From NCBI GenBank assembly GCA_021613535.1, contig CP075492.1, forward strand, positions 7,316,001 through 7,380,000: a stretch of 64,000 nt of DNA, in the 5' to 3' direction. Origin of the DNA: Adineta vaga. Lineage: Eukaryota > Animalia > Rotifera. The position numbers and the translations under genes were made by a program. Under the pieces are notes generated by a model. That model did no database searches. It was not told where the DNA came from and saw only the letters and a list, made by a program, of their open reading frames with translations. Positions 1 through 64,000 of this stretch are shown one piece after another (position 1 is the stretch's first letter; each line of letters opens with the position of its first letter).

Positions 1-2042
1 TGTGCAAGAAATGATCATATAATGATGAAATTGTAGAAAATAAAAATATGAACAAACCTGTAGAGAAGAGGAATTAAAGCACGAACGAGAAATAGTGAAA
101 GAACACCTTGATTCCATAGTTCCGTTATATCGATGAAAACGTGTTCGAGAGCAATAAGTACTTCAAGCATAACTATACCATAAAGAGCAGCTGTTTCATA
201 ACGATTTTCTGTTTCAAAGGGTTCACTTGGTGACAAACAATCGCCTAAATTATTATGGTCATATTCATTCAACTAACTAATTGAAATGGATGTTACCTGG
301 TTGACTTGTACAAACACTTGAATTTTTCATTGTTACTTCGATCATAAAAGAAAAGATGAAACAAAGTATGAAGGAACCAAGGAAGAAAATATGATTATCA
401 ATATTCCAAATCGATTTTTGCGTGCATTTTTGAATTCCTTCAACGATATTTTGAATGAGCAAGTCAGATGTCAATTGATCAGTTTTATAAAGAGGAAAAG
501 AAGTGACATGATGGATGATTGGAATCAGATGTAGACATATGAGAATAATACACATTAAAATAAAAACGAACAGCAAACGACTGATTTTACGCTCTTGTCT
601 TTCACTGAAAGGAATACAAGAGTGATGATTATCGTAAGGGTCAAGTGGATCTTTCAATTCACCTTGGAGATATCGATATTTGATTGCTATAACTATCACT
701 AGGATTTTGACGACCTTGTGTTGCCTCCTGTGTTTTGAATAGAGTTTCAAAAAACCTATTTGAAAACAATGAAATAATACAAAAAATTCACAACTCACTT
801 GCTGAATTTGTTAACACATCTTTGTTGATATGTTTGCATTGATTGAAATGTCAAGATGAAAAGGAGAAGTACGATGAACAATCCAATTGACAATTGTATA
901 AACTTCATAGACACTAAAACATTGGAAAAAAAGGTATGAAAATGCGAATTTAAATACATATAGTAGAAGCTTTCACGATTTCTGCAATATAGACCATCTG
1001 ACCAGAAATAACATGAACATTTAAAACCAACTAAACTATTCACACAACGTCCATGTTTACCGCAAATATCATTAGCAAAACAAAAATCTAATACTAAAGA
1101 AGTTAAGTGATTGTATCATTTTTTTTAAATGTATTCTACGAACCATATTGGCACATGTATTTATAGTCTGAATCGAGATCAATATCGTTGATTGAACAAA
1201 TGAATTTTTCTGATTGTAAATATCTGGTTAATAGAAATACTTTCGAATCCGTTTCCAATGCATTCCATGTTAATTGATCACACATTTTATAAATATCAAT
1301 CAATTGATCAGAACTATCGACGACAACAGCAGATTTCAATGTAGATGGTATACTGTTGCTTTGTAAATCAATTTCGACATTGTCATACCAGTGTGTTTCT
1401 TGTTGTGATTGATTAAAGATTCTTGTTTGTTTTTTATAATAATTGAAACGAATTCGTCGAAATTTGTTTTCAGCTATTTGCCATTTGGAACGATCATTTT
1501 TCGAGAAGTTCTCAACGAATTCTCTATCTAATACAAAAAAAATGAAATCAACAAATCTCGAGACATTTTCTTACTGTTAACTAATTTGGAATCGATTTCA
1601 ATGAGTATCTCATGTAGATTGTTTGTAACAAGAATATGAGTTAGATAAAAAACTTCGATTGAATGACGAATTTTTGTCAATTGAGAACTATTCAAATAAA
1701 GTATATTACATGTGTCATTAGCGTTTATAGCTGTAGATGATACATTGGAGAGAATATAACATGAACCACCGAATCGTTGCCATCCGTTGGGACATCGATA
1801 TCGATTAACTGCAATACACACATAATACATCCATCGATTTTCTATTTGAAAGTAGATCATGATTAATACTCACTAGTTTTTTGACTGGTGTCAATGGTTG
1901 ATAAAAGTTTATCTGAGAACGACGAAAGATAATTTTCATTGAGATCAAATGGATGAATCGACAGAGCACAGTAGTTTCGATCGGTAAGGATAGTAATGAT
2001 AGAAATAAGTAAGAAAGAAATTCGTGAATACAGTAAAGTCAT
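1..2042 (-). CDS. Multi-exon membrane protein: signal peptide, C-type-lectin-like domain, EGF domain, then several TM helices resembling the STRA6/STRA6-like family; runs off the window start
   Basis: ATG at 2042 (MTLLYSRISFLLISIITIL). Donor at 1873. CPNGWQRFGGSCY is a CTLD start. CFANDICGKHGRCVNSLVGFKCSCYFWSDGLYC is an EGF domain. Hydrophobic helices lie in ORFs 795..1043, 277..798 and 15..272, including PGDCLSPSEPFETENRYETAALYG. Confidence 0.7.
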
Positions 2043-2595
2043 TTTGACGTGATATGACAGAATTATTTGTTTTTGTCGCCGATTTTTACTCTAGAAGAAA
2101 GAAAACGAGAGACGAGATGTGTGAAATAAAAGTGTAATAAAAGATATTCTCATGATAGCTAATTTTTTTTTCTTTTCTCTGTGTTTTTTTAGAGATGTAT
2201 TTTGATTAAGTACTAAGATAAATTTGCGGTAAACTGATATCGTTTTAGTAGCAAATACATCATAGTTGACGATGATTTTTTTCCCAATACCTTTTTTAAT
2301 TGTTGTCGTCATAAATCTTTTTATGACACATACCGAAAATATATTCTTACATACATAGCCATATTATACTGGTAATCTTAACAAGGTTTATAAAACGATG
2401 ATAAAAACCTAAAAATAGAGATTTATTATTCTCTACTGGGCTTTTTTTACAGTTTAAAATATTTTCTGGCATTATTCTTCTTTTATTAACTGTTGAAGTT
2501 TCAATAGCTAAAAATCTCTTCTTTCGAAATAAATTCAACAAAAACAAGAGGATAATCTTAAATAGTTGTACATTTATTAATCCCAAAACAAAATG

Positions 2596-4374
2596 TCAAG
2601 TATCACGACGGATATATAATTTGATATTGTCTATGTAACATACGTCCGCATAGTTTTTTCGACTTATTGAAACTCTTATATGACGTGTATTCACTGGTAT
2701 TTTTCCAGTGTATGTGTGAGTGATCCACTGAAGTTCTTCTGTACCATTAATGAATGATTCTAAACAACAGCAAAGACATGAGATGACCGAAAGGAAAGAA
2801 TGGTATCATCTTTTTTTTTGACATACCTGATTCAAATAACGTTTCTATTAGTTTATTAGAGAAAAATAGACGAATTGACAGATCGCCATTGATACAATTG
2901 GCATCGATCATTAGCTCATATTTTACTTCGGACCTGCTAACGATGCAAGAAAAATTGGTCATATCTATTAATTGAACCAATTCTATTTCCTTTCGAATAA
3001 CTGTAAAATTATAGTAGCATTTTCCAAATCGAATATCATTGAAATTTTCGTTTATTGATATAGTTGGATATTCTGCATCTTCTGGATTCGCATTAAGCCA
3101 AAAATAAATATCGCTTCCCACTTCAGGTGAACACTAAAATCAGTAATTAACTAATTGAATTCATTGAATAGAAAGACGGATGATTATGAGATAATCATGA
3201 AATGTGTAAAATCAATCGACTTATGTTCTTTCGTACAGTATTGTAATTTACTTACATTTAATTCTGCATCTCCATTTCGGATCAAATTTGATGTATCTAT
3301 TTTCCACGTTCCATTCGGGAAGATCACATTGCCTAATTGTAATCGTCCATCATTGAGTGCTTTCTGAAATTCTATGTTATGAAATATGGAAGCACCAGTC
3401 ATATCTGCGTCCATAATGTGAATAGAAGCATGTGGAAAGACTTCAGCATGACGAAAATCAGTGAATATCAAATTTGTACTAAATATTTTTGTGATGCCTT
3501 TAAATTGAGCTCCACTAAAATTAGCATATGCTAAATCTGTTTCGGAAAAAAGAATATCACAAAGTTGAGTATTTTGAAAAGCAGCTCGTGTCAATCTTGT
3601 TTCTTGGAAAGAAAGAGATGTTTGAATATCTTCTTGATATCGGTTGAGACACTGAAATATGGATCCTGTAAATTTTATATTAACCATTATTGAGAGATGA
3701 AAACTAACGCCATCCGCAAAAGTAGTACCACGAAATGATGCATCAGTCAAATCAGCTGATGGTAAAGATAGTCGATCGAATCGAAGTGATTTATAAGTAC
3801 TACTTTCAATTGTAATATTGGCGAGATTAGCTCCTGTGAGATCTAATAATTGATTCATATTAGAAGTATGAATTTCTAATGGAATACGTGGAAGAAGTTT
3901 GTTTTCATAAAGAAATAGAAATAATCGTGTTTTTCGTTTCCAATCCAGATCATTCAAGGCCACCAATGTTTGACTTTTAATGTAAGCTAGTTTCGTTTTA
4001 TTATCGATAAATGTTGTTTGTTGTTGTTGCTGCTGCTGAGGTTGTTTGAAGATTGTGTTCGAAATATCGGTAATGTAAGTTTTAAAAACATCTTGATAAT
4101 GAAGTTCATCTGCTTGTTCATGTTCTAGATGATAGCGTCGATCATCGAGTTCACGTTCTTGTTGTTGACGACGATCATCAAGCTGTTGCTGACGTACAGT
4201 AATAACAACAGTTACTATACCAATCATCAAAGGAATCGAAGCGTTAAGTGCTATATTTACCCAACTAAGATGTTTTAATTTTCGTTCTACTTCTTTACTG
4301 GATGACGATGTGGGTAATATTGGTACGGAATTTTTTTGTTTTGCTTGTCGATATCTTCTATACATCCGGAACAT
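2596..4374 (-). CDS. Single-TM pentapeptide-repeat protein with a C-terminal beta-sandwich-like domain (3 exons: 4374-3256, 3133-2827, 2759-2596)
   Basis: TM segment WVNIALNASIPLMIGIVTVVITV, then a coiled coil and A(D/N)LXX repeats (GANLA, SADLTDASFRG, TDLAYANFSGAQF). GT-AG splicing joins NLIRNGDAELN|CSPEVG...TLFES|ESFING...YIDNIKLYIRRDT, ending in TGA at 2596-2598. Confidence 0.85.
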
Positions 4375-5058
4375 TTTAAACCAAATATTAGAGTAAAAAG
4401 AAATGATTCGTTTTATACAACTATATTCTATTTTTAATACACTGATCAAATTTCTAAACAAAAAACATGGCGAAACGCGAAAGACTACATATTTAATTTC
4501 ATTGACGACAGAAATATACAAGATTTTAATATTACAACTGTTAGTATCAACTATTTGTTCGTTTACAGTATTTTATTACATTGCATACATGACACTATTT
4601 TTCTGGATTAAATAAAGAAATATATACTGAATATTGTTTTTCGATTGACGTGAATGTCATCAATACTCAGCATGCACACTCACCTACTTTTCAGTGTTGA
4701 AATTACATCTATTCGTACTATAATTGATTCTATACAATTAAATATTAATGATCGTATTGAAAATAAACATCGAATTCTTTGGTAAGAATTGAACATATTT
4801 AGAGTTCAACTCTCGTTTATTCAACAAAACAAAAACGGATTTCAATATCTGACTGTGAATAAATTAATAACAATTATCAATAGTTTTTTTTTATTGTATT
4901 CATTTTCTCTTGAACAAAGAAAATCGTTGATATCATTTGCGAAATAATTCTTCGTACGTCAACTCAATTGTCAAAGGTTTGCCAAGTCATTGAATTATGA
5001 TTATAATGCACGACATTCATCATCATTTAACCTGAAAAAAAACCAGAAACCAATACTT

Positions 5059-6402
5059 TCAAGCTTGATAATCCAATGAAGAAAAAGAAAAAGAAAAAAT
5101 TTCTTTACTTGTTTCGCTATTCGATGAAGTTTCATTTAATTTATCACTTATAGCTTGTTCAATCGATATATTTGAATCATTCCAAGTAGCATTAATTCCG
5201 AGATTATTTAATCTTTGCATTAAGGCTTCATCAACACCACGGTAGGAAAAATTTTCTGTTGAAAGAACTTCTGGTCGATGAAAACTTGTTACACGTTCTC
5301 GTGATTGCATTACTTTGGAATGTACACGTTTCAACATACGATCTTCATATTGTTTCATAGCAGCGTGTAAATCCGAAGTATTTTGAGTAATTATATCACT
5401 TAAATCAACAGCATCGAGAAGAGCTTGATTAGCACCTTGTCCCTTAAATGGAGACATTGGATGAGCAGCATCACCAATTAAAGCAATTTGTATTCCATCT
5501 TTGTCTTCATCGGGAATTTCTACTAAATCTCGATCGAATGCTGGTATTCCCATAAGATGATTTAATTGTGTTTTAGTAATCATTTCAGGTATAGGTGTAT
5601 GCCAATCAGCACATTTTTCCATTAACATTTGTTTTAACATTTCAGGATCTCGTGATAATTGAGTAGCTAGAGTTTGAGTAGCTGGAAATGAAAGTTGCCA
5701 CATAATGGATTCTTCTGATCTTGATTTGGAAAATGGCATTGCAAAAAGACGATAACATCCATCCATTGTTTGAAATACGCGATCTTTCGTTAGAAAATGA
5801 TCGATATCTCCTGTAATTCCTAATACGACCAACATACCCAAATAATTTAATGGTTTATCAACAAGTGGATGATATTTAAAAGAACGTACTAATCCATTAA
5901 TTCCATCAGCACCAATAACTAGATCAACACCTGCTATTGTATAATCGTTCGTAAATGAAACTCTATGTAAAGCACGATCAATCTGACAAAGACGATGATT
6001 CCATTGAATACCATCAGAACCGAGTGGATGTAATGAAATATATCGATTCATAAGAATTCGTCGTAATTCTTGTCTTTCACTATGTAAATTATGTTTCTTC
6101 TTTGCTTTTGGTTGATTATCAGCTTCTGGCCAAAATATAGTTCCAAAAAAACCAATCATACTTCCATATTTATCAAAGATATAATGTGATCGAGAAGGTG
6201 TATCAAGTGAATGTACTTCTTCAAATACATGAAATCGTTTTAATGCACTTATTCCTTGTAGAATAGTTAATCCATAACCTTGACGACGACTATCCATACC
6301 TATATCTCGTTCATAGACTGTTACATCTGTATATCCATGTTGAAGTAATCCAATGCCGACAGCAAATCCTCCAAGACCACCACCAATGATGACAATTTTC
6401 AT
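5059..6402 (-). CDS. FAD-dependent monooxygenase (group A flavoprotein hydroxylase, UbiH/TetX-like superfamily)
   Basis: MKIVIIGGGLGG Rossmann motif from the ATG at 6402, DLVIGADGING (DG motif) and LIGDAAHPMSPFKGQGANQALLDA (GD motif). The catalytic region has no intron. The 3' end may splice (donor 5108, acceptor 5032). Confidence 0.93.
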   Translation of the reverse strand: MKIVIIGGGLGGFAVGIGLLQHGYTDVTVYERDIGMDSRRQGYGLTILQGISALKRFHVFEEVHSLDTPSRSHYIFDKYGSMIGFFGTIFWPEADNQPKAKKKHNLHSERQELRRILMNRYISLHPLGSDGIQWNHRLCQIDRALHRVSFTNDYTIAGVDLVIGADGINGLVRSFKYHPLVDKPLNYLGMLVVLGITGDIDHFLTKDRVFQTMDGCYRLFAMPFSKSRSEESIMWQLSFPATQTLATQLSRDPEMLKQMLMEKCADWHTPIPEMITKTQLNHLMGIPAFDRDLVEIPDEDKDGIQIALIGDAAHPMSPFKGQGANQALLDAVDLSDIITQNTSDLHAAMKQYEDRMLKRVHSKVMQSRERVTSFHRPEVLSTENFSYRGVDEALMQRLNNLGINATWNDSNISIEQAISDKLNETSSNSETSKEIFSFSFSSLDYQA

Positions 6403-7227
6403 TTCAATTACAATAGCTACAAAAAGAAAGGAAAACATTTTACTAATAAATCCTATTTTTACAACATACATTGAAAAATAAAACTTCCATATTATTCAGC
6501 TGCATGGAAAAGAAAGTATACAAATCGACATCGTAAGACACGTTTCATACAGAAAAGAAAGATTGGAGTAGGAGAGAACAACAACAACAGAAAGAAAGAA
6601 AATATTAGTGGCGTTGTTTTTTTTCTATTCTTTTATTCATGTCGTGTTACATCCATGTGATTCATTCTGCTCTCTTGTGCCATTTAAATTCGCTATAGTA
6701 GTGACTTATGAACAAGATTATATACAAACATTTGTTTTCTTTCTACTCTTGTATATGTATAGATAGAGAATATCTTCTGAAATACGTGCATATTATCGAA
6801 GAATGTAATATGTGGATGTCAAATAAATAATTGGGATATATGCATGTCAACAAACTCATCACCAAGAATATACAAAATTTGTCGTATAGATTCTATCGAA
6901 TAAACGTATGAAATATTTTTCTACTGTACATCGTTTCACAAAAATAATCGTAGTACTAAACCAGATAACAGCTCGTTTTATTTCTTTTGTTTGTCATATA
7001 ATGTTGTTCTCTTACATTACCACACCAATAAATTGTCATATATGACAATGAGATAGTAGATAAAATTCATGACAAAAGAGTATTGACAGCTTTTTCTCTA
7101 TGATTGTGATGGTAGTCGCAGCAATTTATTTAGTGGCAAAACCATTCTTTATCGACGACCATCCAATTGCGAGTTCTTCTTATTCTGGAATCAAAAGAGC
7201 AAAACCGGAACAAAATATATCGATCAT

Positions 7228-7802
7228 TTGCAGAACTATGAAGGATTCCATCTATGTCCATCGACTTTGGAAAATTCAAAGAATTCAGCAGATGGTAAAC
7301 TGATTTATTATTTAGGAAAACTTGTGGAACGTTTCTCTTTCATATTGATTATTCATGGAAACGATAAAATCTATAAAGAAACCATTTGCTGTGTCACTGC
7401 TGATTATCACGAAGCAAAGATCACTGATATGCGTATTAAAAATCCGCCTTTGAGTGTGTTTGTACATTTAAAATTGATAATCCTCACAAAATGTATGCCC
7501 ATCAACAATCGGATTGTGGACAGTTAAATAGAAAACAAGATGAGAATGTAAAAAAACTTAGCGAAGTATATTTCAATCCTAATTGTACTCTTCTAACTGT
7601 TTGGACGACTAACAAACATAAAGCTCAACATGAGCAGTATTATCATCGTTATTTTCGACCAAATGAATTATTTTGGCACTTACGAACAACACTAGAAAGT
7701 GATACCGATGTACGAATAGAATGTTGTGATGCAAATGTCAAGCTTACATTGGACGAATTTGGTCATCATATTTGTTGCAAACATGAAATCGATGCTATCT
7801 GA
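7228..7802 (+). pseudogene. Possible frameshifted relic of an unknown gene
   Basis: Overlapping protein-like ORFs 7228..7527 and 7491..7802 in different frames with no clear splice junction; no family recognised. Confidence 0.3.
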
Positions 7803-8110
7803 AAGACTCTTCAAAAAGCCCACTATTGGTTTGATGTGCAAATCTCGCACTAAATGAACTACTATTTTCAATGCACATGTACGCTTATTTCAATATATTT
7901 AACTGCTGAGATATGTAAGAAAATGGAATCAACCAATTGCAACTTTGTTTCAGTTAAAACTCTAGTTCAAATATAAGTATCCCAATGCCATTAGTGAAAG
8001 TATAGTACTTTGTCAACGAAAAAGCCCATTACATTCATATCTACTCTAATATAATGGAAAATAAATGAAATTTTTTCTCAGTACTACAGGTCACCAGTCA
8101 TCGCTATTTT

Positions 8111-8560
8111 TCAGCTTGCTGCTTGTTGATCGACACTGTCTGTTAGTTTTGGATATAGGGTTAGATCGGATGAGTTTTGAACTCTATAAATACCATCATT
8201 AATCGTAGGTAGTTGGTTATGAATTTCTAAAAATTTAATACAATCACGAACATAATGTTGACATTTATTTGTCCATAATGAATAAATTGTACCAGATGAG
8301 TTATGTTTTAGTCTAAATTCATCAATTTCAAGTAGAGTCTTTCGTGTATATCCAACTGGATAATAATCAATAATGTGGTTTTTAAAGAATCGATATTCAC
8401 CAAAACGTAATTCTATCGTTCCATTCTTAGCGGTCTGTAAATCTGTATAATAAAATTTTTCATTTTTCGTCTTTAGCAAACAGATATGATGAGCTGAATT
8501 GGCGTGCACTGTCCAATAAGTATCACGTCCAATTGTTTTTATCAATATATAAGCTTTCAT
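8111..8560 (-). CDS. Small permuted papain-like (PPPDE/DeSI/LRAT-type) cysteine peptidase
   Basis: 149 aa, intronless. N-terminal His (SAHHICLL) and YSLWTNKCQHYV match the Y-x-L-x-x-N-[N]-C-x-H-[FY] catalytic Cys motif. Confidence 0.75.
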   Translation of the reverse strand: MKAYILIKTIGRDTYWTVHANSAHHICLLKTKNEKFYYTDLQTAKNGTIELRFGEYRFFKNHIIDYYPVGYTRKTLLEIDEFRLKHNSSGTIYSLWTNKCQHYVRDCIKFLEIHNQLPTINDGIYRVQNSSDLTLYPKLTDSVDQQAAS

Positions 8561-8895
8561 TATGTCATCTGATATACGTAATATTATAAGGCAGAAGGTA
8601 AAAATTTTCTTCCAACATAGTAATCATAAGACTTTATACAAATATTTAAGAACAGAGGAAAATTCAATGAGACAAGTAGTACAACTTGGATATTATCAAG
8701 CTGATGACTTCGCTTCGCTTTGCTTTACTATTGATTCAGGATGTGTCATTGAATTAATATTTGTACAAATTTTTCGTATGATATTTTGCAATATGTTGTG
8801 AAATTAGGACATGGATTAAATTTCTCTCACTCACAATACACGTATATATTTGTTCCATTAACTATCAATTCATTTATTTCGAATTTGAGAACAAA

Positions 8896-10578
8896 ATGAC
8901 TGATAAAACGGTTTTAGAATCACTTCCAAATGAATTACTCTTAGAAATTTTCTATCATTTACACAGATTTGATCTACTCTATGCATTCAGCAATTTAAAT
9001 AATCGATTTACACATATGATTGACCGATATCTATATAATATAGATCTGTCTGATAATTGTCCAACTTCTTATCGACAGTTTCGATTGTTCCGCAACCATC
9101 TCGCTCCATTGTATGAACGGAAACTTCGATCGCTGAAACTCGTTGGTCTTCAGCAAATACAATCTCTTTTGTGTAATATTCCTCGAATGCGGAATCTTGA
9201 ATCACTTGATATTAGTGGTATAGAAATTGATAATCATTTCAAAACTGTCATCCTAAGAATATTTCTTACAGCTGCTCTTTCATTACCTCGTTTACGGTAC
9301 CTCTCAATCGAAGAAACACCAAAGAGTGTTCTTCAGATTATTTCTTCGTCACGTGCTACGCATACTTTGACTGAAGTAAAACTTATTTATCCTCGTGCTA
9401 CTGGATTATCAAATATTGATAATATTTCAAAAATACATAACATCACACATTTTGCAGCTAATTTCGGATCCATTACAATTTTAGTGCAACTATTAAATAA
9501 ATTACCAAATCTACAAGAATTAAAGGCATATATGGTGAATTTCGATAAACCAGGTTTTTTCGGTAAAATAAAAATACCAAAAAACCTTCACACTCTTTGG
9601 ATCGAATTTGGATGTCATCATTGTTGTACAAAGTTTCGTAGACTTAAAATGTTTCTGAATATATTTCGAAGTTATATTCGTTCATTAACTTTAATATCAG
9701 TCAATGTCGAAGAAGATTTCTCGAATTATGACAAGTTTTACAGTTTAGTAAACGATTTTACTCAGCTAGAAACATTTCAATATTGTATTGGTACGGTGCA
9801 TTACTCTGATTCTCTCTTACGCTTTGAACATGTAGAAAAACAGTTAGATTCCCGTTATTTATTCTATAATCGTTCAAAGTTGCAAATATTAGATCCAATT
9901 TCAGAGACAATAAGAGGTGGTCAGACTTTCGGCCACCATCTCACTCTGTCGGAATTATTTTCCTGCTATGTACTTTGGTACTGCGACCAACGTATACCAA
10001 CGACATTTCAATTAACAGATGATTTAAAATTTGTTAATCTACGGCAAATATCGATCTGCTTTGAGTTTGAAGATGAAGATGAAGAGACCAGATTTCACCA
10101 ATATCTATCGAAATTAATAAGTCTATCGCCAAATCTAACATGGCTAACTTTACATACGGATGGATATTCAAAAGAAATCATTAATATAATGCAACGAATT
10201 ATTCCAGTACAACGAAGAAAACAGATTACATGTCTTGAGATGAAACTATGTTGTGACAATGAAAATCATTATTTTCATTCGACATTTCTATCTGAATTAT
10301 CGGAAAATTGTCCTAGTTTGAAAACACTTCGATTGAATCTTGAATGGCGTGAACAAAATGATAATTTCTCAATCATCGAATTGATCAATAATTTGAGAAA
10401 ATACTTTGGAAAATTAATTCATTTATGGATTGGAACGTGGATTTCAAGAGACAAGTCACCTTTACGAAACGGTTGTCTAGACTACGAGGATGAAATAGAA
10501 AGCATGAAGCTAGATTCACTTGATTATACATTAGAATACCATTGGGAGCATAGGCACTATTTAAATATTTGGTTATAA
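8896..10578 (+). CDS. F-box/LRR protein
   Basis: N-terminal LESLPNELLLEIFYHLHRFDLLYAFSNLNNRF F-box, followed by LxxLxL repeats (LRSLKL, LESLDI, LRYLSI, LQELKA, LKTLRL). 560 aa, intronless. Confidence 0.9.
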   Translation: MTDKTVLESLPNELLLEIFYHLHRFDLLYAFSNLNNRFTHMIDRYLYNIDLSDNCPTSYRQFRLFRNHLAPLYERKLRSLKLVGLQQIQSLLCNIPRMRNLESLDISGIEIDNHFKTVILRIFLTAALSLPRLRYLSIEETPKSVLQIISSSRATHTLTEVKLIYPRATGLSNIDNISKIHNITHFAANFGSITILVQLLNKLPNLQELKAYMVNFDKPGFFGKIKIPKNLHTLWIEFGCHHCCTKFRRLKMFLNIFRSYIRSLTLISVNVEEDFSNYDKFYSLVNDFTQLETFQYCIGTVHYSDSLLRFEHVEKQLDSRYLFYNRSKLQILDPISETIRGGQTFGHHLTLSELFSCYVLWYCDQRIPTTFQLTDDLKFVNLRQISICFEFEDEDEETRFHQYLSKLISLSPNLTWLTLHTDGYSKEIINIMQRIIPVQRRKQITCLEMKLCCDNENHYFHSTFLSELSENCPSLKTLRLNLEWREQNDNFSIIELINNLRKYFGKLIHLWIGTWISRDKSPLRNGCLDYEDEIESMKLDSLDYTLEYHWEHRHYLNIWL

Positions 10579-10717
10579 GATGGTAATTGGCTAGTCTTTG
10601 TTATCTTTTTCTTCTTCTTCATGGTTTTATCGATGAGAACACGTAGTATCATTTGATTAAATAGAAAAGAAAATTTATTTTCAATAAAAAATTAAACAAG
10701 AACAAGAAAAATTATTA

Positions 10718-11463
10718 TTAACGCGACATTTTCAAACTCTTCATAATATTTTCTAGTTGTTGTTTACTATCATCATCAGTATAACTCAATGTAAACAAGA
10801 AATAATAAGAATCATTGTTTGTTTGTCTTGTATATTGAATTTGTTTTAAAACATTTCTATCATCGATAATCATCATTGATTGTTTTCTAATAAATGTTTT
10901 TCCATTTAAATCAACTACGCGACAATTACTTTCAGTTTCTCCTGTAGACAATGATATATTTTCATGAGTCATATCGTTTTTTGTGTATGGAATAGTTCTA
11001 CAGCTATTGTCTGTTACAGTTCCCTTCAGCGCACCTTCAACTATACATACAAGATTTGGATTGCTGTTTCCTAATGTTCCATACGGATATTTGAGGAAAC
11101 CGAAAAGTGGTAATAATTTGTTTTCTAATATTAAAGAAGTTGATCCAACTAAATCACTGCCATTGGTTACAATTAAGTTGCCAAATCTTTGTAATACAGG
11201 AATCAATTGTGAGGTATTCATTACATGCCATCCTTCAGGTTTATCTATTGATATACCAAAGAAAATATTTCCATAGTGATTTGCATATGTATTTTTCATA
11301 TCTGTTGGTAAAATATTGCGTTTGTTCAAAACTATCAAAGTAATTGTCAAATATAATATATTATCTTAAATAATCAAATTATGATGAACTTACTTAGAGG
11401 ATTCGCATCGACAAATACAAATAATGTAACTATTGTCATTATTTTGAAGCATTTTGAATCCAT
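10718..11463 (-). CDS. Secreted protein, probably PsbP/DUF1795-like fold (exon 1 11463-11394, exon 2 11331-10718)
   Basis: Exon 1 MDSKCFKIMTIVTLFVFVDANPL is a signal peptide. A 62 bp GTAAG...TAG intron joins it in frame to ILNKRNILP... The YGNIFFGISIDKPEGW motif and C-terminal beta strands ending LENIMKSLK fit the fold. Confidence 0.7.
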
Positions 11464-13497
11464 TTTGTTTTGTTTTTCGGTGTATACAATTCAATGGGTA
11501 TTTATAGACACGTTCTGTGTGGTAAGTGATCAAATGAACAATATTATGTCATGGGATATTGATGTAGACATAAATCGATGGTTAGACCGAAAGGGAAAAG
11601 ATCGAACGGACTGATATCGAAAGGAAAAAATAGAGAGGAGAAAAAGACAGAAAAGAAGAATGTCGAAAATAACACCGAAACGGATATTCTCCAGTTCTGA
11701 TGTGATACCATAACAGTTTATACTATACATACGTAAAACATAACACAGTAATGAAGTTTTCTTTTTTCCGTTTAGTAACTGTAATTGATAGAATATTTCA
11801 ATATTCCTTGACTGTTATAACATCACTATGGTATTAAATAATAGTTTTCTTCTCGTAAGTTACACAAACCAACATTGAACTGAGTATACATAACTTAGAA
11901 ACAATTCTCTTCTCCTTCGAGAAATTCGATAAATAACATCGAAACGACTATGAATCACTTGTTTCAATTTCATATTAAAAGAATTATCGTTTATGTTCAG
12001 TAAAACAGCACTGGACAAAATTGCGATCTGTGTCATGAATGACTATTTTCTGTGGAGATTAGACATCCGAGTAAAAAATGCATTGATAATTCAAAAAAAA
12101 ATAATATTCAGCAGGCATTGTTAGGGTCGCAACAAATCTGTCGCTCATTATAAATACAAATGTACAGAAAATTATAAGGAAAAATAAAAACAAAGCAAGA
12201 AAATACTACATCCAATAAACATATGAAAAAAAGATTTTCCTTTTTGAATTCACAGTTATTCTTTTATGTAAATGATTTTTCTGAGTGAGGAAGGCATTAT
12301 TTCTATAGACTTTTCATTTCTTCGTGCAAAGAGTATATACATAAATGAATCATGAAGAAGAAATTTTCTCATTGAAGTTACATTTATCAATTTAGTCACA
12401 TAATTTTTCTACAGAAAGCATTTTCTCATCACTTTAGTTACATATTTAAAGGCAACATTTTGACTTAAATAATATATTTCCGCTTGAATTCATCTTTTCT
12501 CCGACCCATCGAAAATTTGTTCAACTATCACTTATTGACACCGTAAAAAATCGACAGAGTAAATTGAATAAGAGTTTCATGAAGCATTTTTTTTCTAATT
12601 TGTTAGGAAAAGAAAAATTCTTTTCTACAGAAATCTTAATTAAGCTGACAGTCTTTATACCACAAATGAATAATTTCGTTAGAATCAAAATGATTTTTGA
12701 ATATTATTCTTCCGTCAATCAACTTAAGAAAATTTTGTTAATAACACAGCAAGGTATATGTTAGAATGGCGCATTTAGAAATATTTAATGATTATAATTA
12801 GTGTGAATGAGAAGAATAGCTTCGCTTATTTTTTTCTTTTCTTTTGAAGTTTATTTCCCATTCAATAAATAAAATAATACATGACATAGAAGTACTAATT
12901 CAAAGAGAAAAAAATGTAAATAGACGTCCTCTCTAATTCAAAGTATAATGATATCTATTTTTGTATTCTTGCCTTTTTGTTCCTCTTTCTAGATGTTCCT
13001 TTTCGTTGACATCTTGACCGTGTTAGTAAAAACAACTCGTATCTTTTGTTCATCGTTATTCATTCATAGAATAAAACTAGATTATAAGTAATATAATATA
13101 TTTATAATTCGACACATTCCATAATTAGTTTTTTTTTCAATAAACACATTTATAAGTCGTTCAATGAGAGAAAAATACGTTATTCTCAACGTGTTTATCG
13201 ACTAATTTTTGTACTTTAAACATTTGAATGTGTTTCTTATTATAATGATATTAGTACATCGAGTGTCGGTCTTTCTTCACAAGGTTCTGTGATGACAGAT
13301 TATAAAACAGATTCATTTTACATGAGTTCATTTAAACAGAAGGCTTTGCCATGAAAAGAAACGATCACTATTCTCTAGTATATGGTAAATGTCAAACTGC
13401 ATGACTTTTTTTTATATTTAGATGGAATTTTCGTCGAAAATGCTAAATACGTCTTTCAATATTTTAATTGAATAACTATTTAGGAAATAGTAGAATC

Positions 13498-14502
13498 ATG
13501 TTTGACAATAACAAAATTATTGGCTTTGTTTTAACTTTATTCACTGTTGGTAATAGTTCGTTTGCATGTTTTGTATCATTAATGGTCTTTATTGTTAGTA
13601 TATATCATTTCTGTTTCAATCGTATCAATCGAGATGATAAAATAATCATTCTTCATTGTATAAATTTATACTTTTATATAATAATGTATACAATGCTGGT
13701 GACAATATTTCATACACAAACATTATTAGGTGATCTATATGGAAGTCATTTTCAAACTAGATCATGCATATTCTTAGGAAATGTTTTGATTGTTATTAGT
13801 TCGACTATCTACATGGCTTCGGTTTCACAAGTAAGCAGTCGTTTATGACGTAAAGATTTAAATTTTGTGTTCCATTTATAGGCTTTCTATCGGCTATTTC
13901 GTGTGGTTTATCCAAAATATCGTTGCTTACAACATTTTCGATTTTACATAATACTACCGTTTATTCAAATCATCGTATCAGTGATATTAGTTTTTCCACT
14001 TTTGCTTTGGAATGCGGTGATTTATTTACCGAGTGAACATTATTGTTTTGTATCATACACAGGTTTTCGCAGTATTTTATGGGCAGTATTTAGTATTTAT
14101 ATCATTCCAATTGCTTGTATATTTCTTATCTATATTCGTATAACTATATTTATTAAAAAAGCAAATAATCAAACGATAGTTATTCGACGTCGACAAGAAC
14201 GTGATGTACTCGCTATTCAACGTATACTTACTACTGTTGGTTTATTAGCTCTAGCTGGTGCTCCTGCAGCTTATTTCCTAGTACGATTGATAGTTACGGG
14301 ACAAATTCATCCATTAACATATCGTGTTGCATGGTTAGCAGCAAGTATTTCTATGGTAGGATTAAGTGTTACATTAATATTTTCTGTACCGCAATTGAAA
14401 AGTATTATTTTGAAGAATACAACAAAAAATCAAAAGTTACAATCATCAAATGATAGAACAGTGACTGAAATTGAAATGAAAAACATTTTAGTTGATGAAT
14501 GA
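13498..14502 (+). CDS. Rhodopsin-like orphan GPCR (intron 13831-13881)
   Basis: Seven hydrophobic segments, TM3 end QAFYRLFRVVYP, ECL2 YLPSEHYC, ICL3 RRQERDVLAIQRI. Start codon uncertain. Confidence 0.85.
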
Positions 14503-14808
14503 AATTGCTTGTTTTGTTAGATCAAAAAAAATTTTATTACAGTATTTTATGTCTAGTTGATAAACTGAATTTTTGAAAGTGAAAAAAAAATTATAATAAC
14601 GCAATAATGGTGTATGTATGTAGCAAATGACTCATTTCACGAGAGTAGAGAACGAAAGAAACAAACGTCCATGATTCGTCTAAGCATTCTACAATGTTAT
14701 TTTGCCAACACATATTTTTACATTTTGGATGTCATAACACTCTTTGATTGAGCAATTTTGTTCCCGTTAGTAAAACACAACATAATTCTCCTATTCAGAT
14801 ACAAAACC

Positions 14809-16522
14809 ATGACAAATCATGAAAACCAATTGATCGTTGAAAATGCTCTCGATGATGATAATAGTGTTGTTAGATTATCATCGAAAATGATGGATAAATT
14901 ACAATTCTTTTGTGGTGATGCCGTCAAGCTTAAAGGTAGAAAACGACGACAAACGGTTTGTATTGCACTTTCGGATGATTCCTGTTCAGATGATCATATA
15001 AGAATGAATAGTGTCATACAAAAGAATCTACGCGTACATGCTGGTAATACTATTACAATTCAAGAATATCCACGTGCTATCTATGGTACACGTATTCATG
15101 TTTTACCATTCAATGATACACTTTGTGATATTGCCGAGGATGTATTAAATGAAAATTTAAAATCCTATTTTTGTGATGCTTTTCGACCAGTATACATTGG
15201 TGATACATTCACTATTCGAATAGGAACGGATAAAGTTGAATTTAAAGTCATGCAAACAGATCCAAGTCCATGCTGTATTGTCGCGCCAGAAACAGTGATC
15301 GATTGTAAAGGTGAACCGATTCATTACATCGAAGAACAATATTTGAACAATGAAGTGGACTTTTATGATATCGGTGGTTATAAAGATATAAAGAAAAGTT
15401 TGCAAGAAAGTGTTCAAGGTATTTTGAAGTATCAGAATACTGAGTATTATTTTAAGTATGGTTTACTACCCTCAACAGGTATACTATTGTATGGTCCACC
15501 TGGTTGTGGTAAGTTCTTATTGTAATAGTTTCAAGAATTGATATTAACATTGACTTTTTCTTTTTATTAAGGAAAAACAATGTTAGCGAAAGCACTTGCT
15601 AATGAATGTGATATGAACTTGTTGATAATCAAAGGTCCAGAATTGGTTTGTGCATGGGGAAATGATCCTGAAACCAATTTGCGTGCAACATTTGACAAAG
15701 CTCGTCAAAGTGCACCTTGTATTTTACTTATTGATGAGCTTGATTATGTGTGTAAGTAAATGGAAGCTATATACTAAATCTCATTTGATTATCTAGTTGA
15801 GAATGAGTCCATGGATCGTCTTATCAATCAATTATTAACTGAGATTGATGGATTGAATGTTAAAACACAAGTGATTCTTATTGCCGCAACAAATCGACCT
15901 GAGTTATTTTATCAAACATTTCTTCGACCTGGTAAGAATTTTCATTGACTTCTATGATGACAATTGTTTGTATTATGATCTTCATAATTTATCTAGGTCG
16001 TTTTGATGAATTAGTATACGTTCCACTTCCTGATGAAGACTCTCGTGAAGCTATTTTGAATATCACATTACAACGATGCCATATAGCTGCAGATGTTGAT
16101 ATGAAGTCTTTGTCGAGAATGCAGCAAGGAGCAAGTGGTGCTGATATTGTGGAGTTTTGTCGTACAGTATGCAGAGCAGCTATTCGAGAAGCCATAGAAA
16201 AAGAATCTCAAATGGAACAATTAGATGCAGATATTGATTTGAATATTGAAATTCGACAAGATCATTTTGAACAAGCGTTAAAAACTTCTTCCCGTCTAAG
16301 AACAATACATTATGATATTCGTAAGTATGAAGTATTCGCTCGAACGTGGCAATCATCGCATACATACAATTTCTTATTCCCGACTTCTTCAGAAGCTCAC
16401 ATCAATAGTGAAGGTAATACAAACCAGTTTTACTTTTTCGTTCATATATTTATCTCCTTGAAATAGGGAGTGGTAAACCAGTATCAAATGTTTACGTTGA
16501 TGACGATGATCTGTATGGATAA
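14809..16522 (+). CDS. VCP/p97/CDC48 paralog with an N domain and a single D2-type AAA domain (5 exons; introns 15509-15571, 15752-15796, 15932-15996, 16414-16466)
   Basis: N domain (NQLIVENALDDDNSVVRLS...VEFKVMQTDPSPCCIVAPETVIDCKGEPI). Walker A GPPGCGKT, Walker B LLIDELD, AATNRP, LRPGRFD. C-terminus NVYVDDDDLYG with TAA at 16520-16522. Confidence 0.93.
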
Positions 16523-17049
16523 ATTTTAGGAAATAACAATTCTTTTTCATTGAATTTAAATCAGAACCGAACATTGTACATATATAAGCAAGAATAAATA
16601 TTGTAATTTTTTTTCATTACTAGCATGTATATCAAAACTAGATGAAGCGCTAGAAAGGCTTGCCAATGTGTGTAGGATGACTAACTTATAGGCTACCGGT
16701 GTCCGTTTCAACTTTTGCAAAGACTAAAAGTAGTACAACACTCATTAGAGTTCAGGTGTCTGAAATATTCTCTATTTTACTTCTTTTACTCTCGTTTAAT
16801 TTCTATGATCGATCACTTCGAATGATATTGTGTATATTGATGTTTCTCATAGCTGCAACTATGTATTTTCGTGTTAATAGTCTTATGAAAAAATACCAAT
16901 ATGAAACATTCTTTATCATAATGAAAGAATTAATTGTGTCTTTTATCAAAACGAAATTTTTCAGAATAATATTTCTCTTTCTAGTTTATTCTATATGCAT
17001 GTGTTTTATCTTTATTGACATAATATTTTTGAAAGCAATCGACGATAAC

Positions 17050-17500
17050 ATTGGAAATAATACCAAATGATTTGTTAACCGAACTATTCAAGTATTTCGA
17101 TGCTATTCATTATATATGAATTCTCAAAAATTTTCTAATCTTATCTGGAGCTTACCTGCATTGATCCATTGTTGTTTGGATATAGAAAATCTTCTGAGAT
17201 CAACACTCAATTTAACTCATTTAAAAGTTGATGCTTATTATATTAACTGTGATGAATACCGATGGGAACATATAATTGATCTTTATTCACTAACGTTAAA
17301 ATTTTTTCATTTAAGAATGCATGTCACAATTGTCTAATAAACGAAACAATGAGCAATGTGTTCATCTCTTTACCGATTCATTTCGTACGTATTTCTGATT
17401 GGATAAACATCACTGGTATATCTGTTATTATTATCTCGAAACAATTCACTGCATGAATATGTTAATCTATACCATTCCTTATGGTTTCGATCAATTGCAA
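17050..17500 (+). pseudogene. Degenerate C-terminal fragment of an F-box/LRR-type gene
   Basis: LTHLKVDA...YRWEHII...LKFFHLRM, then across stops and frameshifts DSFRTYF*LDKHHWY...LYTIPYGF. No N-terminus. Confidence 0.6.
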
Positions 17501-17510
17501 AATGATATAT

Positions 17511-18170
17511 TCAACGTGCGCAAATCGATTTTGTCTTAGGATTTAAACGTGAACCATAATCTGGATTTTTATGTCGAAAGCATTGACATGCATCAACATG
17601 ATCGCAATAATCTATATTTGTTGTGCATTCTCTTACTATACAGTAACCAAATGAAGCAGAAGTTGATCTTGTTATTGTTGATGACGACGATAAAGACATC
17701 GGTGTAAAAAAATTTGAAATTTGTGGAGAAGAAGTGCTCTGTTCAATAAATTCCTGTTTCGATGGATCACGAATACAACTAACTATGTGTTTACCAACAT
17801 ATTGTCGAGTTTTCCTGGTATTCTCTACACACACTTGATAACTTCCCATACATTGCTATTTGCACGATCGATACGAATCCTGACAAAACAAACCAGATAA
17901 TTGGGATCATAACATTTAGATTGTGTTGGATTGAAGACATACATGTATGAACTATCATGTTTCAGAACACATAGTCGTTCATCTAAAATTACATACGGTT
18001 TCATTAAAACATTGCTATAAACTTGGTTTTCACAAGTAGCAAGACATTGAATAACCGTGCTCAATTCAGTACACTATTGTATCTTTGAGTAATAACAAGT
18101 ACGTCCACCACACAACAGTTGTGAGTTTGAGCACGTCACAGACGGAATAAGGGTTGACTGATTTAGAACG
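17511..18170 (-). pseudogene. Cys-rich frameshifted ORF pair of unknown family
   Basis: ORFs 17825..18064 and 17511..17849 read through (VWEVIKCV/ENTRKTRQY) with one frameshift near 17825. Confidence 0.35.
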
Positions 18171-19558
18171 CCTGATAATGTAAAAAAAAGTCAACGAACA
18201 GCTATATATTCAAATGTTGCTTCAGAATAGTCATTTTGAACATAGAATCAGTAATATCAACTATTCTTCTAGTGGTAGTCTAGTTCAATTTATATACTCA
18301 CTTTGAGTAGGATCTCGTTCACAAGTAGATGTGTAGTCTAGCACACTTGATATCTATATTTATTTATCAAAATCATGAATATCAAGTACTTCAAATTTAT
18401 TACTTTGTTTGATTGTATTATTTGATTGATTTATTTTTTGATAAAATAAAAAGTAATCTGAACAACCATTTCATATTTATTACTTCGATAAGTAGTAGTA
18501 AACATTCATTTATGATTAAATGTCTTTCCAGAAATTATGATCGAACACTGAATCTTGCTTTTTCCATATACTTACGGTTCGTGAATAATTTATGAATATT
18601 TTACTACTTTTATTGCATTCAACTATATTTCATATATGTTGTATCATTTATCGGATAGACACTATGCATTATTTCTAATATTGAACAAAATAAATCTGGT
18701 TCCTTGAAATAACTAAAGAAATGGCGACATGTCATTGTTTTTGGCCGCGAAGATCTAAGAACTGATTTAAAACAGAAACACTAAATCAAGACGAGAACTT
18801 TTCAAATTTCTTCACTAGAAAGAAGAAGAGTTTGATTGCGAAGCGTAAGAATCATCTGTAGACTCGATTCAATTCTGTTTTTTTAGTCAGATGATTTCTA
18901 ATAATATATCGTATAAATTTTGTCTTGTCAATTCGTGTCTGAACAGTATAAAATCTATAATTATCAACCATTTAACTCATAATTTTATATAGATAAATAT
19001 ATATATAAAATACGCTTCACACGCAACTTCGAGCATGATTGTTCTTCTAGTTCATTTCTCCGTTAAAATAATCGAGAAAAAAAACAGCATGGAAATTAGA
19101 GTTTAAAGTTCATCCTATATGCATACTGTTCATTCTAATTAGTAGTTTTAACACATCCTACATTAACATGTGATCGTCCAGGGCGATACTGTTTCATTTA
19201 TTAGTATAAAAAGCTGACAGAAAGCAAGTAGTTCAGGTCATTACATGAGCGATAATAATGAGTGTTTATACTGAAATAGATCATTATGTTTTTTCAGGTC
19301 GAATAAATACTTTATGAAACAGTAAGTTTGTTGTATTTTACTCTCTATTTTTGAAAAGCTTTCCATTGACATATCATATTAAATTTGAGAAAAATTGAGC
19401 TGAATATAAATCTTTTATTTCAATTCTTTTATTCTATTAAAATTACCAGACTCTCAATTATCTTCGTCTTTTTTTAGATTCTACATTAAATGCAAAAACA
19501 ACTTGTCATGGCATAATAATTTCCTTCAAACGAATGAATTTCTGTTCCCTTCCACATA

Positions 19559-20536
19559 ATGAAAAGCACTAGTATTCTAATCAATTGTACATCTTTATTC
19601 CTTCATATTCTTTCAATAATTGTAACATTCGTTTTTCTGATTCTTCTTATTTATCGTTTATATTTCAATTGTATTTATCGACGTCACAGTGACGCTATTA
19701 TTCCATCATCATCATCATCACCGTTTGATGATAATATTTCATTAATACTCATTCTTAATACACATTTTATTTGTCTAATATATAGCATAGTATGGATTCC
19801 AATGATTATGCGAACATTTGCTGGAGATTTTTCGCTTTTCAAAGATTTTTTATATTTTGGTGATTCGAACATATGTCGAGCACAAGTTGGCATCATTTTT
19901 TTCCTGACCACTCAACTCTATCATAGTATATTATTACAAGCACTCTATCGATATATTCGGATTGATGCCATTTTGAAAACGGATAGAAAATTACTTCGAA
20001 CTGTTTGGTTTTATATCCTATTGATTGTTTGCAGTTGGTTAATAGCACTTCTTGTTCTTATTCCACCATATACAATCATCGATGTATTTTCTTATTTCCC
20101 TGAATTACATCATTGTATGATTTCATTTTCTAATATACGAGGTTTCATTTATTCCCTTCTTGTTGCCTATCTTCTACCGATGAATTCAATACTATATATG
20201 TATTTTCGAGTGATTCTAAATGTACGTAGCTTATCGAAAAGAAGTCTTCTAATACGAACAAAACGCGATGTAATCGTTATTAAACGTATTGTATGTATTT
20301 GTGTTACAATTGGTATACTTGGATTTCCAACACTTTTCTTTTTATTTCAATTTATTATTACGGGTCGAATACATCCTCTTGCTGATCGTATTCATGAACT
20401 ATGTCTCTCCATTGGTATACTTGGATTTACAAGTGGTTTTGCAACTCTTAATTCGTTGATCAATATTTTACCTCGACGATCATCCGTTTTCTATACACAA
20501 AATGAAATGATGGTGATGAAAAAGGATTCTTCATAG
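19559..20536 (+). CDS. Rhodopsin-like orphan GPCR, intronless, same family as 13498..14502
   Basis: Seven TM segments, CRAQ Cys at the TM3 start, QALYRYIRI, YFPELHHC, KRDVIVIKRI, ITGRIHPL (compare VTGQIHPL in the other GPCR). Confidence 0.88.
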   Translation: MKSTSILINCTSLFLHILSIIVTFVFLILLIYRLYFNCIYRRHSDAIIPSSSSSPFDDNISLILILNTHFICLIYSIVWIPMIMRTFAGDFSLFKDFLYFGDSNICRAQVGIIFFLTTQLYHSILLQALYRYIRIDAILKTDRKLLRTVWFYILLIVCSWLIALLVLIPPYTIIDVFSYFPELHHCMISFSNIRGFIYSLLVAYLLPMNSILYMYFRVILNVRSLSKRSLLIRTKRDVIVIKRIVCICVTIGILGFPTLFFLFQFIITGRIHPLADRIHELCLSIGILGFTSGFATLNSLINILPRRSSVFYTQNEMMVMKKDSS

Positions 20537-21066
20537 AACTAAATTGATTATATCAATTAAATAACAGAACCTTTGTATTCACATACATTACCATATGTAG
20601 TGAACCGACATACTTTCATTGTACTATTTTGTTAAGTTATTTGATTTGGAGAGCGTTGAAAACGCGAAAGAATTAAAGGAGAAAAATGATATGTTATTTG
20701 TCAATAAAAATTCGATATGCTTTGCATAATTTAATTATTCACATTTAAGCTAACAAATAAGTGTAGAATATCTTTTAGAGATAAACGACGATGAACATTC
20801 TCAGATGAAAATGAATTTTCAATTCCTTTGTTTGATCACTAGAGTTATTGCTCCGGCAGAATAAAAACTTCTCCGTTTAAAATTATTAATGAAACTTCAT
20901 TTATCGAAGACACATATTTCTAATTATTGCAGCTTGACAATATATGTTCTTATCTTCAAACGAACAATGATAATCTCTCTACTATAGTGCTAGATTTTTC
21001 ATGAAAAGAACAGTATTATATTATCATTTGTTTATTTATGAATAAAAAGATTGAAGTTGAAAAAAT

Positions 21067-23696
21067 TCATTTTAATTTTTTCATTTCACTTATAAAACAT
21101 GTATATTCAATTGGAGATAAATCATAATTATTGAATTTGTTTTCCAATTTTTTTTGCAAAGATTGAAAAGATACAGTTGGATTTTCATTACAAAATGTAA
21201 ATAATTGATGTAGAGCAGATCCATCCATACCTTTGCAAAGTAACGTTAATGGATATAAATTTTTATCATTCATAAAATCAGTAACATGCTGTTGTGTCCA
21301 ACTTTGTATCGGAATTGTTGCATAGGAACCATCTGATTGTGGAGGATAGATATATTCATTATTATCCAATGACTTTTTATTATCAGTTTCATTTGCTACT
21401 TTATTAGTATCGAAAGTTTGATGTTGACATTTTCTTATTTCTGCTTTTAATTGATCATAAGCGATTTGAAAGTCTAATTTCGAAAAGTTAATATAATTCA
21501 AATTTGCTACAAGTAAACCAAGCCAACCGTCTGGTGAATAGGCTGGTGGTAATTTCAATGGAATAATTTTTGTTTGACGTTGAAATGCATAATTACCCTC
21601 GCGTTGGCACCATGGACTAATTTTATAACTATAAGTCATACCGATCAGTACAATTTCACTGTTTTCAATTCCATCAGCTATAGCTGTTGGTGTTGAACCA
21701 CTCATATTATTCTTATCAATCCAAACGTTAAATCCATCCTTAATCAGTTGATCAGCAATTCGATGACAAAGTTCTTTATCATCATGTGAATAACTAATCA
21801 TTACATCATATTTCTTTTTTTTCGCTGAAATTGGTCGAGGTTGACTTGACGATGATTGTGGAATAGAAACATCCACTTCCTGCTTTTCTTTATCTTGCTT
21901 CTGTTGTTGTTGTTCAATAAAAACAATTTCACCTTGAATTTGCCATAAAATACCTTGTGCAGCACTCAAGATGGTTTCTTTGATTTTCATAAGTTCGTCA
22001 TTGGATAAGTGCAATGAACTATATAGATGTAAAATATGCATCAGTTTACAAAAATAGGATATTTTACTGATCGGACGAATTGCCTTGCTCATTAGATTTC
22101 GTCTTTGTTGCCAAAATTCGAATTCTGTTCATTAGTTCAGAATTTTTAATAATTGTTAAAGCAACATTCTTATTAAATGATAATGTCCATAAAATACTTA
22201 ATGCATGCGCTAATTCTTGACCGTTAGTATCAAAGATAATCTTTGAAAGTATTCGTAAATCTTTATCAAGAGCTAAAATCGTACTTTTAATTTCATCATG
22301 TTGAACTAGAGCTATATAAATAGAAAATAGAATTTTAAATAACATTATCTAAAAAATTGAATATTGACATACTTTTTAAACCGCATAGAATGGCAACCAT
22401 CGTTACACCTCTGAACATTCGTTCACGTGATTTCATTGCTTCAGAGAGATAAGTAAAAAAGACTTCGGTAATTTCTTTTGCATTATTTAGTTGTTTGATT
22501 TCTGCTTCACTTAAAATACTAGCTAAAATAAGATAGGCATGTATTCGAATACGATCATAAGAAGCAACATTTGTTATATTCAAAAAAGTCGGTGTGACGG
22601 TTTTCTGTAGTATAAGTGAGAGAAGTTTTGGATCATAGATCATATTATGTAAACCAGTAAGAATTGAATTGATCAGCCATGTTTCAGGAGTCATTTGTTT
22701 CAATGGTAGTTTTGAGCAAAGACGTTGATTACGAAGAATCATTAATACATATTCAATGATTTTAGGATGTTGAAAAATATGAATTTGCGCAGTAGATGAT
22801 GCACTTATCATTGTATCGATCACATGCGTTAAAGCAATGATGACGGGTGATGTCCAGATTTGAATATCTGATAAGAAATGTTCTAAGATTTGTACATATT
22901 GATTAAATATTTGTTCCAATAGGAGATCATGTATCTCAGAAGAACGTTTTCCTTTATATGCATTTAAAAATCCAGAACATCTATCTAATAGAAAACGTTG
23001 TTGAATAGTAAATTCGTTGGCATTGTGTGAGAGATTGAGAAACGTTTCTGTATAATATTTTGAACGAATAAGATTACTAACTGATATAAGTAGAGGAAAT
23101 ATTGATATGATTTCATCAATTGAATGACCAGATTGAGTATCGAAATTACGAAAAACGTTAAGAAGATATGAAAAACTTTCTAAATTATATTCATCATTAG
23201 AATTGTTTAGATGTTTTCCACTCGAAGCCATAGTTTCTAAACATTGTTGTATAATTTGTATTAACGGCATATTTGATAGAAAAGGTTGATAGATTGCTGA
23301 TGATGTGTAGGAATTGAAATTCTCAGCTATTTCCGAAAAAAAGATTGCTATACTATGGAAAGTTAACCGATCAGTTTCATTTAATGATTGTGTTTCTGAT
23401 GAATTCCATTTTTGTAGAATAGACACAAGTGTATTTTTCAATAATGAAATAAATTCATGATCTAATAAGGAAGGTTCAAGTAATTGTTTAATTTTAATCT
23501 TGTTTTCTGTTAATCGAACACGAAAAGCAGATAATTTTAATTGATCACTTTTGATATCAAAAACTAGCTTGTCCATGATACCTTTTATGTTATCAGTATT
23601 TGTATTGATAGTATTACCAGCAACACTACAACTAGATCCAGTAGATACAGTGACAACTTGCGTTGATAAGAAGGAGCAACATCGATTTTGCTGCAT
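21067..23696 (-). CDS. ARM-repeat / TIR / SAM-like protein (3 exons; introns about 22372-22312 and 22067-22019)
   Basis: Helical ARM-like N-terminal region (ALSILWTLSF, AAQGILWQI). TIR: YDVMISYSHDDKELCHRI...VWID...SPWCQREGNYA...IIPL...DGWLG. C-terminal SAM-like IQSWTQQHVTDFM...MDGSAL. Confidence 0.88.
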
Positions 23697-23949
23697 CCGA
23701 AACCCATTACTACAGAACAGTATTGAATTCTTTTTTCTCTAATGACACATTTTTCATGCAGCTTGTACGAGTTGTCAAGACAAACAATACAAGAGAAATG
23801 ATGACGTATAGAAAATAAGAATGCGTATTCGATGATGAAATCGAAAGTTACAATGGTAAAATAAGAAGGAAGAAAAAGAGTATTTTAACAGTTACAAACA
23901 ATTTTCGACCTATATATGTATATATATATTAAGTAAAGTAAATCGTTTG

Positions 23950-26533
23950 CTAATCATCTATACTGTTTTGTCTGGTATAAGAATTCCATTCTCTAATTAA
24001 AATATCAGAAGATTCGTCATGGAGCGTTTCATCGAACGTTGCCTGATACTCTTGCAAACTAGTCCGTAGATTTGGATCATTCAGATCGAAAAACCTCAAT
24101 TGTTTAATTTTCAAATTATTTATATCAATAAATCGAATAGAATCCGTTTTTACTTTGCCAGTGCTAGTGCTGTCTTGCATATCATATATGTAAGCAGCAC
24201 ATACAGTAATAAGTAAACTTAGGTTCGCCATTAATTTAACAAGTCGAGGAAGAATTACCAGACGAATAAGGCTTGATTTTTCCTGAAAAGATTTAAAAAA
24301 TTTTTCTAATTCACTGAACAATATCCATTCATGTATATATCTTTCATAACGCCATAGACAAAGAGAACGATTGTTCATTGCATTTGCCATAGAATCATCA
24401 TATAACAATTTATTCTTTCTCATTGCTGATATAAAACATTGATTTATGTTACGTAGTAGATTTGGAGTATCTTGATAAGGAATACAAAGAACAATCATAA
24501 TATCAGATGCATAAAGCCAGGCTTTCCGTTTTATCAGATAGGATTCGAGTGCGGTAAGTTTTTTCTTCAGAAAAATATTTGGTCTGGTATCATGCTGTAA
24601 TGCCCAGTAGATTGACCATTGTTCATCTTGTGTTTCATAGTTATCCAAGTTTTCTTGGACAATATTCACTGCTACTGTTGTTGTTGTTGTTGTTATTGTG
24701 TGGGGATGGTTTTTCATTCGAGTGTTTCTCATACGTTTCTGCAGATTTTTAATCTGCAATTCTATTTTATTATTCAAACAATGTTCATTTTGAGAATCCA
24801 ATTGAAGACCTTTTTGATAGCATTCCAATGCACGATCCCAATCACAGATCGTTTCATACGTTCGACCAGCAAGCAGAAGACATTCAATCACTTCTTTCGA
24901 ATTTTTGATACAAAACGGTTCCATATAGTCTTCGTATAAGGCAATCCATTTTGTAGGAATATATTGTGAACCCTGAAACTGTTTAAACAAGGTAAGAAAC
25001 GTGGAATAATTCAAATCCAACTGACGACCAGAACGATGGATATTTTTGCGTAGTTCTACGGCTTTTCTTAACCAGTATTTATTGTCTATAAAACAATCAT
25101 AGAATATTAGAAGTATGGGTTCTTCACGTGCTTTGACTGTTCTCCATTGTTTGATCAATTCATTCCACCAATATTGCCAATTGGTTTGTTTAAAATGAAG
25201 TTTATCTATAGCATTGGCCTGCAACATATCTAAAATATCTGTATAATATTTGGGATCTTTTTCTACTTCAACACGATTCATAATATTTAAATAACTAACA
25301 GTATAAATTCCTCCAAGATGCAGGACTAATTCCAATACAATAGACACCCAAGGTCGATCAGACTGAATAGTTGGATCGCCAACAAATTTCACACGAAAAT
25401 TTGCCATTGGAGAGAACAGTACTTCTTGCTCGTCTGGCATCACTGATATGGAAGAAATGTTTGCAAATACTTGAGTATAATGCGATCTTCTCCCTTGTTG
25501 ATCATAACAAGAATCGGTTATAATAATTTCGAATAAACACGGAATACGATCGGGTATTGGAAACATAAAATCTAGTGCAATATTAGGATCAAGTGATGTT
25601 GAACTAAATGTCATTAATTTAATAATAGGATGTCTAGATTTCACAATTGAACGGAGATAAGTTAGTTCATCCAAACTCGGATATTGTTCGCGATATACTG
25701 CACGAATAGATTTTTCTTTCGAATGAGAGTATTTTCGATAAATTTTCAATAATTGAGAATAGATATCATGAATAAACGGACTGAATTTTCTGATCGTTGG
25801 TATATCATGTGTACGTAGAGCATGATTTATAATACGATATAGAAAACCATCACGTGTATATTCACGAATAGCATTTTCCGATTTATACCTTTGTGCAAAT
25901 CGATCGACTGCTCGTACCATACGCGGATTGTTTTTATAATAAGCACGACATTCCGTGAACATTTCTCGATAAGATTGTTTCATGTCATTACATCGATGAC
26001 AAATAACTAGAAGAAATAAATGATACCATTCTGAAGTAGCTGTCGATGCTTTTTGAAAGGATTTTTCACAAAGAGGCCATCGTCCGCTAAGTTCTCTAAT
26101 ATCAATATGAAGACGAATAAGTAAATCGTTTGGACGAGAAGCAATATAACGTATTTGTTCAATTTTTTTCGTCCATACTCGATGTTTATCAACATTCATA
26201 CAATATATATAAACATTTGTCATTCGTCGATCATTAATAAATTCGAGAACATGTTCTTGTCCTGATGTACCAGATATAATCAAAAATATATTTGTATCAT
26301 AGATTAACGTGCGAACGTGTGAAAGATCTGATTCGACATCATTAAATTCCTATATACGATCTTCACTAATAATTGTTAGCAAGAGCATTATACAAAGAAT
26401 GATCATCATTAATGTCTACGATTAATATAGTATAATCATTTAAATTATTCTCTATTTTAAGATTGAATGAATGTAAAGTAGTCACCGAAATCTGACGATC
26501 GACGTCATATGAATTTGTTACTGCTTCTGCCAT
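23950..26533 (-). CDS. ADP-ribosyltransferase (R-S-E clade) plus TPR protein with a disrupted or spliced N-terminus
   Basis: AIREYTRDGFLYRIINHALR, VYREQ, FSSTS, DEQEVLF. TPR LAGRTYETICDWDRALECYQKGLQL. The upstream ATG at 26533 is separated from the main ORF by a frame change and a TAG at 26350-26352. Confidence 0.82.
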
Positions 26534-26899
26534 TGTATGCAATCATCTAGCTGACGGACGATACTAGTTATGATAACAATATTACTGAAGTATCTTGACC
26601 AGCCAAGATCTTTTTATCATTATGACAGAGGATAGAAAAAGAAAAGAATGGAGAACATACACAAGACGATATCACACTATGAAACAGATAACGACTTTAA
26701 ATTTCACGAATACTTTTATTAATCACACTTATATCTATGCAGAATTTAACCGTAGGAAATACATATAAAGTCGACAATCCAATGATTTTCTTTTTTTTCG
26801 ATACTATTCCTCGAAAATGTACCTATTTATTAATCTAATTCTTCATAAACAATTACTTTTGATTTAAATTTACAAATGAAAAGTGAAAATGTTTTTCTT

Positions 26900-29573
26900 T
26901 TAATTCGATATTCGTTGTCGAAGATGAACTGGTTGATGAACAAATTTTCTCCTTCCTTCAGTAAAATCTGCAACAACATCACCATGTCCTTCAACTATCC
27001 ATTTTGTTGTTAATAATCCTTCAATACCAACAGGACCTCGTGCATGTATACGTCCAGTACTAATACCAACTTCAGCACCTATTTATTTTAAAATAAAAAT
27101 TATATAATTATTTTCAACATATTCTTCTATTTCATTACCTAAACCGAATCGATATCCATCGGAAAATCGTGTACTAACATTATGAAAAACACAAGCACTA
27201 TCTACGTTTCCAGTAAAGTTATCCGCTGCTTCTTCTACAACAAATAAACAAAGAAAGAATAATAATCCATATTTTCTTTGTCAACAAAATCACTTACGAT
27301 TTTCAGTAACTATAGAATCGGTATGATTGGAACTAAATTTATTGATATGTTCAATAGCATCATTGACATCATCGACAACTTCAATACAACATTGTAAATC
27401 TCCATATTCCATACGTAAGGAATTTGCTGGTGGTGGTGGAAATGCAAGTATAGCAGAAAGACGTGGACCTGAATACACTTTCACCTTTTCAGTACGAAAT
27501 AGATCAATTAATGATTCAAAAAAAGGTGTTCGAATTAAATCTTTATGTATCAATAATGTTTCCATTGCATTACATGCACTTGGATAATCACATTTTGAAT
27601 CACGTACTGGAAGGAACAGAAAATCGATGAAATAAATATTTCAATAAATGAAATCTCTTACCAATACGTAAAGCCATATCTAAATCAGCATCTTTATCAA
27701 TAAATACATGACAGATACCTTCAGCATGACCAAGAACTGGAATTTGTAAACTTTGTTTTTGTACGGAACGAACAAGTTCATTAGAACCACGTGGAATAAC
27801 CAGATCGATATATTTACCTAATTGAAGAAGATCAGCTACTTGTTCACGTGTATTAATCTAGAACATAGTCGTTGTTCTTATCTTAGAAAAAGAAAACAAT
27901 TCTAATTACTAAAGCAATTGTTTCTCGTGGAACAAATGGTTCTAAAGCATCTTGCATTAATTTTGTAAGAATTTCATTGGAATATTTTGCTTCTGAACCA
28001 CCCTTCAATAGAAGACCATTGCCTGAACAAATAGACAGAGCAGCTATTTGTGGTAAACTATCTGGACGTGATTCGAATATAACAAGAAGAACACCAATAG
28101 GTGTTGTAATTTGTTTTAACATAATACCATCAGCTAACTGTGTTTGTCGAACTACTTGTCCTAAAAAAAGATATTAAAGGAAAGAATTAATGTATATTAA
28201 TTATAGTATAAACTAACCAAGAACATCAGCTTTATCGGCGATTTGTTGAAGACCGATTGCTAAAGTTTTTAATTTCTTTTCCGATAGACCAAGTCGACCT
28301 AACAATGATGCTTTAAGACCTAATATAAAAAAAACTAAAGATGATTAGTCTTGATAGAACTTATTTATATACCTTCTTTGTTAGCTTCTTCTAAATCACG
28401 TTTATTTGCAGATAGAATGTCTTTCGAATGATTGATTAAATTCGAAGCCATTTTATTAATAATCGTTTTTCGTTGTTCGGCTGTTAATCCTTGTAATATT
28501 CGACTTCCATCTCGAGCTAAACAAATTGCAAACATTCTGTCCAGTTCAATAACAAAGCAAAAAAAGTTACCTTTCACAGCTTGAACATCAACTGGTAATG
28601 TTTGTGACGATGTTTTGGTAAAAAATGTTCCAATTCTTTTCCCATCAACAATATTTAATATTGATTTATCCATTTGACCATTACTAATTACAACACCGAC
28701 ATTATGATCCAATGCCCATGATGCACATTTTACTTTCGATTCCATTCCACCTGTTCCAACTTTCGATCTTGCTCCAAATGAAATCAATTGTGAATCTTCT
28801 TTTGGACAAAATGTATGAAATAATCTTGAACCTTCCAAATTTGGTGGACCCGTAAACAATCCATTGACATCACTCATAATTAATAAAAGATCAGCCGAGA
28901 TTAATACAGCTAAACGTGCGGCTAATGAATCATTATCGTTAATAACAATACCATCTTGTGCAGCCGTTACTTCATCATCCGTATCTGTACATGATGCAAC
29001 AGCATCATTTGTATTCAAAATAGGTACAATATTTAAATTAAGTAATTCATTTAATGTTGCTTGAAGATTTTTACGACTATCTGCATTATAAAAATCAGTT
29101 TTGGTTACGAGAACTTGTGCCACGCCAATATTATATTGTTGAAACATACGTTCATATAAAGACATCAAACCTTTTTGTCCAAAAGCAGCACATGCTTGTC
29201 GTTGAATAGCTATACGACTATTATGAAGAATATCTTTTGGTGAAAGTGATTTTCTCATTGTCATTGTCATCATTGCTTCTTTTCGAAGAACTTGTCGACC
29301 AAACGCAACTGCACCACTAGTAACTAATAACATTTGTCGACCTTCATTTTGAAGTTGAGAAACTTGTTCAACAGTCGATGCTAACCGACCCAGTGCAACA
29401 CCATCTTCATTTTCACGTGTAATCAATGCTGTGCCAAGTTTAACAATAATTCGACGTGCATCTTTCATCTCATTTCTATTGGATATATGAACATATTTCG
29501 AATGAATAATTCCATGTTTTTGTTGAAGAATTCGACGCCATGAAAGACAACTATTTCGATATAAAATCGACAT
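26900..29573 (-). CDS. ALDH18A1: Delta-1-pyrroline-5-carboxylate synthase (glutamate 5-kinase + gamma-glutamyl phosphate reductase)
   Basis: [96 protein letters not shown]. Multi-exon. Confidence 0.97.
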
Positions 29574-30149
29574 TATCAAATCTAAATCTAAATGAAGAAA
29601 AGACACATTATTTATTTCTTTTCACATCAAAGATTTATAATCATCTTAGATTATATATTCTTCGATGTTGAAACTAATTAGACAATATTTAAGATGATGC
29701 AAGGATATGTTTGAATGGTTTACATTTATCTTGATATACCATGAAATATTTTAAATAAGACAAAATGATCTTTGACCGTAATCATCTTTTTTTTATCTTA
29801 TATATATATATGTATCCATAGAGAAGAAAGATGAAGTGTTTAGAGATAAGAAAAATAATATCACCATTGACACTATGGTCTATTTATAATGAAGATATGT
29901 ATGTATATTCTTTCGTTTCTTTCAGTATACAAAATACATCAATCTAAGTTTTATTTTATTGACTTGTTTAGGATGAGGGAAAGCACATATGATCTAGATT
30001 AAATATACAAAAGAAAAAGAAAACAATAAAAAAACCGAAAAATGCGACAATGTATGACTGGCACTAAAGGAAGTTGCATATATACGGATATAAATCTTCC
30101 TGAGATTCCAGTTGACTTTCATCATTTATACGAGTATCACAGAGACATA

Positions 30150-32437
30150 TTAAACATCTGTATCTTTCGATGATTTGCTATCAGATTTCTCCTTTTTATT
30201 TGTCTGATGTTGTTGATTCATATAAGCAGCAAGTGGAGGTGGTGGTGGTGGAATGCGTGCTGGCCGATGTCGATAATTCGTATTACCATTTTGATAATTT
30301 GAATTTGTTCCTGGTATACTCGTATTTGTGTCATTATTTGTAATTTCTGTCGTTGGAATATTATTCTGATGACGTTGAGGATTAACAGTTGAATAGAGAC
30401 GATTAGTGTTTTTATAACGTGTCCATAATTGATTGATAATTTCAGTAACAACAAGGTCACTACTATTTAATGAAAGTAGACGTGTCAGAAAAACACCATC
30501 ATCTTTTAAATAATGTAAGACAAATTCACGTGTTTGTTGCCTTTCTTCTTGTGGATTATAGGAGGACACAATACCGAGATGACGTTTTATAAAGCGAACT
30601 TTTTCACCTAAAACAAAAAAGAGACGACCTTGAAATTTTAAGCTTGACAAGTCAAAAAAAGCCATTTTCATTTATTTGTATCGGTGGCTAACACTTTTGA
30701 CATACGCCAGAAGCAATCTGAATGAAGAACTCTCCACAATCAAGTGTCACTTGGCTTTTCTTTTTGTTTTTTTTTTGCAAAAAAGAAAAACGTTTTCCCG
30801 ATATAATGTATCTGATCGATTTTATCGTACATTAATTCTGATTTTCTACTTCAACCATTAAAAGAAAGTCAATAACGTATATTTTTATGATAAAAAAAAG
30901 AAGAGAGACTATTATTTTCAAAACATTTCAGGCCATTCAGCCGAATTGAGAAACTGTCTAGAAAATTAATTTAAACGTCAATAGTTCGAAGTAAAAAAGC
31001 ATTAAGTTATATTGACAAATCTCTTCATAAACGTTCGAATTTAATCAACATCAAAACTAGCGACAAGATCTTATACTTACGTGGTACAGTACACTGATAC
31101 AACCAAAGCAGAAAATCATATAATGTTGCTAAAAAAAGAAAAAGAAATTTGATAAGAAAAAGAACTGATTTACACGTCTCTTCCTACCAGCACTAACTGA
31201 TATAAGCCAAAACCATTGAATTATAAAAATGACTTCATTAAATAAATTGATTCTTAAAACACATTGAACTGTATAGAAATGATTAATACCAATTTCTCGA
31301 ATATTAAAATCACTAAAAATAGAAATGTTTTCGATCGTATATACAATAAAGAAATCTTAATCATTTTATTTTTACCAATAAGTCACTTTAGGGAAATGTT
31401 TATTTTCAGTCCAACGTTGATTTTGAAATAATTTTTTAATGACTTCAAAACCAAAAAGATAATAATCATTACCAAGAAAAGCATTTAATAAAAATAATTG
31501 TGCTAAAGAATTGACAAGCCACATTAATTTGACAAGAAAATAGATAATAACAAGATAATTTCCATAATATCTATTGGAACAAAAGAAACATAAACGTAAA
31601 AATCGACGAAAACGTGGCATTTGTTTTTCAATATGCCGACGTGTTAATTGTGCACGAGCAGACAGATAACGTTCGATATTAATGATTAAATAACTCATAA
31701 TACGATCCCGAGATTCATACTGTTCGACTTGTTCATATTTCTAAATGAAGAAAAAAAGAGACTTTTCAATTGTTTATGGAAAAGAAAGATGTGACATACG
31801 ATAGCTGCATCAACAAGATTTATTACATCAAGACCTGATCGGACATTGAGTGTACGCCAAACAATACGTGGAAAATAGAATAAAAATGCTTGGAAAAGTA
31901 AGATAAATGGTACCCATTGATAGTAAAGCTAAATACAAAGAATAAATAAATGTAAATTTATTTTGTCGTTTTTACAATGTCTTGATCTCGTCGGCCAGGT
32001 TCATTATCAGGTAATTCTTGATCAATTGGAATATCTAACAGAGAAAACAATTCAATTATCCTACTACGTAATGAATATCTTACAATATGTATTAGCAATC
32101 CAACAGTAACTATCAGTATAGGCTTCATACGATGGTTTAAACTGTGCTGGTACCTATTTCAAACAAAAATAAAATATCGTCTATTGAAAACAAGAATGAT
32201 TATACCCAACAATCGATTGGATCACCTATTTAAATACAAGAGAAAAAAAAGGATTGAAAAAATTTCTATTGAACAAATAAATTTACCAGCATATTGTTTA
32301 GTTGTAACGAGAATAGCAAAAACGACACATATTGTTGTTGTATATCGATGACTAAGTCGATCAACATATGAATCATCATCACGAAATTGTCGAAGATGTG
32401 AAACAGAAAGACCGGCGAGTTGCCTGACTAATTCCAT
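30150..32437 (-). CDS. Innexin (gap junction protein)
   Basis: DDDSYVDRLSHRYTT, KQYAGDPIDCWVP, YYQWVPFILL, YGNYLVIIYFLVK, FPKVTYCDF, VQCVLRINLFNE, YLKDDGVFLTRL. Confidence 0.96.
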
Positions 32438-32798
32438 TGATATTGTTCTTTTCTTGATTGCCGATGATGTTCATTGGACATCGTTTTTCTATAAAAGCAC
32501 TCGAAAACTATTTCGATCTAGAAATAGAAAAACAAAAACAAAATCAGGTTTACTTTTTCATTCGCAATTTTATCGTATAATTTTATTAATATTTATCCAA
32601 TTATTTCAATAGGATAATATTTAGATATGAAAAATTTTGTTATTAATAGATATACAATTTAAAGTTAAATAATAGTATTATATCCCGCACTCCATACATT
32701 TCTCATTCGGGCATGCGTCTTCTTCTTCTTCTTCTTTTTTTTGTATAGAAATGAGATTCTTCGTTTCTATATGCGGCATTTCTGTTCCTGTTACAACT

Positions 32799-32881
32799 AT
32801 CATCATCATCATCATCATCATTATTATTACTTGAATATAAGACAGCCCGTCGTCATCAGAAAAAGAGAGAGAGAGAGAGAG
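32799..32881. repeat. (ATC)n and (GA)n microsatellites upstream of innexin
   Basis: Direct reading: atcatcatc... and gagagaga... tracts. Confidence 0.8.
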
Positions 32882-33240
32882 CAAATCGAGTAAAGGAACA
32901 TCCATCCATCTATATACATATACACACGCCACTCCTTCTATCCTATGATTACATAAAAACGACCGCAAACATGAAGAAAATCTTTCAAGCACATTGATGA
33001 GTGAAATACACGCGCATTTATTTTGATAAGAGTAGAAAAAACATACGCACGCATGCACATCGCGATTAATTCAATTCAAATCATTAAAATACTGATAATC
33101 AATCGATAATTTCGGTATTAATCAAAGACATCAGAAAAAAAAACATACATACAATGAAGATCTGGATAACTACAAGCATAAGACAATAATAATATTGGAG
33201 AGACTGTCTAGAACTAATTTCATTATTCCGGGCGACAAGA

Positions 33241-33262
33241 TATATATATATATATATATATA
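33241..33262. repeat. (TA)n microsatellite
   Basis: tatatatata tatatatata ta. Confidence 0.85.
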
Positions 33263-35425
33263 CATACTTGCGGTCGTTGATGATCAAAAAAAAAAAGAAG
33301 ATGATTATGTTTATTTATCATTAGACAGTAGGGAATACAAGTATCGATTCCAATCAATGTGTATATAAAGAGAAAGAGAAAAAGAACTTGTAGTCAAGTA
33401 ACTCATCTAGTTCATGCCGCTCGTGATCATAAAATCACGAAATAGACCATAGAATAACTGCTCTTTTTGAGCACTCTACTGGCTCGTTCTCTTTCAATTA
33501 CTATCGAGAGACTCTCACGCAATCGTAGCTGTCGGTCTGCATATGTTGAAGGCCAACTTGAGAGTTCAACCGCTGAAATACACTGTCATTAAAGATCTTT
33601 ACATACTCACATATGCAATGTTGACAATATAAAGACAACCATATTTTCACAATCAACCATTTGTCTCTTATTATTTCTTTTCCGTTAATGATTGTCGAAC
33701 TGTCAATCAACATAGTCGGTACGTTCTTAAATGAGAGACCACCTACCTGTATTAACCATTTGTCTTTATGTTCTTTTCTGTATCAATCCGAAAAGATTTT
33801 TTTTATCGTTGTATAGACGGAAAGAGAAAGAAAAAAAATTTCATCAATGATTAAGAAAATAATTTGGTAGATAGTATGTAATGGAAAATGTTCTTTTCCT
33901 CTTCGACACTGCCACGATTCATTGACAAGACGAGAGAGAGAGAACAAACGACAAGAGAGCAATGATTTTCTCAAGATATATATCTCTCTTTCTTCTTCTT
34001 CTTCTCCATTAGGCTAGTTAGAGATACACGAGACATTAACATAGCTCGTATGTACAACAGAGAAAAGAACAACATATCAACAACTATCTATTCAAAATGC
34101 CACAATACTACAAGCAAAGAAATGTCTAATATTAATCCTTTTGCTTCTCTTCTCCTCCTTCGACTTGTTCTATTATATATCTCTCCTCCTTTTCGAGCGG
34201 TCACTCATTCACACAAGTTAGCTAGCAGGAAGTTGTTTTAATGCCGGAGGCCACTTATGTACTGTATGTTGGTTACATATGAACAGAAACGATAGTCATG
34301 TTCGTCGTACTGAACTAAAAAGAGAAGAAAGAAGAAGAAATGAACTAGATTTTTCCAATTTCCATGCATGTCTCTCTATTCTTTCACTTCGTTTCGTCCT
34401 CGATTGCCCTTATGTCATGTACAGTAAACGTCCTGTCGAACACGTCCACAGCATTATCGATCCATAGATGTAAGATAGTCGTATGATTTAGTCTTTAAAT
34501 CACATCTGTGAAAAGAAGGAAGAAAAATCCACTACTACTTCTCTTTTTCCTTCTTTTTTTTCAACAAACGACTAGTATATAGTATTAACTTTTGATTTTC
34601 AAGTACTGAAGTGACGAGAAGTATCAGATGGTGCCGAAAAAAGAAAGAAATAAAGTGAATGGAACTATAAAGTAATAATCATGTTGACGATGAAGAGACA
34701 ACGATCACTTGTTAACAATAAAGACTTGATTTTATGTTTAATCATATGTATATACATGCTGTTTCCTTTTCTTTTTTACTTATACAAGTAATCTGAACGA
34801 GTACTTTGAAATTTAATAGCTAATTTTGTAATTGATCGTACTATTTTGATCTTTTGATAGCTATATATTTGGAATTTATATGACGATTTGTCATATCTTC
34901 GTAAGGAAAATACATAGATAAAGAAAAATGAAGAACAATGGAAAGACTACATGCCATTTATCTTACATAAGCAACATGTCCTGCTTATAGACAACAGCAT
35001 GCTGTGTTTATGTATTCCTGTTATTAATTCTTTTGCTTCGTTCTTATCTTAAAGCTCCGTTTCAGAACATTGATGATGATAGATGGTACATCTCAAGCAG
35101 TGATCTGATTTAGTATCAAGTATAACCAAGTGCTTTTGATCATTTCTATACCTTGAAGTCGAAGGATTTCCGTTTCTCTCTCTCTCTCTCTCTCTGTTAA
35201 TCAGAATGATTGAATCGATCTGTGTTTTCAATATCATCTCTATATATCCAATCTTTCTTTACTTACTCGAAAAAAAATGTCATGTTTGAAGATTATCCAT
35301 ATCAACACATTTTCCTCAAAATAACTATTATACAAAAAAAAGACATTACAAGCTCTGATGAGAATAACTGAATGTCAAATATCTCATTAAACTTTGATTC
35401 CTAATGGATTGACTTATTCTTCTGA

Positions 35426-36016
35426 TTAAAAACGAAATGGAACATTTTTACAGCAACAAAATACAAATGGAAAAACGTATTGTAAAATAACTTGAACAAT
35501 GGTAAATTGATAAACATTGCCTTGACAGTAAGTTGGTTGATATGGTTGATTATATTGAACATCAATAAAAACTCGAAAAACCCAAACACTTCCAATAACT
35601 AACCAAATGAAATTAAAGATTTGAAAGATTATAATCATAATTGCTGTACAATGAACATAATAGAATCCGAACATATTTTCATCCTTTTTTAAATTATGTA
35701 CGATACACGCGATTGTACTAAAACAAATAATAATAAGATTAACACTACCAAATACGATTAAGTAGAGCGGAATTCGAGGTTCTATAGGACATGATGATTG
35801 ATTCGATGCACCAATTCCCAAAGTAATTAATGTAAAGATAAGATCAACAGCAATACAAATTATCGAACAAGTAAATGATGTAGCATTGATACCAGTTATT
35901 TTTCGTAGAAGTTCACTGTAATCAGTTGTTTCTATTTGAACAGGTGGTTGAACTTGAACAGTAGGACATGAATTTAAATCAACTGCAATGGAACGGAGAT
36001 CGATCGTATTCGCCAT
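35426..36016 (-). CDS. TMEM272-like four-TM protein
   Basis: IGASNQSSCPIEPRIPLYLIVFG, FNFIWLVIGSVWVF, YCQGNVYQFT and a C-terminal CCC. Intronless. Confidence 0.8.
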   Translation of the reverse strand: MANTIDLRSIAVDLNSCPTVQVQPPVQIETTDYSELLRKITGINATSFTCSIICIAVDLIFTLITLGIGASNQSSCPIEPRIPLYLIVFGSVNLIIICFSTIACIVHNLKKDENMFGFYYVHCTAIMIIIFQIFNFIWLVIGSVWVFRVFIDVQYNQPYQPTYCQGNVYQFTIVQVILQYVFPFVFCCCKNVPFRF

Positions 36017-37369
36017 ACGAATGAATTTTATTTTTTTGCATACGAGAGAAAAAGTTTTCGATAGAATAAATAAAATCAGAAGCTTTTTATTGAGAAAAAT
36101 AGAGTAGGTGTTGAATAAATCTGAAAAATTTCATTGGTTAAAATTTGATTGAATTCATCTGAGAAGAAGATGTATATGTATATATAGACTTTGAATTAAA
36201 AAGGTTTCCTTTTTTTCTAATTCATTTGTAAAGAAAATATATCGACGAGATTTGTATAAAAATGTAAACAACAATATCAATACGATAGAATAGATTTTAA
36301 ATCCGTTTCAAACTACGAATAATTAACAGTTTTGGGGGGATTTTAAGCCATGTTTATGAGAACTCTTGAGAATTATGTACTTATTTTTTTTTCATAATTT
36401 TCTCGAATCAGAATTAGAAGTTTTTTTATGTGTTATTACTATTCATGTATGATCTGCTTTTACTATCAGAGGAAGAAAAAACAGTTTTATTCTACATATT
36501 TAAGTAGATGGTTACATAGAGGATATTGTGACGGTTGACATATGTTTTTTATGTTAATCCTCTTGCCGTCTAGGTGAATAGATACACAATCAGTGATACT
36601 ATCCATAAAATATATGGTATATCAACGATTATTGATGGTTATAACATTCAATAAATTCTTCTGTTGTAACATAGACTTTTAAACTTATGTATTTCTTATC
36701 ATTTCGCATGAAGGCATAATTCAGCACGAAATTATTCGTTTTATACGTGGTCGTCATGTTTTCACTCTTAAAGAACAAGAAAGTTAAATATGAATAATAT
36801 TGCATTTAAAAACTAATTTGATCTACTCAATTTAGATGAAGTTCTACTAGTCTCAAAGATTAATTTGCATGTATTCAGATGTGAGAGTGAAGATCAGATG
36901 AATTATAAAAAGGAAGTAATAAAGTACAATGATCTATTGTATATGTTCTTTTTATCAAGATTTTTATCTCGCCTAATTATGATTTCACGCTATATCTTTA
37001 CATTAGTAGATTTCAAGATACTTGTTAACAAAACATATTCTTGTATAATACATTTAATATTTGAAATTATGAATTTTCTTCAAAATTGTTCATAGACTTC
37101 TATTCGAAAAACATATCCATTTAACGTCTGAATATTTTCTCTTTATTAGAAAACACTTTGTCTATGAAAAAAAATCTTGAAAACATGCGACATCTCTCAA
37201 AATATTCTCATTGGTTTCTAGTAGTCATACATGCATATGATAAATAAATAAATAAGACCAAACGAAGTAGAGTAGAAGTAGTAGCTGTGTGCATATTTTC
37301 TCTGAATGATTTTTCAGATTTAACTTGTCATCTGATTACTTCATTTGAATCAATATCGAATGTGAATGT

Positions 37370-40300
37370 ATGGCCACAATGCATGATTCTTCGACATCGC
37401 CTATAGTCAATGCAACTAAAACTAAATCAATACATTATCTAAGTCGAAGTCTTGAACGTGCACTAGATGAAGCAACTTATACAGGTGAACTTATTTTGAA
37501 TGGACGAAAACTTCGCGAATTTCCGAATTATTCCTATTCAAATAATAAATGTGATCTATCTGATACTATCACTGCTGGTATGAAGATTTTCTTTGTTGAT
37601 ATAGAAGAAAATTCATTGTTTTTGTATTCGTAGATTTATCTCGTAATCATTTTGTTGAATTTCCACGAATATTATGTTCATTTTTTTCACTCGAACGTCT
37701 TAATTTATATCACAATGCAATCAAATCAATTCCCGAACAAATTGCTCAAATTCATTTATTGAAAGTGCTTGATCTAAGGTTTATCTTCGTCATACGATTC
37801 TTTTCCTTCATATTAATTCTTGTACAATTTTAGTCGAAATCAATTGGCATATATTCCTTCATCATTATGCAAACTATCAAATTTAGAAGTTTTAATTGTC
37901 AACAATAATAAATTGATTTCATTACCGGAAGAAATCGGTCAATTAGAACGATTAGTCGAACTAGTATGAGTTTTTTAAAATTATTTATAAATCTCTTGGA
38001 GAATTTTCATCTTTCAAATAGGATGTCAGTTCGAATGATATTAATCAAATTCCACATCAAATTGGCACTTTAGTATCACTTCGAACGTTGAATCTTCATC
38101 GAAATATGATCACTGAATTACCAGCAGGTAAATAGAGAAATCAATTTCTTTTTCACATATTTCAAATAGTCTTTCATTCAGTTGAATTCTTTGACTTTTT
38201 TTCGAAGTAAGGTATGGCTCACAAACCCTAATGCTTCAATTTTTTTTTAAAAAGAGAAAAATTTCCTTTTGCACGTTTTGGTTTTTTTTCGAAATTTGAT
38301 CATTTCGACAGTGTTCATGCAATTATTTTTCTACTTTAGAAATATGTCATTTGAAATTGACGAATTTTGATTGTTCCTTCAATCGAATTACTCGTTTACC
38401 ATTGAATCTTCGAGAAATGGTCAGTTTGATTGAATTTAATGTAGAAAATAATCCAATAGAAAGTCCACCGGCATCGGTAAAATCGAAAAGAAGTTTATGA
38501 TTCTAAAAAGATTTCACTTCTCCTTTTCAGGTATGTACACTTGGTTTGTTACATATCATGCGTTTTCTTCTGGTCGAAGCTATGAAAGAAGAAAAACGAC
38601 GTGGATTATTAACAGAAAATGAAATCAATACAAAATATCGAAATTCATTTTCATATCAAGGATCAAGGTAATTTCATCGATAATTTAAAAAGAAAATTCC
38701 TTAGGCAAGGACAATTGTTCATGAGTTCGATAATAACATGTCAATTAAACTAATACCTTACAGAATAAGATTTTCTTTAAATAGCAGTCACATCTATTAA
38801 TAATAAACTAGAGAAGAAGAAATTTGCATAAATTCATTTATAATTATTTGGATGAATGAATTTATTATATTTTCATTTCCCATGAGAATATTATTTCTAA
38901 TATATCAATTAATTAAAAACATTTTTCTTTTATATAGGATATATCGAACAGCACTTTAAATTTGAAAGATATTAGAAAAAAAAAGATTTCTAACGCTCAT
39001 TATTTATCTTCTAACTGCTTATTTTGTTTACATTTTAATAGATATTAATTTGTATTTTTTTTCCTCGAAAAATATTCTTGATTCTCCGATTTTCTGCATA
39101 CATTTATATATATGTGTATATATGAAATAAATAAAAAGGAAACTATCTGCTTTTTTTTAGACATTTACAATGTGGAACACATTAAGGAAAACAGTGGTGC
39201 CATCCGATTCAGGTTATTTAACAACTGAAAGCAGTGAAAAAACTCTTGGCGATGTAAATAAACCTATGCTTCATTGCTTTTTGTCTGTGTTTATTTGATG
39301 TTCATCATTCTTCTAGGATGATTCTATCATAAGTATGCCAAATGACCAATCGCTTCGTAGTGAACCTACCTTAATGCTTACCCTTGCTGATGAATTTTCT
39401 AAAGTATTATTTCATTCAATTTAGTTTTCATAAGCATCTAATTCCTTTTCGTTCTGTTAAAATAGGAATTAGCAAGGCAAAAAACGGACTATGATAAAAA
39501 GAAATGTCAAGCACATCAATTAAAAATGCATTTATTACAACAATTAGGAGAGACAGAAAGTCAAGTAAGATTTCTATTTGAATTGATTGAGTAGATTTTT
39601 GTTTTTTTGATATAGAGAGCAAAAACTCGAGAATTAGCACGACGAACACATGATGAAAAATTAGCTAAAATGGAAAAACAACGTGAAGATGCACGACGAA
39701 AAATGGAGAACAGGTAGATCAGTTATACTTACTTCTCTTCTATACATTTTTATCATTTTGATATGTTTCTATTTAGTAAAAGTATTCATTTATTGAATTT
39801 TTCGTCGAAAGAACGTCCTTGGCAATTAACCAGACAAGCATCTACTGGTGAATCGGAAATATTGAATAATTATAATTCATATCAACGTTCAATGTCAATC
39901 GATAATGCCACAGTTGGTGATCTATTATTACGTTCCAATCGTGCTGTTAGTGTTGAACCTAATTCGATTGCTGGTGGTAATGATATGAAATTGAATAATG
40001 GACATTATCGACATTATCTTATTCAACAAAAATCTTTACCAAATGGATCAATAAGTTCACATGAGAGTTCAACGACAATCAATAGACAATTTACAAGTTC
40101 AGATACAATAAATCAGTTAAAGTAATGAACATTGTTTTTGTCGAGGAAAATGAATAGTCATCGATATTTGTATTTTAGAATATCGTCACAAAATGTGAAT
40201 TACGATTCACTGGTAAGTTAAAGAAGAAATATTTTTGAAAGATAAAATTTATGTACATATTTACACAGGATGATTTGCAGTATAGTCATTTTGAAGAAAG

Positions 40301-41546
40301 TCAATTAGCAAAACTAAAGTATTGTGATGAATCTACAATCAATGTAAGTGAAGTTTATTGGATACGGTAATTCTCACTTTATCGTTTTCTCTAGTATGAT
40401 GGAATGACATCGGAATTTTACAAGTCGATGAAAGGTAACTTTATTTAATCAAATCTGTAGGAGACGTATCATTACGAATGTTAGGTTCAGTGATGAAAAA
40501 TGGTCACCATATACCAACTGATAGTTCAACATTTCCTATGCGTCGACATATACTTCATACAAAAGAAGATAATATTCAATTAGAACAAATGAAAAAGGTT
40601 TGACAAATTCTCTTTTATTTGTATTGAAAAAATTTAAAGAATTTGAACAAAGAAACATTGTAGTGATTATGTATTTTCATTGATAGATCATTGAAGAACG
40701 TTTAAAAGTGACATTACCCAATGATATAGCATATGCATTGAGTGATGGTGTTGTTCTCTGTCATTTTATTAATCAAATTCGGCCACGTTCTGTTCAAAGT
40801 ATTCATGTACCTTCTCAAGCAGTCGTAAGATTTTTCTTATTTATCCAGTTTCTAATCAAACTCTTCTCGTTCATTCTCTTAGCCCAAACTCTCCTTAGCG
40901 AAATGTCGACGTAATGTCGAAAATTTCATCGAAGCAAGTCGTCGAATTGGTGTTCCTGAGGTAAGAAGCCGTTTTCTTTATTTGACTTGAGTGACTTAGC
41001 ACGTGCTTGATTCTGTTTTTACTTTTTGATTACTACGCATGATTTAAAAAAAAAACTAAATTAACTAAATAATTTTGCATGATTTTTGCGTGTGTTTTTA
41101 TAGCCATGTCTTACTAAACTAACTGATATCATCATCCTGAATGATCCAATCAATGCTAATGAAAAACAACAGCTTGGTTTATTTCATTTATTTTTAACAA
41201 TAAATTATCTTGAATTAATCTTTTTAAATAATCCCGAATATTATACAAAGAATTACAATTCTTCATCTGATAAAACTATTGCTAATTTTCTTCTTGTCTT
41301 TCTTGCTCTAATTAGTTTCTTATTTGCTTATTATCACAATTATTTCTAAGATATTTCTTTTGCACTTACTTTATTTCTATGTCCGGTGTGTCTTGTCTTG
41401 TTGTTTCGGTGTTGTCTTTGCAATTTATACTCTAGGTCAATATATGTTCTGCTCAAAATATCATCGACGAAGAAAATACGGTGCATCTCGCACGTCATAT
41501 TCATTCATTAGTTACTCCCGAAGCTTATGAGCAAACTAATGTTTAA
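37370..41546 (+). CDS. LRCH: Leucine-rich repeat and calponin-homology domain protein, multi-exon, with two alternative last exons
   Basis: RSLERALDEATYTGELILNGRKLREFP, LRR exons (DLSRNHF, LNLYHNAI) and CH domain (ALSDGVVLCHFINQIRPRSVQSIHVPS...KCRRNVENFIEASRRIGVPE). Confidence 0.93.
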
Positions 41547-41769
41547 ATGAATTCAATTATGGCATCTAATGTCGGTCTTTTTAATGTGTTCTTTTTTTGT
41601 TTTTGTTCGTGAGCAATATTCAGTATGTGTGCGTTGTTTTTTTTGTGAAACTTTGAATTATGTATATGAATTTCAAAAAAAAGAAAGAAGATCGAGAAAG
41701 ACCATGTGCTTTTCTCTAAAAAACGATTGTACGATTATTAGAATTTTTGTTTGGATTTTGTAGATAAGA

Positions 41770-42538
41770 ATGAGTTTTACAAAAGATACGAAACTACCGA
41801 GTTATGAAGATTTGGAATGTCCCGTTGTAAATGTTTCATCGCCAGCATTACGAGCTGGAAGTTTTCATTTGGCGAAATATTGCGATTTACAATTTAAGGT
41901 TTGCTTACAATATAGATGATGATATTTATATATGTATATTTGTTTTTGAATTTCTAGGAATTCATGTTATGTCGACAAGTATGCAATGGAATTTTTTTAA
42001 CTATAGTTAATACTTGTCGTGCTTTTTTGTTTTTTCGTTTGTAGGAAGAGCAAGATCCACGTAAATGTTTAAATGAAGGCAAAGATGTTTCATTATGTGC
42101 TACTGATTTCTTTCGTAAAGTACGTGATACATGTAATGATACATTTACTACATTCTGGACATGTCTTGATAATGCTCGTGAAGGTGAAATGGGATTTCAA
42201 TAGTATGTTGATTTCTATATCTTATCTATGGAAATAAATAAAAGAAGTTTATTTTTAGTTGTAAACAAGAACAGCGTGCATTTGAACAATGTGCTAAAGA
42301 TAAAATGAATTTAGAACGACCAGAAGCAGGTTATTTTTCAATGGTGCGTATGCATGATACCAAACGACCAGTTCCATCGGATCCATTTCGTGTTGGTTCA
42401 GTGGAACGACATCCACCAAAATTAGATATACCAAATCCACCAACTCTCTCTCAAGCCAATGAATATCCAGAAGCAAGAATTGGAATGAAATTCGGATCAC
42501 GAAAGCCCTGGATGTTCGAAGCAAAACTATGGGATTGA
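41770..42538 (+). CDS. NDUFA8: NADH dehydrogenase 1 alpha subcomplex subunit 8
   Basis: LPSYEDL...VSSPALRAGSFHLAKYC|EFMLCRQ|EEQDPRKCLNEGKDVSLC, CX9C motifs, LERPEAGYFS. Includes a 21-nt microexon near 41958. Confidence 0.93.
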
Positions 42539-42713
42539 ACTAAAAAGAGAGAACTTTTTTCTTTTTCAACAGTTAGTGTTTAGTTTCAAATGACGGTTTT
42601 CTTTTCTTTTGCGTCCTTTTGTTCCTCTCCGATACTTTTATTTTCAAGTTATATGATGTTCTCTTATCAATATAGGAGAAAACTTTCCCATAGTACATTT
42701 GAATCTATTATAG

Positions 42714-44170
42714 ATGCCTAAAGTAACGAAATTAAAAGCAACACAAAATGTTGCACCAAAACGTGAACTCATCAAAGATAATACAGATGAAAACGAAGAA
42801 ACGAAACCAATTATTACAATTGTGGATAAAGCTCAAACAAAAAAACGAAAAGCTTCTACTTCACCCAATAAAGTAAGATTTAATACTGTTCGATATTTAC
42901 GATAAATAATGTTTCTGTACAGAAAGCAAAAAAGACTATGTCAACGAAAGAAGATGATAATGTGGAAAATGCAGAAGAAGTTGGTAATAATACAAAACAA
43001 CAAACTACAATGACGCTGCAAACATCTGATCGTCTATCATGTAGTGGTGAAAAGCCGACATTAAAATTGGCATCATGGAATATTAACGGAATTCGTGCAT
43101 GGATTACAAATGGTGGATTAAAGTATATTGAAAAAGAACAACCAGATATAATTTGTTTCCAAGTAAAAACTGTCTTCAATCTCTTTTTTGATTTTGTCTA
43201 ATCATCGTAATTTAAGGAGTTGAAATGTGATAAAGATAAAATTCCTGTTCAAGCTACACCTTCTGGTTATAAATCATATTGGCTTTCTGGTGATCAAGGT
43301 ACATATTCTTTTCGTGGAAAAGAACATTTCACAATCGTTTTCTTGCCCTGCTTTAGCTGGTTATTCCGGTGTTGGTTTATTAACAAAAGTCGATCCAATC
43401 GATGTCAAATTTGGTATTGGTATCGCTGAACATGATACTGAAGGACGTGTCATTACTGCTGAATACGAAAAATTCTATCTCATTATCTCATATATACCTA
43501 ATAGTGGTCGTAAACTAGTACGTCTATCATATCGACAAAAATTTAATCAAGCATTTCATTCGTATTTGAAAGAAATGGAGAAGAAAAAACCAGTAATATG
43601 GTAAAAACAAAATCTATGAAAAATAACAAAAAAAAACTATGAAGAAATTCCTTACAGGTGTGGCGATTTGAATGTATCACATCAAAGTATTGATTTAACA
43701 AATCCAAAAACGAATACTAAAACAGCAGGTTTTACTAAAGAAGAACGAGATGATTTTTCAAAAATTCTTAATGATGGATTCATCGATTCATGTAAGTACA
43801 TGTCTGAAAGTTACTCCTAAACTTTTGTTCCTTTTGAATCATCTTAAATCATGAAAAATATTTTAAATACTTGCCGATTCTAATCCTCAATCAGAGTATT
43901 GACTTTGCAACTACTTTATCTTGGTTTCAGTTTCAAAAAATAGGTCATTCTTCATTCATTAATTATTTAGTTCGCTATCTTTATCCTGATAAACGCGATG
44001 CATATACTTATTGGGCTTATTTTCGAAATGCTCGTCAACGAAATATTGGTTGGCGTTTGGATTATTTCATTTTATCATCTAGTCTTCAAGAATCTATCTG
44101 CGATTTTATCATACAAAATGGTGTCTTTGGATCAGATCATTGTCCAATAGTTTTATTATTGGCTGTTTAA
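42714..44170 (+). CDS. APEX1: AP endonuclease (ExoIII family)
   Basis: [75 protein letters not shown]. Confidence 0.96.
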
Positions 44171-45880
44171 ATCAATTGTATATTAGTCAGATAATTCCAA
44201 AAAAAAACATTTCTCTTTCTTTCTTTTTTGTTGATTAATGAAATAACAAAGTCAGATTCGATATTAAACTCTCTCTCCATATATATTTTTTTTTCAGATA
44301 TGATTACGATAATATTGATCAGAAAAGAATAAGCAAGCTCAAGTGTTCAGATTGCATGCTATCTCTGAACACGCTAACGGCAATGATTATCATGAAGATG
44401 GTGAAGAAAAAGAATAGAAGATATGAAGGTATTGTTACATCTCTAGATTATTTTATTCAATTATTCGAAAGCACGACAGTCAGTACATGTTTGCTTTCTC
44501 TATGCATTTTTGAATAAACTCAACCTGAAAGGTCGGACTTGATTGAAAACGGAACCTATTCACACTGAAGAAACTCGATCGTTAGAAAAATATGAATGTT
44601 AAGAAAACTTTGTGATGAAATATGTTTATCACTCTGTTTTCATTCTCTTTCTTAAGTATGGCTGTAGATTGTATATTAGTTTCCTTTCCATTTAGATTTC
44701 TTTGATTCTGATCGCCATTATTCACATGATACTTCCTTATAGAATAGATTGCTGACAACTAAAAGTACTGTCGGAAGAAATAACAAAACAGCGCGTTCTT
44801 TCTTTCTGTTCTTCGTTTGTCAAAATAGATAACGATTCATATACCCATTACATTTAGCTTTATTGAATAGAACAAAAACAAAACACATACACACAAAGTT
44901 TTCCACTTGATCTCCATCTATTTGAGATTTAATTGCATATTTTATCTATTTTGACAAGAGCAATTCGATTAGATGAAATACAAGTTCGTTCGTTTCTATT
45001 CCAATTGAAACTTCTTTCAGGTTTTCATTTACGTCATTTGGGAAATCTCAAATGTTCAATCGGTTAGAGTAACGTTATTATCTTGATTGATGCTTTTATG
45101 TCTTTATCGTTAAAAATATCAGCATATGTGACAGGAAAAAAAATTAATATTCACCGAGTTTTCTTTTCTTTCTTTCTCTTGCGATCTGAACGTGCCTTTT
45201 CTTTCATTTTTCAAACTTAGAAATCAAAGAACGTCTTCTATACTTCACAACAAATATTCTTATAAGTGGAGAAGAAAATTGAATCGAGTGAGTAATATCA
45301 AACTATTAAATAATCGTCTTGAAATAGTTCCACTTACTGATTAATGGATTAATTATTTGTTTTCCAATCTTTACATAAAAGATAGATACATTGGTATATG
45401 TATGAACTTTATCTATCCATCTATCTATCTAAAAAATTATTGTTTAGATCAATTTAGAGTTAATCTGATTAGTTAACCGTTATCTATTTATTGATCAAAA
45501 ATGACATATATACTTAGCATTATATCTATAAATAGTTACATATTGATTTTCCGTTATGATAAAATTGTAGTTGTCATTTGTTCTCTCAGCCTTTTTTTTT
45601 ATACTTGTTTGAACAAGGATAAAATAGACAATCATAAAATAAGAGCAACTAAAGAAAATATTTGCATCTGAATTGGAATACTATTCGTAGGAATAATTAT
45701 TCAATATCTTGGACAATCATTAGTTTTATGAAAAGATAGAGCCTAAGTATGTTTAGGCAAATCGTTTAAGTGTTAATATTGGACGATCGTTTCATTCAAC
45801 GGGCACCAATGACGGAAGACACATCGACTTCATTCATCGTCGGTATTCATCTACTTGAGAGAAGGCGAAAAAGCAAGAAA

Positions 45881-45903
45881 GAGAGAGAGAGAGAGAGAGA
45901 GAG
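45881..45903. repeat. (GA)n microsatellite upstream of the NCS gene
   Basis: gagagagaga... tract followed by a purine-rich run. Confidence 0.85.
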
Positions 45904-46130
45904 CGGGAGAGAGAGAAGGAGAGAAATAGAGCGAAGAAGAAAGAAATAGAGAGGGAGGAGATCTTTATCGTTCCTGGCAATTTCCGTTTTTTTTTGTATT
46001 TATGCCATTTTCATATATTTATGATTTTTCCGAACGATTGAATCAAATATCGAAGTTTAATCTTGCATTACAGTTGATTTTTTTTTCTTAGTCTTTTATT
46101 CTTCATCGCACATGATTTCAACTGTTGTTG

Positions 46131-46921
46131 ATGGGCTGTACGAGCTCGAAGCATGAACTATCACCTGAGGACTTGCGATTTTTAAAATCTCATACAACAT
46201 ATTCGGAAAAGAAAATAAAAAGTTGGTACAACGGTTTTATGGTAAGAATATCAATTTTTTCAAAGTTTTTTCTTTATTTCAATTCAATTGGAACTTGTTC
46301 TAGAGAGATTGTCCAAATGGTGAATTGACACGCGAGTCCTTTATTCAAATCTATAAGCAATTTTTTCCAAAAGGACGTGCCGAAAATTTTTGTGAGCATG
46401 TCTTTCGTGCATTTGATTCGGGTAAAATCTATGGCAACTAATTGAATCTATTTTTCTCTTTTGATTCTATTATTTAGATAATAGTGGGAAAATTGATTTT
46501 AAAGAATTTTTACAAGCAATTAATATAACATCCCAAGGAACTCCTGATAGAAAACTAGATATGGCTTTTCGTATGTATGATTGTAATGGCGATGGATCAA
46601 TTGATGAAGCTGAAATGCGACGAATTATTAGTGTATGTATTACAGAAAGATATTGAAATAAATATTTCTTGTTGTTATTGACATATTTAGGCTATTTATG
46701 AATTAATTGGTGAAGATATAGAACAACCAGATCGACAAGTTGAAGCCGATGAACGTGCTATGAATATATTTCGAATGATGGATAAAAATTCTGATGGAGT
46801 ATTAAGTCGAGAAGAATTTGTCGATGGTTGTCTAAATGATGAACAATTGTATCAATTATTAACCCAATCAAGTCGATTTGGGGATAATAATCGTGGTTCA
46901 CAATCCTCAATTGATGATTAA
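46131..46921 (+). CDS. Neuronal calcium sensor (neurocalcin/NCS-2-like EF-hand protein)
   Basis: MGCTSSK myristoylation motif, [59 protein letters not shown] at 46919-46921. Confidence 0.94.
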
Positions 46922-47083
46922 TGCTGCTGCTGCTGCTTCTTCTTCTTCTTCTTTTTTTCTGTTCCTTATCTTTATTCTATTGTCTTTTGCTGTATTGGAC
47001 ATTCCTTTAGAAACATATGAGAAAAATATTAATAACTTCGTTCATTTTACTTGTAGATTAAAAGGAAAGAAAGACAAAATAAG

Positions 47084-47522
47084 ATGTCGGATAGTGTAAC
47101 ACCAGTTGTGAATGAAAATGGTTCTGATGACGAAAAAGATGAAGAACAAGTAACAAGTACGAATCAAAAGAAAGAAGATGCGAAAGTTGAAAAAGAACTC
47201 GATCGTGTTACCGACCGTGTTGATGACGAAGAAATGGGTGCAGAAAGCATTGGAAATGTAAAAGACACGAGTTTTTTCTTAAAAAAGAACTCAATCCCTA
47301 ATCTTCTTCTTCTAGGCTTTATCAGCAATCAATGACAAACGTCACCTTGATGAATCAAAACGTAAAGCTGAACAAGCTGCATTAGCGAATGTAAAAATTC
47401 GTAAAGAAGACGTGGATTTTATTGTACAAGAACTAGAATTGCCACGTTCGAAAGCAGAAAAAACTCTACGACAACATCATGGTGATGTTCTCGCAACCTT
47501 GAAAGCACTTGTGAATGCTTAA
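47084..47522 (+). CDS. HYPK: Huntingtin-interacting protein K-like
   Basis: LDRVTDRVDDEEM, then a spliced UBA-like LANVKIRKEDVDFIVQELELPRSKAEKTLRQHHGDVLATLKALVNA*. Confidence 0.88.
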
Positions 47523-49364
47523 CTAATCTTGTGATTATGTTGTTTCGTCCGATGAGAAAAAAAAACTATATATCTAAACAAGAAAAATCATTTCTCTGCC
47601 CTATAGGAACATTTTTTTTCTTTTTTTGTTGTTGTCTCGTATAAAATAAACATTCTTGATTAATTATTATTGAAGCAGAGAAAGAAAATATACCGTCATA
47701 ATGCCCTGTGGTAAATTCCAATCTGACATTGAATGTCTTGAATATTGATAAAAATGTACAGATTTATTAACTAATCGCTTAAAGTACTAATGTACGCGTT
47801 GTGCATGAAAGTGTCTCTAGATGGTCGACAGACGTGATATCTAATGTTTAATGTAAGAAATTCTGGTGATCTTCGTAGACGATTTACAAGCAGTATACTT
47901 GGACACTGTAGGTTATCGACGAATAACGAATAATATGTAAGCTAGTTCATGATTGTTGCTATTTATACTTACTCAAGTGGATGATGGAAATACTTGAATA
48001 TCATGATAATAAACTTCAAGGAAAACTCTGTAAGTGTAAGTTTGCGATCTTGAAATTTAAATGCAGAATTACATTATTGAAATATTCGAATCTTTGTCTT
48101 TAGTATTTAAAGATTACAGACCAGTGTAAAATTGAATCATTTTCTAGATGATGAATTACGTTTTATTTCTCTGAAAAGATATCAGGAAGTGTGAATAGAT
48201 CTCGCATATCAAAATTTTTCTTTTCAGATTTATGACGCTCTAATATATATTAAATGGATCATTAAACTAAATACCTGACAACAACTTATCGTCGAGTAAA
48301 AATCATTAAAGAAAATTATATAATATTTCAAAGTCACCCAATCACTTTTAGACTATTGTTAAGAGATTAATTACATATTTTCACAAACAATTTCGAAACG
48401 AGCATAGAATAGATTGATAAGATCGACTGTTACGCGAGTTGTTCAACAAACAGTAACAAGAAAACAAAATTAAACTCAAATTCAGCTGAAGAAGTTACTA
48501 TTATCTTATTCTACTTGAAATGAAGATTCTCTTCACATCTCTGAAACCATCTTGAAGGTGCGGGTGTGAGTATGAACATACACATGTCTAGAATGTGAGC
48601 GATAGTGAGAGTTTATATTCAATCAATCGACATCAAGGAAGAAGTCACAATTACGCATACATTCATTGGGAGTTACAACTATAGCTATCTTCATCTACAT
48701 TATCTTAGTAAAAGAAAGTTTTCTTTAAAATCAAAAAAGATCTTTGTCATGGTTTTTTTTAGATTTATCATATCTTTGAACCGGAAAAAGGACCAAAATC
48801 TGTGGCAAAATGTTTCCACTCCATTTCTTTTTAATAATTAACCAAATTTTTTCAAAGAAGATCTGTCCAAAAATAATACTAACGATGTAATCTCACTCTA
48901 CACACAAGTTAGGCGTATCTTAACGCGCATTGTCGAAAGCAAAAGTTCGCAAAACAGTTTGAAAAAAAATTATAACGGCGTAAAAGAAAGAGATCTTCTT
49001 CAACCTTTGGAACGAAAGAAATATCAAAATTGATTTAGTAGAATTCGAGTTACAGGCGTTTTTCTATTCAGCATCCAATAGTCTCAATCTGTTTCTCTAA
49101 AAACTCTTGCACGCATATACAAGTCGACTTGTAATGACATCTATCAAAATTGCACCATCTATCCATCTTTTATCATTGCTATTTTCATCATCCATTCTTT
49201 CTTTGTTCTCATGATTCATTCATCCTGTCTTCTTTCACAAAAAAAGACATTTAGTCGATTCTTTCTTCGTCAATCGTCGGACGTGTTTCTTACTTGATAT
49301 GCGCCATAACTTCGTGAACTTTAACAAATATTTTGTATAATTTCAGATTGACAAAACTAAAACA

Positions 49365-52300
49365 ATGAGTGACACAGAAGAACCTATGGATACAGCAAAT
49401 GATAAAAATGACTCGGAAAATACAACACCAACAAAACGTGCAGCAGTCATCAAAAGACAAAAAGAAAAACTCGAAGAAAAAAAAGATGCCGATGAATTAG
49501 AAGAAGAACTTGGAGGCGTAGACGAATTACCTGAAGGAGAAGATGAAGAAGATTCTGATCAAGAATATACAACCAAAAAGAAGAAACCAATTAAAAAACC
49601 AGAAATAGTTCTTGATCCTGCTTTTCAAAGCCGATTGGTAAGACGAAAAATAGTCAATAGATTGTTTTATTTTCAAAGTATTTTCTTTTAGAATGAAGAT
49701 CAAGTCAAACGATTCAATTATTTACTTGAACAAACTGAAATTTTCTCTCATTTCGTTCAAGATGGCCAGTTGAATAAACATACTAAAAGTGGTGGTGCAA
49801 CATCACCATTAAAAATGAAAACACAACCAAAAAAACCAACGACAACCAATACTGCTTCTATTGGAGAGTAAGTCGAATCAATGAAAAAAAAGAACTTCAT
49901 GAATTTTTCACAAAAAAATCTATATTTAGCCATCGTCATCGAATGACAGAAGAAGAAGAAGATGCTGAATTATTAAGTGATGTGAAAGAATCAGAAAAAC
50001 TCAGTTCAATAACAAGATTTGACCAATCACCATGGTGTAAGTTTCAGAAACGAATTGATCTATTACAACACGATACGATCATTTAAATGTTTTCAGATGT
50101 CAAAGGTGGTGAAATGCGTGATTATCAAATTCGTGGTTTAAATTGGATGATTTCATTACATGAAAATGGTATCAATGGTATTCTAGCCGATGAAATGGTA
50201 AAATAAGTTCTACGAATTAGTACAGGAAATATTGAATGATGTTTTTTAGGGTTTGGGTAAAACTCTTCAAACTATTTCTTTACTTGGTTATATGAAATTA
50301 TGTCGCAAAGCTGTTCCACATTTGGTTATATCACCTAAATCAACATTACGAAATTGGATGAATGAATTAAAACGTTGGGTACCATCATTAAATAGTGTTT
50401 GTTTAATTGGTTCTCAAGAAGAACGTACTCGTGTTATTCACGATGAAATTGAACCCGGTGGTTGGGATGTTCTTGTTACATCCTATGAAATTGTTTTACG
50501 TGAAGCAGCTCTTTTAAAAAAACATAATTGGTCTTATGTTGTTATTGATGAAGCTCATCGCATTAAAAATGAACAATCTAAATTGAGTAAAATGGTACGT
50601 TTACTTAAATCAACAAATCGTCTTTTAATTACTGGTACACCATTACAAAATAATCTTCATGAATTATGGGCATTATTAAATTTTCTTTTACCTGATGTCT
50701 TTGATTCTGCTGATGATTTTAATGCTTGGTTTGATACACAAAAATGTTTAGCTGATGATAAAGATCTTGTTACACGTTTACATGGCATCTTAAAACCATT
50801 TTTATTACGACGTTTGAAGAGTGATGTAGAAAAAAAACTACCACCAAAAATTGAAACGAAACTTTATGTTGGATTAGCACCTTTACAACGACAATGGTAT
50901 ACAAAAATTTTAATGAAAGATATCGATATATTGAATAGTGCAAGTGGTAAACTCGATAAAATTCGATTATTGAATATTCTCATGCAATTGAGAAAATGTG
51001 CTAATCATCCATGTAAGATTTATTTTAAAAATTGGACTTATTTCAATTTGTTCTTCTTCAGATATTTTTGATGGTGCAGAACCTGGTCCACCCTTTACAA
51101 CGGATAGACATCTAATAGATAATTGTGGCAAAATGCTTATCTTAGATAAATTATTAACGAAATTGAAAGAACAAGGTTCACGTGTATTAATTTTTAGTCA
51201 AATGACACGAATGTTAGATATCTTAGAAGATTATTGTATTTGGAAAAATTTCGAATATTGTCGATTAGATGGTCAAACCTCACATGAAGATCGACAAGCA
51301 TCTATCGATGCATATAATAGTCCAAATAGCACGAAATTTTTATTTATGCTTTCGACACGTGCTGGTGGTTTAGGTATTAATTTAGCAACAGCTGATGTTG
51401 TTGTTTTATATGATAGTGATTGGAATCCACAAGTTGATTTACAAGCTACTGATCGAGCCCATCGTATTGGTCAAACGAAAACAGTAATTTGAAAGAGTTT
51501 TTTTTTCCTTCAATATTACTATTGAGATCATTTGGTTTTAGGTTCGTGTATTTCGTTTAATAACTGAACATACTGTTGAAGAACGTATTGTTGAACGTGC
51601 TGAAATGAAATTACGTTTGGATCATGTTGTTATTCAACAAGGTCGTTTACAAGAAGCAGCAACGAAATTAGATAAAGATGAAATGTTATCTATGATTCGT
51701 CACGGGGCAACACATGTGTTTTCTTCGAAACAAGATGAAAATGAATTGGATGTTGATATTGATTTGATCTTAGCACAAGGTGAACAAAAAACGAAAGAAT
51801 TACGTGAAAAATATGAAACGATGGGTGAAGGTCAATTGAGAAAATTTACTATTGATAATGAAAATCTTAGTGGAGCCAATGGTAGTGGATCCGGTGATGG
51901 TACTGATGCTGGTGGTGGTTCAATTTATAAATTTGAAGGTGAAGATTATCGAGAAAAACAATCATCAACTCTCGGTATTAAATGGATTGAAGTAAGAGAA
52001 ATCTTGAATTGTTTTTAAAATATTAATATGAAAATAATTAATCAATTCTAGCCACCAAAACGAGAACGTAAAGCAAATTATGCTGTGGATGCGTATTTTC
52101 GTGAAGCATTACGAATGAGTGAACCACGTGCACCCAAAGCTCCTCGACCACCACGTCAACCAAATGTTCAAGATTTTCAATTTTTTCCTCCACGTCTTTT
52201 CGAATTACTTGATCGAGAAATTTATGCTTTTCGAAAATCAATTGGTTATAAAGCAGTACGTGATCCTGATCTTGATGAACAAGAAGGTAAACGACAACAA

Positions 52301-53274
52301 CAAGAGGAACAAAAGAAAATTGATGAAGCCGAATCCTTAAATGAAGATGAACAATATGAAAAAGAACAATTACTTCAACAAGGTTTCTGTAATTGGACAA
52401 AACGAGATTTCAATCAATTTATCAAAGCAAATGAAAAATATGGTCGTGATGATCTCGATGCTATCTGTCGTGATGTTGAAGGTAAAACACCTGATGAAGT
52501 TATGTCCTATGCAAGAGTATTTTGGGATCGTTGTCATGAATTAACTGATGTTGAACGTATTATGGCACAAATTGAACGTGGTGAAACAAAAATTCATCGA
52601 AGAATTAGTATTAAAAAAGCCCTTGATGCAAAAGTAAGTTTCAAAATGAAGCTGTGTTCATTCAGTTGAATTGATTCTTCTTATTGAAAAATTTAGATGG
52701 CTCGTTATAAAGCTCCATTTCATCAATTACGTATTCAATATAATACGAATAAAGGCAAAAATTATACGGAAGAAGAAGATCGTTTTCTACTTTGTATGTT
52801 ACATAAACTTGGTTTTGATAAAGAAAACGTTTATGAAGAACTTCGTTATGCGATTCGTCAATCACCACAATTTCGTTTTGATTGGTTTCTTAAATCACGT
52901 ACATCAATAGTATGTAATCACATGAAAAAACGCGAATTTTCTCTCTTTTCTAATCGATCTCTTATTTAATTTAGGAATTACAACGACGTTTAAATACATT
53001 AATTACATTTGTTGAACGAGAAAATCAAGAACTCGAAGAACGCGAACGAGCTGAAAAGAAAAAAGGACGTACATCATCGAAAAACACCAATGCACTTAAC
53101 TCATCACAAAATTCTCAATCAACATCTGTTGCAAAGGTTTGTCATGTTTTTATCTATAAAAAATTTCTTCTTATAAATTCATCAATTATTTAGATCAATG
53201 GCAATCAAAAACGTAAACCTGATGCTTTTGTCAATGCATCGAATAGTTCGCCAGCTAAACGAAAGAAGAAATGA
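49365..53274 (+). CDS. ISWI: ISWI chromatin-remodelling ATPase
   Basis: [44 protein letters not shown] and HAND-SANT-SLIDE ([24 protein letters not shown]). TGA at 53272-53274. Confidence 0.98.
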
Positions 53275-55279
53275 TCTTATTTTTTTACATATATAATATA
53301 AATGTCATATCTTGGCTCTATTCAGATTTCTTTCTTTTGTAACAAACAAAAAAAAACAAAATTTCAAATTAAAAATAATTTGTATGTGTGTTGTTATGTC
53401 TAACTGTTGTTGTTGTTGTTCGTTTTTTTCCTCTTATTCATTGAGATCGACAAAATGTCGAGTGGAAACAATTTTTTTTTGATGATTTATCAATAAATAA
53501 GTCATGAATTCTGCACTAGTATCACGAAAGAAACTTATTGGATTATTTTTATCATCGATTGTTAATAAGAGGAAAAAAAATGTTATTCGTTCTTTCGACT
53601 TCATACAGAATCATATCTTCGTGTATTCTTTTCAGACAAAAAAATCACTTATATATCATCATACGATATATGAATAACCAATAAGATTTATCTGTAAATG
53701 ATTTTAATCTTATTCCTAGTTTCTGTTTTTTTCTTCCCATAAAACCTCAATATCTCATCGAATGAATACATAGCATATCATTTCGCATGTATTTAACATT
53801 CTGTGAAGTAAAATGATAAGACGTTTCGCACATATTCATCTTACTATAAACTTGAATCGACATATTTTGTATTCTCTTCATTTGATATTCTTTCATAAGT
53901 AATGAGTTTTTTCATTAAATAAATTGTATGCACATTTTTCTTCAATGAAAAAAGAAAATATATGTTCGTGACTGTTTAAACCTTCTTAGATATTCCAAAA
54001 AGAAAACCTGACAAAGACAATATGAAAAAAAAAGTAACACTATATAGTAAAGCGAGAAGATGAAAAAAAGCTTTTATGTAATTAATTATTATAAGACTTG
54101 ATTAAAAATTGATTCGAAAATCGACTTCAAAATAAACGAAATCATAACATGAAGAGTCTATCTCTGCTTCTTCTTTATGTTATTATTGCTGATGATTATT
54201 GCCTAGAGATGATTATTGTTTATATGAATTATGTCGGTAGAAAGAGAGCAATTTCTTTGATTTGATCATTATTTTAACTGTGTAATTGACTTTTTAATAA
54301 TTATAATGCAAAGTTAGATTGGTTGATTAATCATCTAAGACAAATAGAAGGAAGAAAGAAAGAAACAAAAAAAATGATGTGTAATTTTGTCTACTAAATT
54401 GATGTTCTCCGGCTAAATGTAAGTAACAACATTCATACATATATATATATATATATATATGTATCTACGACCATCAAAAGCAATCTAGTAGAACATTGTC
54501 GACAAGACTTTTCCGTCATGCATATACAAACCAAGATTTGATTGCACCAATCTTCTCTATAAGAGAAGCGAGCAGAAAAAAAACCGATGAGATATGTATG
54601 AAGCGCTCGATGTCTGTCTGTCAGTTCTTGTATGATAATAATAATAATAATAATGATGATGATGATAATGATGATGATTTTTTGCCTTGCCTAGCTATGT
54701 CTTTAGCAAGCCGTACTATTATCATTTACATTCATTTCATCTCATATCATACTCATCATCATTCGTCGTCGAGCTAACAATAAGCCCACTGTATAATCGA
54801 CATTAACAACTAGACGTCAACGTTAATCTTGCATTTCTTTTCTCTTCTCCTGCTCTCATATTTTTCTTTATTTCTTTCGTTTACATGCTCTAATAGCAAG
54901 AGAATAAGAGAAAAATTCAGCAAATCAGATCGCTCGTTTTGTTTGTGAATTGGACGAATCCGCATTCAGTATGCGCAAAGAAAGAAAAGAGAAGATTAAT
55001 TTTGTTTTTGATATAAACTGTTTCATGATATTAGGAGCATGTGTCTATTCCGTTCTTGCTTAATTCGGATTCGTTGAGAAAGAGAATAATGCGCGCATAT
55101 AACAGGGAGAGAGAGCAAAAAAACACATCAAGAGAGAGAGAGAGAGCAATCCACTTTTATAGTCATGCGCGCAAGAGAGCGCGTCCGTTTGTTCTCTAGC
55201 TACAGATTTTTTTTGATTAATTTTGTATAGATTATTATTACATGAAGCACATACTAGCATAAAAAACGAGAATCAAACA

Positions 55280-58200
55280 ATGGAAATTTTACGTGCTGAA
55301 ACCAATGAATTTCCTCATTTGAAAGTATGTTGATATGTAAAACTTTGTCTCTTTTTAATGTATTCGTAATTTTTATCAATTAGAATACCGATGGACCAAC
55401 AAATAGTTCATCGACATCATCATCATCATCCACGGTTGATGAAGACGAAGATAATTTTTCCAATGTGAGTATCGCGGATGACAAACGAATTGGGAGAAAA
55501 TCTCCTGTTAGTCATGAAGATAAATCGAAATCTACTGATGAACATCGATCAAATCAATCTTCACCACAACCACCGATTGTTCAATCTATTGTCAATCGAA
55601 CAACATCCACAACTGATTATACACGTCAACGAGAACGTCTAGCAAAGGAATTGAAAGATTATGAAGATCGATGGCTAGCACATCGAAATTTTCTTCTCTA
55701 TACACAAGCATTTAGTATGAAACCCGAAGATCGTGAACGTTTATTTTCGCAAATTAATTCGACAAATAATGATGAAGTGCTTTCGCGTTTATCAAAAGAA
55801 GAACGAGATCGATTTTTAACAGCTGCTTTGTATAATCAACAACAACAGAATCCATATAATTTTCATCAATATCCATGGACAACACCGCCAACAACATCAA
55901 CGCTCGTTATTCCACCAATACCGTCAACGACTACCGATCAACAGCAGCAGGCACAACAACAACAACAACAACCTAAATCACCTAGTTCAGATGATAGTGG
56001 TAATCAATCGAATTCTGGTAGTACAACAGAATGGTAAATCATTTATTTAACAATCTATCAAAATTATCATGTTCTATTTATTTATTTTTTCTCTTTCTCT
56101 CTTCTTTATTAGGACATTTGAAGAACAATTTCGTCAGGTAAGACTAGTTTTGATCAACGAGTAATCAATTAAATTTACTCGAACAGTTCCTATCTCTATC
56201 AAGATCTATCATTTTCTTTTTGCTTCTGTTTGCACATCATTTGTATAGGGCGTCTCGCTCACTCTTTGTAGACAAAATGAGTGTTGATAGCTTTGAGGCA
56301 ATAATTAATTGAAATGTTTGGTCGATGTATATAAATGGGGTGCCATAAGAGATGTAACAAAGGCTCATTCATCTATTTTCTTTTTAATAGAAGCACTTAT
56401 CTATTATTGAAGACACGCGGGTTAAGAGAGAAATCAAAACCACATCTATCTTCTCTTTTATTTTCCATAATAGTTTCATAGAGAAGGTAGATCAAGGCAA
56501 ATATGCATAGAGAGAAAGAGAAACAGAGAGAGAGAGAAAATTAATCTTCAGAAAAAAAACGAGAAAACGTTGACCATCTGTATGAATACACACATACACA
56601 TTCATTGCTTATTATTTATTGACAAGGTAATTAGAGACAAAAAAAAAGATTGATTATTTGAAATTCTTTGTCAGAATAGAGAAGAGGAAAAAAAAGTTTA
56701 TATGTATATATATTGCTTAGATAGTCTGGCATATCAACATACACACATCATCTCAGTTGATTAGATCGGAAAATAATTATCGAGCTGAAGGTTAGCAAAG
56801 ATGCTAGGCGTCTGTTTTTATTCTCATTTTTTTCTATTTATGCGTATGTATATAGATATATATATATATGTATAAAGAGAGGCGTTGTATGTCGTTGAGA
56901 AGTAAATTACAATCAGATATTGTGATCGATGTGGCTCGACTGACATTTCTGCTCGTATCTTTCTCATCAGGTTTATATAATAATAAGAAGTTTCTATCCA
57001 TCAAAAAACGTTTATGATCACGCAGCTGTTGTTTAGCTTGTAACTATCCCTTTAGACTAATTTTCTACCGATTAAGGCCGGTCAGTTTTTGTCTGATGAT
57101 CAATTTATCGTTTACATTAAAGGCAGAACATATCCATGTCAGTCATATATACATATCAACTAATTGCTTTCGAAGAAAAGAAAAGAAAGAAAAAGACACA
57201 TTAGCTTTGCTCATTTATATAAATATGTGCATCTTGAGATTATTGATGAGCTTATGTGGTTGGATCAACAATTAGTCTCATTGGGAGTTGCTCTATTGCT
57301 ATTAAGATTTGTTTCCCGAAAGAAAGAAAATGCCTGATCATCAAATAGAGAATGTCGCACGTATGGAGAGAGAGAGAGAGAGAAAAGAGGAAGCACAGCT
57401 CGAGGCTATATCGATTATTTGTTACTAATTGCATTGTTTCGAGGCAGATGGTTGACGAAGAGAGAACAAAAAAATGAGCATCTTAAAGAAAAAAAGATTT
57501 CTTTTTATGGACTATTCAATTTCAATTAAATAACAAAGAATATTCCAGCTGCTGTCAAATGAAAATCAGCTTAAAGATTATTTCTTATCCTATATGTAAG
57601 ACACGTTTATACAAACGAAGAATATTAAACGATGAACTTCATTCTCTTATCAGGTCAAATCGAGCAGAAAGTCGGTCGAGCACTTGTGTCTATAAAAAAG
57701 GAGCAAAAGAAAAAGCTTCATCGATCACAATTACAAGTTCGAAGAGATGATAGTCTTCAACGAGACAAATAAACAAATCATCGTTGTATATACGCTCGAT
57801 TAAACTGATTTCGGGAAAAGAAATAATTCCTAATGAAATTTCCTCTGTCTCAATCAATGTTAATGAAAGCAAAACGTTTTCTTTATATCTTCTCCTTTTT
57901 TTGCAGCTCTACGAATTATCTGATGAACCAAAACGCAAAGAATTTCTCGATGATCTATTTGCATTTATGCAAAAACGTGGTAAGTTTATTCTTATTGGTA
58001 GATTATTTTTTACCAATCAAAATCAAAAGAGCATATCAATATCAGTAGTCATTGCAATGATCTAAAGGAATGTTGTTCTGCTCTGTTTTTTTTCTTTTTG
58101 AAAATGATTATCGATATATCATAATAAAACAAAACATTTGACTGTTAACGGAAGTGTCGGTTAAAGTTCAAAGAAGATTGAAATCAAATCTGAATATATC

Positions 58201-60127
58201 TTCTTTGACAGGTGATTGAATGAAAGTATTTGTTTGTTAGATTTTGATGAATTATCTACTTGAAAATAAGATAAAACAAGAAATATGATGAAATCTTTCT
58301 TTCTTTCCTTCTTCAAGGTACTCCTGTTAATCGAATTCCTATTATGGCAAAACATGTTCTTGATTTATGTAAGTGAACACAGAGAGAGAGATAAATAACA
58401 ATTGAGTATCTGATTTCTTTCTGTTCTTTATTCTATTAGATGAATTATTTCGTTTGGTCGTGGGAAAAGGCGGTCTCGTAGAAGTAATTAACAAGAAATT
58501 GTGGCGTGAAGTGACGAAAGGTCTCAATTTACCAAGCTCGATTACCAGTGCTGCATTTACTTTACGTACACAGTATGTATAAATATCTTTACATTAACAT
58601 ACTTATTTATAAATAAACTTAGAGAGAAAAAGAAAGAAAGAAATTTCTACTGTTCTATTTTTCTATATGAAATAGTCAAATCGTTTATGTTGTACTAGAT
58701 CAAGCGATGTGTTAATTATATAAGTATCTCCAAATCAACATGTTTTTCATTTCTTCTATTCATTGAGATGATTTCTTTTAGTTTAATAATTAGATAACAT
58801 GTTGACATGTATCATGTGTTGCACTAATAAATCTTAATAGACAAATATAGAGGTCAACAATTTAGTCTTTACGAAAGAAAAAAAAAAGAAGATTTGTAGT
58901 TTTCTTTATTTGAGTCAATAGCCTTAGCATCTGTTGTCTATCATATGTCAATGTCTTGAACATAAATAATAAGAGATCAATTTGTTCTGGCATATCTTTC
59001 TACCTAAGACAAAGAGAGAAAGAAAAAGAGAAATGACGAATCCTTACACCATCATTAATCCTCAACTTAGCGTGTCAATGCCGTTTGTTTATAATGATTA
59101 TAGAGGAGAAAAACGATCGAAAGACTAATGATAATGGACAAAAGTATATATATATATATTATTCTTGTTTTTTATTAAGATATATGAAATATTTATATCC
59201 ATATGAATGTGAAAAATTACAATTAAGTTCACCAGGCGAATTGCAAGCTGCTATAGGTAAATAATAAATTCTATTTTACTAGAATTTTCCCCGGTATATG
59301 TTTGTTTTATTTCGTTAATTTTTATAGAAGGTAATCGACGTGAAGGACGTCGACCATCCTATGCATTTGAATATTCATCACCACCACAAATAATGCCACC
59401 ACCTCCACCTCCTCCAACAACAACATCAACAAGTGCCTTTCTTTCTAGTCCACTTGCACATAGATCATGTAAGTAAAATCTCGCTCATTGATTTTATTAT
59501 TCAAAGTTGATTTTTACAAAATCTAGTGGATCCAAATCATGGACATGAGGCTATGCAACATGCAGCAATGGCTGCTGCTGCTGCTCTTTCACATCCATTT
59601 TTTCTTGCGGCTGCAGCCGCTTCATCACGTGATGTCAATCATTCGTCACTTGAACAATCATCAACATCACGACTTCCTTCATTCGATGATCATCATCTTC
59701 ATCCTCATCATCACCAGTTACAATCACCATCACCAACAAATAAGTTATTTGAACGTTCATCTACTTTAATGAAACGAAGTCTCTCACCATCATTTCTTTC
59801 TCGACAAACAAATGATGATAATATTAACTCACCGATGAAAAAATCGACTACATCGTTCAATAATCTACGTTCAACATGTTTTACACCAGTGACAGCAAAT
59901 TCTTTATCATCATCATCATCATTATTATCACCCGTCAGTAAACTGAAAATCATTGCAAAAGGTAAATGCCATATTCTGAAACATCTTCATCAATGACGAT
60001 TTTCCAATTCATCTTTTTAGAAAATAATTCTGAACAACAACAATCGATTACAATTTCAATTGAACTAAATGGTATTGCTTATCAAGGAACATTGTATGCA
60101 ACAACCGTAACTACGAATAAAGAGTGA
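55280..60127 (+). CDS. ARID3: ARID3/dead ringer (retained) transcription factor
   Basis: Spliced WTFEEQFRQLYELSDEPKRKEFLDDLFAFMQKRGTPVNRIPIMAKHVLDLYELFRLVVGKGGLVEVINKKLWREVTKGLNLPSSITSAAFTLRTQYMKYLYPYEC, plus a REKLES-like SIELNGIAYQGTLYA. Confidence 0.96.
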
Positions 60128-60519
60128 ACATAGATGGACGCTTTTCAATTCGACATATTTTTCTTCAAAATTTTTCTTTCTGTGTTCTCTTTCGTTTCGT
60201 TTCTTCTCTTTTTTTTGTATTGACCATAATTAATGCAAAACTTTTTTCGTTTTTTTCTTTTTCTCTTCTTTGTGCATAAAATTAACAGAGTACTTCGAAT
60301 AGCGAAAAAATGATTTGTTGATTGCAAGATAATTTTATTAGTAGCTAATTCATACGAATTAGTTAAATATCAGAAACTAATGAATATTCTCCATATCTTC
60401 GAGTTTACAGAATGTAGTCACAATATCAATTTCATTTAAGACTGAAATCTAGAATAAGTAAAAGCCGCACAACGATAATATATTAATACAATAGATTGTT
60501 CTTGAAAAACAAAACCCTT

Positions 60520-61991
60520 TTAATATGTATCAACTTTAGCCATTGGTGGTACAGCTTCATCATCTATTCTTTGTTTCGTCATAGATGGTTTCGTTGGTTG
60601 AGTTCTTTGTATGCGTTCCACATCAATCACTCCATGTGCAACATTATCTAAACCACGAGCTTGATCCACTCGACTGATTCGAATGCCTATTGTCACATGC
60701 AACAATAACAATATTGTTCCAGTGCATATAGCAGAGAATCCAACGGTTACAACTATTCCTATCATTTGATATCCGAGTTGAATAACATTTCCATACAATG
60801 CACCATTTCGACCTTCACGATTAACATCAGTTTGAGAGAATATGCCAGCTAGAATTGTACCAATCAGACCGCCCAAACCGTGACAGCTGAATACATCGAG
60901 AGTATCATCGATGTGAAAGAAATGCTTTTTTCCAAATAAAAATGAATGAATAATGAAACCACCAATGAGACCAGTAAGAATTGCATAGCCTGGTTGAATA
61001 TAACCAGCAGCAGGCGTAACAACTACAAGACCAACAACTGTCGCTGAACAAATGCCAGGAATCGAGACGAAAACAGAGTTTTGCCCTCTGAATTTGCCAT
61101 GAATGATATCGAGAATAATCCAAATGATCATACTAGATGCTGCAGCTACATTTGTATTGAAAATAGCTAGAGCAGTAATGCCTAATGAGAACTATAGATA
61201 ATATGGATGTATTTAGAACAAAAATCTTACCATTGGCAACAAGTGCTGATCCACCATTAAATCCCATCCATCCCACCCATAACAATCCAGTACCTATGAT
61301 TGTGAATGGTAAATTAGTTTGTCCTGCATTGACAACATCAGGATCGAATTGTGCACGAGATCCAAGAATAAAAGCAGCAACGAGACCTGATGTTCCACTG
61401 GATGTGTGAATCACCAAGCCACCAGCAAAATCTATCACACCCATTTGACAAAGCCAACCTTGTTGAGAAAAGATCCATCGTGTCAGTGGATCATAACAAC
61501 ATGTTGTCCAAAGCAAGACGAAGATCATATATGGAACTAGTTTCATTCGACCAACGACGGCACCACTAATCAATGCAGGCGTAATGATAGCAAATGAACA
61601 TTGAAAAGCAACAAATGCTAATGATGGAATCGATTGTGGATTGAAATCATGAAGATTGTCACCAAGAAGAGATATGAGACTTGCTTTTCGTTGAATGGCG
61701 TAGTCGAATGAACCGAATGTGGAAGTGCCCGGTCCAAAAGTGAATGAATAACCGATGAGACACCATTGTACAGGAATGATAGCCATACAAACAATGGAAA
61801 GAAAGAGTTGATTGAGAAAGTTTTTATTCTCAACGAGACCACCATAGAAACAAGCGAGAGCAGGTGTCATCATATAGACTAAGGCGGTTGATGTTAATAT
61901 CTAAATGAGGATGTGTATATAGATAGAAGAATGCAAAATGAATGTATTATACCCATGCCGTATCACCATGTTGGAGCGTTGTGTGATTCAT
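60520..61991 (-). CDS. amt: Ammonium transporter, AmtB/AMT2/MEP type (introns about 61952-61901 and 61230-61182)
   Basis: MTPALACFYGGLV, FQCSFAIITPALISGA, IDFAGGLVIH, LLWVGWMGFNGGSA, IDDTLDVFSCHGLGG, GLDNVAHG. Confidence 0.96.
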
Positions 61992-63158
61992 TGTGCTTGT
62001 AAAAGATATTTTTATCTGTGAGAGGTTGTCGAGATGGACAATATGTAGATTGGTTTGAAAAAAAAGAGTAACAATTATGTTCTGAAATTCTATTCTGTAG
62101 AATTCTCGGTGATGACTTTTTTTGAGTATTTCTAAGAAATCAGAATTGTTCTGAAAAGTATGATATGTATGTGGGAAGGTGTCTAGAATATATCTAATCA
62201 AATACCGAATAAGTATTTTTCCTTACATTTATCGGATTTCTTTTTTTTTATTAATTATTTTCTTGGATTTTATTATCAACATACTTAGAATATTGATGCA
62301 CTGATGAGTTTTCATTTATAGAGATAGAAAATTCGAGTAACTGACTCAATCTCAAAGATATGTATGAGAACTGAATTAGTTCTATTTCGCCGCTAATTAA
62401 TGTTTTTCTATGTCATTTAAGAATTCTATCAGCTAAATCAGTTATGATCAAAGTCGCGAAGTCAAGGTATAGTTTACGTTTTCAATAAAATAGGCATCGC
62501 TGTTTTCATTGAAAGTACATGGAACAGAATGATCTATTTGTCATTAAAGAATAATATTATTATTCATATCAGTTGATTATATGATGCTTTTAATCAGCCG
62601 ATAGAATCAACCAAACCAACCAGTATAAAAATGAACACATATTGTTTGAAAAGGGTTAGATAATCATCGAATTCCTTTATTTCAAACACAAATAGACATG
62701 TACCGTCGACTTGTTTTAACGTGAATTTATTATTAGCTAATCGATTCATCTTTCTCCATTCGAAGATTTAATTCTTTTGACTACTTGGATAATCTCTATA
62801 GTTTAAAAAAATATGACATGAGGAGTCATATGCTAGCGGATTACGTGTTTAAATGAATATTTTAACAAATATGTCTGCTACGATCGTTAATAACACAAAA
62901 TATGATCAGTGTTCTCTCTTGATATCATCCGTCGAATGTTTGTCGTATGTTTATTACAAAATAAAAATATATCAATCGATGATGATCGAAACAAACAAGA
63001 CTATTACAAAACATAATGTCTACGTTTAATTTAAGATTCATCAAGGAAAGAAAATGAAGAAATAAGAACAATAACAATAATGACTAGGAATGAAGATAAA
63101 AAAGAGCAGAATGCATCATAATTTTCACAACAAATGAAATACATGAATACATTTAGTA

Positions 63159-63660
63159 TCAGATTGATGATGAGGACGATAGTGGAAGACGACGATCACG
63201 TTCTAAATGATGTTGTAATGATATATACAACTTATGGATCAGTGCCAACTCACCTGTGACCATAACCGCAAGTTTTTCTTGCAGCTTCGATAATTTAACA
63301 ACTTTTCGATCATACACTTCCAGTTGACCATCCGTCATGGGTGTTCCTTGTTTCATAATTTGTTTTACTCCATTGATTTCCAAACGAAGCTCCGCAATAT
63401 TGTTGATAAGAACTTGAATCTAAGAAGAGAAAAACGAGTGTAAGTTTTTGTCTCATTCTAACGAAAGTCTATATAGACTATGTTATCATGCATTAGTGGA
63501 AGCTGTTAGTAAATCAAGCACTAAAAAATATCACTTTACTTGAGTTCGCCTATAATAAATAAATGTTGTCATTACTGTTTCATTTAATTAAACATGTCAA
63601 CAGACTTACAACTGATGTAACGACATATTAGTGTACGCTTCCATTTGAATCGAATACTTT
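63159..63660 (-). CDS. 3' exons of an unidentified coiled-coil protein
   Basis: Acceptor near 63420 leads into IQVLINNIAELRLEINGVKQ...SSSSSI*. Candidate upstream donors near 63608 and 63539. Confidence 0.5.
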
Positions 63661-64000
63661 AACTTTAAATTCAAGAAGAAAAAAATTAAGTTATTTATGG
63701 ATGGCGATCCATATATATGGTCTGAATTAATTGATGCATTGGACTACTGTTGAATATAGATTTATAAGCCTCGCTTAATAAATACGAGTTAAGTTAAAAC
63801 AAGAATTTAATTTATATTAAATACAAAACTGATGTACAAAATGTTTGCGACACACTTGCTTCTCTATGAAAATTCATATAGATGACGCTAATTGTGTTGT
63901 ATGATTTAATTATGCTTCCACCGTATTCGATCCAATAGCAATTAAAAAATGATCTTTTGTTTGGCTAGGTCTGAACTAATCTGATTCTCTTCTTAATGCA

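Follow-up and report, generated by a model that had tools for sequence, protein, structure and literature searches.

The window, by which we mean the whole 64,000-nucleotide stretch of Adineta vaga DNA that was analyzed, carries on its forward strand a five-exon gene (positions 14809 to 16522) with a 1488-nt coding sequence and a 495-amino-acid product, referred to here as the N-D2 gene. Its four introns all are phase 1 and GT-AG. Position 14809 holds the first in-frame ATG, which is matched in position by the start of the A. ricciae ortholog. The features of the gene are as follows.

14742-14808, forward strand: 5' UTR, minimum extent (RNA-like contig X9 record 10 begins at 14742)
14809-15508, forward strand: exon 1 (amino acids 1 to 233 plus 1 nt), encoding the N domain, the N-D1 linker, the DIGG junction and the start of D2 up to GPPGCG (Pfam, VCP alignment)
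15367-15378, forward strand: junction codons D187-I-G-G190, at the passage from the N-D1 linker to D2 (paralog scores, spanning contigs)
15509-15571, forward strand: intron 1, 63 nt, phase 1, GT-AG, within the Walker A codons GCG/K (X9 loose ends on either side match the opposite exon)
15572-15751, forward strand: exon 2, encoding the Walker A Lys-Thr, a degenerate pore loop 1 and Walker B (Pfam AAA; D2-like)
about 15646-15666, forward strand: pore loop 1, degenerate, amino acids 259 to 265 (motif table)
15733-15738, forward strand: Walker B D288-E289 (motif table)
15752-15796, forward strand: intron 2, 45 nt, phase 1 (joint 15751>15797, GT..AG, in X9 and X17 and in none of the DNA runs)
15797-15931, forward strand: exon 3, encoding the shortened pore-loop-2 region, sensor-1 and the first Arg finger (Pfam AAA; motif table)
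15892-15894, forward strand: sensor-1 N326 (motif table)
15925-15927, forward strand: Arg finger R337 (motif table)
15932-15996, forward strand: intron 3, 65 nt, phase 1, within LRPG/R (joint in X9 and X17)
15997-16413, forward strand: exon 4, encoding the second Arg finger, the AAA lid and the D2 C-terminal helix, DIRKYEVF (Pfam AAA_lid_3; D2-like)
15999-16001, forward strand: second Arg finger R340, in exon 4
16414-16466, forward strand: intron 4, 53 nt, phase 1 (joints in X9 and X17)
16467-16522, forward strand: exon 5, encoding the tail D489-DDDLYG495 (16499-16519) and the stop codon (gene model)
16523-16632, forward strand: 3' UTR, minimum extent (the X17 contig ends at 16632)
16593-16598, forward strand: AATAAA hexamer within the 3' UTR

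Gene model and domain architecture

A first-pass annotation, made from the sequence alone, had predicted that all four introns splice in frame, and RNA-like contigs from two studies agree with this. Spliced joints were observed for introns 2 to 4 in both X9 and X17, and for intron 1 the evidence is the X9 loose ends. The RNA status of X9 and X17 is a program's guess, which is supported here by the exact intron-less joints. The gene is transcribed. The intron 4 joint in X17 is displaced by 4 nt, a result of the other allele being present in that contig; if intron 4 is left unspliced, the frame runs into a stop codon and the tail is lost. In the NCBI annotation the gene is I4U23_013034, with a truncated 295-amino-acid product from a model that reads through intron 2, and the five-exon model corrects this public record. 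Every peptide quoted in the first-pass annotation was found where it had been placed. The upstream neighbor of the gene is one of a family for which the A. vaga genome yields at least 148 matches.

Database searches with the A. vaga protein were run exon by exon, and steps that required a whole protein used the A. ricciae ortholog P0151; the joined 495-amino-acid model served for local computations. Pfam domain analysis revealed CDC48_N (amino acids 7 to 87; E value, 2.4e-19) and CDC48_2 (amino acids 116 to 171; E value, 3.4e-06), both past the curated cutoffs, together with a single AAA domain and AAA_lid_3. Two tandem AAA modules, D1 and D2, which form stacked rings, are a feature of Cdc48/p97/VCP; the window protein has one AAA domain and its lid. 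Amino acids 3 to 190 align with residues 21 to 208 of human VCP, which comprise the N domain and the N-D1 linker, at an E value of about 1e-81. The remainder resembles D2. Against human VCP, exon 2 scored 67.7 bits on D2 versus 40.7 bits on D1, and exon 4 scored 101.1 bits on residues 638 to 778 (D2) versus 33.1 bits on D1. Compared with the A. vaga canonical paralog, the whole AAA module scored 663 on D2 and 324 on D1. In a tree, the module was nested within D2 and split from D1 at 100/100, on a very long branch. The full alignment to canonical Cdc48 contains one clean gap of 273 residues, at the D1 module and the D1-D2 linker. The VCP alignment and the D1/D2 tree therefore both place the AAA module with D2 and, with the paralog scores, bear out the earlier proposal that the N domain and N-D1 linker run straight into D2. 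The architecture is N domain, N-D1 linker, D2 and C-terminal tail, and D1 is absent from the DNA. In the AlphaFold model of the A. ricciae ortholog, the N domain (pLDDT, 85 to 94) and AAA module are confident, the linker is of low confidence, and the tail is disordered. Three-copy cofolding of the D2 module of this ortholog, run without controls, returned "no answer" with a score of 0.00.

The change from one region to the other takes place at DIGG. Relative to the A. vaga canonical paralog, the 22 amino acids to the left of this motif score as N-D1 linker (47 versus 10) and the 44 amino acids to its right score as the start of D2 (99 versus 47). The two corresponding sites of the canonical gene are encoded by GAT ATT GGT GGT and GAT GTT GGT GGT, identical at 11 of 12 nucleotides. 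The scores of both flanks and the clean D1 gap fit the deletion that had been postulated from the sequence, namely, an in-frame loss between two DIGG-type motifs.

Bdelloid relatives and origin of the gene

The first-pass annotation had suggested looking for orthologs in other rotifers, and these were found in A. ricciae, Rotaria and A. steineri. The A. ricciae orthologs (P0151 and P0272) are 64% identical to the A. vaga protein, and the neighboring genes, at 5 to 22 kb of the window, are collinear with A. ricciae locus L006, which constitutes positional orthology. Locus L008 of Rotaria sp. Silwood1 holds an N-D2 gene with the same four introns and a DDDDLYA tail. The same N-D2 junction was present in A. 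steineri P0021 and P0420 and in at least 10 exon-1 open reading frames (ORFs) from metagenomes. The main N-D2 clade (n = 16) received an SH-aLRT value of 95 in an exon-1 tree built with a quick search version. The hallmark of this clade, a D(I/V)GG junction within one exon that ends at an intron after GPPGCG, is found in the window gene, and the same exon-1 structure is seen in A. ricciae, Rotaria, A. steineri and the metagenome ORFs. After the junction, the N-D2 genes share a D2-type start, L/M-E/K-D-V/I-K.

A second N-D2 group is found in A. steineri (P0155, P0169, P0204 and P0235). Its members are about 70% identical to canonical D2 and have Walker B DE changed to DD. An N-D2 gene of this younger group lies 4.4 kb upstream of a canonical Cdc48 gene, at 81 to 86% nucleotide identity. 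The A. steineri N-D2 members lack the DDLY tail. In the lists searched, all matches not labeled as bdelloid, an acanthocephalan included, run on into D1, except for two fish entries (P0022 and P0237), which were taken for annotation artifacts. The N-D2 family predates the Adineta/Rotaria split and is an old bdelloid family, not a private deletion. A search of the A. vaga genome with exon 1 revealed no second (ohnologous) N-D2 copy and no processed retrocopies with N-D2 sequence.

The positions of the introns bear on how the gene arose. Introns 1 to 3 are at canonical D2 intron sites, and the site and phase of intron 1 are common to canonical D2 (A. vaga and A. steineri) and the N-D2 genes of A. 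ricciae and Rotaria. Intron 4 is matched in the Rotaria gene, and there is no intron at this site in A. ricciae or the canonical gene. Since the first three introns occupy canonical D2 sites, the gene descends from a DNA-level duplicate of a canonical two-ring gene, and an origin as a retrogene was rejected on the same grounds. Recombination via the identical Walker A introns of D1 and D2 found in the C4 copy also was rejected, because the 44 residues that precede Walker A are D2-like; this places the breakpoint at DIGG. What lay between the two D(I/V)GG-coding repeats of the duplicated Cdc48 gene was lost in frame. Such excision of D1 probably occurred more than once, given the second, younger N-D2 gene in tandem with canonical Cdc48 in A. 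steineri. One origin for all N-D2 genes is also conceivable, being compatible with the starred branches of the exon-1 tree, and gene conversion may have taken place. The family illustrates a simple route to new AAA+ architectures, in which repeats mediate in-frame excision between homologous motifs of tandem domains.

Conserved and altered sites and the proposed function

The ATPase site is of the D2 type. Walker A (GPPGCGKT), Walker B (DE), the sensor-1 Asn and two Arg fingers are all present in the window protein and in A. ricciae; in the Rotaria protein, Walker A reads GPSGCGKT and the first Arg finger is Gln. The acidic tail ending in Leu-Tyr-X (DDDDLYG in the window protein) is kept in A. 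ricciae and Rotaria. In the cleft of the N domain, D35, V38, F52, L72, Y110, Y138, R144, I175 and V176 are kept, and Y143 is F or Y; the loop of residues 141 to 145 as a whole is likewise retained. Motif comparison thus agrees with the earlier claim that both cofactor-binding ends and the Walker A/B, sensor-1 and Arg finger residues were retained. In p97, L804 and Y805 are the key PUB/PUL contacts, and Y110, Y143 and the loop of residues 141 to 145 are UBX/UBXL contacts (PMC5389986).

Other sites have changed. R53 and R89, invariant in canonical Cdc48, are replaced throughout the N-D2 clade; judging from these substitutions, the set of partners may have changed, if the two residues contribute to cofactor binding. 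Positions that are sites of MSP1 disease (R95, P137, M158, R159, R191 and L198), which are N-D1 interface sites, are substituted in N-D2. The WF of D2 pore loop 1 is lost in every N-D2 member, being replaced by WG in A. vaga, RW in A. ricciae, SI in Rotaria and QS in A. steineri, so that the A. vaga protein retains one Trp. Both the window gene and its A. ricciae ortholog have a pore loop 2 that has lost 11 residues of its length.

The function that we infer, and judge to be the best explanation with somewhat better than even confidence, is that of a partner-binding module, ATP-dependent and non-threading, which modulates canonical Cdc48 or works in parallel with it. With Walker A/B, sensor 1 and both Arg fingers in place, N-D2 would still bind, and probably hydrolyze, ATP in a single D2-type module. 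As read from its residues, the N-domain cleft would still serve UBX/UBXL/VIM/VBM partners, and possibly the SHP site would be usable too; the Leu-Tyr tail would still serve PUB/PUL partners. Substrate threading would be lost, since the D2 aromatic pair is gone, pore loop 2 (in the window gene and A. ricciae) has been reduced in length and the ubiquitin-capturing D1 pore has been removed. The protein could then act as a competitor or reservoir for Cdc48 cofactors or as an alternative, non-unfolding platform. Several points count against this explanation. D1 is regarded as the main hexamerization domain of p97, and a protein with D2 only might therefore fail to assemble into a ring; an AAA module on its own, lacking a neighbor's Arg finger, would hydrolyze ATP poorly. 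In addition, about 40% of the positions that are invariant from sponge to vertebrate have changed, so the function may be far from anything Cdc48-like.

Of the three functions put forward in the first-pass annotation, the lack of conservation in the D2 pore loops disfavors the single-ring segregase and favors a cofactor decoy or modulator. A segregase or unfoldase in its own right, in which an ATP-dependent N-D2 hexamer pulls substrates through the D2 pore in the manner of single-ring AAA unfoldases, is unlikely. The residues for ATP hydrolysis all are intact, a Trp is kept in A. vaga pore loop 1, the N domain and tail offer possible docking sites for the usual adaptors, and the gene is under purifying selection. 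However, the aromatic pair of pore loop 1 is not conserved among the orthologs, pore loop 2 has been cut back as described above, and the D1 pore is needed for canonical substrate capture: with Ufd1-Npl4, both the capture and the unfolding of substrate depend on the D1 pore loops (bioRxiv 10.1101/2021.10.21.465358). Change in D2 between the A. ricciae copies also appears to be relaxed or diversifying (copy versus copy, D2 dN/dS of about 1 to 1.7, from small counts).

We give still less credence to a regulatory or poison subunit, whose protomers would insert into or stack onto canonical Cdc48 hexamers via D2-D2 contacts and thereby tune their activity. Descent from the same D2 and the retention of Arg fingers and C-terminal helix would permit this, and the A. 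steineri N-D2 copies adjoining the canonical gene have the Walker B change from DE to DD that is expected of a brake. Nevertheless, the D2 of the window protein is only about 50% identical to canonical D2, on its very long branch, and a D1-less protomer would open a breach in the D1 ring, on which the cohesion of the hexamer depends.

To what extent the gene is maintained can be judged from its divergence, for which the first-pass annotation had proposed dN/dS. Against A. ricciae, dN/dS was well below 1 (0.15 to 0.28 across NG86 and maximum-likelihood methods, with dS near saturation for this pair), and the N and D2 halves behaved alike. Between A. vaga alleles, pN/pS was 0.33 and no disabling variant was observed. 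Reading frames are open, with no stop or frameshift, in all N-D2 lineages found. It is very improbable that the gene is a transcribed but functionless decaying duplicate. It does evolve about 7 times faster than the canonical gene (A. vaga-A. ricciae identity, 64% for N-D2 versus 95% for canonical Cdc48), it keeps only about 55 to 60% of the positions invariant from sponge to vertebrate, and A. vaga has no second, ohnologous copy. Decay is opposed by the open frames in each lineage, the low dN/dS, the conserved synteny, the retention of catalytic motifs and tail across the Adineta/Rotaria split, and the apparent representation among transcript contigs of both A. vaga alleles, which are intact (X17 carries the alternative allele at the 3' end). 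The N-D2 gene is intact and selectively maintained.

Long reads and RNA-seq had been proposed as a check on the junction. DNA contigs from two independent studies (X2 and X4) are unbroken over 14500 to 16401, crossing 15367 to 15378 with no assembly collapse; RNA-like contig X9 record 13 also spans it. An artifact of assembly or annotation, through collapse at the repeated DIGG or skipped exons, can be dismissed: the two DIGG-coding strings are near-identical and the fish entries with N-D2-like models do resemble annotation artifacts, but the junction lies within a single exon, is present in contigs of four runs from four studies and in single ORFs of many metagenome contigs, and is flanked on both sides by sequence that shares no more than about 50% identity with the canonical genes of C1 and C4, which makes a collapse of those genes impossible.

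Returning to the non-threading partner-binding module, we tentatively extend it to the family, as a possibility to which we do not yet incline: bdelloids would repeatedly have turned spare Cdc48 genes into N-D2 genes by excising D1 precisely at DIGG, and the old lineage to which the window gene belongs would have persisted from a time before the Adineta/Rotaria split as an ATP-gated binder of cofactors that unfolds nothing. If this is true, N-D2 would be a naturally occurring decoy, or another hub, through which the Cdc48 network is retuned, possibly tied to the desiccation and DNA repair lifestyle of bdelloids.

Comparison with known systems

Cdc48/p97 is among the most conserved and most studied of eukaryotic machines. 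The N-D1-D2 layout is taken to be invariable, and the role of each ring has been learned from truncations made in the laboratory and from point mutants. The literature searched (bdelloid or rotifer Cdc48 and p97 or Cdc48 paralogs lacking D1) contained no description of a naturally D1-less Cdc48. In the N-D2 family, nature has carried out a deletion experiment, the products of which selection has preserved in several genera. With D1 gone, the proteins retained the ATP site, the cofactor cleft and the PUB/PUL tail, they lost the substrate-pulling loops, and the human disease sites were free to vary. The family thus lets evolution report directly which parts of p97 are D1-dependent, and it supplies a ready-made protein with which to probe assembly, ATP hydrolysis and the holding of cofactors without unfolding.

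With canonical Cdc48/p97/VCP, a type II AAA+ protein with the order N-D1-D2 (A. vaga copies on C1 [P0333] and C4), the N-D2 protein shares CDC48_N plus CDC48_2, the N-D1 linker, the D2 ATPase motifs, the lid, the C-terminal helix, the acidic Leu-Tyr tail and three D2 intron positions. It differs in lacking D1 and the D1-D2 linker (273 residues) and the first roughly 18 N-terminal residues, and in its degenerate pore-loop aromatics, shortened pore loop 2 and substituted MSP1 disease sites. The younger A. steineri group differs from the window gene in having no DDLY tail, a Walker B DD and a tandem arrangement with the canonical gene.

Single-ring classic-clade AAA+ proteins (PAN/Rpt, katanin and Vps4-like), which were weaker matches of exon 4, likewise carry an N-terminal partner-binding domain followed by one AAA module. 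The N-terminal domains bear no relation to that of N-D2 (OB/coiled coil or MIT), and the proteins do not descend from Cdc48 D2. They do thread substrates, and their aromatic pore loops are conserved.

Laboratory truncations of p97 (ND1, 1e32 and 5dyi; D2 only, 3cf0 and 6g2v) also are partial p97 proteins with a single AAA ring, and the D2-only fragment aligns over the same residues as the N-D2 module. The D2-only structure entry 3cf0 contains 14 chains, which presumably reflects a non-hexameric packing. Unlike these truncations, which are engineered and none of which joins N directly to D2, N-D2 is a natural, selected gene.

Gene structure and the missing D1 ring

The D1-less Cdc48/p97 paralog at window:14809-16522 (+) comprises five exons.

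Exons of the window gene (window coordinates)
14809-15508, + strand, exon 1
15572-15751, + strand, exon 2
15797-15931, + strand, exon 3
15997-16413, + strand, exon 4
16467-16522, + strand, exon 5

These exons form a CDS of 1488 nt with a 495-aa product; the four introns (63, 45, 65, and 53 nt) are all phase-1 GT-AG introns, and every peptide quoted in the first-pass annotation was found in this interval. The protein encoded by window exon 1 matches "hypothetical protein I4U23_013034 [Adineta vaga]" (P0001) at 100% identity. That public entry is only 295 aa long and ends in …DELDYVCK, followed by a stop, because the annotation reads through intron 2 (window:15752-15796); the 495-aa product, as opposed to the 295-aa annotation, is backed by spliced contigs.

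Contigs of four public runs were compared over window 14500-16800 (2301 letters). DNA contigs from two other studies (X2, 2013, and X4, 2015) spanned the junction as continuous, joint-free sequence between 14500 and 16401, which excludes the assembly collapse raised in the first-pass annotation. RNA-like contigs from two further studies (X9 and X17) covered only 14742-16632, and an AATAAA at 16593 fits this end of the transcript. Joints 15751>15797 and 15931>15997 were present in both; joint 16413>16467 was exact in X9, and its X17 counterpart is displaced by 4 nt, owing to the other allele on that contig. For intron 1, X9 has loose ends at 15509 and 15571, each matching the sequence beyond the intron. 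The "RNA" label of X9 and X17 was a guess by the tool, and their RNA status is supported by the exact loss of four GT-AG introns, a loss absent from the DNA runs. These spliced contigs also exclude a silent gene, the other objection that had been anticipated.

A Pfam search run exon by exon revealed CDC48_N (aa 7 to 87), CDC48_2 (aa 116 to 171), a single AAA domain (exons 2 and 3), and AAA_lid_3 (exon 4). Against solved structures, aa 3 to 190 aligned without gaps to human VCP 21 to 208 (the N domain and N-D1 linker), and the protein from aa 182 on also aligned to VCP 473 to 522, the start of D2. Exon 2 scored 67.7 bits on D2 versus 40.7 on D1, and exon 4 scored 101.1 bits on VCP 638 to 778 versus 33.1 on D1. 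When compared with the canonical A. vaga protein (N-D1-D2), the 22 residues left of DIGG, the motif that opens both rings, fitted the N-D1 linker (47 versus 10), and the 44 residues to its right fitted the D2 start (99 versus 47); the entire AAA module scored 663 on D2 versus 324 on D1 (identity, 50% versus 30%). In a maximum-likelihood tree, all N-D2 AAA modules fell inside D2, with a branch to D1 supported at 100/100. Global alignment to canonical Cdc48 left one clean 273-residue gap, and the breakpoint lies within four codons, D187 to G190 (15367-15378). The linker and D2 scores, the tree, and the gap, together with the VCP alignment, confirm the N-D2 protein without D1 that had been proposed.

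Distribution and origin of the N-D2 form

Relatives were sought by an exhaustive profile-free search, two single-protein word-index searches, and one alignment-based search. A search of the A. vaga genome (100.8 Mb, six contigs; the window is C3:7316001-7380000) with exon 1 yielded no second N-D2 copy; the canonical two-ring Cdc48 genes that it found lie on C1 and C4, and each shares 49% identity with window exon 1. The annotated end of the canonical C1 copy (P0333; L004, G000:C1:6240019-6243159, minus strand) reads …GGGWKSSK before its stop, and the expected tail, …NEDSDLYD and a stop, lies just downstream in the +1 frame; this is either a one-base assembly frameshift or a real loss of the PUB/PUL tail. 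The upstream neighbor of the window gene, window:13903-14502 (+), is a multi-pass membrane, receptor-like ORF whose family has at least 148 matches, spread over all six chromosomes with many on C3.

The first-pass annotation had suggested seeking N-D2 orthologs in other rotifers; D1-less relatives sharing the junction were found in three bdelloids: A. ricciae (P0151/P0272; 491 aa, 64% identical overall, tail DDDDLYG), Rotaria sp. Silwood1 (P0157, with the remaining gene on locus L008), and A. steineri (P0021/P0269 and P0420). Unlabelled metagenome/Logan contigs supplied at least 10 more distinct exon-1 ORFs with this junction. The A. ricciae gene is orthologous by position: at least six flanking genes are collinear with the window. 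Among the hits listed, those with non-bdelloid labels, including plants, protists, other animals, and the acanthocephalan Pomphorhynchus, run into D1 after DIGG, with the exception of two fish entries; these N-D2-like entries are ~90% identical to canonical VCP and look like skipped-exon models.

A quick tree of the exon-1 region joined the window gene to A. ricciae (support, 100) and recovered a clade of 16 N-D2 sequences that included Rotaria and A. steineri P0021 (SH-aLRT, 95); a careful N-only tree agreed on the core N-D2 clade (98/95). Because the clade of 16 spans Rotaria and Adineta, these sequences place the N-D2 family before the Adinetidae/Philodinidae split.

Other unusual Cdc48 forms were encountered. 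Divergent N-D1-type fragments (e.g., …[27 protein letters not shown]) occur in P0418, P0427/P0429, and P0461, from unlabelled metagenome contigs, and in P0450, which alone is labelled Rotaria sordida; these suggest that expansion of the Cdc48 family in bdelloids may extend beyond N-D2 forms. P0002 (Caenorhabditis angaria, 880 aa) has two tandem N-D1 units without D2 and is either truncated in the opposite way or a model in which tandem N-D1 genes were fused.

Introns 1 to 3 of the window gene split codons at GPPGCG/K, DELDxx/x, and LRPG/R, and their sites and phase are common to the canonical D2 of A. vaga and A. steineri and to the N-D2 genes of A. ricciae and Rotaria. The window gene is therefore a DNA-level duplicate, and a retrocopy origin is ruled out. 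The DIGG sites of the canonical A. vaga gene (GAT ATT GGT GGT and GAT GTT GGT GGT) agree at 11 of 12 nt. A deletion in frame from one short repeat to the other would have taken out the remainder of exon 1, one or two introns, D1, and the D1-D2 linker. Recombination between identically placed D1 and D2 Walker A introns is excluded because the residues preceding Walker A are D2-like. The canonical C4 copy (L002, G000:C4:6766108-6769788) has an extra intron inside its D1 Walker A codons (GPPGTG/K), at a site exactly equivalent to that of the D2 Walker A intron, and the C1 copy lacks it. Intron 4 (window:16414-16466) lies at the same codon in Rotaria (L008:8202-8270); neither A. ricciae (L006:9181-9638) nor the canonical gene has it. 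The N-D2 lineage thus acquired this intron, and A. ricciae subsequently lost it.

Four further A. steineri N-D2 proteins (P0155, P0169, P0204, and P0235) group with canonical A. steineri genes (92/91 and 93). One of them is followed 4.4 kb downstream by a canonical Cdc48 of 786 aa, the nt identity of the pair being 81 to 86%.

Tandem Cdc48 genes on A. steineri CAJNON010000440.1
L009:10001-11879, N-D2 gene P0169
L009:16313-18957, same strand as P0169, canonical two-ring gene P0356

Exon 1 of P0169 encodes the N domain, DIGG, and the D2 start without a break; in P0169 and its relative P0155, Walker B DE is changed to DD and the DDLY tail is absent. This group probably reflects a second N-D2 origin, in which a recent tandem duplicate underwent the same excision. 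Alternatively, an old A. steineri N-D2 copy may have been gene-converted by its canonical neighbor, and the starred branches of the exon-1-region tree do not force more than one N-D2 origin.

Conserved residues and selection

The Walker A/B, sensor, and Arg-finger residues that had been read as retained are all present in the window protein: Walker A GPPGCGKT, Walker B D288-E289, sensor-1 N326, and Arg fingers R337 and R340. These motifs are kept in the orthologs, except that Rotaria has GPSGCGKT at Walker A and Gln at the first Arg finger. The GxSGAD lid motif and the KYE(V/A)F C-terminal helix also are kept, as is the acidic Leu-Tyr tail in the window protein, A. ricciae, and Rotaria; A. steineri members lack DDLY. 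The D2 pore-loop-1 Trp-Phe pair is replaced by WG, RW, SI, or QS (LF or LM in the four canonical-grouping A. steineri proteins), pore loop 2 is shorter by 11 residues in the window gene and A. ricciae, and the first ~18 residues of canonical Cdc48 are absent from the window protein.

In the N-domain cleft, D35, V38, F52, L72, Y110, Y138, R144, and I175-V176 are retained, with Y143 as F or Y. Substitutions affect R53, replaced by Cys across the core clade, and R89, replaced by Gln throughout, as well as R95, P137, G156, M158, R159, R191, and L198. We take the substituted MSP1 positions to be located at the N-D1 interface, and their release fits the absence of D1. Several of the substituted positions are MSP1 disease positions (PMC5131264). 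On p97, UBX/UBXL domains contact Tyr110, Tyr143, and loop 141-145, and PUB/PUL domains contact Leu804 and Tyr805 (PMC5389986). The public A. ricciae ortholog P0151, used for whole-protein steps, was modeled with AlphaFold2 from a family alignment; pLDDT values were 85 to 94 for the N domain and ~80 to 88 for the AAA module (both confident), 57 to 61 for the linker (weak), and ~36 for the tail (disordered).

Between A. vaga and A. ricciae, dN was 0.22 to 0.24 and dS, which is near saturation, was 0.85 to 1.47, giving an omega of 0.15 to 0.28, well under 1; omega was similar in the two halves (N, 0.18 to 0.33; D2, 0.15 to 0.25). The 18 coding variants over the four runs (8 synonymous, 10 nonsynonymous; pN/pS, 0.33) included no disabling change. 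The A. ricciae copies P0151 and P0272 gave an omega of 0.13 in N and ~1 to 1.7 in D2, from small counts. They differ by ~24 aa in D2 plus tail and by 3 to 4 in N, and one of the two tails reads DDDLYE, not DDDLYG. The window protein evolves much faster than canonical Cdc48 (64% versus 95% identity between A. vaga and A. ricciae). Of the positions at which canonical proteins do not vary from sponge to fish, it keeps only 55 of 89 in N and 107 of 190 in D2.

Predicted function and relation to known systems

D1 is regarded as the hexamerisation domain of p97; according to the title of Wang et al. (2003), ATP binding to D1 promotes hexamerization. The D1 pore of canonical Cdc48 is needed for initiator-ubiquitin capture with Ufd1-Npl4 (bioRxiv 10.1101/2021.10.21.465358). 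The window protein retains a predicted nucleotide site and both partner-binding ends; with the elements for gripping and pulling polypeptides lost and the D1 pore gone, it would not thread substrate. Because of this combination, we infer that it is most likely an ATP-dependent, non-threading binder of Cdc48 partners, which could act as a competitor or reservoir or as an alternative platform. First among the rivals, an autonomous single-ring unfoldase would draw on the same nucleotide site, and against it stands the predicted loss of threading. Next, a subunit that mixes with canonical hexamers would share their D2 ring, with D1 missing. Last, a decaying duplicate would accord with the fast divergence, against which stand the low omega and the lack of disabling variants.

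By descent, the window gene is a Cdc48/p97 paralog. In the literature searched, we found no report of a natural D1-less Cdc48 or of anything on bdelloid Cdc48. The gene is of interest to AAA+/p97 specialists because its domain deletion occurred naturally, is maintained by selection, and may have more than one origin; this interest is limited by its restriction to one animal group and by a function deduced from sequence. Two stacked rings and aromatic D2 pore loops are defining for Cdc48/p97, whereas the window protein, by its architecture, departs from both. Its nearest literature counterparts are the engineered p97 ND1 and D2 fragments, unlike which the window gene is natural and selected.
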